Source: a virus (Duplodnaviria; Caudoviricetes). From it: 39,126 nucleotides of DNA. This document shows, piece after piece, positions 1 through 39,126 of this stretch (within the stretch, counting starts at the first letter, position 1; the number at the start of each line of letters is the position of its first letter). The notes below the pieces were generated by a model that saw nothing but the letters and a program-made list of their open reading frames with translations, had not been told where the DNA came from and made no database searches. Location of the stretch: IMG/VR virus record IMGVR_UViG_3300020045_005785, positions 1-39,126 of that record; one strand, given 5' to 3'. A program made the position numbers and the translations under genes.

Positions 1-121
1 CAGAAACAACTTTAAATAAGTTTCTATCGTTAAAAGTTCCATTAACTAAATAAGGCGCGTAAGTGTCGTTAATTCCAAAACTAACTATTTGTGAAGTGAT
101 ATTGATATATTCTCCTAAATG
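1..121. repeat. 121-bp terminal direct repeat (copy 1), most likely circular-assembly overlap
   Basis: 1-121 is identical to 39006-39126, and a minus-strand ORF runs in frame through the junction. Confidence 0.95.
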
Positions 122-634
122 AGAAGTTGTGACAGTTGTAGCGTCAATTGATTTCCATTCACTTTTTTTAATTACAGGTTTAGCCAACAATAAAATGTTT
201 TCCGGAACTAAAGCGCCTATATAATTTCCATCTACATCTAAATCGCTTAATAAATCGACCTTTACTTCTTTACGTGCTTTGACAATTTGCAATTTACCAT
301 CTTCAATACCTTTGCATATGAAATATTCCAAATCGTCAGTTTCAGCGGTTGCAAAATCTAAATCACAAGTGTATTTATTTAATGGGTCGACTTCAATAGT
401 CAAAACCACTATTGCTTCAAAACCGAATTTTCTATGGTAATACAATAGCTGTTTCAGTTCGTGATTTCGCAAATGTGTAAATTCAAATTGAATCTCTCCA
501 CCCGAAAAGCTCACGTCCCTGCCCATTCCGTTATCTTTTTGCTTTAACGAAAAGTTTATATCAGAAGTTCCGAAAGGCTCGTCAATAACTTTTTTTCCGT
601 AATTGTCGCTTTTGAAGTCTAAAGTGAATTTCAT
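1..634 (-). CDS. N-terminal part of a large tail/baseplate structural protein, continuing at 39005-37123 (about 838 aa in total)
   Basis: ATG at 634 (MKFTLDFKSDNYGKKVIDEPFG...) directly follows the tape measure stop. The 634+2 nt make 212 codons in frame with the ATG at 39003. Confidence 0.85.
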   Translation of the reverse strand, partial: MKFTLDFKSDNYGKKVIDEPFGTSDINFSLKQKDNGMGRDVSFSGGEIQFEFTHLRNHELKQLLYYHRKFGFEAIVVLTIEVDPLNKYTCDLDFATAETDDLEYFICKGIEDGKLQIVKARKEVKVDLLSDLDVDGNYIGALVPENILLLAKPVIKKSEWKSIDATTVTTSHLGEYINITSQIVSFGINDTYAPYLVNGTFNDRNLFKVVS

Positions 635-636
635 AA

Positions 637-3126
637 TTATATTTTAAATCCAGTTCTTGAAACTCGATTGTTATTCTGAATCGTTCTATTTCCGTTTGAG
701 CCTATCCAACTTGAAAAACCTTTTTTATCGTATGTTGTTTGGCTAACTTGAATTTTTGCAAAATGTTTCCCCATAACCGAGTCCATTTCTTCGGCTGTCA
801 CACCTCCGTTAGTTTGATAGTTTCTGCTCATTGAAATACCTCTTTCGTTTAGCATTTCCATAATTTGCTGTTCGTGAGTTAATACCTTTGTTCCTTTTGG
901 CGCGTTCATTAATATATTTCTACCCTCTGGCATTATTTCCTTACCATTTGGGAGTATAATCTTTTCTTGAAAGTTTGCCCCTGCTCCATCATTTACAAGC
1001 ATCATTCCTCCTATGTGGTTATCAGTACCATCGAAATATTGAGGGATTTTTTGACTTGCGACTAAAGCAATCTGAGCAGCACCCAAAGCACCTAATATCA
1101 AAGCTAACGGTAATCCTGCAAATCCTGTTTTTCCTACTGTTGCCATAATAGCCTGAGCTGTATCAATAGCTATATTAAATATCGCTTGTTTCTGTTTCGC
1201 TTTGTTTTCTCGATTTGCTATTTCAATACGTTTCTTTTCATAATCTTCTTCTATTTTTTGCCTAGCAGATAATCCATCCCCTGCGAATTTCAATGCAATA
1301 TCTTTTTGACTTTCCAAACGTCGATATTCATTCTCAAAATTCATTTGACTAAATCCTGATATTATTTCTCCCGCTTTTTGTGCTTGTTCTGCAATAGAAT
1401 CAAAAGTATCTTTCCAATCTGATTTTAATTGTTTGTGTATTGGTTCATTTGGATTTACGAAATTATCAGGCAATATTGCACCACCTACAGGAACATCATT
1501 TAATTGTTTTTTAAGCTGAATTAATAGTTTTAATTGTTCATTTATAGCAGGTAATTCTTGGTCATTTGCGACTATTCTTTCAGTGGTAATTCTATCAATT
1601 TCTTTATTAATTTCATCTACAATAGTTGAAATTGGTTTGATATAACTTGCTAAATGGTCTAAATCTTCTTTTTTAGTCTTTTCTTGTTTGGCTTTTTTCT
1701 TTTTATCCGGTGCTGTTATAAAAGTAGCTAATTCCGATTGAGTTTTTAAATAATCTTCCTGAGACTGAGTTAAGGCTTTTTTTCTATCATCAATTATGGC
1801 TTGTTGATTATCTGCCTCTGCTTTTCTTTGTGCTTTTAATGACTTTTCAATGTTTTTTCTTTGTCTTTCAGGTTGTAAAGATTGTAAAAAAGCTTCAACC
1901 TTTCCAATGTGTTCTTCGTAAGAAACTGCATTTTCTTTGTTAAGTTTTGTTTGTTGTTCAGCAATAGATTTCGCTTCGGCTTCAACTATGTTTTTTTGAA
2001 TCAACGATAAAATATATAAATCAGTGGCTTTTGTAAGTTCTCCCGTTGATATAGCTTGGTCGTAAGTTGCTGACGTTAATCCCGGCAATGTCTTTTTTAT
2101 TTCTTCATAAGCTAATTTACGATTAATAGAGCTTTCGTTGTGATCTAGAACTATTTCAGTTAAGGATTGAACTTGTGTTATTTCAGAAGTTATAGCGGTT
2201 TTTGCATTTAATAATTCCTCGTTAAGTGCTTTTTGAGCCTTTTCAGCATATGAAATACTCATTGCCCATTCAACTATTTTTCCACCGTATAACGTTAGCA
2301 AAGTTACTCCTACACTTAATAATGTTTGCCATCCAAAAACAGCAGCTCCGATAGATTTTAATACCGAAACAGTCGGTTTGCCTTCCGCAACCAACATTTT
2401 ATTTTTATCACGAATACCATTTATTGCATCAAATAAAGCGGGAAAGTTATTTGATAAAGCCATAAATCCAGTATTCACACTATTTGCAAATGCTGGTGCT
2501 TCACGTGATAATTGATTGATTGAATTTCCTAATGCGTTGTAACCGCTTGCATAATTACCTACATTCCTTTGATTTTTACCAATAGTGGCATCAGTCATTT
2601 TTAAAATACCGTTGTACTTTTCATTAACAGCGGATAACGTTTTCAAACGCATTTCCTCATTTACTGTCAAATTGTTATAACGTTCTTTTCTAACCGCTAA
2701 ATCATTATAGGCTTTTGTAAGGTTGTTTATTTGCGTTTGTGTTTTATTGTATGCGGATGCGTTTTTTGTCGCTATTGCAGCTTCTTTTTGTGCATTCTTC
2801 TCAAACGAATCAAATGCCTTTTCTCTTTGTTGTTGTAAACGAATTTCAGCTAAACGGCTTTGTTCGGCTTTTTTAGCTATATCAGCGTGTAATTTTGTAA
2901 TTATAGTATTTTGCTTCTCTAATTGAGCATTTAAAGCGGTTGTGCTTTGAACGGTTTTATCGAGTCCGCTTGGTGTGTTTATCGTATTAAGCGATTTTGA
3001 CAACTTTAATGAATCATCAGCAAGAGATAAGACTTCTTTTCTTGCAAGAATCAATTCTGACGTTAAAAATTGAACTCCTTTTATCGCTTCGCTTCCAATT
3101 ACTAAATCTACGCTATTGTTATTCAT
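637..3126 (-). CDS. tail tape measure protein
   Basis: 829 aa, Ala/Lys/Gln-rich coiled coil with hydrophobic patches, located after the tail tube and chaperone genes. Confidence 0.85.
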   Translation of the reverse strand: MNNNSVDLVIGSEAIKGVQFLTSELILARKEVLSLADDSLKLSKSLNTINTPSGLDKTVQSTTALNAQLEKQNTIITKLHADIAKKAEQSRLAEIRLQQQREKAFDSFEKNAQKEAAIATKNASAYNKTQTQINNLTKAYNDLAVRKERYNNLTVNEEMRLKTLSAVNEKYNGILKMTDATIGKNQRNVGNYASGYNALGNSINQLSREAPAFANSVNTGFMALSNNFPALFDAINGIRDKNKMLVAEGKPTVSVLKSIGAAVFGWQTLLSVGVTLLTLYGGKIVEWAMSISYAEKAQKALNEELLNAKTAITSEITQVQSLTEIVLDHNESSINRKLAYEEIKKTLPGLTSATYDQAISTGELTKATDLYILSLIQKNIVEAEAKSIAEQQTKLNKENAVSYEEHIGKVEAFLQSLQPERQRKNIEKSLKAQRKAEADNQQAIIDDRKKALTQSQEDYLKTQSELATFITAPDKKKKAKQEKTKKEDLDHLASYIKPISTIVDEINKEIDRITTERIVANDQELPAINEQLKLLIQLKKQLNDVPVGGAILPDNFVNPNEPIHKQLKSDWKDTFDSIAEQAQKAGEIISGFSQMNFENEYRRLESQKDIALKFAGDGLSARQKIEEDYEKKRIEIANRENKAKQKQAIFNIAIDTAQAIMATVGKTGFAGLPLALILGALGAAQIALVASQKIPQYFDGTDNHIGGMMLVNDGAGANFQEKIILPNGKEIMPEGRNILMNAPKGTKVLTHEQQIMEMLNERGISMSRNYQTNGGVTAEEMDSVMGKHFAKIQVSQTTYDKKGFSSWIGSNGNRTIQNNNRVSRTGFKI

Positions 3127-3127
3127 A

Positions 3128-3751
3128 TCAATTCTGTTTTGCTTTTTCTTCTAATAATTTACATATTTCAATCCATCTTTTTACGGTTGTAGTTTTTGGA
3201 TTTATAACTCCTAATTCTGGTAAACCAATTTGAGCGATTAATAAATCTTTTTCCAAAACACGAGTTTCTACTTTTGCATCTTTGTTTAGTTCAATTTCAA
3301 TTAATGATATTCTTGTTTTAATACCTTCACACGCTATTTTTAATCGTTCTATTTCGACTTTATCACCATCTATTGTGTTAATCTCAGGCATTTTAAAACC
3401 GTGTTCCGCTAATTTTTTAATAAACAATAAACGAGTTTCCATTTCGTTATTACCGAACCCCAACCACATTATATAAAGAAGTGATTGAACAGCATTATAT
3501 TTCAATCGTAAACATTCAATTTCTGCCCATTTTTGTAAACGATTAGTAAATGAACGATCATCAATTGCTTTGAAATATTCGTCTAAAATAACCTTTTCGA
3601 TAGCTTCTAACGATGTATTTGATTGTTTTGTTTGCCGACCATCATAACCGATTATAAACCAGTTTAAATCACGTGTATTTCGGTATTTATCGAAGTTGTA
3701 CAATGGTAGAGTTTCGATTGTATCGTAATATTTTGTTCTAGTTAGTTTCAT
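3128..3751 (-). CDS. putative tail assembly chaperone
   Basis: 207 aa, immediately upstream of the tape measure gene; synteny only. Confidence 0.45.
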   Translation of the reverse strand: MKLTRTKYYDTIETLPLYNFDKYRNTRDLNWFIIGYDGRQTKQSNTSLEAIEKVILDEYFKAIDDRSFTNRLQKWAEIECLRLKYNAVQSLLYIMWLGFGNNEMETRLLFIKKLAEHGFKMPEINTIDGDKVEIERLKIACEGIKTRISLIEIELNKDAKVETRVLEKDLLIAQIGLPELGVINPKTTTVKRWIEICKLLEEKAKQN

Positions 3752-4212
3752 AAATACTTTTTTATAAATTTCATTAATTCTGGATAAACTATGTCATAAT
3801 TGACAATATCACTATTATTTTTATTTAGTCCAAATAAGTTTTTATAACCACTAAAAAACAATGCTTTATCTCCGCTTCCTGTTCCTGTTGAAAATATATC
3901 GAACTTTACCAAATTAGGCTGCAAATCAATTTGTAAATTAGATAAAAAAGCACCAGTTTCAAAGAAATTATAAGGCGTTCCAGCTACTTTTTTCGGGTCT
4001 AATAATTGAGTTGACAAAGAATAAACTCCTTTAAAACGACTGTTGCTATTATTTAAAACATTTCCATCACTACCTAAACCATCTTGAAAAGCATCAACAT
4101 TCAACGATATAATAAGATTTTCATTAGCCAACACAATCCTTTCCTGCTCGTTCAATATTTCACGTGCTACAAGTTCGCATTTTTTTATATAATCGTTTAT
4201 TGTTGTTGGCAT
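3748..4212 (-). CDS. putative tail completion/neck protein (likely start MPTTIND at 4212)
   Basis: Position in the tail module; the FFETGAF motif resembles the xxTGxL motif of HK97 gp10-like proteins. Confidence 0.45.
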   Translation of the reverse strand: MPTTINDYIKKCELVAREILNEQERIVLANENLIISLNVDAFQDGLGSDGNVLNNSNSRFKGVYSLSTQLLDPKKVAGTPYNFFETGAFLSNLQIDLQPNLVKFDIFSTGTGSGDKALFFSGYKNLFGLNKNNSDIVNYDIVYPELMKFIKKYL

Positions 4213-4225
4213 AAGACAAATATAC

Positions 4226-4257
4226 AAAAAAACCCATTACAATTAAGCAATGGGTTT
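4226..4257 (-). terminator. intrinsic terminator after the major tail gene
   Basis: AAACCCATT..AATGGGTTT stem followed by a T-run on the minus strand. Confidence 0.75.
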
Positions 4258-4278
4258 AATTCTCCTTTCTTTTTTAAA

Positions 4279-5181
4279 TTAGGTTACAATTACACTAGCT
4301 GTATTTGATTTATACAATACATCTGCCAAAGTCAAAATAATTCCATTTAAAGAAACTTCTACTATATCAGTAGCAACCATTGCGCCAACTGTTAATGTAT
4401 ATTTCTTTGTAGTTGAACTATAAACAGCTACTGTAGGATTGTTTGCAACTCCGTTTTTAGTTACTGCAAAATCACCAAATAACAACCCTTCTACATGATG
4501 TGTTTTGTCTAATAAGAACGCGCTTACTACAATTGAAGTTCCTGCTACAATTGGATTTGGAGTGACGATAACTTCATTTACTCCTGTAAGTTCACCAGAT
4601 GAAAAATCAGTTTCGCTACCTACAACCCAAGCATTTCTTTTGTCGATTTCGTCTCTAACTGTTTTTTGAAGTAATACAGATTTACTCGAAGCATCAACTC
4701 CGTTTGCACCCATATACTTGTTAGAATCAAAAATACCTAAAGTATATCCTTTTGGTTCTCCTGTTTTTGTAGTAGTCATCCAAATAGCATCATCTACGTC
4801 AAATTCAATCAAATCATATTGATTGTAACTATCTAAATAGGATAATGCTGTAGCAAAATTAACCCCATTGTCGAAAGTTGCTAATTTTTCATAAGGGTTT
4901 TTTCCTGCAGAAACTTTAATCCCAGATCCCGGTCTTGTAACAAGATTATTATCCGCTGTAGAATCTTCATAAGAAATAACGCCTTGAAGCATTATTAAAA
5001 TTCCGTCCTGTTGCAATTGACGCATATAATCTTTGGTTATTTCCGCATTAAATTTATATCCTTTTTCCAAAAGACCTAATGCAACAACTCTTTTTTGATT
5101 AATTGAGCAACCTGCTAAACCAGTGCCTAAAACACCGTTTGCACCGCAGTTAATTGTGTTAATTTGTGTTTCTAAACTCAT
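4279..5181 (-). CDS. major tail (tube) protein, possibly with a C-terminal Ig-like extension
   Basis: 300 aa, follows the head-tail genes and precedes a terminator; Val/Thr-rich C-terminus. Confidence 0.65.
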   Translation of the reverse strand: MSLETQINTINCGANGVLGTGLAGCSINQKRVVALGLLEKGYKFNAEITKDYMRQLQQDGILIMLQGVISYEDSTADNNLVTRPGSGIKVSAGKNPYEKLATFDNGVNFATALSYLDSYNQYDLIEFDVDDAIWMTTTKTGEPKGYTLGIFDSNKYMGANGVDASSKSVLLQKTVRDEIDKRNAWVVGSETDFSSGELTGVNEVIVTPNPIVAGTSIVVSAFLLDKTHHVEGLLFGDFAVTKNGVANNPTVAVYSSTTKKYTLTVGAMVATDIVEVSLNGIILTLADVLYKSNTASVIVT

Positions 5182-5321
5182 TTTATAAATTTGTTAGATG
5201 TTAATTTTTCGATTATTTTTTTATCTGAAAGCTCTATTTTAGAACCAACTCGATATAATTTGTCTAAAGTAAACTCTTTGGCTACTTTAAACGATTTTGT
5301 TTTAATTTCTTTTTCTGCCAT
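5178..5321 (-). CDS. small hypothetical protein (47 aa, MAEKEIKTKSFKVAKEF...)
   Basis: Read manually. It fills the gap, with an ATGA overlap to the next gene. Confidence 0.65.
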   Translation of the reverse strand: MAEKEIKTKSFKVAKEFTLDKLYRVGSKIELSDKKIIEKLTSNKFIK

Positions 5322-5325
5322 AGCA

Positions 5326-5820
5326 TTAAAATTTAATATTTTCTTTTATGCAACCTGATATAATTTCGACTTCTAAATCCAAAACCAACGCATTCCAAAT
5401 AGTAATTAATCCTTTTCCGTTATCATTTAAGCTAAAATTAGGTTTCAATTCTTTGTCGATAGTGCTTCCAACTATCTTAGTAATTCCGCTTTTATTTAGC
5501 AAAGTGACAAAATCATTGTAAACAGGAATAAGAACTTCTTTATAATCTGTTTGGTATTGTTGAGCATTAAATCCATCAACATCATTTGAACGTGTTGCGA
5601 TAACAAACCTTGCATTTCTTGTAACTCGATTTCTTAATAAGTCATCTGTATCTTTTGATGTTACTAACCAAATAAGAGGGTATTTTGATACACTTTCTTT
5701 GAGTACTAAGAATTTATTTAGTACATCAATTGTTCCCCAATCGTAACGAATTGTATGTGTATCGTTCCATTGTGGCATTAATGCGACTAATTCCCTTAAT
5801 TTCTCTTCAAAAACTATCAT
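5326..5820 (-). CDS. putative tail terminator/head-tail joining protein
   Basis: 164 aa, synteny. Confidence 0.5.
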   Translation of the reverse strand: MIVFEEKLRELVALMPQWNDTHTIRYDWGTIDVLNKFLVLKESVSKYPLIWLVTSKDTDDLLRNRVTRNARFVIATRSNDVDGFNAQQYQTDYKEVLIPVYNDFVTLLNKSGITKIVGSTIDKELKPNFSLNDNGKGLITIWNALVLDLEVEIISGCIKENIKF

Positions 5821-6422
5821 ATTCCAAAGCTGTTTTTGGTTTCGTAAATCTTAAAATATTCTGGTTTCCAATTCGTAAAATCGCCTTGTTTATCCATCAA
5901 ATAACCGTAAAGACTCTTTTCTACATTATTGCATCCATACCAATCAATAAAGTTACCCTCAATGAATGGAGTAGTTAAATACTCTCCTTGATATTGTTTT
6001 ATGAAATTCTGGTGCGCTCCTGCGATTAAGTATTTAGGTGTTTGAGTGGTTGCGTTTTCAGCATTTACTTTTTTTGCTCCTGTTGATGAAAGTCTAATAT
6101 CTGTTTGAGTAACAAATTCCTGATAAATGTAGTTAGCAATTAATGAATCATCATTATCTAAACCTAACCATATTTTGTCATCATATTCATCGCCTTGAAT
6201 CAGTTTCTTAAACTTTTCATCTGCTGAATCAATATCAGTAATTGCTTTAATTTCGTTATAAAGACTTAAACCAAGTGCATTTAATAATATTTCTTTCTCT
6301 AACTTAGCACATAAATAATCTAATTCAGTAGCGTTGTTTGGTGTTGCTGACGGATCAACAACCGCTAAAGGAATATGAATGTAGTTTTGATTGCTAAAGA
6401 ATGATTTATTTACTATTTGCAT
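5817..6422 (-). CDS. putative head-tail adaptor
   Basis: 201 aa, downstream of the capsid gene; synteny. Confidence 0.5.
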   Translation of the reverse strand: MQIVNKSFFSNQNYIHIPLAVVDPSATPNNATELDYLCAKLEKEILLNALGLSLYNEIKAITDIDSADEKFKKLIQGDEYDDKIWLGLDNDDSLIANYIYQEFVTQTDIRLSSTGAKKVNAENATTQTPKYLIAGAHQNFIKQYQGEYLTTPFIEGNFIDWYGCNNVEKSLYGYLMDKQGDFTNWKPEYFKIYETKNSFGI

Positions 6423-6428
6423 TTTGTT

Positions 6429-6557
6429 TTATTTTTTTGGTTTTACTTCTTCAAAAAGTTTTATTTCTAATCCTTTTTTCAATGCGTCTTTATCTGTTAT
6501 TTCGATTATGGCGGACTTTTTATAGCCCGCCCAATCTTTTAACAATCTTACTTCCAT
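6429..6557 (-). CDS. small hypothetical protein (42 aa, MEVRLLKDWAGYKK...)
   Basis: Read manually; TAATG overlap with the capsid stop. Confidence 0.65.
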   Translation of the reverse strand: MEVRLLKDWAGYKKSAIIEITDKDALKKGLEIKLFEEVKPKK

Positions 6558-7738
6558 TATGCTTTAGTCAATGCAGTAATAGCAGTTGAAAGCACACCTT
6601 TAACGAAAGCTCCGTAATGATTAGATTTTACTCTTTGTACCAATCTAGCCTCAGCCAAAATAGTCACTAAGTTTTTAGTAAAATCGTCATTTTCATAACC
6701 TACGTTAATTGTTAAACCTTCTTTGAAACGAACGCCAGCTTTGCTAAAATCACCTACTAAGAATGAATCTAAGGCAATTCCTGTATTTGTGATTACACGA
6801 ATACCGCTTACAACTGTTCCGTCAAGTGCAGCAAATGGAGGCATTACGTATTGTCCTGTAGAATCTTTTGACAATTCCATCCCTGTTACATCTGTTGGGT
6901 GCATCAATATATAGTTTGGCTCAAACAAGTTAACACGAACTTGATTAATAGCAGTTCTAAGAACATCCCATTTAGTTGGTGTTGGAATCGCTAAAGCAAA
7001 AGCACCAGCAGCCCAAGCGGTAGCATTCGTATTGATTCCTGTTAAATTAACAGTCAGTCCTGTACCGTTCAATAATTGGTCGTCAATTTTCAAATTGATT
7101 AACTCGGTCAATTCTTGGTCAATTTCCGAACGCATCAACTCAACATCATCAAGCATTTCTTTTGTAACCTTGATGTATGCAGTCACTTTTTTAACGTTAG
7201 CACTTGCAACAACTAAATCAAAATCAGCTTGAGATTTAGCTGCACCCTCAGCAGTCATAGCAGAACCACCGTCACGGTTTTTTTGCTCTACCCATTCCCA
7301 AACGTTAGACATAATTGTGCCAACATTTACCAATTGCAATACAAAAGGATTTCTTGTTACAATTCGAGTAATACCAGCTTCTCTTTCGGCTTGTGGAATT
7401 TGTCCAGTTGTGTTAGTAGATAAAGCCATTGTTCCAGCAGCTTTTAGCGTAATTTGAACGCTTGCTCCTGATTTTTCCTTCATTGCTTTTAACTCTTCTG
7501 CTTTTTCAGTCAAAAGTGTTGCTAATGATTCAGGAACGTTAGAAGTAGCTCCTTTTGTTTCGATCGCTAAAACTTTCAATGCGATTTCTTCCAAATCACT
7601 TTTCAATGTTCCAACTTCATTTCCTTTTGTCTCTAATTCAGATACTTTCGACATTAAAGTGATAAGTTCAGTTTTAGAAACGGTTTCGTTTTTCATTGCG
7701 TCAATTTTTAGACCCAATTCTTTGATGATTTCTTCCAT
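6557..7738 (-). CDS. major capsid protein, HK97 fold, with N-terminal coiled-coil (delta-like) domain
   Basis: 393 aa; TAEGAAK, KKVTAYIKVTKEML.D, QLLNGTG, LVGDFS and DDFTKNLVTILAEAR segments are typical of HK97-family capsids. Confidence 0.92.
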   Translation of the reverse strand: MEEIIKELGLKIDAMKNETVSKTELITLMSKVSELETKGNEVGTLKSDLEEIALKVLAIETKGATSNVPESLATLLTEKAEELKAMKEKSGASVQITLKAAGTMALSTNTTGQIPQAEREAGITRIVTRNPFVLQLVNVGTIMSNVWEWVEQKNRDGGSAMTAEGAAKSQADFDLVVASANVKKVTAYIKVTKEMLDDVELMRSEIDQELTELINLKIDDQLLNGTGLTVNLTGINTNATAWAAGAFALAIPTPTKWDVLRTAINQVRVNLFEPNYILMHPTDVTGMELSKDSTGQYVMPPFAALDGTVVSGIRVITNTGIALDSFLVGDFSKAGVRFKEGLTINVGYENDDFTKNLVTILAEARLVQRVKSNHYGAFVKGVLSTAITALTKA

Positions 7739-7742
7739 TTGT

Positions 7743-8576
7743 TTAAAATTTGTTTAATAGTTCTTTTAATAATTGTTTTTCTTTTTGAGTGTCGATTGAC
7801 GGCTCATTATCTAAAGTGTCAATTAAGACGGCTTCTTCTTTATTTTCGAGTGTTGGAGTTGCTGAATTACTACCCATTACAACCGCTGAACCCTCGATTA
7901 TTTTTGCTTCTTTTACTACCCAAAAATAACCTCTTTCATCGGCAGTTTCTTTATTGGCAATAATAGGATAAAATTCATCCCATAAATCTTTATATTCTTT
8001 GTCGTATTCGGCTTCGGTATTTATTGCTAATTCCAATTGAACGTAACGCATACCTACTGAATGATTCTTAACCCATCCATTAGCGTATTGATTAAGCATA
8101 AATTCGTTACGCTTTTTATCAATTGTGCTTTCAAAAATTAATGCTTCGGTTTTCCCTTCGTATGGCAAACCCAACTTTTTCCAAGCCATAGATTGAACAT
8201 AACCTTTTGCACTATCAGTAATTACTTTATCAAATTCTCTTTCGTGTTCTTGTAAATGTAAAAATGAAACATTGTCTTTTACTGATTTGTTCCAAATACC
8301 GTTTACGTGTACGTCTCCGTGACTGTCTAAAAAGTTAGTAGTATTGATTACTACTTTCACATTTAAAGATTCTGGATTTTGAATTTGACTTTGAACATCT
8401 TCTTTGTTCGTATCTATTTTAATAGAAGTATCTAAATAACCAAATGAAACAGCATCAGCATTTTTAGTTGCTGATTTCTTAATCGAAACAAGTTCTTTTT
8501 TGTTTTCAATTAATGCCTTGAATAATTCCTCTTTCGTTTGGAATTCTTTGTTTGGAAATTCTAATACTTTTATCAT
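7743..8576 (-). CDS. prohead protease-like protein
   Basis: Between portal and capsid; DSHGDVH, HSVGM and EGSAVVMGSN match the HK97-type protease pattern. Confidence 0.7.
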   Translation of the reverse strand: MIKVLEFPNKEFQTKEELFKALIENKKELVSIKKSATKNADAVSFGYLDTSIKIDTNKEDVQSQIQNPESLNVKVVINTTNFLDSHGDVHVNGIWNKSVKDNVSFLHLQEHEREFDKVITDSAKGYVQSMAWKKLGLPYEGKTEALIFESTIDKKRNEFMLNQYANGWVKNHSVGMRYVQLELAINTEAEYDKEYKDLWDEFYPIIANKETADERGYFWVVKEAKIIEGSAVVMGSNSATPTLENKEEAVLIDTLDNEPSIDTQKEKQLLKELLNKF

Positions 8577-8668
8577 TTTTTTACAATTTTATCGAATGAT
8601 TTTGCTTTTTCTTGTTTCAACTTCTCAATTTGTGCCTTAGTTAATTCTGGCTTTTTTTGCTCTTTCAT
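8573..8668 (-). CDS. small basic protein (31 aa, MKEQKKPELTKAQIEK...)
   Basis: Read manually; ATGA overlaps at both ends. Confidence 0.55.
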   Translation of the reverse strand: MKEQKKPELTKAQIEKLKQEKAKSFDKIVKK

Positions 8669-9846
8669 AACCCTAATTTTAATTTAAATTCATCGATTAA
8701 TTTAACCTTAGCTTCTGGCGTGTAATCTACCAAAGTATTTATATACAATTGCAAAGTTTCTATTTTTGATTTCATTACTAATTGCATTACTGGTAAATGG
8801 TCGTATGATGCTTTCAAAGATTCTCCTTTATCAATCAAACCAAATGAACTTGCAAAGCTATTCATTGCGTTGTTAGCATCGGATTGAATTGAATTTTGCA
8901 CGTAATCCAACATCGCTTTTTCCTTGTTTTCGTAAGTGCTTGCTCCGTTGCTGAAATAGTTGATTATATCTTTCGACATATCAAAAGCATTTAAACAAGT
9001 AAGTGCATCAGCAGAAAATTGTTCGTCTAAATACAAACGTTTCATATCGCTAACTAAATGTTGAGCTTTGATATTTGCGTTTGTGATTAATAATGATTTT
9101 TGTGCAATCTTAGAAAATATATTATTCTTATCGTCATCTTGAATCTGAGCCTCATTTCCATCTCCTTGACTTGCCATCAAATATTTTTGGCTCATCTTTA
9201 AATTTACATTTTTAGACAGTAAATTCTCTTCGATGTTTTGGATTGTTTTTGATATTCCTTTTAACCGTGAAGGCGAACTCATTAACGAATTAACCGTCAA
9301 TCCATTTGCTAAATCGTAGGTAGGAATCAAATCTTTAATTGCAATATCAAATGGTTGTCCATCCAAAGTATAAATAATCTTTCTATCTCCATAAGCTTTT
9401 AATTCGTCTTTTGTTGATATAAAAGATTTTACTTTTTCTGTGTCATTTAGTTTAATTTCACTCGGAATAAGATTGTAAATTGATTTTGTGGCGGAAAGTG
9501 CGTTAACTTTATAAGTTAAGTTTGTACCATTAGCGGATAAAAACCACATTTGCTGAAAAAAGAAATCTTCTTGAGATTGAAAATAGTTAGGCTGTTTGAA
9601 AAGTTTAAGTATTTCGCTATTTTCAATTGGTTTGCCTGCTGAGTTCAAATGAGTAATTTTCATTTGACTGTATATTTTGGCACGCAAAGCAATAATAGCT
9701 AATAATACAGGATTTGTTAATGATAATTCTAAATACTTAGTAGAATTAGTAAAACCATCCTGATCTAAAAAAGAATAGGTAAAAATTCCATTACGGTCTC
9801 TTTCAACTGTAACAGCACTTTTACCCCAAAAATTGAATAATCCCAT
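8665..9846 (-). CDS. portal protein
   Basis: 393 aa right after terL; NPVLLAII..RA, PNYFQSQEDF and STYENKEKA resemble HK97-type portals. Confidence 0.85.
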   Translation of the reverse strand: MGLFNFWGKSAVTVERDRNGIFTYSFLDQDGFTNSTKYLELSLTNPVLLAIIALRAKIYSQMKITHLNSAGKPIENSEILKLFKQPNYFQSQEDFFFQQMWFLSANGTNLTYKVNALSATKSIYNLIPSEIKLNDTEKVKSFISTKDELKAYGDRKIIYTLDGQPFDIAIKDLIPTYDLANGLTVNSLMSSPSRLKGISKTIQNIEENLLSKNVNLKMSQKYLMASQGDGNEAQIQDDDKNNIFSKIAQKSLLITNANIKAQHLVSDMKRLYLDEQFSADALTCLNAFDMSKDIINYFSNGASTYENKEKAMLDYVQNSIQSDANNAMNSFASSFGLIDKGESLKASYDHLPVMQLVMKSKIETLQLYINTLVDYTPEAKVKLIDEFKLKLGL

Positions 9847-9898
9847 AGTTACGATGTTTCACAACATTGATAATTGTAGCAAATATAATAAAAAATAA

Positions 9899-11305
9899 TT
9901 AACTTAAACGAAAAACTTTAACAAACCAAGAAATAACATATTTCATTGCATCAAGTGCGTGGTCGTCTCCGTTTTCTTCTGGAACATCCATTTGTATTCC
10001 TTGCCATATTTTCCAAGAATAATTTTCGTATTCTGTTTCAATATTATTAGATTCTCTAGTATAATGAATTTTACTTTTTTGCATTGTTTCAATTCCAGCT
10101 GAAATAGAACCACTTCCTTTTTTAGCATTAATAACGTTGTATCCTGAATTCTTTAATTTTCTGGCTTCTTCTTTGTTCAACTCATTTCCACTATCACAAA
10201 TAATTTGCTTATGTTTTGGAATTTCTAATTTATCAAACATTTCAGCTAAAGTGCCTTTCATATCGTTTAACGGACAGTAAAGAACTTCACGAAAGAAATA
10301 GTTTTCATCGCCATCAAATTTCATTTCCACAAGTGCAGTAGGAGCGGATAAACCAAAATCTAAACCGAAATACGATTGATACGGTAATTTATAAAAATCA
10401 CTATTTGATAATTCTTTCCATCCTTTAAATATTCTATTTGGCTTTTCTGACTTCAAACCAAGCCCGTAAACAAGCCAATGATACAAAGATGCACTATTTA
10501 TACTTTCATTATAAATACATCGCTTTAATTCGTTTATTTGACGTTTAGTAAATTCTTTTATATTTACTTCTGTGTCGTATGATTTACACTCAATTTCAGT
10601 AATTAAATTATTTAAAACAACGTCACAATATGCTATTGGTTGGTAAGATTGAATTTGTATTTTAGATTCCAACGGGCAAAAAGGATTGTCCGCAAATGTG
10701 CTAAAAAGAGTAATAGTATTTTCTTTTTTCTTTTCTTCATTTACCCAATGCGTTTGTTTTGGATTCCAGTCGAAAATAATATACTTTGATGTCCTTTGAG
10801 AAAGTTGCTTGTAAACTTCGTGACTGAATTTATAAGGTTCGTTTATCCAGCAAATATCTTGTGTCATCCCCATTGCATCATCTTCGTCGTCTAATCCAGT
10901 AAATCGAATAAATGAATTATTATGTAAAAAAGTCCAAGTATGGTTTGTTTTATTCCGTAAAAAGTATTTTAATAATGATTCTTTTTTAATTAAAGTATCA
11001 AATTCCTGAACGGTAATAAGTTTTTTTTCAAGTTCTTTTTTTCTACCCATCGGATCAGAAAGCCATTTAACCCAATCGACCTCTACAATTTCTCTACAAG
11101 ACTTTTGAGTATCTCTTAAAATCGTGCAAGTTGTTAAAGGATTTTCAAATAGATCTAAAAATAATACCTGAAAGTCGCTCCAAGTTTTAGAACTTCTAGA
11201 GCCTCCCTCTTCAACTATTAATTTATATTTTCCTGATTGTGTAGCATTCCAAATATCACGAAATACTTTAGTAGCTTTAAACTCTATTTCGTTACTCTTC
11301 GTCAT
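9899..11305 (-). CDS. terL: terminase large subunit (PBSX-like)
   Basis: Walker A EGGSRSSKT, Walker B-like CWINEP, coupling motif FDWNP, nuclease motifs GLDFG and DDHALDA. Confidence 0.92.
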   Translation of the reverse strand: MTKSNEIEFKATKVFRDIWNATQSGKYKLIVEEGGSRSSKTWSDFQVLFLDLFENPLTTCTILRDTQKSCREIVEVDWVKWLSDPMGRKKELEKKLITVQEFDTLIKKESLLKYFLRNKTNHTWTFLHNNSFIRFTGLDDEDDAMGMTQDICWINEPYKFSHEVYKQLSQRTSKYIIFDWNPKQTHWVNEEKKKENTITLFSTFADNPFCPLESKIQIQSYQPIAYCDVVLNNLITEIECKSYDTEVNIKEFTKRQINELKRCIYNESINSASLYHWLVYGLGLKSEKPNRIFKGWKELSNSDFYKLPYQSYFGLDFGLSAPTALVEMKFDGDENYFFREVLYCPLNDMKGTLAEMFDKLEIPKHKQIICDSGNELNKEEARKLKNSGYNVINAKKGSGSISAGIETMQKSKIHYTRESNNIETEYENYSWKIWQGIQMDVPEENGDDHALDAMKYVISWFVKVFRLS

Positions 11306-11735
11306 TGTTTTCGATTATACGAACTGATATAGAAGATGGGGGAGTTTGTATTTTTTCGCCTCCAGATGTTAAGTCTATTTTATCACTATACTTTTTAGGA
11401 TTAAGTTTTCCTAACATCCATTTTCTGGAATCAATTTGAAGTCGATTTCTGTTTATTGCATTATGATTAGTGATTTCGCCATTATCGGTAATTATCACAT
11501 CATTTTCTTGACTGTCCGCAATAGTTATGATTTCATCTAAAATAAGTAATTCTCGTACCTCGCACGCGCACGCGTATCTTTTCGATTTTTCAATATCTTC
11601 TTCTAACCAAATATAAAAAGTTGAAGTACTAGGCATTCCATTAGTATTCAAAGCAGATATTAAAGATTTTCCGCTTTCAATTTCTGAAATTATCCAATCA
11701 AAACATTCTGCTATTTTTTCAGTAGTATATGCCAT
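11292..11735 (-). CDS. terS: terminase small subunit (likely start MAYTTEK at 11735)
   Basis: N-terminal HTH (GMPSTSTFYIWL) and RLQIDSRKWMLGKLNPKKYSDK motif of Sf6-like TerS; upstream of terL. Confidence 0.85.
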   Translation of the reverse strand: MAYTTEKIAECFDWIISEIESGKSLISALNTNGMPSTSTFYIWLEEDIEKSKRYACACEVRELLILDEIITIADSQENDVIITDNGEITNHNAINRNRLQIDSRKWMLGKLNPKKYSDKIDLTSGGEKIQTPPSSISVRIIENNDEE

Positions 11736-11814
11736 ATCATTTGAAAAAAACCGCTTCAAAACACTAACCAAATTTCAAAGCGGTAAAAATTATTAATTAT
11801 GAATGGTAAAGATA

Positions 11815-12180
11815 TTAAATTATTTCAAATTCACAACCTGTTAATGCAAAATATAAGTTTTGTAGTTGGTGGACGTACTTTATTCAAGCAATAGACTGAC
11901 ATACTATCTCTACTCTATAACTATCTCCGTTTGTATTTAAAGAAATTGTATGCGGATATCCTCCAAACTTAAAAAATATATCTTTCCTCCTATCAAACCC
12001 AAACTTCAATAACCATTCTTCTGTTAGCGGGATAGGTTCAAATCCAATTCCTTTACCGTTTACATCTCCTTGTAAAATCATTAAAGTAGTAGGCTCAACT
12101 ATATGAATCTCTTCATAAATAATGACTCCATTTACTTTTGGATTTAATAAATTCCCAATTCTTAATTCCGTGCTTTTCAT
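11815..12180 (-). pseudogene. conserved Bacteroidetes-phage hypothetical protein interrupted by an in-frame TGA at 11884-11886
   Basis: ELRIGN..PIPLTEEWLLKFGF is followed, after the stop, by in-frame IKYVHQLQNLYFALTG, which I recall as the usual C-terminus of this family. Confidence 0.6.
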
Positions 12181-12181
12181 A

Positions 12182-12403
12182 TCATTTATTCTTTAAGTTA
12201 AAAATTTCATTTGCTTTTGTGATTGAATTAAACCATTCTAAAGCATCGTAATATTTTTGCGATAAATCTAATTGCTCTTTCTCCTTTTCTTTATCGTCAC
12301 CATATTTTAATGACATTTGAGCATAAAAAGAACTTCCGTTTAATAAATCTTCTTTTATTAAATCTACATAACTTGATTCTAATGCTTTCACTGTTAATTT
12401 CAT
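12182..12403 (-). CDS. hypothetical protein
   Basis: 73 aa, tightly packed in the operon. Confidence 0.65.
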   Translation of the reverse strand: MKLTVKALESSYVDLIKEDLLNGSSFYAQMSLKYGDDKEKEKEQLDLSQKYYDALEWFNSITKANEIFNLKNK

Positions 12404-12433
12404 AATTTTATTTGTTTAAATTGTTCGAGTGAT

Positions 12434-14074
12434 TTAAATTTTTAATTTAGTTCTTAATTCAATTTGTCTTTCTGGCAATTCGTAAATGGTATTTTGTATT
12501 AAATATCCGTTATCCGTAAATGTAATATTATTTTCAACGTGTTCGATTGATTTATAAACATCATAAACCGATTCACAAATAAAGAATAAAACATTGTTTC
12601 GTATCATTTCAGGGAGAGTTTGTTTTTGATGCTCGGTTAATTTTCCATACTTCATTTTTAATTCACAACCAAAATAAAAAGAAGTTTTTGGATAATAAAT
12701 AGCATTGTCTGGTAATCCTGCTTTTGATGCAAAATGTACCCATCTACCCTCAATAAAAGCTTTTCCGCTATTTTGCCTCCAATAAAAATAACCTGTTTTA
12801 TCTAAGAATGAATTAACATCTTCCTGTAATTCAGATTCTTTTTTATAAACTTTTCCATCGTATAAATCTAATAAAGAACCGATTCTTTTTAAAAATATTT
12901 GTTTTTCTTCTGTTATTAAATTTGACAAATTTTGTCTAATATCATTTGATTTATCCAAGTTCATTTCACGGTCAATAACACGACTTATTTTTTTACCAAA
13001 TACTAATTCTTTTTTATCAGTAGGCAATCCGTGTTCTTTAACACAACCGCAACAATCTAATAAAATACAATCTTCTTTTCCATTAGTAATTGATTCATCA
13101 ATAGTATGCCCTAATAATCTAATTCCACGTCCGCAACATTGTATGTATTTTTTCCACGATTTAGTAGGACAAGCAAGAATAACACATTGAACCGTTGGAT
13201 CATCAAAACCAGCTGTTAATATTTCAATAGAAATTAATCCTTTAGACGTTCCGTTTTTATATCTTTCATAAATTAATTTTCTATTTGTTTGATTTGTATC
13301 GGCTGTTATTACATCGGTAACTATTCCGTTTAATTCAAATTCTTTTTGTAATTCAAAACAATGAATTTTATTTATACCAAAACAAATAAATTTTCTTTCC
13401 TCTCCAAGTTCAATATATTTTTGAATAATTGATTTATTTATATCTTGTTTTATAACTTCTTCATTCAATGATTTTTCTTGATAGTCTTTTGTGTTTGTTG
13501 ATATTTTTACATTTGATAAATCAAAATCAATAGGAGAGTAAATTTTAAAAGGAGTCAACCATCCTAAATTTACTAAATCAATAGTTTGATAATCATCAAT
13601 AATTGCATTAAACCCATCTAATAAAAAATCTTTATTATCAACTGGAGTAGCGGAAAGTCCTAAAAAAATAGAGTTTGGAAATCTTTCAAATATTTTTTGA
13701 ATAAATCCAGATTCATAACCATAATGAACTTCGTCAATAATTATTATTTTAGGCTCTTTTATTTTAGTATTTGCAAGCGTTTGAATAGTTGCTACTAATA
13801 ATTTATAATCTTCAAAATATCCATCGCTATCGCCTTGTAAAAAACTTGGATTTAATGATATAAATTTATCTCTCGATTGTTCGGCTAAACCTATTCTATG
13901 CGATGTAAATAAAACTGAATTATTTTTTGAAATAGCATCTTTACAAATCTGATAAGATAATATAGTTTTTCCAAACCCTGTAGGGGCATTTATTAAAATA
14001 CGTTTATGTCCTTTTCTTAATTCGTCTTTAATTTTATTTAAGACAATTTCTTGTGGTTCTCTTAGTTTATACAT
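12434..14074 (-). CDS. SF2 (DExH) helicase fused to a C-terminal VRR-NUC-like PD-(D/E)xK nuclease
   Basis: Helicase motifs APTGFGKT, DEVH, SAT, AGFDDP, QCCGRGIR; C-terminal ESELQ..GLPD..ELK..GKLTEHQ. Confidence 0.85.
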   Translation of the reverse strand: MYKLREPQEIVLNKIKDELRKGHKRILINAPTGFGKTILSYQICKDAISKNNSVLFTSHRIGLAEQSRDKFISLNPSFLQGDSDGYFEDYKLLVATIQTLANTKIKEPKIIIIDEVHYGYESGFIQKIFERFPNSIFLGLSATPVDNKDFLLDGFNAIIDDYQTIDLVNLGWLTPFKIYSPIDFDLSNVKISTNTKDYQEKSLNEEVIKQDINKSIIQKYIELGEERKFICFGINKIHCFELQKEFELNGIVTDVITADTNQTNRKLIYERYKNGTSKGLISIEILTAGFDDPTVQCVILACPTKSWKKYIQCCGRGIRLLGHTIDESITNGKEDCILLDCCGCVKEHGLPTDKKELVFGKKISRVIDREMNLDKSNDIRQNLSNLITEEKQIFLKRIGSLLDLYDGKVYKKESELQEDVNSFLDKTGYFYWRQNSGKAFIEGRWVHFASKAGLPDNAIYYPKTSFYFGCELKMKYGKLTEHQKQTLPEMIRNNVLFFICESVYDVYKSIEHVENNITFTDNGYLIQNTIYELPERQIELRTKLKI

Positions 14075-14100
14075 AATTTTATTTTTTTTATATGCGTATT

Positions 14101-14310
14101 AGTTTGCGCACCTTTTGCGCACCTATTTGCACAGTAAATTATCAATGTTTATAGTACTTAACACGTTTTTTACTGTGAATGCACACTTAAAACGTTTTAA
14201 AAAAATATATTTTTATTTTTATTTTATTTATTATATTTCTACGTGCACAGTGTGAATGCGCACTAAAAACGCTGTTAAGTATTGAATTTACTAACTTTCT
14301 ACTGTGCAAA
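14101..14310. other. putative replication origin
   Basis: Non-coding gap between the two replication genes, with TGC(G)CAC repeats, nested inverted repeats and an AT-rich core. Confidence 0.55.
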
Positions 14311-16563
14311 CTAGTGTGCATTTTCAAATTCCTTAACCCAATTTTGCACACTTCGACGTGAAATTCCTAAAAGTTCAGCTGTTTCACTTCTATTAAAGTC
14401 TGGTTTACCTTTCCAAATTTCGTGAAGTTTCTCTTTTTCAGATTTACCTTTATTAGCCGTGATAGTTGTTTTTAATTTAGAAACCTCAATAGAATTAACT
14501 TTAATTTTTTTAGCAGTAGCGACAAAGTATTTACTTAGTTTTTCTGCTTTTAAGATACTTTCTTTTGATATTAGTAATGTATTGTCACTTTCGGTAAAGA
14601 ACTCATTAAAAGTATGAATTAAGCACGCAAAACGAGGGATATAACTCTTTTGTTTTGGGAGCATAGATTTTAAATACTCATTTTCGTTTTCATCGTTTTG
14701 AATTATGGTAGTTTCATTAAACATTCGCACCCATTCTGTTTTTGCATCTTCAGAAAATTTAGCTGTTAATGGTGTTATTTCTCCATCGTCATTTCGTTTT
14801 ATAATTCCCTTTAAGGTATCATAAAACATAATTATTGCTTCTTTATACCAATGAAGTAAATCTTCTGAAATTTCATTTTCATTATAGCAATCGATTTTTA
14901 AATCAGGAAATGACAATAACATTCTATCCATAAATCCGTTGTCTTTGTTTTCATCCGTATAAAATGAATTAAAGATACCCGGCTGTATGCCTCCGAGAAC
15001 AGGAATGAAAGGTTTTTCAACAAACGAACCTTTACGAGTTAAACGGTTGAGGTTAACAGATTTCCCACTCCAAGTTGATAGCCAAAATTCTAAATCTGAA
15101 CCCTCTCTATATTTATTCATATCTTTTAACCATCCAGCGAGTTCATCTTTAAACACACCTACTGCATTATCACTTTCTTGATGTAAATCAACTAAAGCTT
15201 CTAAAGTAATGTCGTTGGCTATAAATTGGCTCTTTCTTGGTTCATAAACTTCTGGATGTTCTTCTTTTTCTTTTTTGCTCAAAGCAGTATAGAAATCGAA
15301 TTTTTCACGTTCTTTAATATAAGTCTTAATTTCTTTTTGATTAATCTTTATCAGTGGATAAATTACGTTTGATATACTTGGTGTTTTACCTAATCCAGCC
15401 TTACCAACTATTGAAATCCAAACAGTTAAATTTTCAATCCAACCTTTTTTTACCTCAACATTAATAGAATTTCCGATACATACAGAAATTAACCAAAGCA
15501 TTGAACAACCCATATAGTCAACAGAACTATCTAATTTTGAATGGCATTCTTTTAAATAGTCTTGAATTTCATTTGGAAATATATCTATTGGAAAAACTAA
15601 ATCATTTTCGTTTATTTTTGGTTTTTCCTCGTTGGCTTGTAATGATATTTTAGGCTTAATTTCGTTCACTAATTTTTTTAAACGAGATCCAAAACCTTTT
15701 TGATATAAGTCTTTTGCTCCTGCAGATAAATCGCCACCGTGATTTTTATAACAATAAGCCACAAAAGGACTTATTTGTTTTTCGTGTGGGTAAATAGTTC
15801 CTGTGCTAAAAAGATACATTAATCCATCCTCTTTATACACATAACCTGAATGAGGAGATGTTGCACCGTGTCGTTTAATAACGTACTTTTTATTGTGGTT
15901 TGCAACTATTTGAAAATCACTCCCTATAATTTCAAAAATATCAGTTTTTTGATTAAAATCATCCCAACACGAAATTTCATTTTCCTGATATTCTTGTTTT
16001 TTCTTTATCGGTTCAATTGGCGCTTCATTTACATAGTTGTAAGTTCGTGAACAGCTCCATAAAATTTCTCTATCAGCTTCTGAAATTTCCTTAATTTCGT
16101 GATAGTTTATTTTAGATAAAGTATCGTCATAAGCAATAACCATTCCGCCAATACCCCTACTTTCAATTAATGCTTCACTACTACCTTTTAATTTTGCAAT
16201 CTTAGTATTACCTCTTAGGCTTTTGCATCTATAAAGAATATGATACCCTTTATTTAAAGTCTTTTTAATTACAAATTTCTTTTCAAAGTCATCGATATTA
16301 TCATTAAGAAAACCATAATATTCATCCCAAAACTCCTTTTGTTCTTTTAGAGTTGATAAAGTTTTGCAGTCAATATCGATAACTTCAAGATTATTATATC
16401 CTGTAACGAGTCCGAATTTAGGGCTTGTTAATTGTTCAATTTCCTCTGGGGTTCTTGCAATTGTTTGTGACTTTTTCCAACTACCAATCGGAGCTTTATT
16501 TTCTGCACAAGGTATAACCGAGAAACCATTTTCAGCTAATTTTTTTAAATAGTGCTTTTCCAT
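14311..16563 (-). CDS. primase-polymerase / P-loop helicase (DUF3987-like) replication protein with C-terminal HTH
   Basis: N-terminal FSVIP..KAP, VIDID and GYHILY (Prim-Pol); GKAGLGKT and FKDE (NTPase); C-terminal RSETAELLGISRRSVQNW. Confidence 0.85.
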   Translation of the reverse strand: MEKHYLKKLAENGFSVIPCAENKAPIGSWKKSQTIARTPEEIEQLTSPKFGLVTGYNNLEVIDIDCKTLSTLKEQKEFWDEYYGFLNDNIDDFEKKFVIKKTLNKGYHILYRCKSLRGNTKIAKLKGSSEALIESRGIGGMVIAYDDTLSKINYHEIKEISEADREILWSCSRTYNYVNEAPIEPIKKKQEYQENEISCWDDFNQKTDIFEIIGSDFQIVANHNKKYVIKRHGATSPHSGYVYKEDGLMYLFSTGTIYPHEKQISPFVAYCYKNHGGDLSAGAKDLYQKGFGSRLKKLVNEIKPKISLQANEEKPKINENDLVFPIDIFPNEIQDYLKECHSKLDSSVDYMGCSMLWLISVCIGNSINVEVKKGWIENLTVWISIVGKAGLGKTPSISNVIYPLIKINQKEIKTYIKEREKFDFYTALSKKEKEEHPEVYEPRKSQFIANDITLEALVDLHQESDNAVGVFKDELAGWLKDMNKYREGSDLEFWLSTWSGKSVNLNRLTRKGSFVEKPFIPVLGGIQPGIFNSFYTDENKDNGFMDRMLLSFPDLKIDCYNENEISEDLLHWYKEAIIMFYDTLKGIIKRNDDGEITPLTAKFSEDAKTEWVRMFNETTIIQNDENENEYLKSMLPKQKSYIPRFACLIHTFNEFFTESDNTLLISKESILKAEKLSKYFVATAKKIKVNSIEVSKLKTTITANKGKSEKEKLHEIWKGKPDFNRSETAELLGISRRSVQNWVKEFENAH

Positions 16564-16596
16564 ATTAACTTTGTTAAGTTTTTGTAGCTAAAAAAA

Positions 16597-16746
16597 TTAA
16601 GCTATTTTTATTAAAACACCACCGTTTACAGTAACTGTTTTCAGTTCTCCAGACTTTACCATTTGGTTTACTCTTGCTCGAGATACACCTATTCTTTTAG
16701 CGTATTCACTTTGGGTAAAAAGGTCTTTTCTTATTTCTTTTGTCAT
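16597..16746 (-). CDS. small HTH DNA-binding protein (49 aa, excisionase-like)
   Basis: Read manually: MTKEIRKDLFTQSEYAKRIGVSRARVNQMVKSGEL... Confidence 0.7.
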   Translation of the reverse strand: MTKEIRKDLFTQSEYAKRIGVSRARVNQMVKSGELKTVTVNGGVLIKIA

Positions 16747-16814
16747 TTTACAATGTTTAGTTTTTAGTTCAAATAAAACCGACTATTGCTAATCGGTTCT
16801 ACAAATATACTCAA

Positions 16815-17066
16815 TTACATATTACTATCAAAACTTTTTCTCATCAAAGTATTGATTTTATTTGTCAAATCTTGAAAGTAAGTAGTTTTTTGAATGGTAT
16901 AAGTATTAGCGCAATCGTTGTTTAGAATTTCGCAAAACTCGGTTAAATCGTTTTTTAACTTAGCCATTTTAGGTGTCGTTACTTTTAAATCGTCTAAGTT
17001 TTCTAAAAGTAGTTGCATTAAACAATAGAATAAGTGCATTTTGATTGATTTCTGTTTTGGTGTCAT
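16815..17066 (-). CDS. hypothetical protein (likely start MTPKQK at 17066)
   Basis: Starts just after the MTase stop; the longer track ORF overlaps the MTase. Confidence 0.6.
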   Translation of the reverse strand: MTPKQKSIKMHLFYCLMQLLLENLDDLKVTTPKMAKLKNDLTEFCEILNNDCANTYTIQKTTYFQDLTNKINTLMRKSFDSNM

Positions 17067-17067
17067 A

Positions 17068-17985
17068 TTAGAAAAGTGTTGATTTATTAATATCGCCTCT
17101 GCCGTTCCAAAATATAGATTCAAAGACTTTCTTTTTATTATTAGTTGCGGACAAACTCGAGCGATGTTTAAACATTTCAATCTTTTCAAATGGTGCATCA
17201 TACTCAGATAAATAAGCGGGATATTCTAAATTTGCAAACCAATCATAAAATTCATCGTGATTGAAACCGCCCTCTTTATATTCTCCAGTTCCTTTATACG
17301 GAATATCACAATAAATAATTGGGTTGTTACCTATTATTTTTATATCTTGGTAGCTTTTATTATTTATCTGTAGGTTCTGTAGGTTCTGTAGGTTCTGTAG
17401 TCGTGTTAAGTGTTCTACTAATTCTAAGTTTTGAACATCGCACCTTTTTTCAGTTATTTTCTTAACGTGGCTACAAAATGCAATCCTACGCTTTTGAATA
17501 TCTTTTATTTTAAAAATACCATCCGTATTTAAACCTAACTTAAACATTGCGGTTTCATCTAAATTAACTATTAATTCGTGCGCAAGTCTTTTAAATTCCT
17601 CGATATCTGCACCATACAAATAAGATCTTTGACTATTACCAAAACTCCAACAACTCATTACAAAACCGCTATACCAATCCGCATCTTCATTGCTTTTATT
17701 TATTTGTTTATGAAACTCCTCACGAGTTACCCATTCGTAGAATTTATGCTCTAATTCTTTATTATCTTTTAAGTATGATACCAAACTATAAATGTGTTTA
17801 TTTAGTTCGTTATAATGTACGTTAAATCGATAATCACGAATAGCGGTAAAACTTATCGAACCACCACCTCCAAACAAATCATAAAAATCGGTTATTCCGT
17901 TATGACGTTGTGTAATCTTTTGTAAAATATCTGAAGCTAATTTTCGCTTGCTGCCCATATAGGGGATTCCTAATTTTTGTTTCAT
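17068..17985 (-). CDS. D12/Dam-like N6-adenine DNA methyltransferase
   Basis: PYMGSK, DLFGGGGS (SAM binding) and YCDIPY (variant of DPPY). Confidence 0.85.
   Translation of the reverse strand: MKQKLGIPYMGSKRKLASDILQKITQRHNGITDFYDLFGGGGSISFTAIRDYRFNVHYNELNKHIYSLVSYLKDNKELEHKFYEWVTREEFHKQINKSNEDADWYSGFVMSCWSFGNSQRSYLYGADIEEFKRLAHELIVNLDETAMFKLGLNTDGIFKIKDIQKRRIAFCSHVKKITEKRCDVQNLELVEHLTRLQNLQNLQNLQINNKSYQDIKIIGNNPIIYCDIPYKGTGEYKEGGFNHDEFYDWFANLEYPAYLSEYDAPFEKIEMFKHRSSLSATNNKKKVFESIFWNGRGDINKSTLF
17367..17400. repeat. in-frame 9-bp tandem repeat (TCTGTAGGT x3.8) encoding LQN repeats
   Basis: Directly visible. Confidence 0.9.
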
Positions 17986-18179
17986 AATACAAACTCTTTC
18001 CCGTGATAACTAATAACTTCCATAGTAACTATCACATCTTTATTTTTAGCAAATTTAGCAGCATCATCTTTATAGAAGTTAGTCGATGTGCATTTATATT
18101 GTTCGTCTTTTCCTGTTGTGAATTTCACGTATAGGATTGTTTGTGGTGGTATTGGTAGTCCTTTGTAGAGTATTGTCAT
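17982..18179 (-). CDS. hypothetical protein
   Basis: 65 aa with ATGA overlaps. Confidence 0.6.
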   Translation of the reverse strand: MTILYKGLPIPPQTILYVKFTTGKDEQYKCTSTNFYKDDAAKFAKNKDVIVTMEVISYHGKEFVL

Positions 18180-18445
18180 AGATTCATTTTACTTTCATAA
18201 ATATAAAAAGTTTCAGTCGTTTTCATTGGATAAAACTTTGTAAATTGTTTTTCTTTTGGTGCATTTTCCAAAGATTTCAATATCAAATTTAAACAATTGT
18301 CATCATAATAGCTTAATCGATATTTCGTATATTCAGGTGCTAATTTTAATCTACTTATTTTGTCATAGATACAAGATAGGCTATAACCTGTTATGTTTGC
18401 TATTTGACTTGCTGTGTATAGGTTTCCTGATTTCACAACTTCCAC
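18176..18445 (-). CDS. HTH DNA-binding protein
   Basis: YTASQIANITGYSLSCIYDKI helix-turn-helix pattern. Confidence 0.6.
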   Translation of the reverse strand: MEVVKSGNLYTASQIANITGYSLSCIYDKISRLKLAPEYTKYRLSYYDDNCLNLILKSLENAPKEKQFTKFYPMKTTETFYIYESKMNL

Positions 18446-18936
18446 CCAACTTTAACAAACCCACTATTTCTCATCTCAGGACTTTCATTGTAGAATTTAA
18501 AGTCACTTCTTTTATCTCGAGTCGCTCTTAATCCTAAAACTAAACGACCAATAGTGTAGTCAATTCCACACTCGATACCAGCCGTTGCGTAACCATTTCC
18601 TGAACGTGATATAATTCCTAATCGACCTCCAGCATAATACCTTAATTGGTCAAAGTAACCGCTAGTAAAGTTAATACCCGCTGCACCTATAAAATCAATA
18701 TATCCACCGTTTAATTGATTGAAAGAAGTTAATGAGGCTCTTACATACATCAAATAATTATATTCAATTTCAGCCCCTATATTAAGACCACTTTTCTCTA
18801 TCGATGCGCTAGGATCTATTACAACCGCAAAGTTAAACGATTCAACTTTATTTAATCTAAAATTACTTTGACCGTAATTCAAAGCCGTTGCTAAAAGTGC
18901 AATCCATAGTAGGAATGCTAATGTTAAGTTTTTCAT
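18433..18936 (-). CDS. secreted, probable outer-membrane beta-barrel protein
   Basis: Signal peptide, then Gly/aromatic-rich alternating strands ending GFVKVGWKL. Confidence 0.6.
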   Translation of the reverse strand: MKNLTLAFLLWIALLATALNYGQSNFRLNKVESFNFAVVIDPSASIEKSGLNIGAEIEYNYLMYVRASLTSFNQLNGGYIDFIGAAGINFTSGYFDQLRYYAGGRLGIISRSGNGYATAGIECGIDYTIGRLVLGLRATRDKRSDFKFYNESPEMRNSGFVKVGWKL

Positions 18937-19391
18937 AATCCTATTTGTTTTTGTGCTGGTTTAGTTAATTCAAATCCAATATCGTGTCGTAATAATGATT
19001 CTACATTTGAATTTTCAGTATAATCAAAATCAATTATATAATTTCCTTTTTTTACTGAATTGCTAAATGGAACATATTCAAACCCATCAAACAAACATCT
19101 TTCTTTTGCTTGTTGGTATTCTTTAACGTCACAATCAAACGAATGTAAATCCAAAATAACTTCTTTTTCTTCCCCTACTATCATTCTGTATTTTTTGTTT
19201 TCAGGACTTGGTTCTTCCAAAACCACCCAAACGCCTTCTACAAGTTTACAAGGAACAAACATCCATAGTTCTAAAGGTTGTTTAAGGAATTTAGCATAAT
19301 TAAGAGTTAATCTTCTTATGTATTCATCGTAGCCCTTGAAAGCCTTGTTTTTATCTAATACAAAATCTGTCATTCCAATTAATTTTTTCAT
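18933..19391 (-). CDS. hypothetical protein
   Basis: 152 aa with ATGA overlap. Confidence 0.7.
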   Translation of the reverse strand: MKKLIGMTDFVLDKNKAFKGYDEYIRRLTLNYAKFLKQPLELWMFVPCKLVEGVWVVLEEPSPENKKYRMIVGEEKEVILDLHSFDCDVKEYQQAKERCLFDGFEYVPFSNSVKKGNYIIDFDYTENSNVESLLRHDIGFELTKPAQKQIGL

Positions 19392-19467
19392 ACCATAATA
19401 AATATTACAATAGCACTAAATAAAAATGCCATCAAGATTAATGCTCCTATAAATTCGTTGTTTGGTT

Positions 19468-19662
19468 TCATAATTTCTCTAATTTTAAATTTATACTTAA
19501 TTTGTAGCCTTCTATTTTTGCTATCTCAGATAACGTGCTGTTTGATATATTATCTCCGTTAATCCAATTGTAAACTGCTCTACGTGAAATATTATGTTTC
19601 TTTGCAAAATGCGTTTTGTTTTGCGTTCCTAATAGGATGAGGAATGTTTGTTGTTGTGTCAT
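19468..19662 (-). CDS. Cro/CI-type HTH regulator
   Basis: NKTHFAKKHNISRRAVYNWING..S.STL..IA. Confidence 0.7.
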   Translation of the reverse strand: MTQQQTFLILLGTQNKTHFAKKHNISRRAVYNWINGDNISNSTLSEIAKIEGYKLSINLKLEKL

Positions 19663-19765
19663 ACCACAGGATTTTTAATAATTACCAATATAATTAAGAT
19701 TACGCACGTTGCGCAAAATATAACAGTGTTTCGGGTTTGTGATTGTGTTTGCATTTTGTTTGGTT

Positions 19766-19960
19766 TTATCTTTTATAATCATTATTTCTATCTATAATTC
19801 CTTTTGTTTTTAAATTTTCAACAACATTTTTAGATACGGTTATTTCTATATCTTTTTTATTTGTTATGTAATAAAAAGACGTGCTAAACCTTGTTACAAC
19901 TTCTAAAAAATATCCATTTTCTAACTTTTCTATAAGTTCTTTTTGTGATGTGATTGCCAT
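19766..19960 (-). CDS. hypothetical protein
   Basis: 64 aa, AT-rich leader. Confidence 0.55.
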   Translation of the reverse strand: MAITSQKELIEKLENGYFLEVVTRFSTSFYYITNKKDIEITVSKNVVENLKTKGIIDRNNDYKR

Positions 19961-20000
19961 AATTATTTGTTTTTTAATTGAACATTGTTTTTAAAATGGG

Positions 20001-20186
20001 CTATTCAGTAGCCCATTTTGGTAGTTTATTATTTTTATCATTTGTAGTAATGTAGTAAACTTTTGTTTCTGCAATTGCAGTAAATTCTTCTCCAATTCTA
20101 CCTACATAATAAGTTCCTTTTTGAAATGTACCTAAGCAAAATGTTTTAGTTGCTGTTACTGTTTTTGGTGTTTTGTAAGTTGTCAT
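20001..20186 (-). CDS. hypothetical protein
   Basis: 61 aa, first gene after a consensus promoter. Confidence 0.6.
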   Translation of the reverse strand: MTTYKTPKTVTATKTFCLGTFQKGTYYVGRIGEEFTAIAETKVYYITTNDKNNKLPKWATE

Positions 20187-20216
20187 AATTCCTATTTTTT
20201 AGTGATTTTCAATATT

Positions 20217-20247
20217 CAAAGATAGTTAAAAATATTAAGTGTGCAAA
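20217..20247 (-). promoter_or_regulatory. Bacteroidetes sigma70 promoter (-33 TTTG, 19 nt, -7 TATCTTTG)
   Basis: CAAAGATA at 20217-20224 and CAAA at 20244-20247 on the plus strand. Confidence 0.75.
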
Positions 20248-20310
20248 TTTAATTCACACTATTTTTATAAATAAGTGTTAATTTGTAATGATTCTAAATA
20301 ACATAAAATA

Positions 20311-20335
20311 AAAACCCTATCTTTCAATAGGGTTT
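20311..20335 (-). terminator. intrinsic terminator
   Basis: AAACCCTAT..ATAGGGTTT stem with a T-rich tail on the minus strand. Confidence 0.7.
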
Positions 20336-20448
20336 AAATTAATTTAATAATTTCGGTGGTCGGACACCATTTAAATAAGAACTGTAAATGTAATGATTTA
20401 AATGTTTAATTCAAAAACTTCAATCAAAAGTTTTAAGTTTGGATTATC

Positions 20449-20745
20449 TCAAAACGGCAAATCGTCTGGTTCAGGAATTTCTACACTATTTTGTTGTAGT
20501 GGTTCAGGCTCTTTTTGTTCACTTATTTTAAAGTTTCCACAATAAACTTTTTCGTCTTTTGTAGCGTCTTTAAATGAAATTTGAACACTTGCGTCATTTC
20601 CAAAATCATCTTTTTTGTCATTTATCCAAACATTTAAGTTTAGATAAATTTTACCGTTGCTGGCTTTAGAAAAAGCCTTATTACCTGCTTTTGCAAGTTC
20701 TAATAATTTTGAGAAGTCAACGCTTCCATAAAGTAATTTACTCAT
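20449..20745 (-). CDS. single-stranded DNA-binding protein-like
   Basis: 98 aa, acidic tail PEPDDLPF, next to the exonuclease. Confidence 0.7.
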   Translation of the reverse strand: MSKLLYGSVDFSKLLELAKAGNKAFSKASNGKIYLNLNVWINDKKDDFGNDASVQISFKDATKDEKVYCGNFKISEQKEPEPLQQNSVEIPEPDDLPF

Positions 20746-20748
20746 AAT

Positions 20749-21459
20749 TTAAAATTTTAATATATTTAATTCAATTTTTATTTCTTCTTTTAATTCTTTA
20801 GCGTTTTCTTTAGCCACTTTAACCCATTCATCAATAGTGCGCCAATCTGTAACGGTTTCGATTTTAGGTTTAATTTCTTTACCTCCTACACCATATTGTT
20901 TTATTTCAACTTTCTTTTTTGCTCCAATATCGACCAAACTTTTTCTAGTCAATTCCTTTACAAAAATAGGTTTATAAATGTTTTCCGGGCGATAACTGCA
21001 AAAGTAATGTTTTTCAAGTTTAGGATTAACTGTAAAATAATGTAAACATTGATGTATATTGTCGCTTGGAATTTCATTTGCTCGAATAGTTGATAAATGT
21101 TTTTTTGAATTTGGGCATTTTATTTCTGCTGAAATAGTTTCACATTCTGTAATTCCATCTGGAGAAATTCCTAAATACTCATTTTCCTCACATTGCAACC
21201 ATCCAACTTCTTTAAGTTCAATTCCTAAATAAGCACTCAAAGCACGTCTTGCCTCTGGTTCTAATTCAGTACCTCGAATCATATCATAAGATTGATAATT
21301 TTCTTGTAAATCAAATTCCTCGCAAAGTTCGCTTAAAACATCTTCTAAAAGCGTATCAGATTTTACAAATAAACCTTTTGATAAAGTGCCTCCAATTTTA
21401 CCATAACGCACTTTATGCCATTCCTCTGAATGCTGTTCAATATCATATCTTGCTATCAT
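20749..21459 (-). CDS. YqaJ/lambda-exonuclease-like recombination nuclease
   Basis: Q.SEEW..R.GKI, M.RG.ELEP.AR, SPDG and EIKCP motifs. Confidence 0.88.
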   Translation of the reverse strand: MIARYDIEQHSEEWHKVRYGKIGGTLSKGLFVKSDTLLEDVLSELCEEFDLQENYQSYDMIRGTELEPEARRALSAYLGIELKEVGWLQCEENEYLGISPDGITECETISAEIKCPNSKKHLSTIRANEIPSDNIHQCLHYFTVNPKLEKHYFCSYRPENIYKPIFVKELTRKSLVDIGAKKKVEIKQYGVGGKEIKPKIETVTDWRTIDEWVKVAKENAKELKEEIKIELNILKF

Positions 21460-21989
21460 TTTAAATCAGTTTTAAGTTTTTCTTTAAGTGCAATTACAGT
21501 CGGCAAATGTTGCTCAACTGGAGTTAATATTTTCCAAGCTATTTGTAACGCTTCTAAAGAAGTACACATATTTAATGCAGAAATTGCAGTAGCATCAGAA
21601 ACTAATTTCTTAACTACGGGTTTGACTTTAATTCCTCCCGTAACTTTACCCATCATTTTAACCGTTGGATCAAACCACAAATCAATTTGTACGTTTTTCC
21701 AATTAGGTAACATTCTGCTTTCAGCAGAACTACACCCTAATTTTTCTTTTACAATTTCGTTGATTATTTTACGGTTTCCACTATTGGCCACCATATCCTT
21801 AACAGGTTCAATAAACGATATAAAATAACCGTCTGTTTTGTTTCCTGATACATCTACACCTCTATCATAAAACGCTTCTTTAATCGTTAAAATACAACTG
21901 CCTTTTTCTTCTACAATTGCTTCAACATCGATACCAGCTAAATGCGTGGATTTTCGATACTTCATACTGTCAATCTCTGTTTCTTTCAT
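21456..21989 (-). CDS. hypothetical protein, possible ssDNA-annealing partner of the exonuclease
   Basis: 177 aa, coupled upstream of the exonuclease; function inferred from position only. Confidence 0.45.
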   Translation of the reverse strand: MKETEIDSMKYRKSTHLAGIDVEAIVEEKGSCILTIKEAFYDRGVDVSGNKTDGYFISFIEPVKDMVANSGNRKIINEIVKEKLGCSSAESRMLPNWKNVQIDLWFDPTVKMMGKVTGGIKVKPVVKKLVSDATAISALNMCTSLEALQIAWKILTPVEQHLPTVIALKEKLKTDLK

Positions 21990-22113
21990 AATTATCTATT
22001 TTTTAATTGTTTAATTTTCTATAATTCCTTAGCTTTTTGTAAAGCTATTAACGCTTTTGTTCTTAATGCTGATTGTGATTCGTAAACCCAATTAGTTATT
22101 GTTGCGCTCATAG

Positions 22114-22299
22114 TTATTTTAATGTTTTGATTTGCCAAACTCCAACTGCATATTCATATTTTTTCAACTCTTCATTTTCATAATTAAATGAAAAATGACA
22201 AACTTCATTTAATCCTTTATAGTTACAAACTAGTATTTTTGTAACCCAATTAGATAAAACATTACTACTTTCTACTATCCAATTTTTTTTCATAATCAA
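22114..22299 (-). CDS. hypothetical protein
   Basis: 61 aa in operon. Confidence 0.5.
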   Translation of the reverse strand: MIMKKNWIVESSNVLSNWVTKILVCNYKGLNEVCHFSFNYENEELKKYEYAVGVWQIKTLK

Positions 22300-22592
22300 T
22301 ATTTATTTAAAATTTCTTGTTTTTGTTTTTGTTCCTCGAATGATAAGTTTCCAAGCATAGAATACATTTCTTCAATGTCTTTTAGCTTTTTAAAATCGTT
22401 TTTCATTAATGCGATTTTCTCTGATAATTGCATATTCCATTGTTCCTCATTCTCTAATAATTGCTTTTGATATTGAGTAGCACGAATTTGATTCTTTAGT
22501 TTGTATTCTAAATTGTCATCGTTGACTTCCTCTGCTGTTTCCTCTTGGTTAGATGGATTTAGCGGGCTGTGGGTGTCGTAAGTGTCTAACAT
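22296..22592 (-). CDS. hypothetical coiled-coil protein
   Basis: 98 aa, first gene of the leftward transcript. Confidence 0.65.
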   Translation of the reverse strand: MLDTYDTHSPLNPSNQEETAEEVNDDNLEYKLKNQIRATQYQKQLLENEEQWNMQLSEKIALMKNDFKKLKDIEEMYSMLGNLSFEEQKQKQEILNKY

Positions 22593-22614
22593 AATTTATA
22601 TTTTTAAGTTTCGT

Positions 22615-22718
22615 CAAAGATAAAACTAATAATTGAATAAATTACACTTATGCGTTAATTTATAAACGTTCTAAATTACACTTATAATTTTTTTATGTGA
22701 CATTTATGTATATCTTTG
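22615..22718. promoter_or_regulatory. divergent promoter region with candidate operators
   Basis: TATCTTTG on minus (22615-22622) and plus (22711-22718); TAAATTACACTTAT at 22638 and 22672; imperfect palindrome at 22658-22676. Confidence 0.75.
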
Positions 22719-22740
22719 TTGAAAATAAAACTATAAAATT

Positions 22741-22992
22741 ATGGAAAATCAAGTGTACAGGGTTAATATGGAAAAAAGTGTCGATTTAGAATTTTATGTT
22801 TGTCACACAAACGAAATAGAACCATATAAATCAATTAGAGAAATAGGTATTCAATTAATTATTAACGATAAGCAACTTGATGCTTCATTAGAACCTCAGG
22901 AATTAGATTCTTTTATAAAGTATTTAATAGATTGTAAAAACTACATTACAAAATTTAACAAAGAAAGTATTCCAGAACCAAACGAAAAATAA
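22741..22992 (+). CDS. hypothetical protein
   Basis: 83 aa, first gene of the rightward transcript. Confidence 0.65.
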   Translation: MENQVYRVNMEKSVDLEFYVCHTNEIEPYKSIREIGIQLIINDKQLDASLEPQELDSFIKYLIDCKNYITKFNKESIPEPNEK

Positions 22993-22994
22993 AT

Positions 22995-23144
22995 ATGAAA
23001 AAACTACCAAAAGAACAGCACAAAAAACGGGTTTTACTATTCGTAGAACCCGAAATAGTGCAGGAATTGACAAAAGAAACGTGTCAATCGATTAGCAAAA
23101 CAGCAATCAAAAAAGAATATCGCAAACGTTTAAAAAATAAATAG
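22995..23144 (+). CDS. small basic protein, possibly ribbon-helix-helix (49 aa)
   Basis: Read manually: MKKLPKEQHKKRVLLFVEPEIVQEL... Confidence 0.55.
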   Translation: MKKLPKEQHKKRVLLFVEPEIVQELTKETCQSISKTAIKKEYRKRLKNK

Positions 23145-23282
23145 AGATGAAAGATAATTTAGAACAAATCAAAAGAGATGTTAGATTTATTACTATAATA
23201 GTTGCAGTTTTTGCAGGTGTAAAAATAGGACATTTTTTATTCTAGATTATTAATAACTTTTAGAAATCTATAAAAAAACATT

Positions 23283-23528
23283 ATGAAAACAGCAATGCAA
23301 GAATTTCAAAACAGAATACCAGATGCCTCACAAATAAAACAATATATTTTTGAAAATGATCCAGACGAAAAAATGCTTGATGAATGGTTATTTGAAATAA
23401 TATTTAAAGGCGTTGATTGGATTGAAAAAGAAAAAAAGCAGATTATTGATGCTAAATTAGATAAAGATTATTCAAATAGAATAGAAGGAGCAGAACAATA
23501 CTACAACGAAACATTTAAAAACGATTAA
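23283..23528 (+). CDS. hypothetical protein
   Basis: MKTAMQ..EKKQIIDA..AEQYYNETF, a pattern I recall from Bacteroidetes phages. Confidence 0.7.
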   Translation: MKTAMQEFQNRIPDASQIKQYIFENDPDEKMLDEWLFEIIFKGVDWIEKEKKQIIDAKLDKDYSNRIEGAEQYYNETFKND

Positions 23529-23530
23529 TT

Positions 23531-23845
23531 ATGAAAAAACTACTAAAATTACTCAAGTATCTAAACAACTTGACAAATAATCATCTAACTGCAAAGGAAG
23601 AAGCAGACCAGATATTAAAGTTCTTGCTATTGAAAAACTCCACTATCAAATCTATTGAGATTTGGGAAGCATTGGAAATAGCAATGGAATGCGAAATGAA
23701 GAAAAGAGAGAGTGAAGCAGCATACACTTGCCGTGCTATCAGCACAAAATGGAAATATCCTAGTAAAGTTTATGATCCAAACTTCGATAAACCATTATCA
23801 AATTTAGAAGTAGTTTATGAAATTGTAGAACCGGTAAAAAATTAG
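23531..23845 (+). CDS. hypothetical protein
   Basis: 104 aa, packed in the operon. Confidence 0.65.
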   Translation: MKKLLKLLKYLNNLTNNHLTAKEEADQILKFLLLKNSTIKSIEIWEALEIAMECEMKKRESEAAYTCRAISTKWKYPSKVYDPNFDKPLSNLEVVYEIVEPVKN

Positions 23846-23848
23846 ATT

Positions 23849-24109
23849 ATGGAATTTGAAAAATTAGAATTTGAGGCAATAAGTGGTTTTAAATCGTATC
23901 AAATTAGAAGGAAAGACAATCTAATAATTGCTGTAGTTACTGGTTTATCGAATAATGAAAATTTAAAGAACGCAACATTATTTGAATCAGCTCCAGAAAT
24001 GTTTGAAATGTTGAAAGATTTATTATCAATGTACACAAATACAGATAAGCCAAGTGTTAGGCTTATTTTAAATGCTAAACAACTACTAACAAAAATAACT
24101 GAATTATGA
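23849..24109 (+). CDS. hypothetical protein
   Basis: NA.L...APEM.E.L motif common in small phage proteins. Confidence 0.7.
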   Translation: MEFEKLEFEAISGFKSYQIRRKDNLIIAVVTGLSNNENLKNATLFESAPEMFEMLKDLLSMYTNTDKPSVRLILNAKQLLTKITEL

Positions 24110-24297
24110 TAGCAATAGCAATAATATTCATAATAGTTTTATTCTCATTTGTAATTGGTTTAATACTTATTTTAATCGAAGTAATCAATAAAAAGGATGA
24201 ACTTAAAAAGCAAGTTGAGGATTTAAACAAAGATAACAACGGTCTTTGTAAGGAAAATTTAGAGTTGATTGATAGGTTGATCAATGGTGGAATATAA
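24106..24297 (+). CDS. small membrane protein whose TAA stop forms the left boundary of the cassette array
   Basis: N-terminal TM helix plus coiled coil; ends GGAATATAA|C. Confidence 0.65.
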   Translation: MIAIAIIFIIVLFSFVIGLILILIEVINKKDELKKQVEDLNKDNNGLCKENLELIDRLINGGI

Positions 24298-24422
24298 CGG
24301 CGGACGCTACACGATGTCTGGGAAAAGCGCACACCCAGACTTCGGAAATGACAAATTAAAAAGGTGCAAAACAAACTTTAAATTTAACCCGAAACCCAGC
24401 TATTGTGTAGTATATATTACTG
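24292..24422 (-). repeat. attC-like site 1 (degenerate: ATTA in place of GTTA)
   Basis: TAAC 24295, arms CTACACGAT..CTGGG / CCCAG..ATTGTGTAG; homologous to site 8. Confidence 0.75.
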
Positions 24423-24450
24423 GCTGTGTTTTTATTCAACAACAAATATT

Positions 24451-24792
24451 ATGGCAACAAAAAATGGAATTGGATATTCTCCATTATCAGACAAAGTTTA
24501 TTTAGGAAAACAGAATACAGAAAAAGGAATGTGGACAGGCGCAAAAGAAGATATTACGCATCAATTTTTAGATGTATCGTTTGCTTATTTTGAAGAAAAC
24601 ACAATTAGGAATATCGGAAGTTCGGGAGGAAAAGAAAATCTTTTTATCAATGTGAAAAATGATAAAGCAGGAATTGAAAAGATAATTAAAAATCTAACTA
24701 AGCGGTTAGTTGAGCTAACATATCCAGTAACGTTAAAAATAAACGATGACAGCCTATGTACCAACACGCTTTCGGCTGTTATTGTTTATTGA
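24451..24792 (+). CDS. cassette A hypothetical protein (113 aa, MATKNGIGYSPLSDK...)
   Basis: ATG at 24451 after an AT-rich leader; reads through site 2. Confidence 0.65.
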   Translation: MATKNGIGYSPLSDKVYLGKQNTEKGMWTGAKEDITHQFLDVSFAYFEENTIRNIGSSGGKENLFINVKNDKAGIEKIIKNLTKRLVELTYPVTLKINDDSLCTNTLSAVIVY

Positions 24793-24801
24793 TTGTTACT
24801 G
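24725..24801 (-). repeat. attC-like site 2
   Basis: TAAC 24728, arms AATAAACGATGACAGCC / GGCTGTTATTGTTTATT, GTTA 24795. Confidence 0.85.
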
Positions 24802-24863
24802 GTTGTTTTTCTTTTTTTTTTTTACGTGCAAATGAAAATAAATTAAAAGTTTCTTTGAATAAG

Positions 24864-24895
24864 TTTGCGTATTCAAAATATAATGATTATCTTTG
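24864..24895 (+). promoter_or_regulatory. internal promoter of cassette B (TTTG-20 nt-TATCTTTG)
   Basis: Matches the Bacteroidetes -33/-7 consensus, 31 nt before the ATG at 24927. Confidence 0.75.
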
Positions 24896-24926
24896 AATAT
24901 TATTAATAATTAAAAAACATAATCTT

Positions 24927-25082
24927 ATGAAAAAAGTAATTGATGGGGATTTAATGGAATGTTTAGAAACTTTCAATCCAGAAGAAACTAATGAAATTTT
25001 GCAAAAATATGAAAATGAAGGAAGATGGGAAGATGTTTCAATAGATAGTGATGGCGATATAATTTTATATTCAGAATTATGA
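24927..25082 (+). CDS. cassette B ORF1, acidic 51-aa protein
   Basis: Read manually: MKKVIDGDLMECLETFNPEE...DSDGDIILYSEL; ATGA overlap with the next ORF. Confidence 0.65.
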   Translation: MKKVIDGDLMECLETFNPEETNEILQKYENEGRWEDVSIDSDGDIILYSEL

Positions 25083-25273
25083 AACTGGAACAAATAAAAA
25101 ATGATGAAATACTTGAAATTAATAGTAAGGTAATTCATAAAACCACTCTTGAAGTTGGAACATATATAGGCGAATGCTTAGGATTTGGAAAATGTAAAAT
25201 TGATTACGGAAATGGAGATGCCTATCCACAACCAAAAAGAAATATAATGAGAATAGCAAATTATGAAAATTAA
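25079..25273 (+). CDS. cassette B ORF2, 64-aa hypothetical
   Basis: Translationally coupled ORF. Confidence 0.65.
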   Translation: MKLEQIKNDEILEINSKVIHKTTLEVGTYIGECLGFGKCKIDYGNGDAYPQPKRNIMRIANYEN

Positions 25274-25415
25274 AAGAATATTACATTTGTATTGCCTAAC
25301 GTTTTGTTTATTATCAGTTCCTTTTGGAAGATTTTCAATATGGATAACTGTTATATCATTTATACACCTTATTCCAATAATGGTTTTATATTATGATAAA
25401 AAATTTAAACTATGA
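25263..25415 (+). CDS. cassette B ORF3, 50-aa hydrophobic (about 2 TM) protein
   Basis: Read manually: MKIKRILHLYCLTFCLLSVPFGRFSIWITVISFIHLIPIMVLYY... Confidence 0.55.
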   Translation: MKIKRILHLYCLTFCLLSVPFGRFSIWITVISFIHLIPIMVLYYDKKFKL

Positions 25416-25567
25416 AAAAAGATAATAGAGGAGGCTCTCGCTTAAATGCGGGAGCTAAACCAAAGTATAATGAACCGACCAAAACAATGGCTTTTCGTAT
25501 TCCTATATCAAAAAACGATGAAGTCAAAAAGTTAGTCAGAGAAATTTTGGCAGGTTACGAGAGATAA
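25412..25567 (+). CDS. cassette B ORF4, 51-aa probable ribbon-helix-helix DNA-binding protein
   Basis: Read manually: MKKDNRGGSRLNAGAKPKYNEPTKTMAFRIP... Confidence 0.65.
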   Translation: MKKDNRGGSRLNAGAKPKYNEPTKTMAFRIPISKNDEVKKLVREILAGYER

Positions 25568-25573
25568 AATAGC

Positions 25574-25650
25574 CAGTAACGGTTCGCAGCCTTGTACTGC
25601 CGCCTATGCGGTTGCGAGATTTTGGCGGTAGTTCAAGACTGCTGTTATAG
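25574..25650 (-). repeat. attC-like site 3
   Basis: TAAC 25577, arms GCAGCCTTGTACTGCCGCC / GGCGGTAGTTCAAGACTGC, GTTA 25644; near copy of site 7. Confidence 0.88.
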
Positions 25651-25681
25651 GCAGGACGGCAATTTAAAAACAAATATTCTT

Positions 25682-26131
25682 ATGAAAAAAATACACATCA
25701 ATAACGATGATAATTATGCAACCCCTCCAGAATTGTACGAGGAATTGAATAAACGATTTAATTTTGATTTTGATCCTTGCCCTTACAATGAAAATGAAAT
25801 TGTAAACGATGGATTAAAAATTGAATGGGGAAAATCAAATTTTGTAAATCCTCCTTACAGCCAAAAACTAAAACAGCAATTTGTAAAAAAAGCAGTTGAG
25901 GAAATGAAAAAAGGAAAAGTTTCTGTTTTTCTTATTCCTGTATCTACAAGTACAAAATTATTTCACGAATGGATCAAACCAAACGCAAGTGAAATTGAGT
26001 TCTTAAAAGGTAGAATTAAGTTTGGGAAACGAGATCAAAATGGAAATTTCTATTTACCATTAAACGATGAAGGAAAAACACAATCAGGCACAAAAGATAG
26101 TATGATAGTCGTCTTTGGATCTCTATCGTAG
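25682..26131 (+). CDS. cassette C: phage-type N6-adenine DNA methyltransferase (149 aa)
   Basis: YATP, FDFDPC, NPPYS, VFLIP.ST.T..FH and FLKGRIKF motifs. Confidence 0.85.
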   Translation: MKKIHINNDDNYATPPELYEELNKRFNFDFDPCPYNENEIVNDGLKIEWGKSNFVNPPYSQKLKQQFVKKAVEEMKKGKVSVFLIPVSTSTKLFHEWIKPNASEIEFLKGRIKFGKRDQNGNFYLPLNDEGKTQSGTKDSMIVVFGSLS

Positions 26132-26137
26132 TCTTGC

Positions 26138-26267
26138 CTATAACGGAAAAGATTGTCGTGGTTGGGATAAAATAAAAACAGATAATTAAATTTAAAACAA
26201 AACTGAAAGATGAAAAACAATGTAAAAGTTCAAGACAATACCCAATCACTACAATCGTGTGTTAGTG
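26138..26267 (-). repeat. attC-like site 4
   Basis: TAAC 26141, arms GATTGTCGTGGTTGGG / CCCAATCACTACAATC, GTTA 26261. Confidence 0.85.
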
Positions 26268-26392
26268 ATAGTGCTACTATTTTTGAAGTAGAATTGTACC
26301 GATTTATAAATAAGCACGTAAAAAATGGATTGTCAAAAACTGATTTAATTCACAAAATGAAATACGTTCTTAAATCTTGTGAATTGTCGTGA
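26210..26392 (+). CDS. cassette D ORF1 (60 aa), starting inside the loop of site 4
   Basis: ATG at 26210 after an A-rich leader; no in-frame ATG soon after the site. Confidence 0.5.
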   Translation: MKNNVKVQDNTQSLQSCVSDSATIFEVELYRFINKHVKNGLSKTDLIHKMKYVLKSCELS

Positions 26393-26429
26393 GGTTTTTA
26401 AATAAAAAATAACTAATAAAATCAAAATT

Positions 26430-26597
26430 ATGAGAATATCAGAAGTAGAAGTAGGATTTAAGTTTGAACACGGAATAAAAGGAGATTGTGTCGTTATTGC
26501 AAAGACACCAAGAACAATAACTATTAAACATAAGTTCGGAACAACAAAAACAACTTTTCGTTATAAAGACGCTTATTTTTCACCTTCGGATTTTTAG
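26430..26597 (+). CDS. cassette D ORF2 (55 aa, MRISEVEVGFKFEHG...)
   Basis: Read manually; ends just before site 5. Confidence 0.65.
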   Translation: MRISEVEVGFKFEHGIKGDCVVIAKTPRTITIKHKFGTTKTTFRYKDAYFSPSDF

Positions 26598-26615
26598 CTA
26601 TTCAAACCGCATTAT

Positions 26616-26706
26616 CACTAACGGCGGATGATAGTGGCTGTTTGCCACTACAAAAGTTGTTTCGGAGGAAAATGGTTGTGCAAATAGCCATTATCATTTG
26701 TTATCA
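26616..26706 (-). repeat. attC-like site 5
   Basis: TAAC 26619, arms ATGATAGTGGCTGTTTGC / GCAAATAGCCATTATCAT, GTTA 26700. Confidence 0.88.
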
Positions 26707-26751
26707 GCATACCACTTAACACAATTTTTAAACAATTTAAAACACATAAAA

Positions 26752-27042
26752 ATGAACAAAGCAGATTTTTTTAAAAAGAACGACGAAAAATTTTTACCGT
26801 TAGGATTCGAAAAAGACGAATTAGACCCAATGTTTTTTTATTCAAAAAGTTTGGTTTCAGATGAAGAAATCGAAGAAAATGGAATGGACGAAGATGATGT
26901 TCCAAAATTACTATTTGGAAATACGGGAATTAACAGAGGCTTTTGCATTTATACAGGCGTTCATTTCGTTTGGCTCGGATGCGGAACTCCAGAGGAAGCA
27001 ATTAAATTTTCTGAAAATATAGTTGCATTTGAAGAATGTTGA
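26752..27042 (+). CDS. cassette E acidic hypothetical protein (96 aa)
   Basis: ATG at 26752; fills the cassette. Confidence 0.7.
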   Translation: MNKADFFKKNDEKFLPLGFEKDELDPMFFYSKSLVSDEEIEENGMDEDDVPKLLFGNTGINRGFCIYTGVHFVWLGCGTPEEAIKFSENIVAFEEC

Positions 27043-27059
27043 GCGACTCCAACGGTTGC

Positions 27060-27135
27060 TGATAACGTTAAAACTACACGCTGGTTGCCTATTTATTCCA
27101 ATGCTTCGGCAACTAGCTTGTAGTGATTGTTATAT
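27060..27135 (-). repeat. attC-like site 6
   Basis: TAAC 27063, arms ACTACACGCTGGTTGCC / GGCAACTAGCTTGTAGT, GTTA 27129; same ends as site 2. Confidence 0.88.
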
Positions 27136-27171
27136 TCTCGGCTTTTTTTACTCATTAAATAAATTAAAACA

Positions 27172-27465
27172 ATGAAAGCAAATAAAGAAAAATTAGATAT
27201 AATATTCAATTATTATACCCAAAATGAACTAGCAATTGCATTAGGAATTACGCAATGGAAGTTATTGCAAAAAATGCAAAATGATGATTTTACTCAGGTA
27301 GAAATCAATGATATTGACCGTATTTTTGAAAAAGAAATTAAGGAATCAAAAGAATATATCCACGATGTATTTATGGGAAAAATTAAAATACCACAAGATA
27401 TTTTAGATAAATCTTTTGAAGGTACAAAAGGAAAAATATTAAAATGGATTCCTGATAAAAAATAA
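27172..27465 (+). CDS. cassette F Cro/CI-like HTH protein (97 aa)
   Basis: YTQNELAIALGITQWKL..K....DFT..EI pattern. Confidence 0.65.
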   Translation: MKANKEKLDIIFNYYTQNELAIALGITQWKLLQKMQNDDFTQVEINDIDRIFEKEIKESKEYIHDVFMGKIKIPQDILDKSFEGTKGKILKWIPDKK

Positions 27466-27514
27466 CTAAATTTCAGCAAGAGTAGCTTTGGTTACAAAGT
27501 TGCTCGAAGCTGGA

Positions 27515-27590
27515 ATATAACGATTAGCAGCCTTGTACTGCCGCTATGCGGTTACGTAAATTCGGCGGTAGTTCAAGACTGCTGTTATGA
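27515..27590 (-). repeat. attC-like site 7
   Basis: TAAC 27518, GTTA 27584; arms nearly identical to site 3. Confidence 0.88.
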
Positions 27591-27623
27591 CCAGTGCCTA
27601 TACTAATTTTTAAATATAAACAA

Positions 27624-27953
27624 ATGAAACAATTACAGAAAAAAGATAAAGACAAAGTTGAACAAGTAAAGCAACAAGTTCAAGAAATACAAACTGTTTT
27701 TGATAGCAGAATTAGACCTCAAAAAAATCACACTTTATTTGAAATAAATATTGTTGAAAAAACAATTGAAAAAGCGGTGTTTGATGAATTACCAATTGTA
27801 AAATGGGAAGATGCCGTAAAAGGCAATATATCAACTCAAAATAAAGTGACTAAGAAAATAGACTGCATTTATATTTCTGCTTTAAATCGAAAGAATGTTG
27901 TTAAAATTTTAAAACGTGATTTTAAGCAGGATGTTTCGTGGCATTGGTCATAA
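27624..27953 (+). CDS. cassette G hypothetical protein (109 aa)
   Basis: ATG at 27624; its stop codon is the TAA of the TAAC box. Confidence 0.7.
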   Translation: MKQLQKKDKDKVEQVKQQVQEIQTVFDSRIRPQKNHTLFEINIVEKTIEKAVFDELPIVKWEDAVKGNISTQNKVTKKIDCIYISALNRKNVVKILKRDFKQDVSWHWS

Positions 27954-28079
27954 CGGCGGACGCTAACCGATGTTCAGGAAAAGTAATGACTGAACTTTCG
28001 GATTATTACAAATCTTACAGACACAAAACACATTTTAAATTTAACCTAAAGCCTGAATAGCGGTTAGCGTATGTTATCA
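27948..28079 (-). repeat. attC-like site 8
   Basis: TAAC 27951, arms ACGCTAACCGATGTTCAGG / CCTGAATAGCGGTTAGCGT, GTTA 28073. Confidence 0.88.
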
Positions 28080-28103
28080 CTTCGGCTTTTTAAATACAAT
28101 ATT

Positions 28104-28280
28104 ATGAACTTATTGACAGGTACAGTTACGGAAGTTTTATCAGAACCATTTATCCAATATAATAAATGGTGGGTAAAAGTAAAATACAATTGCTACGGCA
28201 GAATATCAGAAACAGAATTAATGTTTAACAGTATAGATTCAGCTTCAAAAGTTGATGTCGGTTTTGAGTTCGACTGTTAA
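28104..28280 (+). CDS. cassette H hypothetical protein (58 aa)
   Basis: ATG at 28104; fills the cassette. Confidence 0.7.
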   Translation: MNLLTGTVTEVLSEPFIQYNKWWVKVKYNCYGRISETELMFNSIDSASKVDVGFEFDC

Positions 28281-28285
28281 GCTGA

Positions 28286-28315
28286 GTGATAACTCTCTTA
28301 TTAGACCAACTCACC
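28286..28315 (-). other. candidate attI-like entry site (lone GTTA core with no hairpin)
   Basis: The minus strand reads GAGTTGGTCTAATAAGAGAG^TTATCAC; this closes cassette H. Confidence 0.5.
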
Positions 28316-28331
28316 ACAAAAACCCTTGAAA

Positions 28332-28625
28332 ATGTTGGAAAAACCCCTTGACAACACTTATTTTATCGAGTATTCAAATTACTTCGAATTTGAGGGCAAA
28401 ACCTTTTCTTTTCGTAAAAAAGAGTTATTTGATATAACCGGTATACCAAAACATATTGAATTGAAAAACAACAATAATTGTTTTGGGTATTGGATTAGTA
28501 GAAAATGGTTGTCATTGTCTAAAATAAAAGAAATGATAATAAATGAACCAAAAAAAGTTGATGTATCAGATTTACAATGGTACAATCAAATAAAATTAGA
28601 TCACGTCTTTAATTTAGGCAAATAA
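28332..28625 (+). CDS. hypothetical protein
   Basis: Last plus-strand ORF; overlaps the 3' end of the spanin gene. Confidence 0.65.
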   Translation: MLEKPLDNTYFIEYSNYFEFEGKTFSFRKKELFDITGIPKHIELKNNNNCFGYWISRKWLSLSKIKEMIINEPKKVDVSDLQWYNQIKLDHVFNLGK

Positions 28626-29014
28626 AACCACAAGAAAATAAAACCGCAAACGATTAAAGCGATAAACACCCATAAAATAGTGTTATCACTTCTTTCAGTT
28701 TGTTTCTTTTTTTCAGTAGTAATAGTTTTAGTAATGTATCTATCTTTCCATTTTTCTACAATCTTAGTTTTATCATTTGAAATAATAGTATTATGATACG
28801 TTTTTCCTTCGATAACCATAGGTTTAAGCGCATCAAATGGTTTGTATGTAAAAGCATCACCTAATACTATTTTCGTGCCTTGTGAGTAGTTATTTTCTAC
28901 GTGTATAGAATCTTTTATTTGAGTGTCAGTTTTTCGAGTTCCGCCACAAGACATTGCCAGCATTGCCAAAGATAATAACAGTAAAAAAATAAGTAGTTCA
29001 AATATTTTTTTCAT
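28601..29014 (-). CDS. probable unimolecular spanin (likely start MKKIFE at 29014)
   Basis: Lipoprotein signal ending LAMS-C plus a C-terminal TM helix, downstream of the endolysin. Confidence 0.7.
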   Translation of the reverse strand: MKKIFELLIFLLLLSLAMLAMSCGGTRKTDTQIKDSIHVENNYSQGTKIVLGDAFTYKPFDALKPMVIEGKTYHNTIISNDKTKIVEKWKDRYITKTITTEKKKQTERSDNTILWVFIALIVCGFIFLWFYLPKLKT

Positions 29015-29035
29015 AATTTTTATTTCAAAGATAAT

Positions 29036-29065
29036 AAAAAACCCGATGCAAAAAGTATCGGGTTT
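29036..29065 (-). terminator. intrinsic terminator after the endolysin
   Basis: AAACCCGAT..ATCGGGTTT stem with a T-run on the minus strand. Confidence 0.7.
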
Positions 29066-29146
29066 AGTTTTTGGTTTTGCACACCTCAACTTTGTTCTGT
29101 AGCGAATATCAAAACTACAACAAATATTGTTAAGAATGAATATAAA

Positions 29147-29617
29147 TTATAATATTGGTTTTATCTCAAAATGCATCCAATCATAATTTTTTTCTACTCC
29201 CAACGAGACAAATCCGTGTTTATAGAAAATATTAATCATTGGTTTATACTCTGGACGTGCAAATCTTGCAGTTTTAGACGTTTCTTTTAATTGATTTCTT
29301 TCAGGATCTAAATCTATTGCAATCCCCCAAGAATGGCGGGAATAGTCAGAGCCCCCTCTCATTTGTCTAAAATTAAAACAACCTCCAAACAAATCTATTC
29401 CCAATTCTTGTATTTTTTCAAGTCCGTAATGGTCAAGTAAATCTTTAAATACTTCTGTAAAATTCTTAGCTACTAATTTATGACAACGCATTTTTTTAAC
29501 CGTTGTTTTTTTATCCCAAGCCAAACGCATAGGATAAGGTAAATCTATTGTAGTTAAATAACTCCCTTGTTGGTTTGGTTTTCCAAAATCTTTTATTGCT
29601 TGTGCTGTTGTTATCAT
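29147..29617 (-). CDS. endolysin, peptidase M15 family
   Basis: Zn-binding motifs [10 protein letters not shown] and DWMHFE. Confidence 0.88.
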
Positions 29618-30009
29618 ATCTTACTTAATTCATAATCTTGTTTTAATAAGTCGTGGTCTTTTTTCAAAGCATCATATTTCTTTTCTAACTCGATATATTT
29701 TACAGTTAATTCTTTGTGTAGTTTTTCCCAATTTTGCGATACCTCAACTTCTCTAGTATAAGCTAATGACATATCGTTAAACTGTAATTGAATAGATTTG
29801 TAATGGTCTTTAACACAAGATACCTCGTATTGCATTTCTTCCATTCTGGTCTTATATTGCACTAAGAAAGTATTATACATTTCCGATATTGCCGTGACAA
29901 CATCAACATCCGTTTTCTTAATTTCACTATCAGTTTTTCGTTTTCCTCCGAAATACCAAGCTAATGGATACCCCAAAACAGCTCCCATTAATGCAATATA
30001 CTCAATCAT
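29614..30009 (-). CDS. membrane-anchored coiled-coil protein of the lysis module (likely start 30009)
   Basis: N-terminal TM helix plus coiled coil, coupled to the endolysin. Confidence 0.55.
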
Positions 30010-30013
30010 AATT

Positions 30014-30301
30014 CTAGTAGGTTTTTTGTTTGTAAAATAATCTGGCAATTATTACTGATAATACAATAATCATTTGCGTTTTTGTAAAATGTAACGGATC
30101 TAAAAATAATTCTTTAAATACATTCCAAACCGAAAGCCACAACAACACAAATTTAATAAAACTAAACTTATCGCCAATGAAAATATACAAAGAAATTAAC
30201 ATAAAAAATATTGCAGTTCCGATATAGTAAAAGCCGTGAATTGAATCTCCAATCACGGCAAATACTAAAGCGAAATATAATATTAGTTTACGGTCTATCA
30301 T
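30014..30301 (-). CDS. holin candidate (3-4 TM)
   Basis: 95 aa, very hydrophobic, basic C-terminus. Confidence 0.5.
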   Translation of the reverse strand: MIDRKLILYFALVFAVIGDSIHGFYYIGTAIFFMLISLYIFIGDKFSFIKFVLLWLSVWNVFKELFLDPLHFTKTQMIIVLSVIIARLFYKQKTY

Positions 30302-30512
30302 TTGGACGGTCTGTGCCTAATATTCCTTGCTCTTTACTTTTTGAATCCTTAACCAAAGCGGTTACTAAAATCCAAGCCAATGAACCAAATAAAGTCCATC
30401 CTGTTTTGTCGGTAAAATAACCTGCTGTATAAGCCTCCATTAAGGCATTAATTGCAAAAGGTAATCCTGTTACTAATCCTGCTAATGTTGTTCTCCAATC
30501 TTTCATATTCAA
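30288..30512 (-). CDS. holin candidate (2 TM)
   Basis: MKDWRTTLAG..AL.KD pattern with a charged tail. Confidence 0.55.
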   Translation of the reverse strand: MNMKDWRTTLAGLVTGLPFAINALMEAYTAGYFTDKTGWTLFGSLAWILVTALVKDSKSKEQGILGTDRPNDRP

Positions 30513-30513
30513 T

Positions 30514-30897
30514 TTATTTTAAGTTAAAAATTCGTTTTAAAGCGTTTATTATTTTCTCAAAGATAGTTAATTTCTTTTTAACTATAACTTTCGGTTGCTC
30601 TATTTCGTATTTAGGTATCCCTAAAGTCACTTCGATAATAGTATCGAAACTTTGCATTGTTGGTATCGTTTCTCCAAAAGTTTCATATTTGTTTCCTGCT
30701 GTTACTATTGATTGTTGGCCGAAAGATAAAACCGTAAATAACAATAATACAGCAATTGATTTTATTTTCATTCCGTGTTTAAATCCCAACTTGTAATTAT
30801 CCTTATACATTTTCACAATAAATGACATTTGCCTTTTATTAAAAAATTGATGTGCCGTTTCAATTGTTATCGGTATTTCTTTTAGGTTTTCTTCCAT
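30514..30897 (-). CDS. hypothetical protein with an internal signal-peptide-like segment
   Basis: 127 aa, packed between the tail fibre and holin genes. Confidence 0.55.
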   Translation of the reverse strand: MEENLKEIPITIETAHQFFNKRQMSFIVKMYKDNYKLGFKHGMKIKSIAVLLLFTVLSFGQQSIVTAGNKYETFGETIPTMQSFDTIIEVTLGIPKYEIEQPKVIVKKKLTIFEKIINALKRIFNLK

Positions 30898-30898
30898 T

Positions 30899-32437
30899 TT
30901 ATAAAGTTATTCCGTTTCCAGAGTTATAAATTGTTGTCACTTCACCAGCTGTTAATGCTCTTGAATATATTGCAGCTTCGTCAAAACTGTTAGGGCTTCC
31001 AGCGCCTTGTGCATCTCCAATTCTTTCTGTTGCTGTTCCAATATTTACCGTTCCTGTTCTAGCCATCGTTGTCGCTGTAGCTGTTCCGTCGAGATACATC
31101 CTCATCGTTGTTCCGTCATAAGTACAAACTAAATGATGCCAATTTGTTGTGTCTGAAAAAGCGATAAAACTACCACCTGATTGCCCTGTTAATGTTTGTA
31201 AAAAGAATTGCAATTGTCCTCCAGAAACTCTGATTAACGTTGAATTTTGTGCGCCAACCCAACTACCATATAAAGCGTTAGCATTTGCTAAACTTGCAAT
31301 TTTAAACCATAAACTAACCGAAAAGGCCGTTTTTCCTCCTGTTATAGAACTACTGTTTAAGTTTATATAAGATGTTGTTCCTGAGCCTTTAACGCCAAAT
31401 CCAACTTTTGCAGGTTGTAATAGCGTCATTGATACATAAGTTCCATTATTAGCACCAAAACTATCAACTGCAGTAGTTCCAGAAGGCTCTGACATTTTGA
31501 AATACCTTAGCATATTTATCAATGGCATTAATGAAGTTGTGGTAGTTGCCGTTGCAACGGTATTACTCATTGGTGATTTATTATACATCACATCAACCGC
31601 AATAACTGAAAAATTAAAACTTGTTAATTGTGCCAAATCATCAATAAATCCTGTAGCGGGAATATTTTTAACAAAAACTCCGTTGTTGTATAATTCGTAA
31701 TAATCGACTGTATTTGTCGATGAAGTTGAAACCGATAAATTTACATAAGTAATATATCCTGTTGCCGAAGCTATCGCTGGTGCTGATGGTACAATAAAAT
31801 TACTCACGTATTTGACCGTTCCGCCTTTACTTATAAAAAAAGTCAAATCACCATCGGGTGCGCCTGCATTTACCGTTTGTAAAGAAATTGGCACGTATAA
31901 AGTAGTCGAAGACCAGTTATTCCCGACTTCATCAAATACATTATTATTACCAACTGTTGTACCTAAAGACGTACATCTAGGAATGTAAATAATTTTAACA
32001 TTCCCTGAAGAGCTAAAAGCAGTCCCTGTAATAGATGTGCAATTTTCTAAAGAAACTTTATTTACACTTGAAGTTCTAGCAATTGCATTTCCTGTCAAAG
32101 TAATTACACCTTTAAAATTCAATTCCTTTAATAAAGTAACGTCTTTAAATGCTTCGGTATCTATGTTATGTACTAAATTATCGATATCGGTATAATAAGT
32201 AATTGAGTTATCTGCTAAAAAAGAGAAAGCGGAAAAACCATAGCTTCCTGTAATTCTACATTGAATATCAGTTCCAACAATAGTAAAGTTTTCAATTCTA
32301 CCTACTGAAATACCTAGTTTAGTAGCTAAAAGTGATGCAGTTGATAAACTTGCAGAAACTCCGCCAATGTATGTATTGTACAAAATTGGAGGAATAACCA
32401 CGCCTTTATTCATAAAACCTAACGCTCTTTTACTCAT
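30899..32437 (-). CDS. receptor-binding/tail fibre protein with LRR-like, FN3-like and LamG-like domains
   Basis: IDTEAF and ITGTAF repeats; VIAVD..N.S.MSN; FSVSLWFK, WHHLVCTYDG..MRMYLDG and DE..IYSRALT..EV. Confidence 0.75.
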   Translation of the reverse strand: MSKRALGFMNKGVVIPPILYNTYIGGVSASLSTASLLATKLGISVGRIENFTIVGTDIQCRITGSYGFSAFSFLADNSITYYTDIDNLVHNIDTEAFKDVTLLKELNFKGVITLTGNAIARTSSVNKVSLENCTSITGTAFSSSGNVKIIYIPRCTSLGTTVGNNNVFDEVGNNWSSTTLYVPISLQTVNAGAPDGDLTFFISKGGTVKYVSNFIVPSAPAIASATGYITYVNLSVSTSSTNTVDYYELYNNGVFVKNIPATGFIDDLAQLTSFNFSVIAVDVMYNKSPMSNTVATATTTTSLMPLINMLRYFKMSEPSGTTAVDSFGANNGTYVSMTLLQPAKVGFGVKGSGTTSYINLNSSSITGGKTAFSVSLWFKIASLANANALYGSWVGAQNSTLIRVSGGQLQFFLQTLTGQSGGSFIAFSDTTNWHHLVCTYDGTTMRMYLDGTATATTMARTGTVNIGTATERIGDAQGAGSPNSFDEAAIYSRALTAGEVTTIYNSGNGITL

Positions 32438-32979
32438 AGTAGATTATTTACATCTAATAATAATTCAGTTAATTGTAATTTAAACCAATCCAATTCCGCT
32501 TCGATATCCGCATTTGAATTAACCGCAATCAAAACGGCTTTATCGTTTGCAATATCAATATCCCCCGTCTTTAATAATAAAAAAACAGGGTGCAATAATT
32601 CACGAACTTTTTTTGCTCTTAATTTTGTGATAAGTCCTTTTTTGTTTCTACGAATTAATCTGTTTTTAGTTTTTTGATACAAATTTAATCCTTTTCGCTC
32701 CAATATTTCTTGGTCATTTCTATCAACAACTTCTTCATTTGCTGTCAATTGTTCTGCTGTAAAATTAATAACCTCGTAAGTGTACACGTTGTTAATTTCA
32801 TCGTAAATCATTGCTCCTTTGCGTTGCGTTGTGGTGTTGTAAGTTGGTTCGATTACGCTACGAAATCCATCTACATAGTGGATTGAAGCGTCTTCATAGT
32901 TGTATCCATTTGTACCATTCCATTTATTTGGAATAGTCGAGAATATTTTAATCTCTCCGTTTTTTTCTATTGCTACCAT
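32434..32979 (-). CDS. tail fibre-associated hypothetical protein (likely start MVAIEK at 32979)
   Basis: TAATG overlap with the upstream gene. Confidence 0.6.
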   Translation of the reverse strand: MVAIEKNGEIKIFSTIPNKWNGTNGYNYEDASIHYVDGFRSVIEPTYNTTTQRKGAMIYDEINNVYTYEVINFTAEQLTANEEVVDRNDQEILERKGLNLYQKTKNRLIRRNKKGLITKLRAKKVRELLHPVFLLLKTGDIDIANDKAVLIAVNSNADIEAELDWFKLQLTELLLDVNNLL

Positions 32980-35225
32980 TATGTTGTAGTTTCGTTTGAA
33001 TAATATACTAATTCGCTTGACGCTGTACCATTTATACAAGTTACTACAACGTGATTTTGTTTAGCTCCATCGTATGCTTGTGAACTTGGTAACTCAACCC
33101 AATATGCAGGTGGTGTCCAAGCAAAAGCACCTGTAATTAAAAACTCAATTACTTTCGTTGCTGGTCCTGTTGGTAAATTACTATCGGTTATCGTTGTAGC
33201 ACCTGTTAAAGTCAATTGCCAAACATCCGCTGCGTTCCAATCTACTGCATAACTTCCTGTAGTGGTTGCGTTGGTTATACGAAGCCCTTTAGGTTGTAAG
33301 TTGGCTAAATCAGCAGTTGTAGCAAATTCATAATCCCCAATAGGGGGTTCAGGAAATGAAAAAGTACTATCTCCTTTAATAAATCGTCCGTTCATCTCAA
33401 CATCTCCAGTAATAGGATTGCCTACTGTAGTTCCTGCGAGCTTTAACGTTTCGCTATCTAATTCCTGTAAAGCACTTTGAACATTTGTAGAAGCAATTCC
33501 TCCAACAGGTGAAACGGTTACGCTAGTAGCGGGTAATGAACCCGAAGCAATAGCTGAAGTAGTTGTTTTTTGTTTTCGTAAATCGTCTATAAATCGTAAA
33601 GCAGATTTTTTAGTGCCTATATCATAACTAGTTTTATATTCAAAAGTCATTTTATATAACAATCGAATTTCACCGTCTTTCAAAGTTGGAAATAAAGTCT
33701 GTAGTTGTTCCCAACTATGCGCATTAGCTAAAGTTATATTAGCAAAATCAGTTTCAGCACTTTTAATTTTAATCGTTTCTCCACGTCTAGGATCTTGTAA
33801 AGCATAAACGTAATAAACAAAATAGTAGTTAGCTGTAACCGCTGTACGTGTACCGTTAACTGTTAAGTATTGTGGTGTATTTGTTCCTGAATCCCACAAA
33901 AAAGGGAAATCAGTTGCGGGTAATTTATCTAATAATCCGCCTGCATTATTTGTAATGCAAATAAATTTACCACTTGTAGCAGGCAATAATCCACTTCCTA
34001 AATCTTGCGTAAATTTAGTCGTACCACTCGCAGCACTTGTGACTGTATAGTATATATTGTCGTCTAATATCGTACCACTAGACAAAACTATAACCGCATT
34101 ACTACCATTTACATTTGGTATTCCTGTAGATATAGCGTTACTAGAAATTTCCAAACCACTTGACCATTTAGCGCCTTCAAGATGTTTCCAAGCGTGATCC
34201 GACCACGATATATCGTTTTTATGATATTCCACGCTATCAATCACACGCCTATCTGCAACGCTTAAGGTTGCATTCCAATAGAAACGATATACTGTAGCAA
34301 TAGTAGCAAAGTCATTCCACACGGTTTGAGTAGCTATTGGTGTTCCTGAGCTGTTAAAATAGAAATACCAAACGCCTGTAGTGTTTGTGAAATTGAATAC
34401 AACCGCTGCTGTTTTTTCGTGCATTAAAGCAACTCCACTACCATCTGTAAAAAAACGAATAGGGTTTAATGAAGATATTGAAGTGCCGTTTTTTACAGTT
34501 TCAATTGTTAAAGTTAATGCTGTGTTATCAATTACAATATCGTTTTCAGTTAAATATTGTTTTTGACAAATACCGGTGAATACTGTTTGTTTTAAATCTA
34601 AAGCATCGTGAGTGGCTTTTTCGTTTGGATAACTTACTTCTGAATATGCTGTTATGGAAGATATTTTATTATCTTCGTTTTCGGGCGTGTATCCTAATCC
34701 AATTTCAGGAAAATTTTTAATATAAGCAGGACTTGAAGGGTCTGACTCAGCGGCATCTGATTGTACGTTTACTTGCGCTCCTGTTTCAATACCATCTAAT
34801 TTAGTTTTATCCTCAGCGGTAAACAAAGATATTGCAATAGTTTCAATTTTTTGTTGAGATTCATTTACTACTAATATTTGACCATCTTTTCCAATATATG
34901 AAGTAAATGTATCTAATAAATCAGTAAATCTATCAACTGTGCTTGTGCCTCCTGTGCTTGCAATGCCATCAAAAAATCCAGCATCTAATAAAGTTATCCA
35001 TAAATCATTTATAGAAATAGGAACGTATGTAATTCCTGTTACTATGGTAATTTCAGAAAATAATATATTTTGCTTTAATATTAAATTAGCACCGTTTGCA
35101 GTTTTAAAATTGCAATAATCCCCAATAGTAGTCAGTCTATTTTGCTCTGAAATTATAGGTTCACCGCCATCTAAAACCAAAGAAAAGAAATTCCCTGTTT
35201 GCTTTGTAATTACTAAACTGCTCAT
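32979..35225 (-). CDS. tail fibre/spike protein
   Basis: 748 aa, Thr/Ser-rich; KTKLDGIETGAQVNVQSD, LGYTPEN and NVQSALQEL fibre-type motifs. Confidence 0.75.
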   Translation of the reverse strand: MSSLVITKQTGNFFSLVLDGGEPIISEQNRLTTIGDYCNFKTANGANLILKQNILFSEITIVTGITYVPISINDLWITLLDAGFFDGIASTGGTSTVDRFTDLLDTFTSYIGKDGQILVVNESQQKIETIAISLFTAEDKTKLDGIETGAQVNVQSDAAESDPSSPAYIKNFPEIGLGYTPENEDNKISSITAYSEVSYPNEKATHDALDLKQTVFTGICQKQYLTENDIVIDNTALTLTIETVKNGTSISSLNPIRFFTDGSGVALMHEKTAAVVFNFTNTTGVWYFYFNSSGTPIATQTVWNDFATIATVYRFYWNATLSVADRRVIDSVEYHKNDISWSDHAWKHLEGAKWSSGLEISSNAISTGIPNVNGSNAVIVLSSGTILDDNIYYTVTSAASGTTKFTQDLGSGLLPATSGKFICITNNAGGLLDKLPATDFPFLWDSGTNTPQYLTVNGTRTAVTANYYFVYYVYALQDPRRGETIKIKSAETDFANITLANAHSWEQLQTLFPTLKDGEIRLLYKMTFEYKTSYDIGTKKSALRFIDDLRKQKTTTSAIASGSLPATSVTVSPVGGIASTNVQSALQELDSETLKLAGTTVGNPITGDVEMNGRFIKGDSTFSFPEPPIGDYEFATTADLANLQPKGLRITNATTTGSYAVDWNAADVWQLTLTGATTITDSNLPTGPATKVIEFLITGAFAWTPPAYWVELPSSQAYDGAKQNHVVVTCINGTASSELVYYSNETTT

Positions 35226-35734
35226 AATTTCATAATATAAAGATTAATTATGTAAGGTTGCATATTTTTATTAACCCCTGATACTCCTGTTAATTCTGTG
35301 CCTTGCATCGTACCGCCTATTGTATCTCCAATATATGGAGTTTCAGGGTATTTTGTTCCTGTGCTGTTTGCAGCGTATTTAATTGAATGTGAATGTTCAA
35401 CTACTATTGCATCTGTAGAACCTCCAATATCACCTAGTGTTGACCATCCTAATCCGTAACCAATTCCAACACGTCCGGCTAAATTATCAGTACCATTATT
35501 TCCATTACAAATTGCCCATCCAAGCCTTAGATTCTTACCAAGTCCATCAACTTCAAAGTTATCAGCTAAATAAGTACTATCGCATTTTACACGTTTAATA
35601 TCGCCACTTTGTGATAAATTAGCCTGAATATATTCAAGTAATGCGTGTTCTACTTCACGGTGTTTTATAGCGGGTATCTTTGTTCCGCTTGCTAAATTTA
35701 AATCGATTAAATCGAATATTTCTGAATAAGTCAT
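35222..35734 (-). CDS. tail collar/baseplate-wedge-like protein (likely start 35734)
   Basis: GWAICNG.NGT.NL.GR, EHSH and NMQPY....YIMKL motifs. Confidence 0.75.
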   Translation of the reverse strand: MTYSEIFDLIDLNLASGTKIPAIKHREVEHALLEYIQANLSQSGDIKRVKCDSTYLADNFEVDGLGKNLRLGWAICNGNNGTDNLAGRVGIGYGLGWSTLGDIGGSTDAIVVEHSHSIKYAANSTGTKYPETPYIGDTIGGTMQGTELTGVSGVNKNMQPYIINLYIMKL

Positions 35735-35739
35735 ATCTA

Positions 35740-36195
35740 TTAAATTTGTTCTGCTTTCCAATATCCATCAGATGCAAATCCTATATAAATAAATCTATAC
35801 ATTTGATTTGTAGTCAAAATAACACTTGTTACAAAAGTTGGGTAATTAACAAACATTTTAGCCGTATTTGCTACATTTGCTCTAATTTCTATATTATTTG
35901 CGGTTGCTATTACGTAAATTTCTCTATTAATTTCAGTCGTTGCAGGCAAATAAGCAATCCCTCCTGTAAATGAACACGAGTTCATATCGTAAGGTAAAAC
36001 AATAGGGGTAACTGAAAGATTAATTGCACCAGCTGTTTTAGTTCCACCTCCAACGCTTGCGACCTCTTGGTCTACATAATCCATCATTAAAACCCGATTT
36101 GCTCCATCCTCTGTATTAGTAAGACTTCCGGCAGTTGTTTTGCTTGTTATTTTTGTTGAAATATCTGTGTTAACTTGAATTCTTGTAATTGGCAT
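35740..36195 (-). CDS. putative virion structural protein
   Basis: 151 aa in the tail module. Confidence 0.55.
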   Translation of the reverse strand: MPITRIQVNTDISTKITSKTTAGSLTNTEDGANRVLMMDYVDQEVASVGGGTKTAGAINLSVTPIVLPYDMNSCSFTGGIAYLPATTEINREIYVIATANNIEIRANVANTAKMFVNYPTFVTSVILTTNQMYRFIYIGFASDGYWKAEQI

Positions 36196-36207
36196 AATTT
36201 TTATATT

Positions 36208-37071
36208 TTAGTTGTAAATATCGCTATAAACGTTACTATGTATTCTTGTTGTAGTTGTTGGCGTATCGGTATCATAATCAGCACTTCCATAATCAATGCC
36301 TAAATAATCATTTAATCCGAAGAATTTATCATTATAATTTGGACTTAAAATATAAGATGCTTCTATAAAGTTTTCTTGTGATGTTTTTTTAGGCAAATCG
36401 ATAGCTTCAAATAATGAGCATCTAATATAATTTACATATAAAATTGGACTTTCTAACAAATAAGTTAGCGCAATCAATACAGATTTAGGCATTAATTCAG
36501 TCCTAAATAATTCTATTTTGCTTGTTTTTATAGCTTGGGAAACCGTGTTTTTTGTAGAAACCTCGTAATAAGTAGTTAATTCTGTTTTCTTATCTTCTTC
36601 ATCAAACCAAGTTTGTAATCCTATGCTTTGATAAACATCCTCGTTACTATCTTTATAATGAAATTGTGTTGTTTTTTCGTTTTCGATGTTGGTTAATAAG
36701 AATGGAGTTGAATAAAATAACTCTCCTACCGCTTGTTCAATTTCTAAATAAACTAATCTATATCCAAAGTCAAAAGGCACATTTGTAAGCGACCAAAACA
36801 ATTGAGGCGCACCATCTAACCTATTTGTCAAAGAATCAATAAAGAAATAATCCGTAACATCGGTTTTAGTTCCTTTGCATAAATCAACTATATTGACAGT
36901 CCAATCTTCTAAATCAATTCCGTTAGGTGTATCTGTGACTTGAATGTATTTTGCGGTGTTGTTTGGTAAAAGTTGAACACCCTTGAAAATAAATTGCGTG
37001 TTTATTTGGCTATTCTTGAAGTAGAACGCTTCTTCTTTTGATCGAAATAGATTTATGAAAGGCTTAACCAT
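36208..37071 (-). CDS. putative tail/baseplate protein
   Basis: 287 aa in the tail module. Confidence 0.55.
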   Translation of the reverse strand: MVKPFINLFRSKEEAFYFKNSQINTQFIFKGVQLLPNNTAKYIQVTDTPNGIDLEDWTVNIVDLCKGTKTDVTDYFFIDSLTNRLDGAPQLFWSLTNVPFDFGYRLVYLEIEQAVGELFYSTPFLLTNIENEKTTQFHYKDSNEDVYQSIGLQTWFDEEDKKTELTTYYEVSTKNTVSQAIKTSKIELFRTELMPKSVLIALTYLLESPILYVNYIRCSLFEAIDLPKKTSQENFIEASYILSPNYNDKFFGLNDYLGIDYGSADYDTDTPTTTTRIHSNVYSDIYN

Positions 37072-37122
37072 TATATTCCCCTGTTATCATCAACGTTAGA
37101 ATTTAAGCAAATATAATCAATT

Positions 37123-39005
37123 TTACAATAAATTTAACCAACCCTCTAATATTTCTTTTGAACTCGCAAAAGCACCATTGATACTAACCTCGTGCCAAAA
37201 GACACCATTATACAATCTATATCGATTTTCATCAAATATATAAAGTTTTTCGTTTTTAATTTCCCATAATAAAGAATCAACACGGGTTTCATTATTAATC
37301 AAAATATATAGGAATTCCGTTGAAATACTCATTGAAGTAGGTTCAAATTTTTCTTCTGCCTTAATACGCAATTCTTTTTCTAATAGTGAATATTCAACAT
37401 CGATAGGATAAACTTTTATAACTTGGTCGTTGTTGTCAATAGTACGAATGAATCCCCTATCGCTTCTGACGCCCGTTTGAAGTTCAATAAATTCCTCAAA
37501 ATACACATTCTTGAACACAATATCATTATACAAAACAGGCGATAATATTGGATTATCAGGTATAAAATCGGCTTTCTCGGTCAATTTCACGCCCGCATAT
37601 TTAGCCGTGTAATCACCGTTATTTTTATACCAAGTGTTTTTAATAGCTTTTTCTTTCCAATACAAATTACAAGTTGCAAGATATGATTTGTAATAATTGT
37701 AAATATTTCTTTTAATAGAATATCGTCTATTACTGTAATTATCTGCACTATTTAAACTTTCAGTTTCCGTAAATCCCTGATTTGTGTAATTCGTAAAAGG
37801 AACGAACGAATCTGACAATGTGTAGGTGTATTTAGTCAATCTGTTTCCATTTCCTGCCTCGCTCGTAACTCCTAAGCCTGTTCTAACCAATTCCAAAGCA
37901 TTGTTTACTACTGAAAAAACACTATAAACACCGTTATTCGTGTCAATTGGCTGAATTGTAAACTCGCTTCCAACTTCTATTCCTAATGATAGAAAGTTAA
38001 TACTTCCATCGCTTCGTAACGTTAATCTATCGGTATCATTGCTATAAGAGTGGTCTAATTGCGTAACCTCAGTAAATGTATTATCGAAAGTTGTATTAAT
38101 TGAATCGATACAAAAAATAGTATCGTCATCTTGTGAAGCCGTATCGGTTGTTATTTCAATTGCTTTTCTTCTTGTACTTTCAATTAAAAAAGCATCTCTA
38201 GTCCAATCTATATCAACTTCTTTTTTATTCTCAACTGATTTGTTAAACAATACAAATCTACTTTCTCCGTGTATAGTATCAGCACTGTTTGCCTCTTCAT
38301 TTTCTTTTAACGATTGATAATTTTTATACTTAAATCCAAACTCATTAATTTTATACTTTGGATTAAAAGTCTTGTTCATTTCTGAAAATTGGGTATTATT
38401 GAAAAAACCAACTTCATTATTGGTGTAAAAATCCGATTCAATTCCGAAAAATATTTTTCCATCGCTTCCAATTTCCCAATCAGCGTGAAACTCTGGGAAT
38501 GATTTTTCAATATCTTCTAAACTTACATAAAACGGTTTATTTGTAATTCCACGTAAAAAATTACCATTAAACAATCTGTTATCGTAAAACTCCCCTAATG
38601 ATTCAAAACGAGGCGCATTAATTTGCAATCCTGATATTGATTTTACAACTTGACGCATTACATCGACTAAACGCAATGATTTTGAAATTGAGTTATAAGC
38701 GGTGGATTCTGCTGTTATCGTTGTACTTGTGCTTTCTATAACAGTTGTAAGTTCATAGGCTAAAACTTGCGTAACTAACAAGTATAACCATATGCTTTCA
38801 CCTCTGAAAATACTATCAAATATTAAGAATTGGTTTAAATCATAAGTAATTGCACCCGAAGCCTCGACATCGTACATCGTAAAAGTTTCCGCAGTATCAT
38901 AATCAACACCTTTTAAAACTAAAACACGCACTCGTTTAACATCGCCACCTGAAGTACTACCTTTTACTTTTACATTAATAGTAACGCCTCTTAAATTGTC
39001 CATTA
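37123..39005 (-). CDS. C-terminal part of the large tail structural protein that starts at 634
   Basis: In-frame continuation across the circular junction. Confidence 0.8.
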
Positions 39006-39126
39006 CAGAAACAACTTTAAATAAGTTTCTATCGTTAAAAGTTCCATTAACTAAATAAGGCGCGTAAGTGTCGTTAATTCCAAAACTAACTATTTGTGAA
39101 GTGATATTGATATATTCTCCTAAATG
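39006..39126. repeat. 121-bp terminal direct repeat (copy 2)
   Basis: Identical to 1-121. Confidence 0.95.

Follow-up and report, generated by a model that had tools for sequence, protein, structure and literature searches.

Layout of the array

The window analysed, which is the complete 39 kb genome of a phage (39,126 nt; 121-nt terminal repeat, CheckV 100), contains eight hairpins alternating with cargo segments, each of which is bracketed by cognate inverted arms. The array has a GC content of ~30% and comprises 12 co-oriented ORFs, all features given below being on the + strand. It starts at a fixed anchor gene of 63 aa (24106..24297), and relatives L089 and L090 likewise have the end of this gene where their arrays begin. 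The first core supplies the TAA stop codon of the gene, the final codons of which are similar to the 3' end of the frame surrounding cargo F; a search for a partner arm upstream of it found none. Hairpin 1 (24295..24419), with a right core decayed from GTTA to ATTA, has 92-93% identical counterparts with an intact GTTA in L085, L007 and L396. It is followed by cargo A (24416..24731, including its arms), a 113 aa DUF7446 ORF (24451-24792) that runs into hairpin 2 (24728..24798), itself 88-97% identical to sites in L088, L089 and L090. Cargo B (24795..25580) holds small ORFs at 24927-25082, 25079-25273, 25263-25415 and 25412-25567, as well as the sequence TTTG-N20-TAnnTTTG (24864-24895), which we take to be promoter-like; its frame recurs around a different middle gene in L069 and L267.

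Hairpin 3 (25577..25647) is of the same type as hairpin 7 (27518..27587), and precedes cargo C (25644..26144), of which the 149 aa ORF (25682-26131) encodes a Dam-family adenine methyltransferase (PF05869, E 2.5e-20, 73 bits against a cut-off of 28) classified by PADLOC as an orphan. Hairpin 4 (26141..26264), the weakest fold, has 72-77% identical sites in six phage loci and contains the start of a 60 aa ORF (26210-26392), the end of which makes up cargo D (26261..26622) together with a 55 aa ORF (26430-26597); no family was found for this cargo in PHROGs or Pfam. Hairpin 5 (26619..26703), present with arm E at 83-88% identity in L274 and L396, is followed by cargo E (26700..27066; ORF 26752-27042, 96 aa), and hairpin 6 (27063..27132), which is 96% identical in L267 and about 80% in the host array L398, by cargo F (27129..27521; ORF 27172-27465, 97 aa). 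Beyond hairpin 7 lie cargo G (27584..27954; ORF 27624-27953, 109 aa, phrog_15043), with its stop codon in the core, hairpin 8 (27951..28076), of the same type as hairpin 1 and found at 94-98% identity in L031, L339 and L396 and at 84-86% in host arrays L397 and L399, and cargo H (28073..28293; ORF 28104-28280, 58 aa, phrog_8110). The right end is a terminal half-site (28283..28312) without a hairpin, consisting of an arm and TAAC (28290-28293) with T in place of G. Searches of Pfam, PHROGs and PADLOC identified one Dam-family methyltransferase and one DUF7446 protein among the cargoes and gave no function for the others, C alone carrying an anti-defence annotation; by a crude count, a methyltransferase-type motif is found in 18 of 363 phage cassettes and 1 of 141 host cassettes.

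The alternation of eight hairpins with arm-bracketed cargo had been described in an earlier, sequence-only reading of this genome, and was confirmed, all eight arm pairs (A-H) being present as given there. Hairpins measure 70-126 nt from core to core (TAAC to GTTA; eight sites), the 76-132 of that reading including 3 nt more on each side. Matches of arms to their own partners beyond the core total 51/64, which is reached by 2 of 40,320 permutations, the second because A and B have a common arm type. The + strand forms the more stable fold in all eight hairpins, with a fold z of -2.7 to -4.5 for seven and only -0.7 for hairpin 4. Counts of the bare TAACG..TGTTA motif do not exceed chance in a genome this rich in AT (8 against 4.5 expected; 5 against 4.4), hence the signal of the array is the stem together with the cognate arms. 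A stem-aware detector found seven sites in the 39 kb genome, every one within the array, and 80 across a set of 81 sequences, compared with 13 when that set was reversed; the site detectors presupposed a longer 5' centre, such that the frequency of this feature is not an independent result.

The hairpins might instead be RNA elements of an early operon, such as processing sites, leaders or terminators, with the arms a by-product. The better-folding strand in phages is the transcribed one, the + strand being more stable at 298 of 362 phage sites, and a start codon falls inside the hairpin in 133 of 360 cases. However, this is the least probable explanation considered, and a very remote one: gene orientation is classical in 115 of 141 host cassettes, meaning that the sites there face the opposite way relative to the genes, and the arms pair across the gene rather than the hairpin. 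No relevant family, nor any match near the gathering score, was found in Rfam, and the linkage to a recombinase and the core-exact junctions described below would be left unexplained.

Exchange of cassettes and of their contents

The unit consisting of hairpin 1 and cargo A recurs among other neighbours in L085, where the homology (93.8% identity) extends between the AAC of site 1 and the TAAC that precedes site 2. Similarly, arm-to-arm copies of cargo E differing by 1-4 substitutions have new neighbours in sequencing runs X5, X8 and X14, from three studies, and their borders fall exactly between T and GTTA at one end and between TAAC and G at the other. The flanking sequence of these copies amounts to 33 and 93 letters for X5, and to 35 and 138 for X14; in X8, the 26 letters on one side show the cargo ending at a terminal site of the type present in recombinase-bearing phages. 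No public sequencing run contained >13% of the array's words, their contigs providing new neighbours only; these runs yielded no circle joint of this phage, short joints being left uncounted, and no RNA run was listed as carrying the array. Cultured phages gave matches to individual cargo genes or hairpins only, in Flavobacterium and Cellulophaga phages. In the close relative L089, nine other cassettes lie between a left gene and a right flank that are the same as in this phage. As a point against the model given below, a cassette with frame F stands ahead of a G homolog in L081 as it does here. Relatives vary in cassette order and break at the cores, rather than having the fixed order and off-core indels that the sequence-only reading had named as evidence against itself.

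In ten pairs of homologous cargoes, the upstream neighbour differs in nine, of which six retain the upstream hairpin at an identity of at least 80%; the downstream hairpin was retained in none of three. Homology breaks lie between Y and G around AAC, an interval too wide to mark a single bond, with breaks at the other core occurring as well. These junctions rule out the classical assignment of each hairpin to its upstream gene, under which circle junctions had been folded (those folds are used for arm pairing only). As read from the aligned sequences, the unit is a hairpin and the gene following it, the reverse of a classical cassette, and such cassettes move between DNA contexts. The earlier view of site-specific cassettes with split cognate arms is upheld, and a crossover at the AAC core is probable; the footprint of integron cassettes that it recognised holds for the cores and cognate arms, though not for the classical unit, as the hairpin precedes the gene. 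The linkage between hairpin and cargo is not constant: a different hairpin precedes cargo E in both X5 and X14, and the three phages that share hairpin 2 have different arms on both of its sides, hence the other core or homologous exchange contributes too.

Exchange also affects the content of the frame, defined here as the hairpin, the arms and a little untranslated DNA. Frames F and H were each found around nine unrelated genes, and homologs of cargo G occur in two other frames (L081 and L082) and frameless in L083, L084 and L401. That frames exchange their inner gene is not explicable by site-specific recombination at the cores. The association of the same frames with unrelated genes is a lead on how cassettes, the origin of which was stated as unknown by Cury 2016, are made; with the same gene existing both framed and frameless, it renders cassette creation directly testable. 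A tentative suggestion is that Bacteroidota phages may manufacture cassettes for an integron-like system that they and their hosts have in common: phage recombination would drop genes into ready-made frames, a non-IntI recombinase would shuffle them in trans, and some would be archived in a host array. If true, this would be a visible route of gene-cassette birth, and a two-way trade of genes between phage and host on one platform.

Absence and possible source of the recombinase

PF00589 had no match in the six frames of the complete genome, the control genomes being matched in 14 of 14 cases, and no integrase was found among the 62 ORFs using PHROGs or Pfam. Likewise, an HMM of 44 array-linked phage recombinases detected no remnant (best E 0.98), and between them the six-frame and HMM searches rule out a hidden or decayed recombinase. 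The sequence-only reading was thus correct that this complete genome contains no tyrosine recombinase, and the enzyme must be supplied from outside.

In phages, sites are found ≤3 kb upstream of a short recombinase, in a single orientation, at 52 of 54 loci, and downstream at 1 of 72. This enzyme had no match in cultured phages at E 1e-40, and is encoded by 50 of 81 Flavobacterium genomes (E 1e-60 or better), in which sites lie directly downstream of it at 11 of 14 loci and at none in the other orientation. Array-linked recombinases score 150-203 bits, in two pieces, against the integron-integrase cut-off of 265, and are without about 43 residues of the IntI4 insertion (query 249-273 spans IntI4 180-247); in the 81 genomes this model produced nothing over the cut-off, a result that does not indicate absence, control genomes being likewise unmatched. 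The idea of a borrowed IntI-like enzyme is therefore retained as regards an outside source, and abandoned as regards the features that define IntI.

Genes are reversed relative to the sites in all eight cassettes of this array and in 333 of 363 phage cassettes. Three Flavobacterium arrays (L397, L398 and L399) contain reversed, phage-type cassettes with this phage's hairpins, of the hairpin 8 or hairpin 6 types, or its frames, and one such cassette is the first in line, adjoining the recombinase; their presence makes action in trans likely. Host arrays contain 4 phage-oriented cassettes among 97, plus one in L399 missed by the detector, and 2 of the 363 cassettes in phage arrays are reversed. 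DNA identity stayed below 80% in every pair of phage and host cargoes, and the two cassette pools mix little. We infer that Flavobacterium is the host.

The slot held by the recombinase in other phages is occupied by a 97 aa gene (28332..28625, + strand), the product of which has 188 homologs, with an array upstream in 22 of 27 loci and the terminal half-site retained in nearly every locus examined. This protein had no Pfam or PHROG family, no Atlas match and no Foldseek match in the PDB; it has a weak NUMOD4-like fold, the best fold match being residues 1-64 of I-HmuI (Z 4.2), and may be a helper that recruits or controls the borrowed recombinase. The half-site itself is predicted to be an attI-like docking site: in phages, half-sites of the same form lie 52-63 bp ahead of the recombinase; in hosts, they follow it at a distance of about 100-160 bp. 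It deviates from the consensus of recombinase-bearing phages, which, alongside the lost G at site 1, would fit decay.

The array might accordingly be a relic, built by a recombinase-bearing ancestor and now changing solely through homologous recombination of the phage at repeated hairpins and frames, with no enzyme acting in trans. This would accommodate the lack of a recombinase or remnant, the different gene in its slot, the decay of site 1 and the swapping of inner genes within frames; hairpins recur at 70-98% identity, sufficient for exchange, and the phage encodes a YqaJ exonuclease. Such a history is nevertheless unlikely, given that copies of almost identical cargo, set in unrelated flanks, end exactly at the two cores, that decay has touched just one of the eight sites and none of the eight arm pairs, that the half-site persists before the 97 aa gene, and that recombinase-less arrays are common rather than eroded.

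The array is instead probably a recombinase-less, phage-borne row of eight cassettes belonging to an integron-like (rAID-1-type) chromosomal system of Bacteroidota, likely rearranged in trans by a Xer-like enzyme of the host or a co-infecting phage. The single-stranded + strand would fold into two arms of roughly 11 bp around a lopsided centre, displaying T-N6-TAAC outside and T-N6-WARC inside. The enzyme would cut in the AAC of the left core, freeing a circle of a hairpin and the following gene that would insert at the half-site (28290), such that the newest cassette, H, would be last in the transcript. The cargo would likely tune the phage to its host, for instance through a methyltransferase counteracting restriction. 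This points to a programmed route for the turnover of phage accessory genes, usually ascribed to random mosaicism, within a phylum whose surveys have turned up almost no classical integrons.

Relation to integrons and rAID-1

In the usual integron geometry, each gene lies ahead of its attC on the top strand, an arrangement found in none of the eight cassettes here. The systems are nonetheless alike in the polar array with a docking site beside a tyrosine recombinase, and probably in a crossover within AAC. According to Bouvier 2009, attC sites form imperfect hairpins 57-142 nt long, with AAC/GTT cores, arms that extend to 9-11 nt and an extrahelical G in the L'' box. The phage sites share the cores (except for the ATTA of site 1), the size and preferred strand of the hairpin and, in all eight pairs, arms complementary within the cassette. 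However, the R boxes are not conserved in their RRRY/RYYY part, and the inner arm has no extrahelical base, the extra bases being in the centre, which is 2-4 nt longer on one side. Inner arms of the 141 host sites pair ungapped over 14 positions, of which position 2 is mismatched and position 11 is G.T, a T.G pair at arm position 11 being invariant in this site family. Cury 2016 describes IntI as a tyrosine recombinase with an extra segment (intI_Cterm), which the candidate enzymes lack. Judged on these features, the array is not a classical integron; were an enzyme without the insertion to act on folded single-strand sites, the view of what integron chemistry requires would change.

It is similarly improbable, if less so than RNA elements, that the array is a classical CALIN, with true attC sites used by the IntI of a host or another element. 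The cores, hairpin sizes and arms would fit, and phage CALINs exist: the accessible part of Qi 2023 (PMC9892861) describes lytic phages with attC-like sites and no integrase, including Polaribacter phage P12002L, that share methyltransferase cargo with this array. On the other side are the unbulged inner arm, the reversal of most phage genes and the lack of an IntI insertion; furthermore, P12002L_attC1 was the one of six sites in that study not recombined by IntI1, and Neron 2022 records no more than one complete integron in Bacteroidetes proper. P12002L_attC1 was detected at 30008-30056 of its genome, among further sites of the present family, and P12002L attC2 corresponds to what would here be a terminal half-site read backwards. 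In the accessible text of Qi 2023, these sites are treated as ordinary attC, without mention of a distinct site family or enzyme, or of a reversed geometry.

rAID-1, as set out in the available portions of 10.1101/471110 and 10.1101/2025.05.03.651265, is a recombinase-associated Bacteroidales system of acquired interbacterial defence, known from the gut, in which a Xer-like tyrosine recombinase heads a set of short, co-oriented genes of low GC content, separated by conserved motifs. It was sampled here through two annotated records, L402 and L403, the enzymes of which are in the same clade as the array-linked phage and host enzymes. These loci have cognate arms in 8/11 and 4/5 intervals, hairpin sites of the same build (core, hairpin, GTTA and cognate arms) and SMI1/KNR4, Imm26, PoNi-like and Tdi1 immunity genes. 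The same sources define rAID-1 by a 5' XerD-like recombinase >44% identical to BF9343_RS08045; Flavobacterium enzymes are about 45% identical to that of L402, the proxy for BF9343_RS08045, and the phage genome lacks the enzyme. The array does possess the ≥2 co-oriented short genes of ≤41% GC that are also required. It differs from rAID-1 in being on a phage, without a recombinase and with genes opposite to the sites, in having a left core of TAAC rather than TAAT and hairpins of 70-126 rather than 41-53 nt, and in carrying a methyltransferase and phage orphans instead of immunity genes. Among the papers found, and as far as their accessible sections extend, the rAID-1 host platform and the phage CALINs of Qi 2023 are the only precedents, which narrows the novelty left unconfirmed by the sequence-only reading. 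The available portions of the rAID-1 papers describe no cassette boundary, crossover or phage link; the present comparison provides these clusters with a concrete boundary, and with a candidate crossover and docking site, for assay.

The array and its folded sites

The window genome belongs to a 39-kb tailed phage and is complete (121-nt terminal repeat; CheckV 100), encoding capsid, portal, terminase, tail, primase, helicase, exonuclease and endolysin proteins. Its genes lie on the - strand apart from an island (about 22,700-28,600), where a row of eight hairpins, 70-126 nt in length, is interleaved with eight cargoes (A-H) of 221-786 bp. In every cargo the 5' and 3' arms are reverse complements of each other over 8-10 bases, core included, usually followed by one mismatch and then 3-4 further pairs. 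This own-partner pairing is equalled by just 2 of 40,320 permutations, bearing out the eight hairpins and cognate-armed cargoes described in the sequence-only reading; its missing integrase was likewise confirmed, as Pfam, PHROGs, six-frame and profile searches found no tyrosine recombinase encoded in the complete genome. The + strand folds with z <= -2.7 in seven of the eight hairpins; that these are an RNA element is highly improbable. Flavobacterium is the likely host, given that the array matches 39 cultured-phage records, 37 of them from Flavobacterium phages, and that one Flavobacterium genome (G016) carries a prophage-like stretch with the same A, E, F and H frames, a frame being the hairpin, arms and little untranslated DNA around a gene.

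In all, 504 cassettes were parsed from the fetched loci (363 phage and 141 host; where loci overlapped, duplicates were removed by sequence alone). On the + strand, position 11 of the outer 3' arm is T in all 363 phage cassettes and faces G in 290, and positions 12-15 are paired in 66-88%, the site detector having fixed positions 1-9 only. The same pattern recurs in the inner arm: of 362 phage sites, 97% have the T and 98% the A. Once folded, the site can thus be read as two arms of roughly 11 bp (T-N6-TAAC and T-N6-WARC) with a centre between them whose 5' side is longer by 2-4 nt. Visual inspection of the window's eight sites suggested this longer centre, and the detectors, built with it, presuppose it, so its frequency is not independent.

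ORF A (24451-24792) reads through into hairpin 2 and the ORF at 26210-26392 starts within hairpin 4, hence shuffling would alter protein ends; the core's TAA provides the stop codon of 71 of 360 phage cassette ORFs. Cassette B contains the sole + strand match to a Bacteroidetes-type promoter consensus within the array (24864-24895), and a B frame in one phage locus (L069) retains the promoter region and last gene with a different middle gene. Among replication genes outside the array lies another adenine methyltransferase (17068-17985), of the D12 class and 305 aa long. A 119-nt stretch bounded by TAAC and GTTA, with an internal repeat, separates the helicase and primase genes (14159-14277); it folds well, was not called as a family site, and is possibly an origin or regulatory element.

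Cassette mobility and the origin of new cassettes

Of 80 phage loci fetched via the endolysin, 16 had at least two sites. One (L089) has the left anchor gene and right flank of the window's array, but nine different cassettes. In another (L085), hairpin 1 and cargo A recur at 93.8% identity between unrelated flanks, over the stretch bounded by the AAC of site 1 and the TAAC that precedes site 2. Cargo E is present from arm to arm, with 1-4 substitutions and one gap, in assembled contigs (not reads) of public sequencing runs from three studies (X5, X8 and X14), its flanks switching exactly at the T/GTTA and TAAC/G boundaries. These foreign flanks extend at least 33 letters on both sides in X5 and X14; the right flank in X8 spans only 26, under the 31-letter bar of the search tool. 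A further run (X1) contains window stretch 26702-27057, and homology begins or ends at TAAC/G in four more loci (L007, L031, L069 and L002).

Ten cargo pairs among the 504 parsed cassettes were at least 80% identical. Where both neighbours differed, the upstream hairpin was better conserved than the downstream one in 3/3; it was kept in six of nine pairs with a different upstream neighbour, and the downstream hairpin in none of three. This pattern of sequence conservation argues for a usual mobile unit that would consist of a hairpin and the gene after it, although cargo E and hairpin 2 were also found with other partners, against a strict unit. Given such a unit, the + strand would act as the attC bottom strand and the phage genes would be inverted relative to the classical layout, as are those of 333 of 363 phage cassettes; 115 of 141 host cassettes have the classical layout. 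Duplicated cassettes, in tandem in one host array (L398, 2523-4157) and dispersed in a second (L325, 1254-4913), are as expected of copy-and-reinsert dynamics.

Frames F and H each surround nine proteins without pairwise BLAST similarity, and frame E surrounds three. Phage cassettes with an identical 15-nt arm but unrelated genes formed 141 pairs: the 30 bases past the 3' arm were shared (score at least 15) in 16 of them, against two of 2,000 control pairs, and those past the 5' arm in 28, against nine of 2,000. Gene G occurs in three frames and, at three loci, without a frame; genes A and C have frameless copies too. Since core recombination cannot swap genes inside a frame, a second process, phage homologous or microhomology recombination, likely creates new cassettes. 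The left anchor gene ends in a copy of the F frame 3' end, translated as its last residues (24260-24299); similar ends occur in L089 (2270-2335) and another phage locus (L090, 3510-3571). The 5' partner arm to this end is absent, and the gene has possibly been caught acquiring, or losing, a frame.

Recombinases, the slot gene and host arrays

Phage locus L015 encodes a 266-aa tyrosine recombinase directly after its array. Homologues were retrieved in 80 viral loci, 54 with 3 kb of upstream sequence: sites lay upstream in one orientation in 52 of these and in the opposite orientation in none, with a downstream site in one of 72 loci. The phage arrays end 52-63 bp before the recombinase start codon in an arm-TAAC-T half-site (38 cases profiled). 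Scanning 3 of 64 parts of the bacterial genomes for the site pattern gave 139 stretches, mostly titled Bacteroidota, or an estimated 3,200 or so for all parts. In Flavobacterium sedimenticola, a 345-aa recombinase heads a row of more than 20 cassettes; it is encoded by 50 of 81 Flavobacterium genomes, counting the query. Among 20 of 52 matches, selected for long flanks, sites were downstream in 11 of the 14 loci with 3 kb downstream, none in the other orientation, and upstream in two of 20. Array-linked recombinases group in a single clade, separate from the XerC and XerD of the hosts (support 100/100), in trees that held no IntI and whose long branches meet at the root.

Relative to the sites, both cargo and recombinase genes are flipped between phages and hosts (L015 19581-20434 versus host locus L322 13600-14792). 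Phage recombinases have 266-271 aa and host ones 345-580 aa, with N-terminal extensions; relatives of the latter (H40, H41, H45-H69 set) occur on plasmids of Chryseobacterium (52%) and of Klebsiella, Aeromonas, Acinetobacter and Clostridium (44-50%).

In the window, the terminal half-site is directly followed by a 97-aa gene (28332-28625, + strand), in the position that a recombinase occupies in other phages. Across 37 viral loci with homologues, sites occur within 1.5 kb upstream in 22 of 27 and downstream in one of 33, a half-site precedes the gene by about 35-55 bp in nearly all readable loci, and the fetched flanks contain no recombinase. The predicted model (pLDDT 79.8) has no clear fold match, the best being the N-terminal part of I-HmuI (Z 4.2), presumably its NUMOD4 DNA-binding domain. 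Further arrays without a recombinase stop at small genes from different families; in phages these encode 59-71 aa (phrog_25647 in two tested) or belong to a 77-86 aa family.

Array DNA matched seven of 201 Flavobacterium genomes, three times inside chromosomal arrays headed by a recombinase. In G027 (L397), a hairpin 8 type and arm H surround an 88-aa gene, and another such cassette contains a phage RNase H family gene; in G076 (L398, one 3.5-Mb contig), a hairpin 6 type and frame F surround a 101-aa gene; and in G036 (L399) the first cassette, next to the recombinase, is of the hairpin 8 type and carries a phrog_25872 gene. All keep phage orientation among host-oriented neighbours, with TAAC/G junctions. 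Such cassettes are rare in host arrays (4 of 97 parsed, plus that in L399, missed by the parser), as are reversed ones among phage cassettes (2 of 363). The phage-oriented cassettes in host arrays show that host platforms accept phage-type sites, which bears on host arrays and not on present cutting of the window array. The latter is quite probably used in trans by a recombinase from elsewhere; that it is instead a relic seems unlikely.

Relation to known systems

The integron-like character proposed from sequence alone stands insofar as the array works like integron cassettes, but its sites, and the recombinases linked to such arrays, differ. According to Bouvier 2009 (PMC2727003), attC is defined by an extra G in L'', whereas in this family no bulge interrupts the pairing of the inner arm; the length of the arms is no mark of its own, because that paper gives 9-11 nt of arm pairing for most integron cassettes. 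Array-linked recombinases score below the integron-integrase cut-off and are without about 43 residues of the IntI4 insertion. A classical integron array is accordingly very improbable. Phage CALINs are described in Qi 2023 (PMC9892861), where P12002L_attC1 is the one site not recombined by IntI1; this site belongs to the window array's family. The P12002L locus (L364, 29150-39245) has at least five family sites, most of them short (49-59 nt); they form two groups, around genes for methyltransferase and Mom-like proteins, and both groups end in the same terminal sequence. No paper on reversed recombinase-less arrays in Bacteroidota phages, or on host capture, was found in a search with most subscription literature outside its scope; the rAID-1 motif figure and bioRxiv supplements may already show host motifs (10.1101/471110, 10.1101/2025.05.03.651265).

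The closest known system is rAID-1, the Bacteroidales clusters for acquired interbacterial defence that are associated with a recombinase. In two annotated Bacteroidales loci with rows of immunity genes, the hairpins measure 41-53 nt and have TAAT as their core; arms are cognate in 8 of 11 intervals of one locus and 4 of 5 of the other, and some of the misses fall at skipped or misparsed sites. The recombinases of both loci fall in the array-linked clade, at about 45% identity. The most fitting place for the window array is within the rAID-1-type cassette system, as a variant that is borne by a phage and lacks the enzyme.

Follow-up and report, generated by a model that had tools for sequence, protein, structure and literature searches.

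Integrons (IntI, attI and attC; Nivina et al. 2016, PMC5027507, give the strand rules) are the closest described systems to the phage gene array analyzed here. In both, units are bounded by AAC and GTT and have self-complementary ends, one strand folds better than the other, and a non-hairpin docking site adjoins a tyrosine recombinase; for the present site family that enzyme occurs in host arrays, and among solved folds VchIntIA (2a3v) is nearest to it. They differ in that the phage genes lie on the bottom strand, each behind its own hairpin, that the present sites have conserved G.T wobbles and no extrahelical bases, and that the linked enzyme, which points the same way as the cargo, is missing the IntI insertion and in the hosts bears an additional N-terminal domain. 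Integrons have been described as rare in Bacteroidetes (Neron 2022), and integrons are said to depend on the IntI insertion for their function (Smyshlyaev 2021). Phage CALINs, as described in the accessible parts of Qi et al. 2023 (PMC9892861), likewise group attC-like sites without an integrase, in lytic phages and often with DNA methyltransferase cargo; one such site, P12002L_attC1, is a member of the present family and precedes a methyltransferase gene on its coding strand. Unlike the present report, those parts give a typical orientation or 'divergent directions', without systematic inversion, and name no cognate recombinase. In attG/SALIN insertions (Loot et al. preprint 10.1101/2022.09.11.507474) cassettes also enter at a short core away from the integrase, but GWT suffices there, whereas the lone cores discussed below, which are points of array growth, have a longer consensus in common with the host attI-like site. 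Finally, XerA/XerC-like simple tyrosine recombinases (NF040815) resemble the linked enzyme in having the catalytic R-K-H-R-H-Y intact and no IntI insertion, but the host enzyme accompanies arrays of cassettes with single-strand hairpins. No account of inverted phage cassettes, or of the present Bacteroidota system, turned up in our literature search, which took in neither subscription journals nor the supplements of bioRxiv preprints.

The window, by which we mean the whole 39,126-nt stretch of DNA analyzed, is a complete 39-kb phage genome of Flavobacterium type, and its host is presumably also of Flavobacterium type. In it, eight units are marked off by as many hairpin sites (24295-28076) together with a lone core at 28290, and all cargo ORFs lie on the plus strand, where the purine share is 0.54-0.60 for every cargo. 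Our preferred explanation, which we consider probable, is that these units undergo AAC-bounded gain and loss, are likely mobilized by an integron-like recombinase of the Bacteroidota host, and have a phage-specific polarity. The features are as follows.

TATCTTTG, 22615-22622 on the minus strand and 22711-22718 on the plus strand: divergent promoter-like pair where the genes switch strand.
24106..24298, plus strand: ordinary phage gene that uses the TAA of site 1 as its stop codon; left edge of the array.
24298..24730, plus strand: unit 1, hairpin 1 and a DUF7446 gene (24451-24792; Pfam) that runs into site 2.
24295-24419, plus strand: site 1 hairpin, right core ATT instead of GTT.
24731..25579, plus strand: unit 2, hairpin 2 and ORFs 24927-25082, 25079-25273 and 25412-25567.
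24728-24798, plus strand: site 2 hairpin, TAACG..TGTTA.
25580..26143, plus strand: unit 3, hairpin 3 and a Dam-family adenine methyltransferase (25682-26131; PF05869 above cut-off).
25577-25647, plus strand: site 3 hairpin, TAACG..TGTTA, one family with site 7.
26144..26621, plus strand: unit 4, hairpin 4 and ORFs 26210-26392 and 26430-26597.
26141-26264, plus strand: site 4 hairpin, TAACG..TGTTA; its loop holds the start of ORF 26210-26392.
26622..27065, plus strand: unit 5, hairpin 5 and ORF 26752-27042.
26619-26703, plus strand: site 5 hairpin, TAACG..TGTTA.
27066..27520, plus strand: unit 6, hairpin 6 and ORF 27172-27465.
27063-27132, plus strand: site 6 hairpin, TAACG..TGTTA.
27521..27953, plus strand: unit 7, hairpin 7 and ORF 27624-27953 (phrog_15043), which is terminated by the TAA of site 8.
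27518-27587, plus strand: site 7 hairpin, TAACG..TGTTA, one family with site 3.
27954..28292, plus strand: unit 8, hairpin 8 and ORF 28104-28280 (phrog_8110).
27951-28076, plus strand: site 8 hairpin, TAACG..TGTTA.
28290..28310, plus strand: lone core, a TAAC with no hairpin after it; candidate attI-like docking site.

The pair at 22615..22718 is called promoter-like on the basis of the Bacteroidota motif TAnnTTTG and is likely the start of a plus-strand transcription unit that reaches into the array. Unit 2 contains a promoter-like motif of its own (24864-24895) and so would not need the array polarity. Some window ORFs begin within hairpin loops. The gene at the left edge ends with a cassette-type tail resembling that of unit 6, the matching upstream leader being absent, and a related phage (L365) carries this gene without an array; a second relative (L022) was also used in assigning this boundary. 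At the other end the count of eight units closes at the lone core, as the initial annotation had it, with units spanning 24298-28292.

Related phages differ from the window by whole units. One (L018) has unit 1 alone, 94% identical and with AAC at each end; in another (L006) the counterpart of unit 3 is 83% identical and the match spans TAAC to TAAC; and between the cultured phages 2A and FPSV-D15 the difference is two whole units, at a single AAC. Homology breakpoints between units fall within the plus-strand AAC, where units begin and end, so that the crossover, predicted between AA and C, maps to within the AAC. Contigs from two other sequencing runs cover 26699-27066/7, in unit 5, near-identically. 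Among the runs listed (best share 0.12) none was of RNA; in four of them, consisting of contigs, several pieces end at TAAC, unitig ends at repeats being weak evidence. Among nine pairs of phage cargos the upstream hairpin is common to seven, the downstream hairpin to none, and two share neither. An upstream gene thus kept its 3' hairpin in none of the nine pairs, and the hairpin travels with the gene downstream of it, as had been proposed; since two pairs share neither hairpin, cargo has moved by further routes too.

The coordinates confirm that sites 2-8 all read TAACG..TGTTA on the plus strand, which is the bottom-strand equivalent, as the canonical bottom strands of aadA7 and PH101 attC1/2 likewise read TAACG..TGTTA (Qi 2023, PMC9892861, Table S3). 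A stem detector found seven of the eight window sites, two weaker matches elsewhere in the genome and none in each of five shuffled genomes. AAC/GTT cores around an imperfect hairpin are intact in all sites except site 1, which ends ATTA; because its copy in L018 (94% identical) keeps GTTA, this is a G>A substitution at 24416. The plus strand had been suggested to be the better-folding one, and a folding check agrees: when circle junctions are reconstructed, the bottom strand folds better in the window (plus; 8/8), in phages (157/160) and in hosts (24/30). The accompanying claim that most arm mismatches are G.T stood only in part, since 13 of the 29 inner-stem mismatches of the window sites are G.T (4 are C.A and 12 other), which is not most; one inner G.T position, on the other hand, is kept in 8/8 window sites and in 199/232 phage hairpins. 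The outer stem has a G.T at position 8 in 131/160 phage and 23/30 host cassettes, and the two ends of each unit, 250-800 nt apart, are complementary with a fixed wobble. No extrahelical bases were found near the L box: the inner stems pair without gaps in a single register that includes mismatches and the conserved G.T. The window sites are a Bacteroidota variant without extrahelical bases and with two conserved G.T wobbles, and are not canonical attC. A host-strand promoter motif inside the hairpins was considered and rejected, its frequency (25/230 phage, 16/137 host) being within the shuffle range.

The hairpins might act only as RNA elements (terminators or processing sites) or as repeats for phage homologous recombination; their stable strand is the mRNA strand, some loops contain ORF starts, and the window phage encodes a YqaJ/RecE-type exonuclease. 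An Rfam scan of 22000-29500 gave no gathering-level match. We regard this reading as very improbable, as breakpoints sit in the AAC between unlike hairpins, the distant unit ends are complementary with a fixed wobble, and in hosts these sites are kept beside a recombinase and on the other strand.

Relative to the sites, genes point one way in phage arrays and the other way in host arrays. All eight window units are inverted relative to the canonical gene-then-attC order, and genes lie on the hairpin-first strand in 130/139 phage cassettes (48/51 contigs) vs 2/31 bacterial cassettes; the phage loci were picked by hairpin pattern alone, on contigs of 5-310 kb from unrelated genomes. The canonical order, with the gene upstream of its own attC on the top strand, is found in 29/31 bacterial cassettes, and 60 of the 70 cassettes at nine Flavobacterium-genus loci are host-type in polarity. 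This tabulation upholds the inverted polarity claimed for the window in the initial annotation. In one phage (L368) the array is reversed within the genome, and the cargo genes are reversed along with the hairpins. The polarity could also be a founder or replication-strand effect with no expression barrier, new cassettes being made from resident phage genes already aligned with transcription. The same phage gene does occur in different cassette frames and outside cassettes: that of unit 7 has other frames in L010 and L011 and is outside cassettes in L012, L013 and L024, that of unit 8 has a different frame in L014 (96-97% identical), and ORF 26430-26597 of unit 4 has a different frame in phage 2A. 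Moreover, cargo is unrelated in 16 of the 33 pairs that share a frame, and this reading requires no selection against host cassettes. A single founder fits less easily with a polarity that is constant across unrelated phage genomes and in the flipped array. We consider a founder or strand effect unlikely, though far from negligible, and it could hold alongside the recombination part of our preferred explanation.

Neither a search at E<=10 nor PHROGs annotation found a recombinase in the window genome. The array is thus not a complete integron, which has IntI beside it; it has at least two attC-type sites with no integrase nearby and is a CALIN if the variant sites count as attC. Because the phage encodes no recombinase, the enzyme is likely host-supplied. 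The site family occurs together with a recombinase in 59 of 151 Flavobacterium-genus genomes, and hairpin sites lie within 1.5 kb of the recombinase on its 3' side at 12/22 loci and on its 5' side at 0/28; three recombinase regions (L094/G008, G010 and G007) had no site within the stretches of DNA examined. In 5/5 host genomes the best TIGR02249 match adjoins the hairpin array. None of the five has a match above the cut-off (145-188 bits vs 265), so the search found no canonical IntI in them. The IntI insertion region comprises 22 residues in the linked enzyme vs 64 in VchIntIA (~42 aa fewer), and the catalytic R, K, H, R, H and Y are invariant across 40 linked-recombinase sequences. Its best NCBIfam score is to NF040815, below cut-off, and XerC/D-like genes are separate matches in the same host genomes. 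The N-terminal domain of the host enzyme has no fold match at E<=0.001; the leads for it are SMARCAL1 HARP at E 0.78 and DUF5710 in 13/29 members. The linked enzyme is an IntI-like tyrosine recombinase without the IntI insertion.

These results bear on whether the sites are ordinary attC for canonical IntI and the array a plain CALIN, as their AAC/GTT cores, 7-nt right-arm spacing and bottom-strand folding bias might suggest. Such an array is quite improbable, given the missing extrahelical bases, the 0/5 host genomes with TIGR02249 over its cut-off, the linked enzyme's shortfall of about 42 aa, and the failure of IntI1 to recombine P12002L_attC1, the single family member assayed (Qi et al. 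2023, PMC9892861). The initial annotation had treated the sites as canonical attC, and this part of it is not sustained: they belong to a variant, and the recombinase linked to it does not pass as IntI.

Phage lone cores resemble the host attI-like site, a motif that lies ~104 bp from the stop of the host recombinase in 17/21 cases. The lone core at 28290 is a partial fit to the phage/host attI-like consensus at the expected end of the array; the 12 nt preceding it pair with the 12 nt following site 8, and two related phages (L011 and L367) have a lone core at the equal position, ahead of the same gene. It is a putative attI-like docking site. As its fit is only partial and the core of site 1 is mutated, the window array may be partly inactive. 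With the same architecture, the units could be moved by short recombinases of other phages, during co-infection or from a prophage, or by one formerly in the lineage, with the host enzyme playing a minor part. Seven phage loci have a 267-294 aa recombinase relative right after the lone core, as does the cultured Polaribacter phage Leef_1, and one bacterial genome (G023) holds a prophage array. This we think unlikely: a recombinase is near phage arrays in only 6 of ~150 viral loci screened (the loci being partial), host arrays contain docked window-like hairpins, and it is the host attI that phage lone cores look like.

About five phage-polarity cassettes lie antisense inside Flavobacterium chromosomal arrays, as had been anticipated for phage cassettes in a host integron. 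In one genome (G047) the attI-proximal cassette is docked at the host attI and has a hairpin 86% like window site 8. On these grounds the phage and host pools exchange. Site 6 also has matches in two Flavobacterium-genus genomes, G265 (100%, 69 nt) and G099. No window cargo gene was found inside host arrays in 401 genomes (two candidates scored per genome), the first G047 cassette has no phage relatives among the viral contigs, tblastx of 70 host cargos against the viral loci gave no match, and DNA comparison of two host regions having phage-polarity cassettes with GenBank phages gave only distant exonuclease and hairpin matches. PADLOC matches 12/81 host cargo proteins, several weakly, and 0/6 host-polarity genes in phage arrays. 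Since phage and host genes face opposite ways, swapped units would likely arrive backwards and be poorly expressed.

In the host-enzyme mechanism that we prefer, each unit would be a folding DNA site followed by a gene, gained or lost exactly at the site's AAC as in the related phages, and a host-supplied integron-like tyrosine recombinase likely moves it. By analogy with IntI, the plus strand would fold as single-stranded DNA and be cut between AA and C, and cassettes would excise as circles and then enter at the lone core. The structure suggests that strand choice, in place of extrahelical bases, may rely on a bulge of 2-4 nt along with two G.T wobbles placed symmetrically. Polarity would follow the phage's own transcription, such that cassettes made by phages would be expressed in the phage and antisense within a host array, with host cassettes, some of them defence-like, being antisense in turn when in the phage.

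A broader proposal, which we put forward tentatively as a possibility of some weight that falls short of being probable, is that there is a second, so far undescribed integron lineage, common to Bacteroidota and their phages, in which an enzyme without the IntI insertion reads wobble-marked hairpins and phages build back-to-front cassettes from resident genes, so that one enzyme serves two pools, each antisense in the other. Testing is practical because cultured phages (2A, FPSV-D15, 11b, Leef_1 and P12002L) carry such arrays. A cassette system in ~40% of sampled Flavobacterium-genus genomes with an enzyme that lacks the IntI insertion would widen the definition of the integron, and the enzyme would exemplify another mode of folded-DNA recognition. 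On the phage side, opposite polarity with occasional exchange would be a new rule relative to the literature searched, and phage genes found in different cassette frames and outside cassettes would be before-and-after pairs for the question of cassette origin. If the proposal is true, polarity would be a barrier that protects these phages from host defence cassettes, and the arrays would hold a visible record of cassette making.

Terminal overlap marks the 39,126 bp as a complete circular phage genome in one contig, with genes for terminase, portal, capsid, tail, helicase, primase, exonuclease and endolysin; a scan of 51 ORFs showed no integrase. The minus strand carries nearly all genes, and a plus-strand island occupies 22.7–28.6 kb. 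The host is probably of Flavobacterium type, because of the GenBank phage records that the array matches, 37 are of Flavobacterium phages and 2 of Cellulophaga phages. Outside the array, at 17068–17985, the genome encodes another DNA methyltransferase (phrog_56), and a direct repeat, TTACACTTAT, at ~22643 and ~22678 between divergent promoter-like motifs (22615–22718) possibly represents regulator sites.

The positions given in the initial annotation for eight hairpin sites (24295–28076) and a lone core (28290) were confirmed on the window sequence. Sites 2–8 end in TAACG..TGTTA on plus; in site 1 ATT replaces GTT at 24416, and GTT is kept in the viral locus L018. A stem detector recovered seven of the eight sites with two weaker matches elsewhere in the window, and gave no match in five shuffled genomes. 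The bases behind each site's GTT pair with those ahead of the next AAC, which yields eight closed units of 339–849 bp (hairpin plus the gene or genes behind it), all with plus-strand cargo as claimed. In reconstructed circle junctions plus folds better than minus for 8/8, and the aadA7 and PH101 bottom strands printed in Table S3 of Qi 2023 (PMC9892861) have the same TAACG..TGTTA ends, so that plus is the bottom-strand equivalent, as proposed. The statement that most arm mismatches are G.T did not hold, since only 13 of 29 inner-stem mismatches are such wobbles.

Several details of the units deserve mention. Unit 2 carries its own promoter-like motif. Cargo 1 (24451–24792) has lost the stop present in L018, and its ORF runs through hairpin 2. 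Of 230 phage units, 102 (in the window, unit 4) begin their first ATG-initiated ORF within the hairpin, and 54 (unit 7) use the TAA of TAAC as the stop. The ordinary gene to the left of the array carries the unit 6 tail (27474–27521) at its own 3' end (24287–24298); a tail of this type is similarly placed in L022 and accompanies other cargo in L001, L002, L010 and L023, and the related phage L368 ends in a leader matching it, without the tail.

Homologues are needed to assign a hairpin to a gene, because the complementarity of the unit ends fits both readings. L018 has hairpin 1 and cargo 1 alone, at 94% identity from AAC to AAC, and L006 has hairpin 3 and the methyltransferase from TAAC to TAAC. 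Between the cultured phages 2A and FPSV-D15 the difference is an insertion of two complete units at a single AAC, where the hairpin following the junction remains joined to the gene behind it. The loci fetched gave 315 units, in which nine phage-phage pairs share cargo at ≥75% identity; these pairs have the upstream hairpin in common in seven cases and neither hairpin in two; the downstream hairpin, which would be one travelling with the gene upstream of it, is common to none. The hairpin thus belongs to the gene behind it, as annotated. Host-host pairs behave the same way, though G002 is the only genome to supply them. Since homologue pairs share the upstream hairpin and break at AAC, the predicted AA^C crossover is borne out to within the plus-strand AAC, and by analogy with the IntI rule as given in Nivina 2016 (PMC5027507) the exact cut is probably AA^C.

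Gene polarity is canonical in hosts and inverted in phages, as had been proposed for the window. We called the strand reading AACG..TGTT W, and scored the longest ORF only in cassettes whose ends were complementary at 6 or more of 8 bases; viral loci were found by hairpin pattern alone and bacterial loci by a pattern of the same kind. W carries the longest ORF in 130/139 viral cassettes (W majority on 48 of 51 contigs), versus 2/31 bacterial cassettes, with 10 of 12 contigs the opposite way; in nine loci from the genus Flavobacterium 60/70 units are anti-W. The L368 array is flipped in its genome and its genes are flipped along with it; the related phage L365 has no array at the corresponding place. 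The inverted phage array is real, beyond chance and general.

Pairing of the inner stems follows a single ungapped register, offset by 2–4 nt, with no extrahelical bases. Outer-stem position 8 is G.T on W in 131/160 phage and 23/30 host cassettes, and the inner stem has G.T at the mirror position in 199/232 phage hairpins, in all eight window sites and in 24/41 host hairpins, with 16 more shifted by one position. These conserved G.T pairs on W are C.A mismatches on the other strand, which suggests that this asymmetry may be how the strand is chosen.

In five of five array-bearing Bacteroidota genomes the best TIGR02249 match lies at the W-downstream array end and points into the array, although none of these matches reaches the cut-off. 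This IntI-like tyrosine recombinase retains the catalytic residues and has a predicted structure closest to VchIntIA, but ~42 residues are missing at the place of the VchIntIA insertion. In the genus to which G006, a Flavobacterium, belongs, 59/151 genomes have it, and its ORF is intact in 28/30 loci; sites lie 3' of the gene in 12 of the 22 loci that had sufficient DNA, and 5' of it in 0/28. An attI-like site, AACT(A/T)GTATATA, is found ~104 bp from the recombinase stop in 17/21 loci. Phage arrays end in a lone core similar to this motif (48 ends), and the window core fits the consensus in part. A shorter relative of the recombinase directly follows the lone core in seven viral loci and the cultured phage Leef_1; a search of the window gave none. 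At its N terminus the host protein has an additional domain (residues 1–62; L381 2353–2538) that is missing from the short phage forms; the domain contains invariant F, W and W and is weakly like SMARCAL1 HARP (E 0.78) and DUF5710.

Phage CALINs are described in the available text of Qi 2023 (PMC9892861), where inversion of their cassettes goes without mention; the literature searched gave no description of inverted phage cassettes or the Bacteroidota system. As presented there, site attC1 of the cultured phage P12002L, which is of the window site family and precedes a methyltransferase on its coding strand, failed with IntI1, and attC2 is the far end of the same unit read on the other strand. 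Judged from its sequence, the window array would work like an integrase-less integron array. It departs from canonical integrons in IntI, extrahelical bases and gene orientation, which makes it a new variant and not simply another member.

Cargo 8 is 96–97% identical in L014, but there has a different hairpin and different, again complementary, ends. Cargo 7 has two other frames and three occurrences outside any cassette, and cargo 1 two outside cassettes; in the opposite situation, 16 of 33 pairs with the same frame contain unrelated cargo, and their identity stops 12–51 nt inside the ends. Phage genes thus acquire frames repeatedly.

Host arrays point to exchange with the phage pool. They give ten W calls, four with a long ORF and purine-rich W strand; with the first G047 cassette, read by eye, these make ~5 phage-polarity cassettes in host arrays, so the antisense placement in a host integron that had been suggested does happen, and cassettes placed in this way may be silent. 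Three of these cassettes match phage families (exonuclease, NUMOD4-HNH protein and phrog_25872). The G047 cassette lies directly at the attI-like site and its hairpin is 86% similar to window site 8; one G099 cassette carries a hairpin of the site-6 type. A few phage arrays contain host-polarity genes; no window cargo was found in host arrays among 401 genomes, for each of which two candidates were scored.

Host arrays showed other features. A single ~7 kb unit in G099 (L351 6887–13163) has DndD-like and DndH/HerA-like defence-type genes, and the ~50-site G002 array (C6 15500–50000; L291–L293) has many copies of a 353-bp cassette, 95–100% identical, with no clear ORF. The G265 array (C1 993001–1013000) holds five copies, one at L349 4378–6071, of a two-gene element encoding a 180-aa tyrosine recombinase and a 387-aa IS91-type Y2 transposase; four start ~475 bp beyond a hairpin site, suggesting that the element targets such sites.

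PADLOC matches were obtained for 12 of 81 host cargo proteins, several of them weak, and these lend modest support to the idea that polarity may act as a barrier against defence cassettes.
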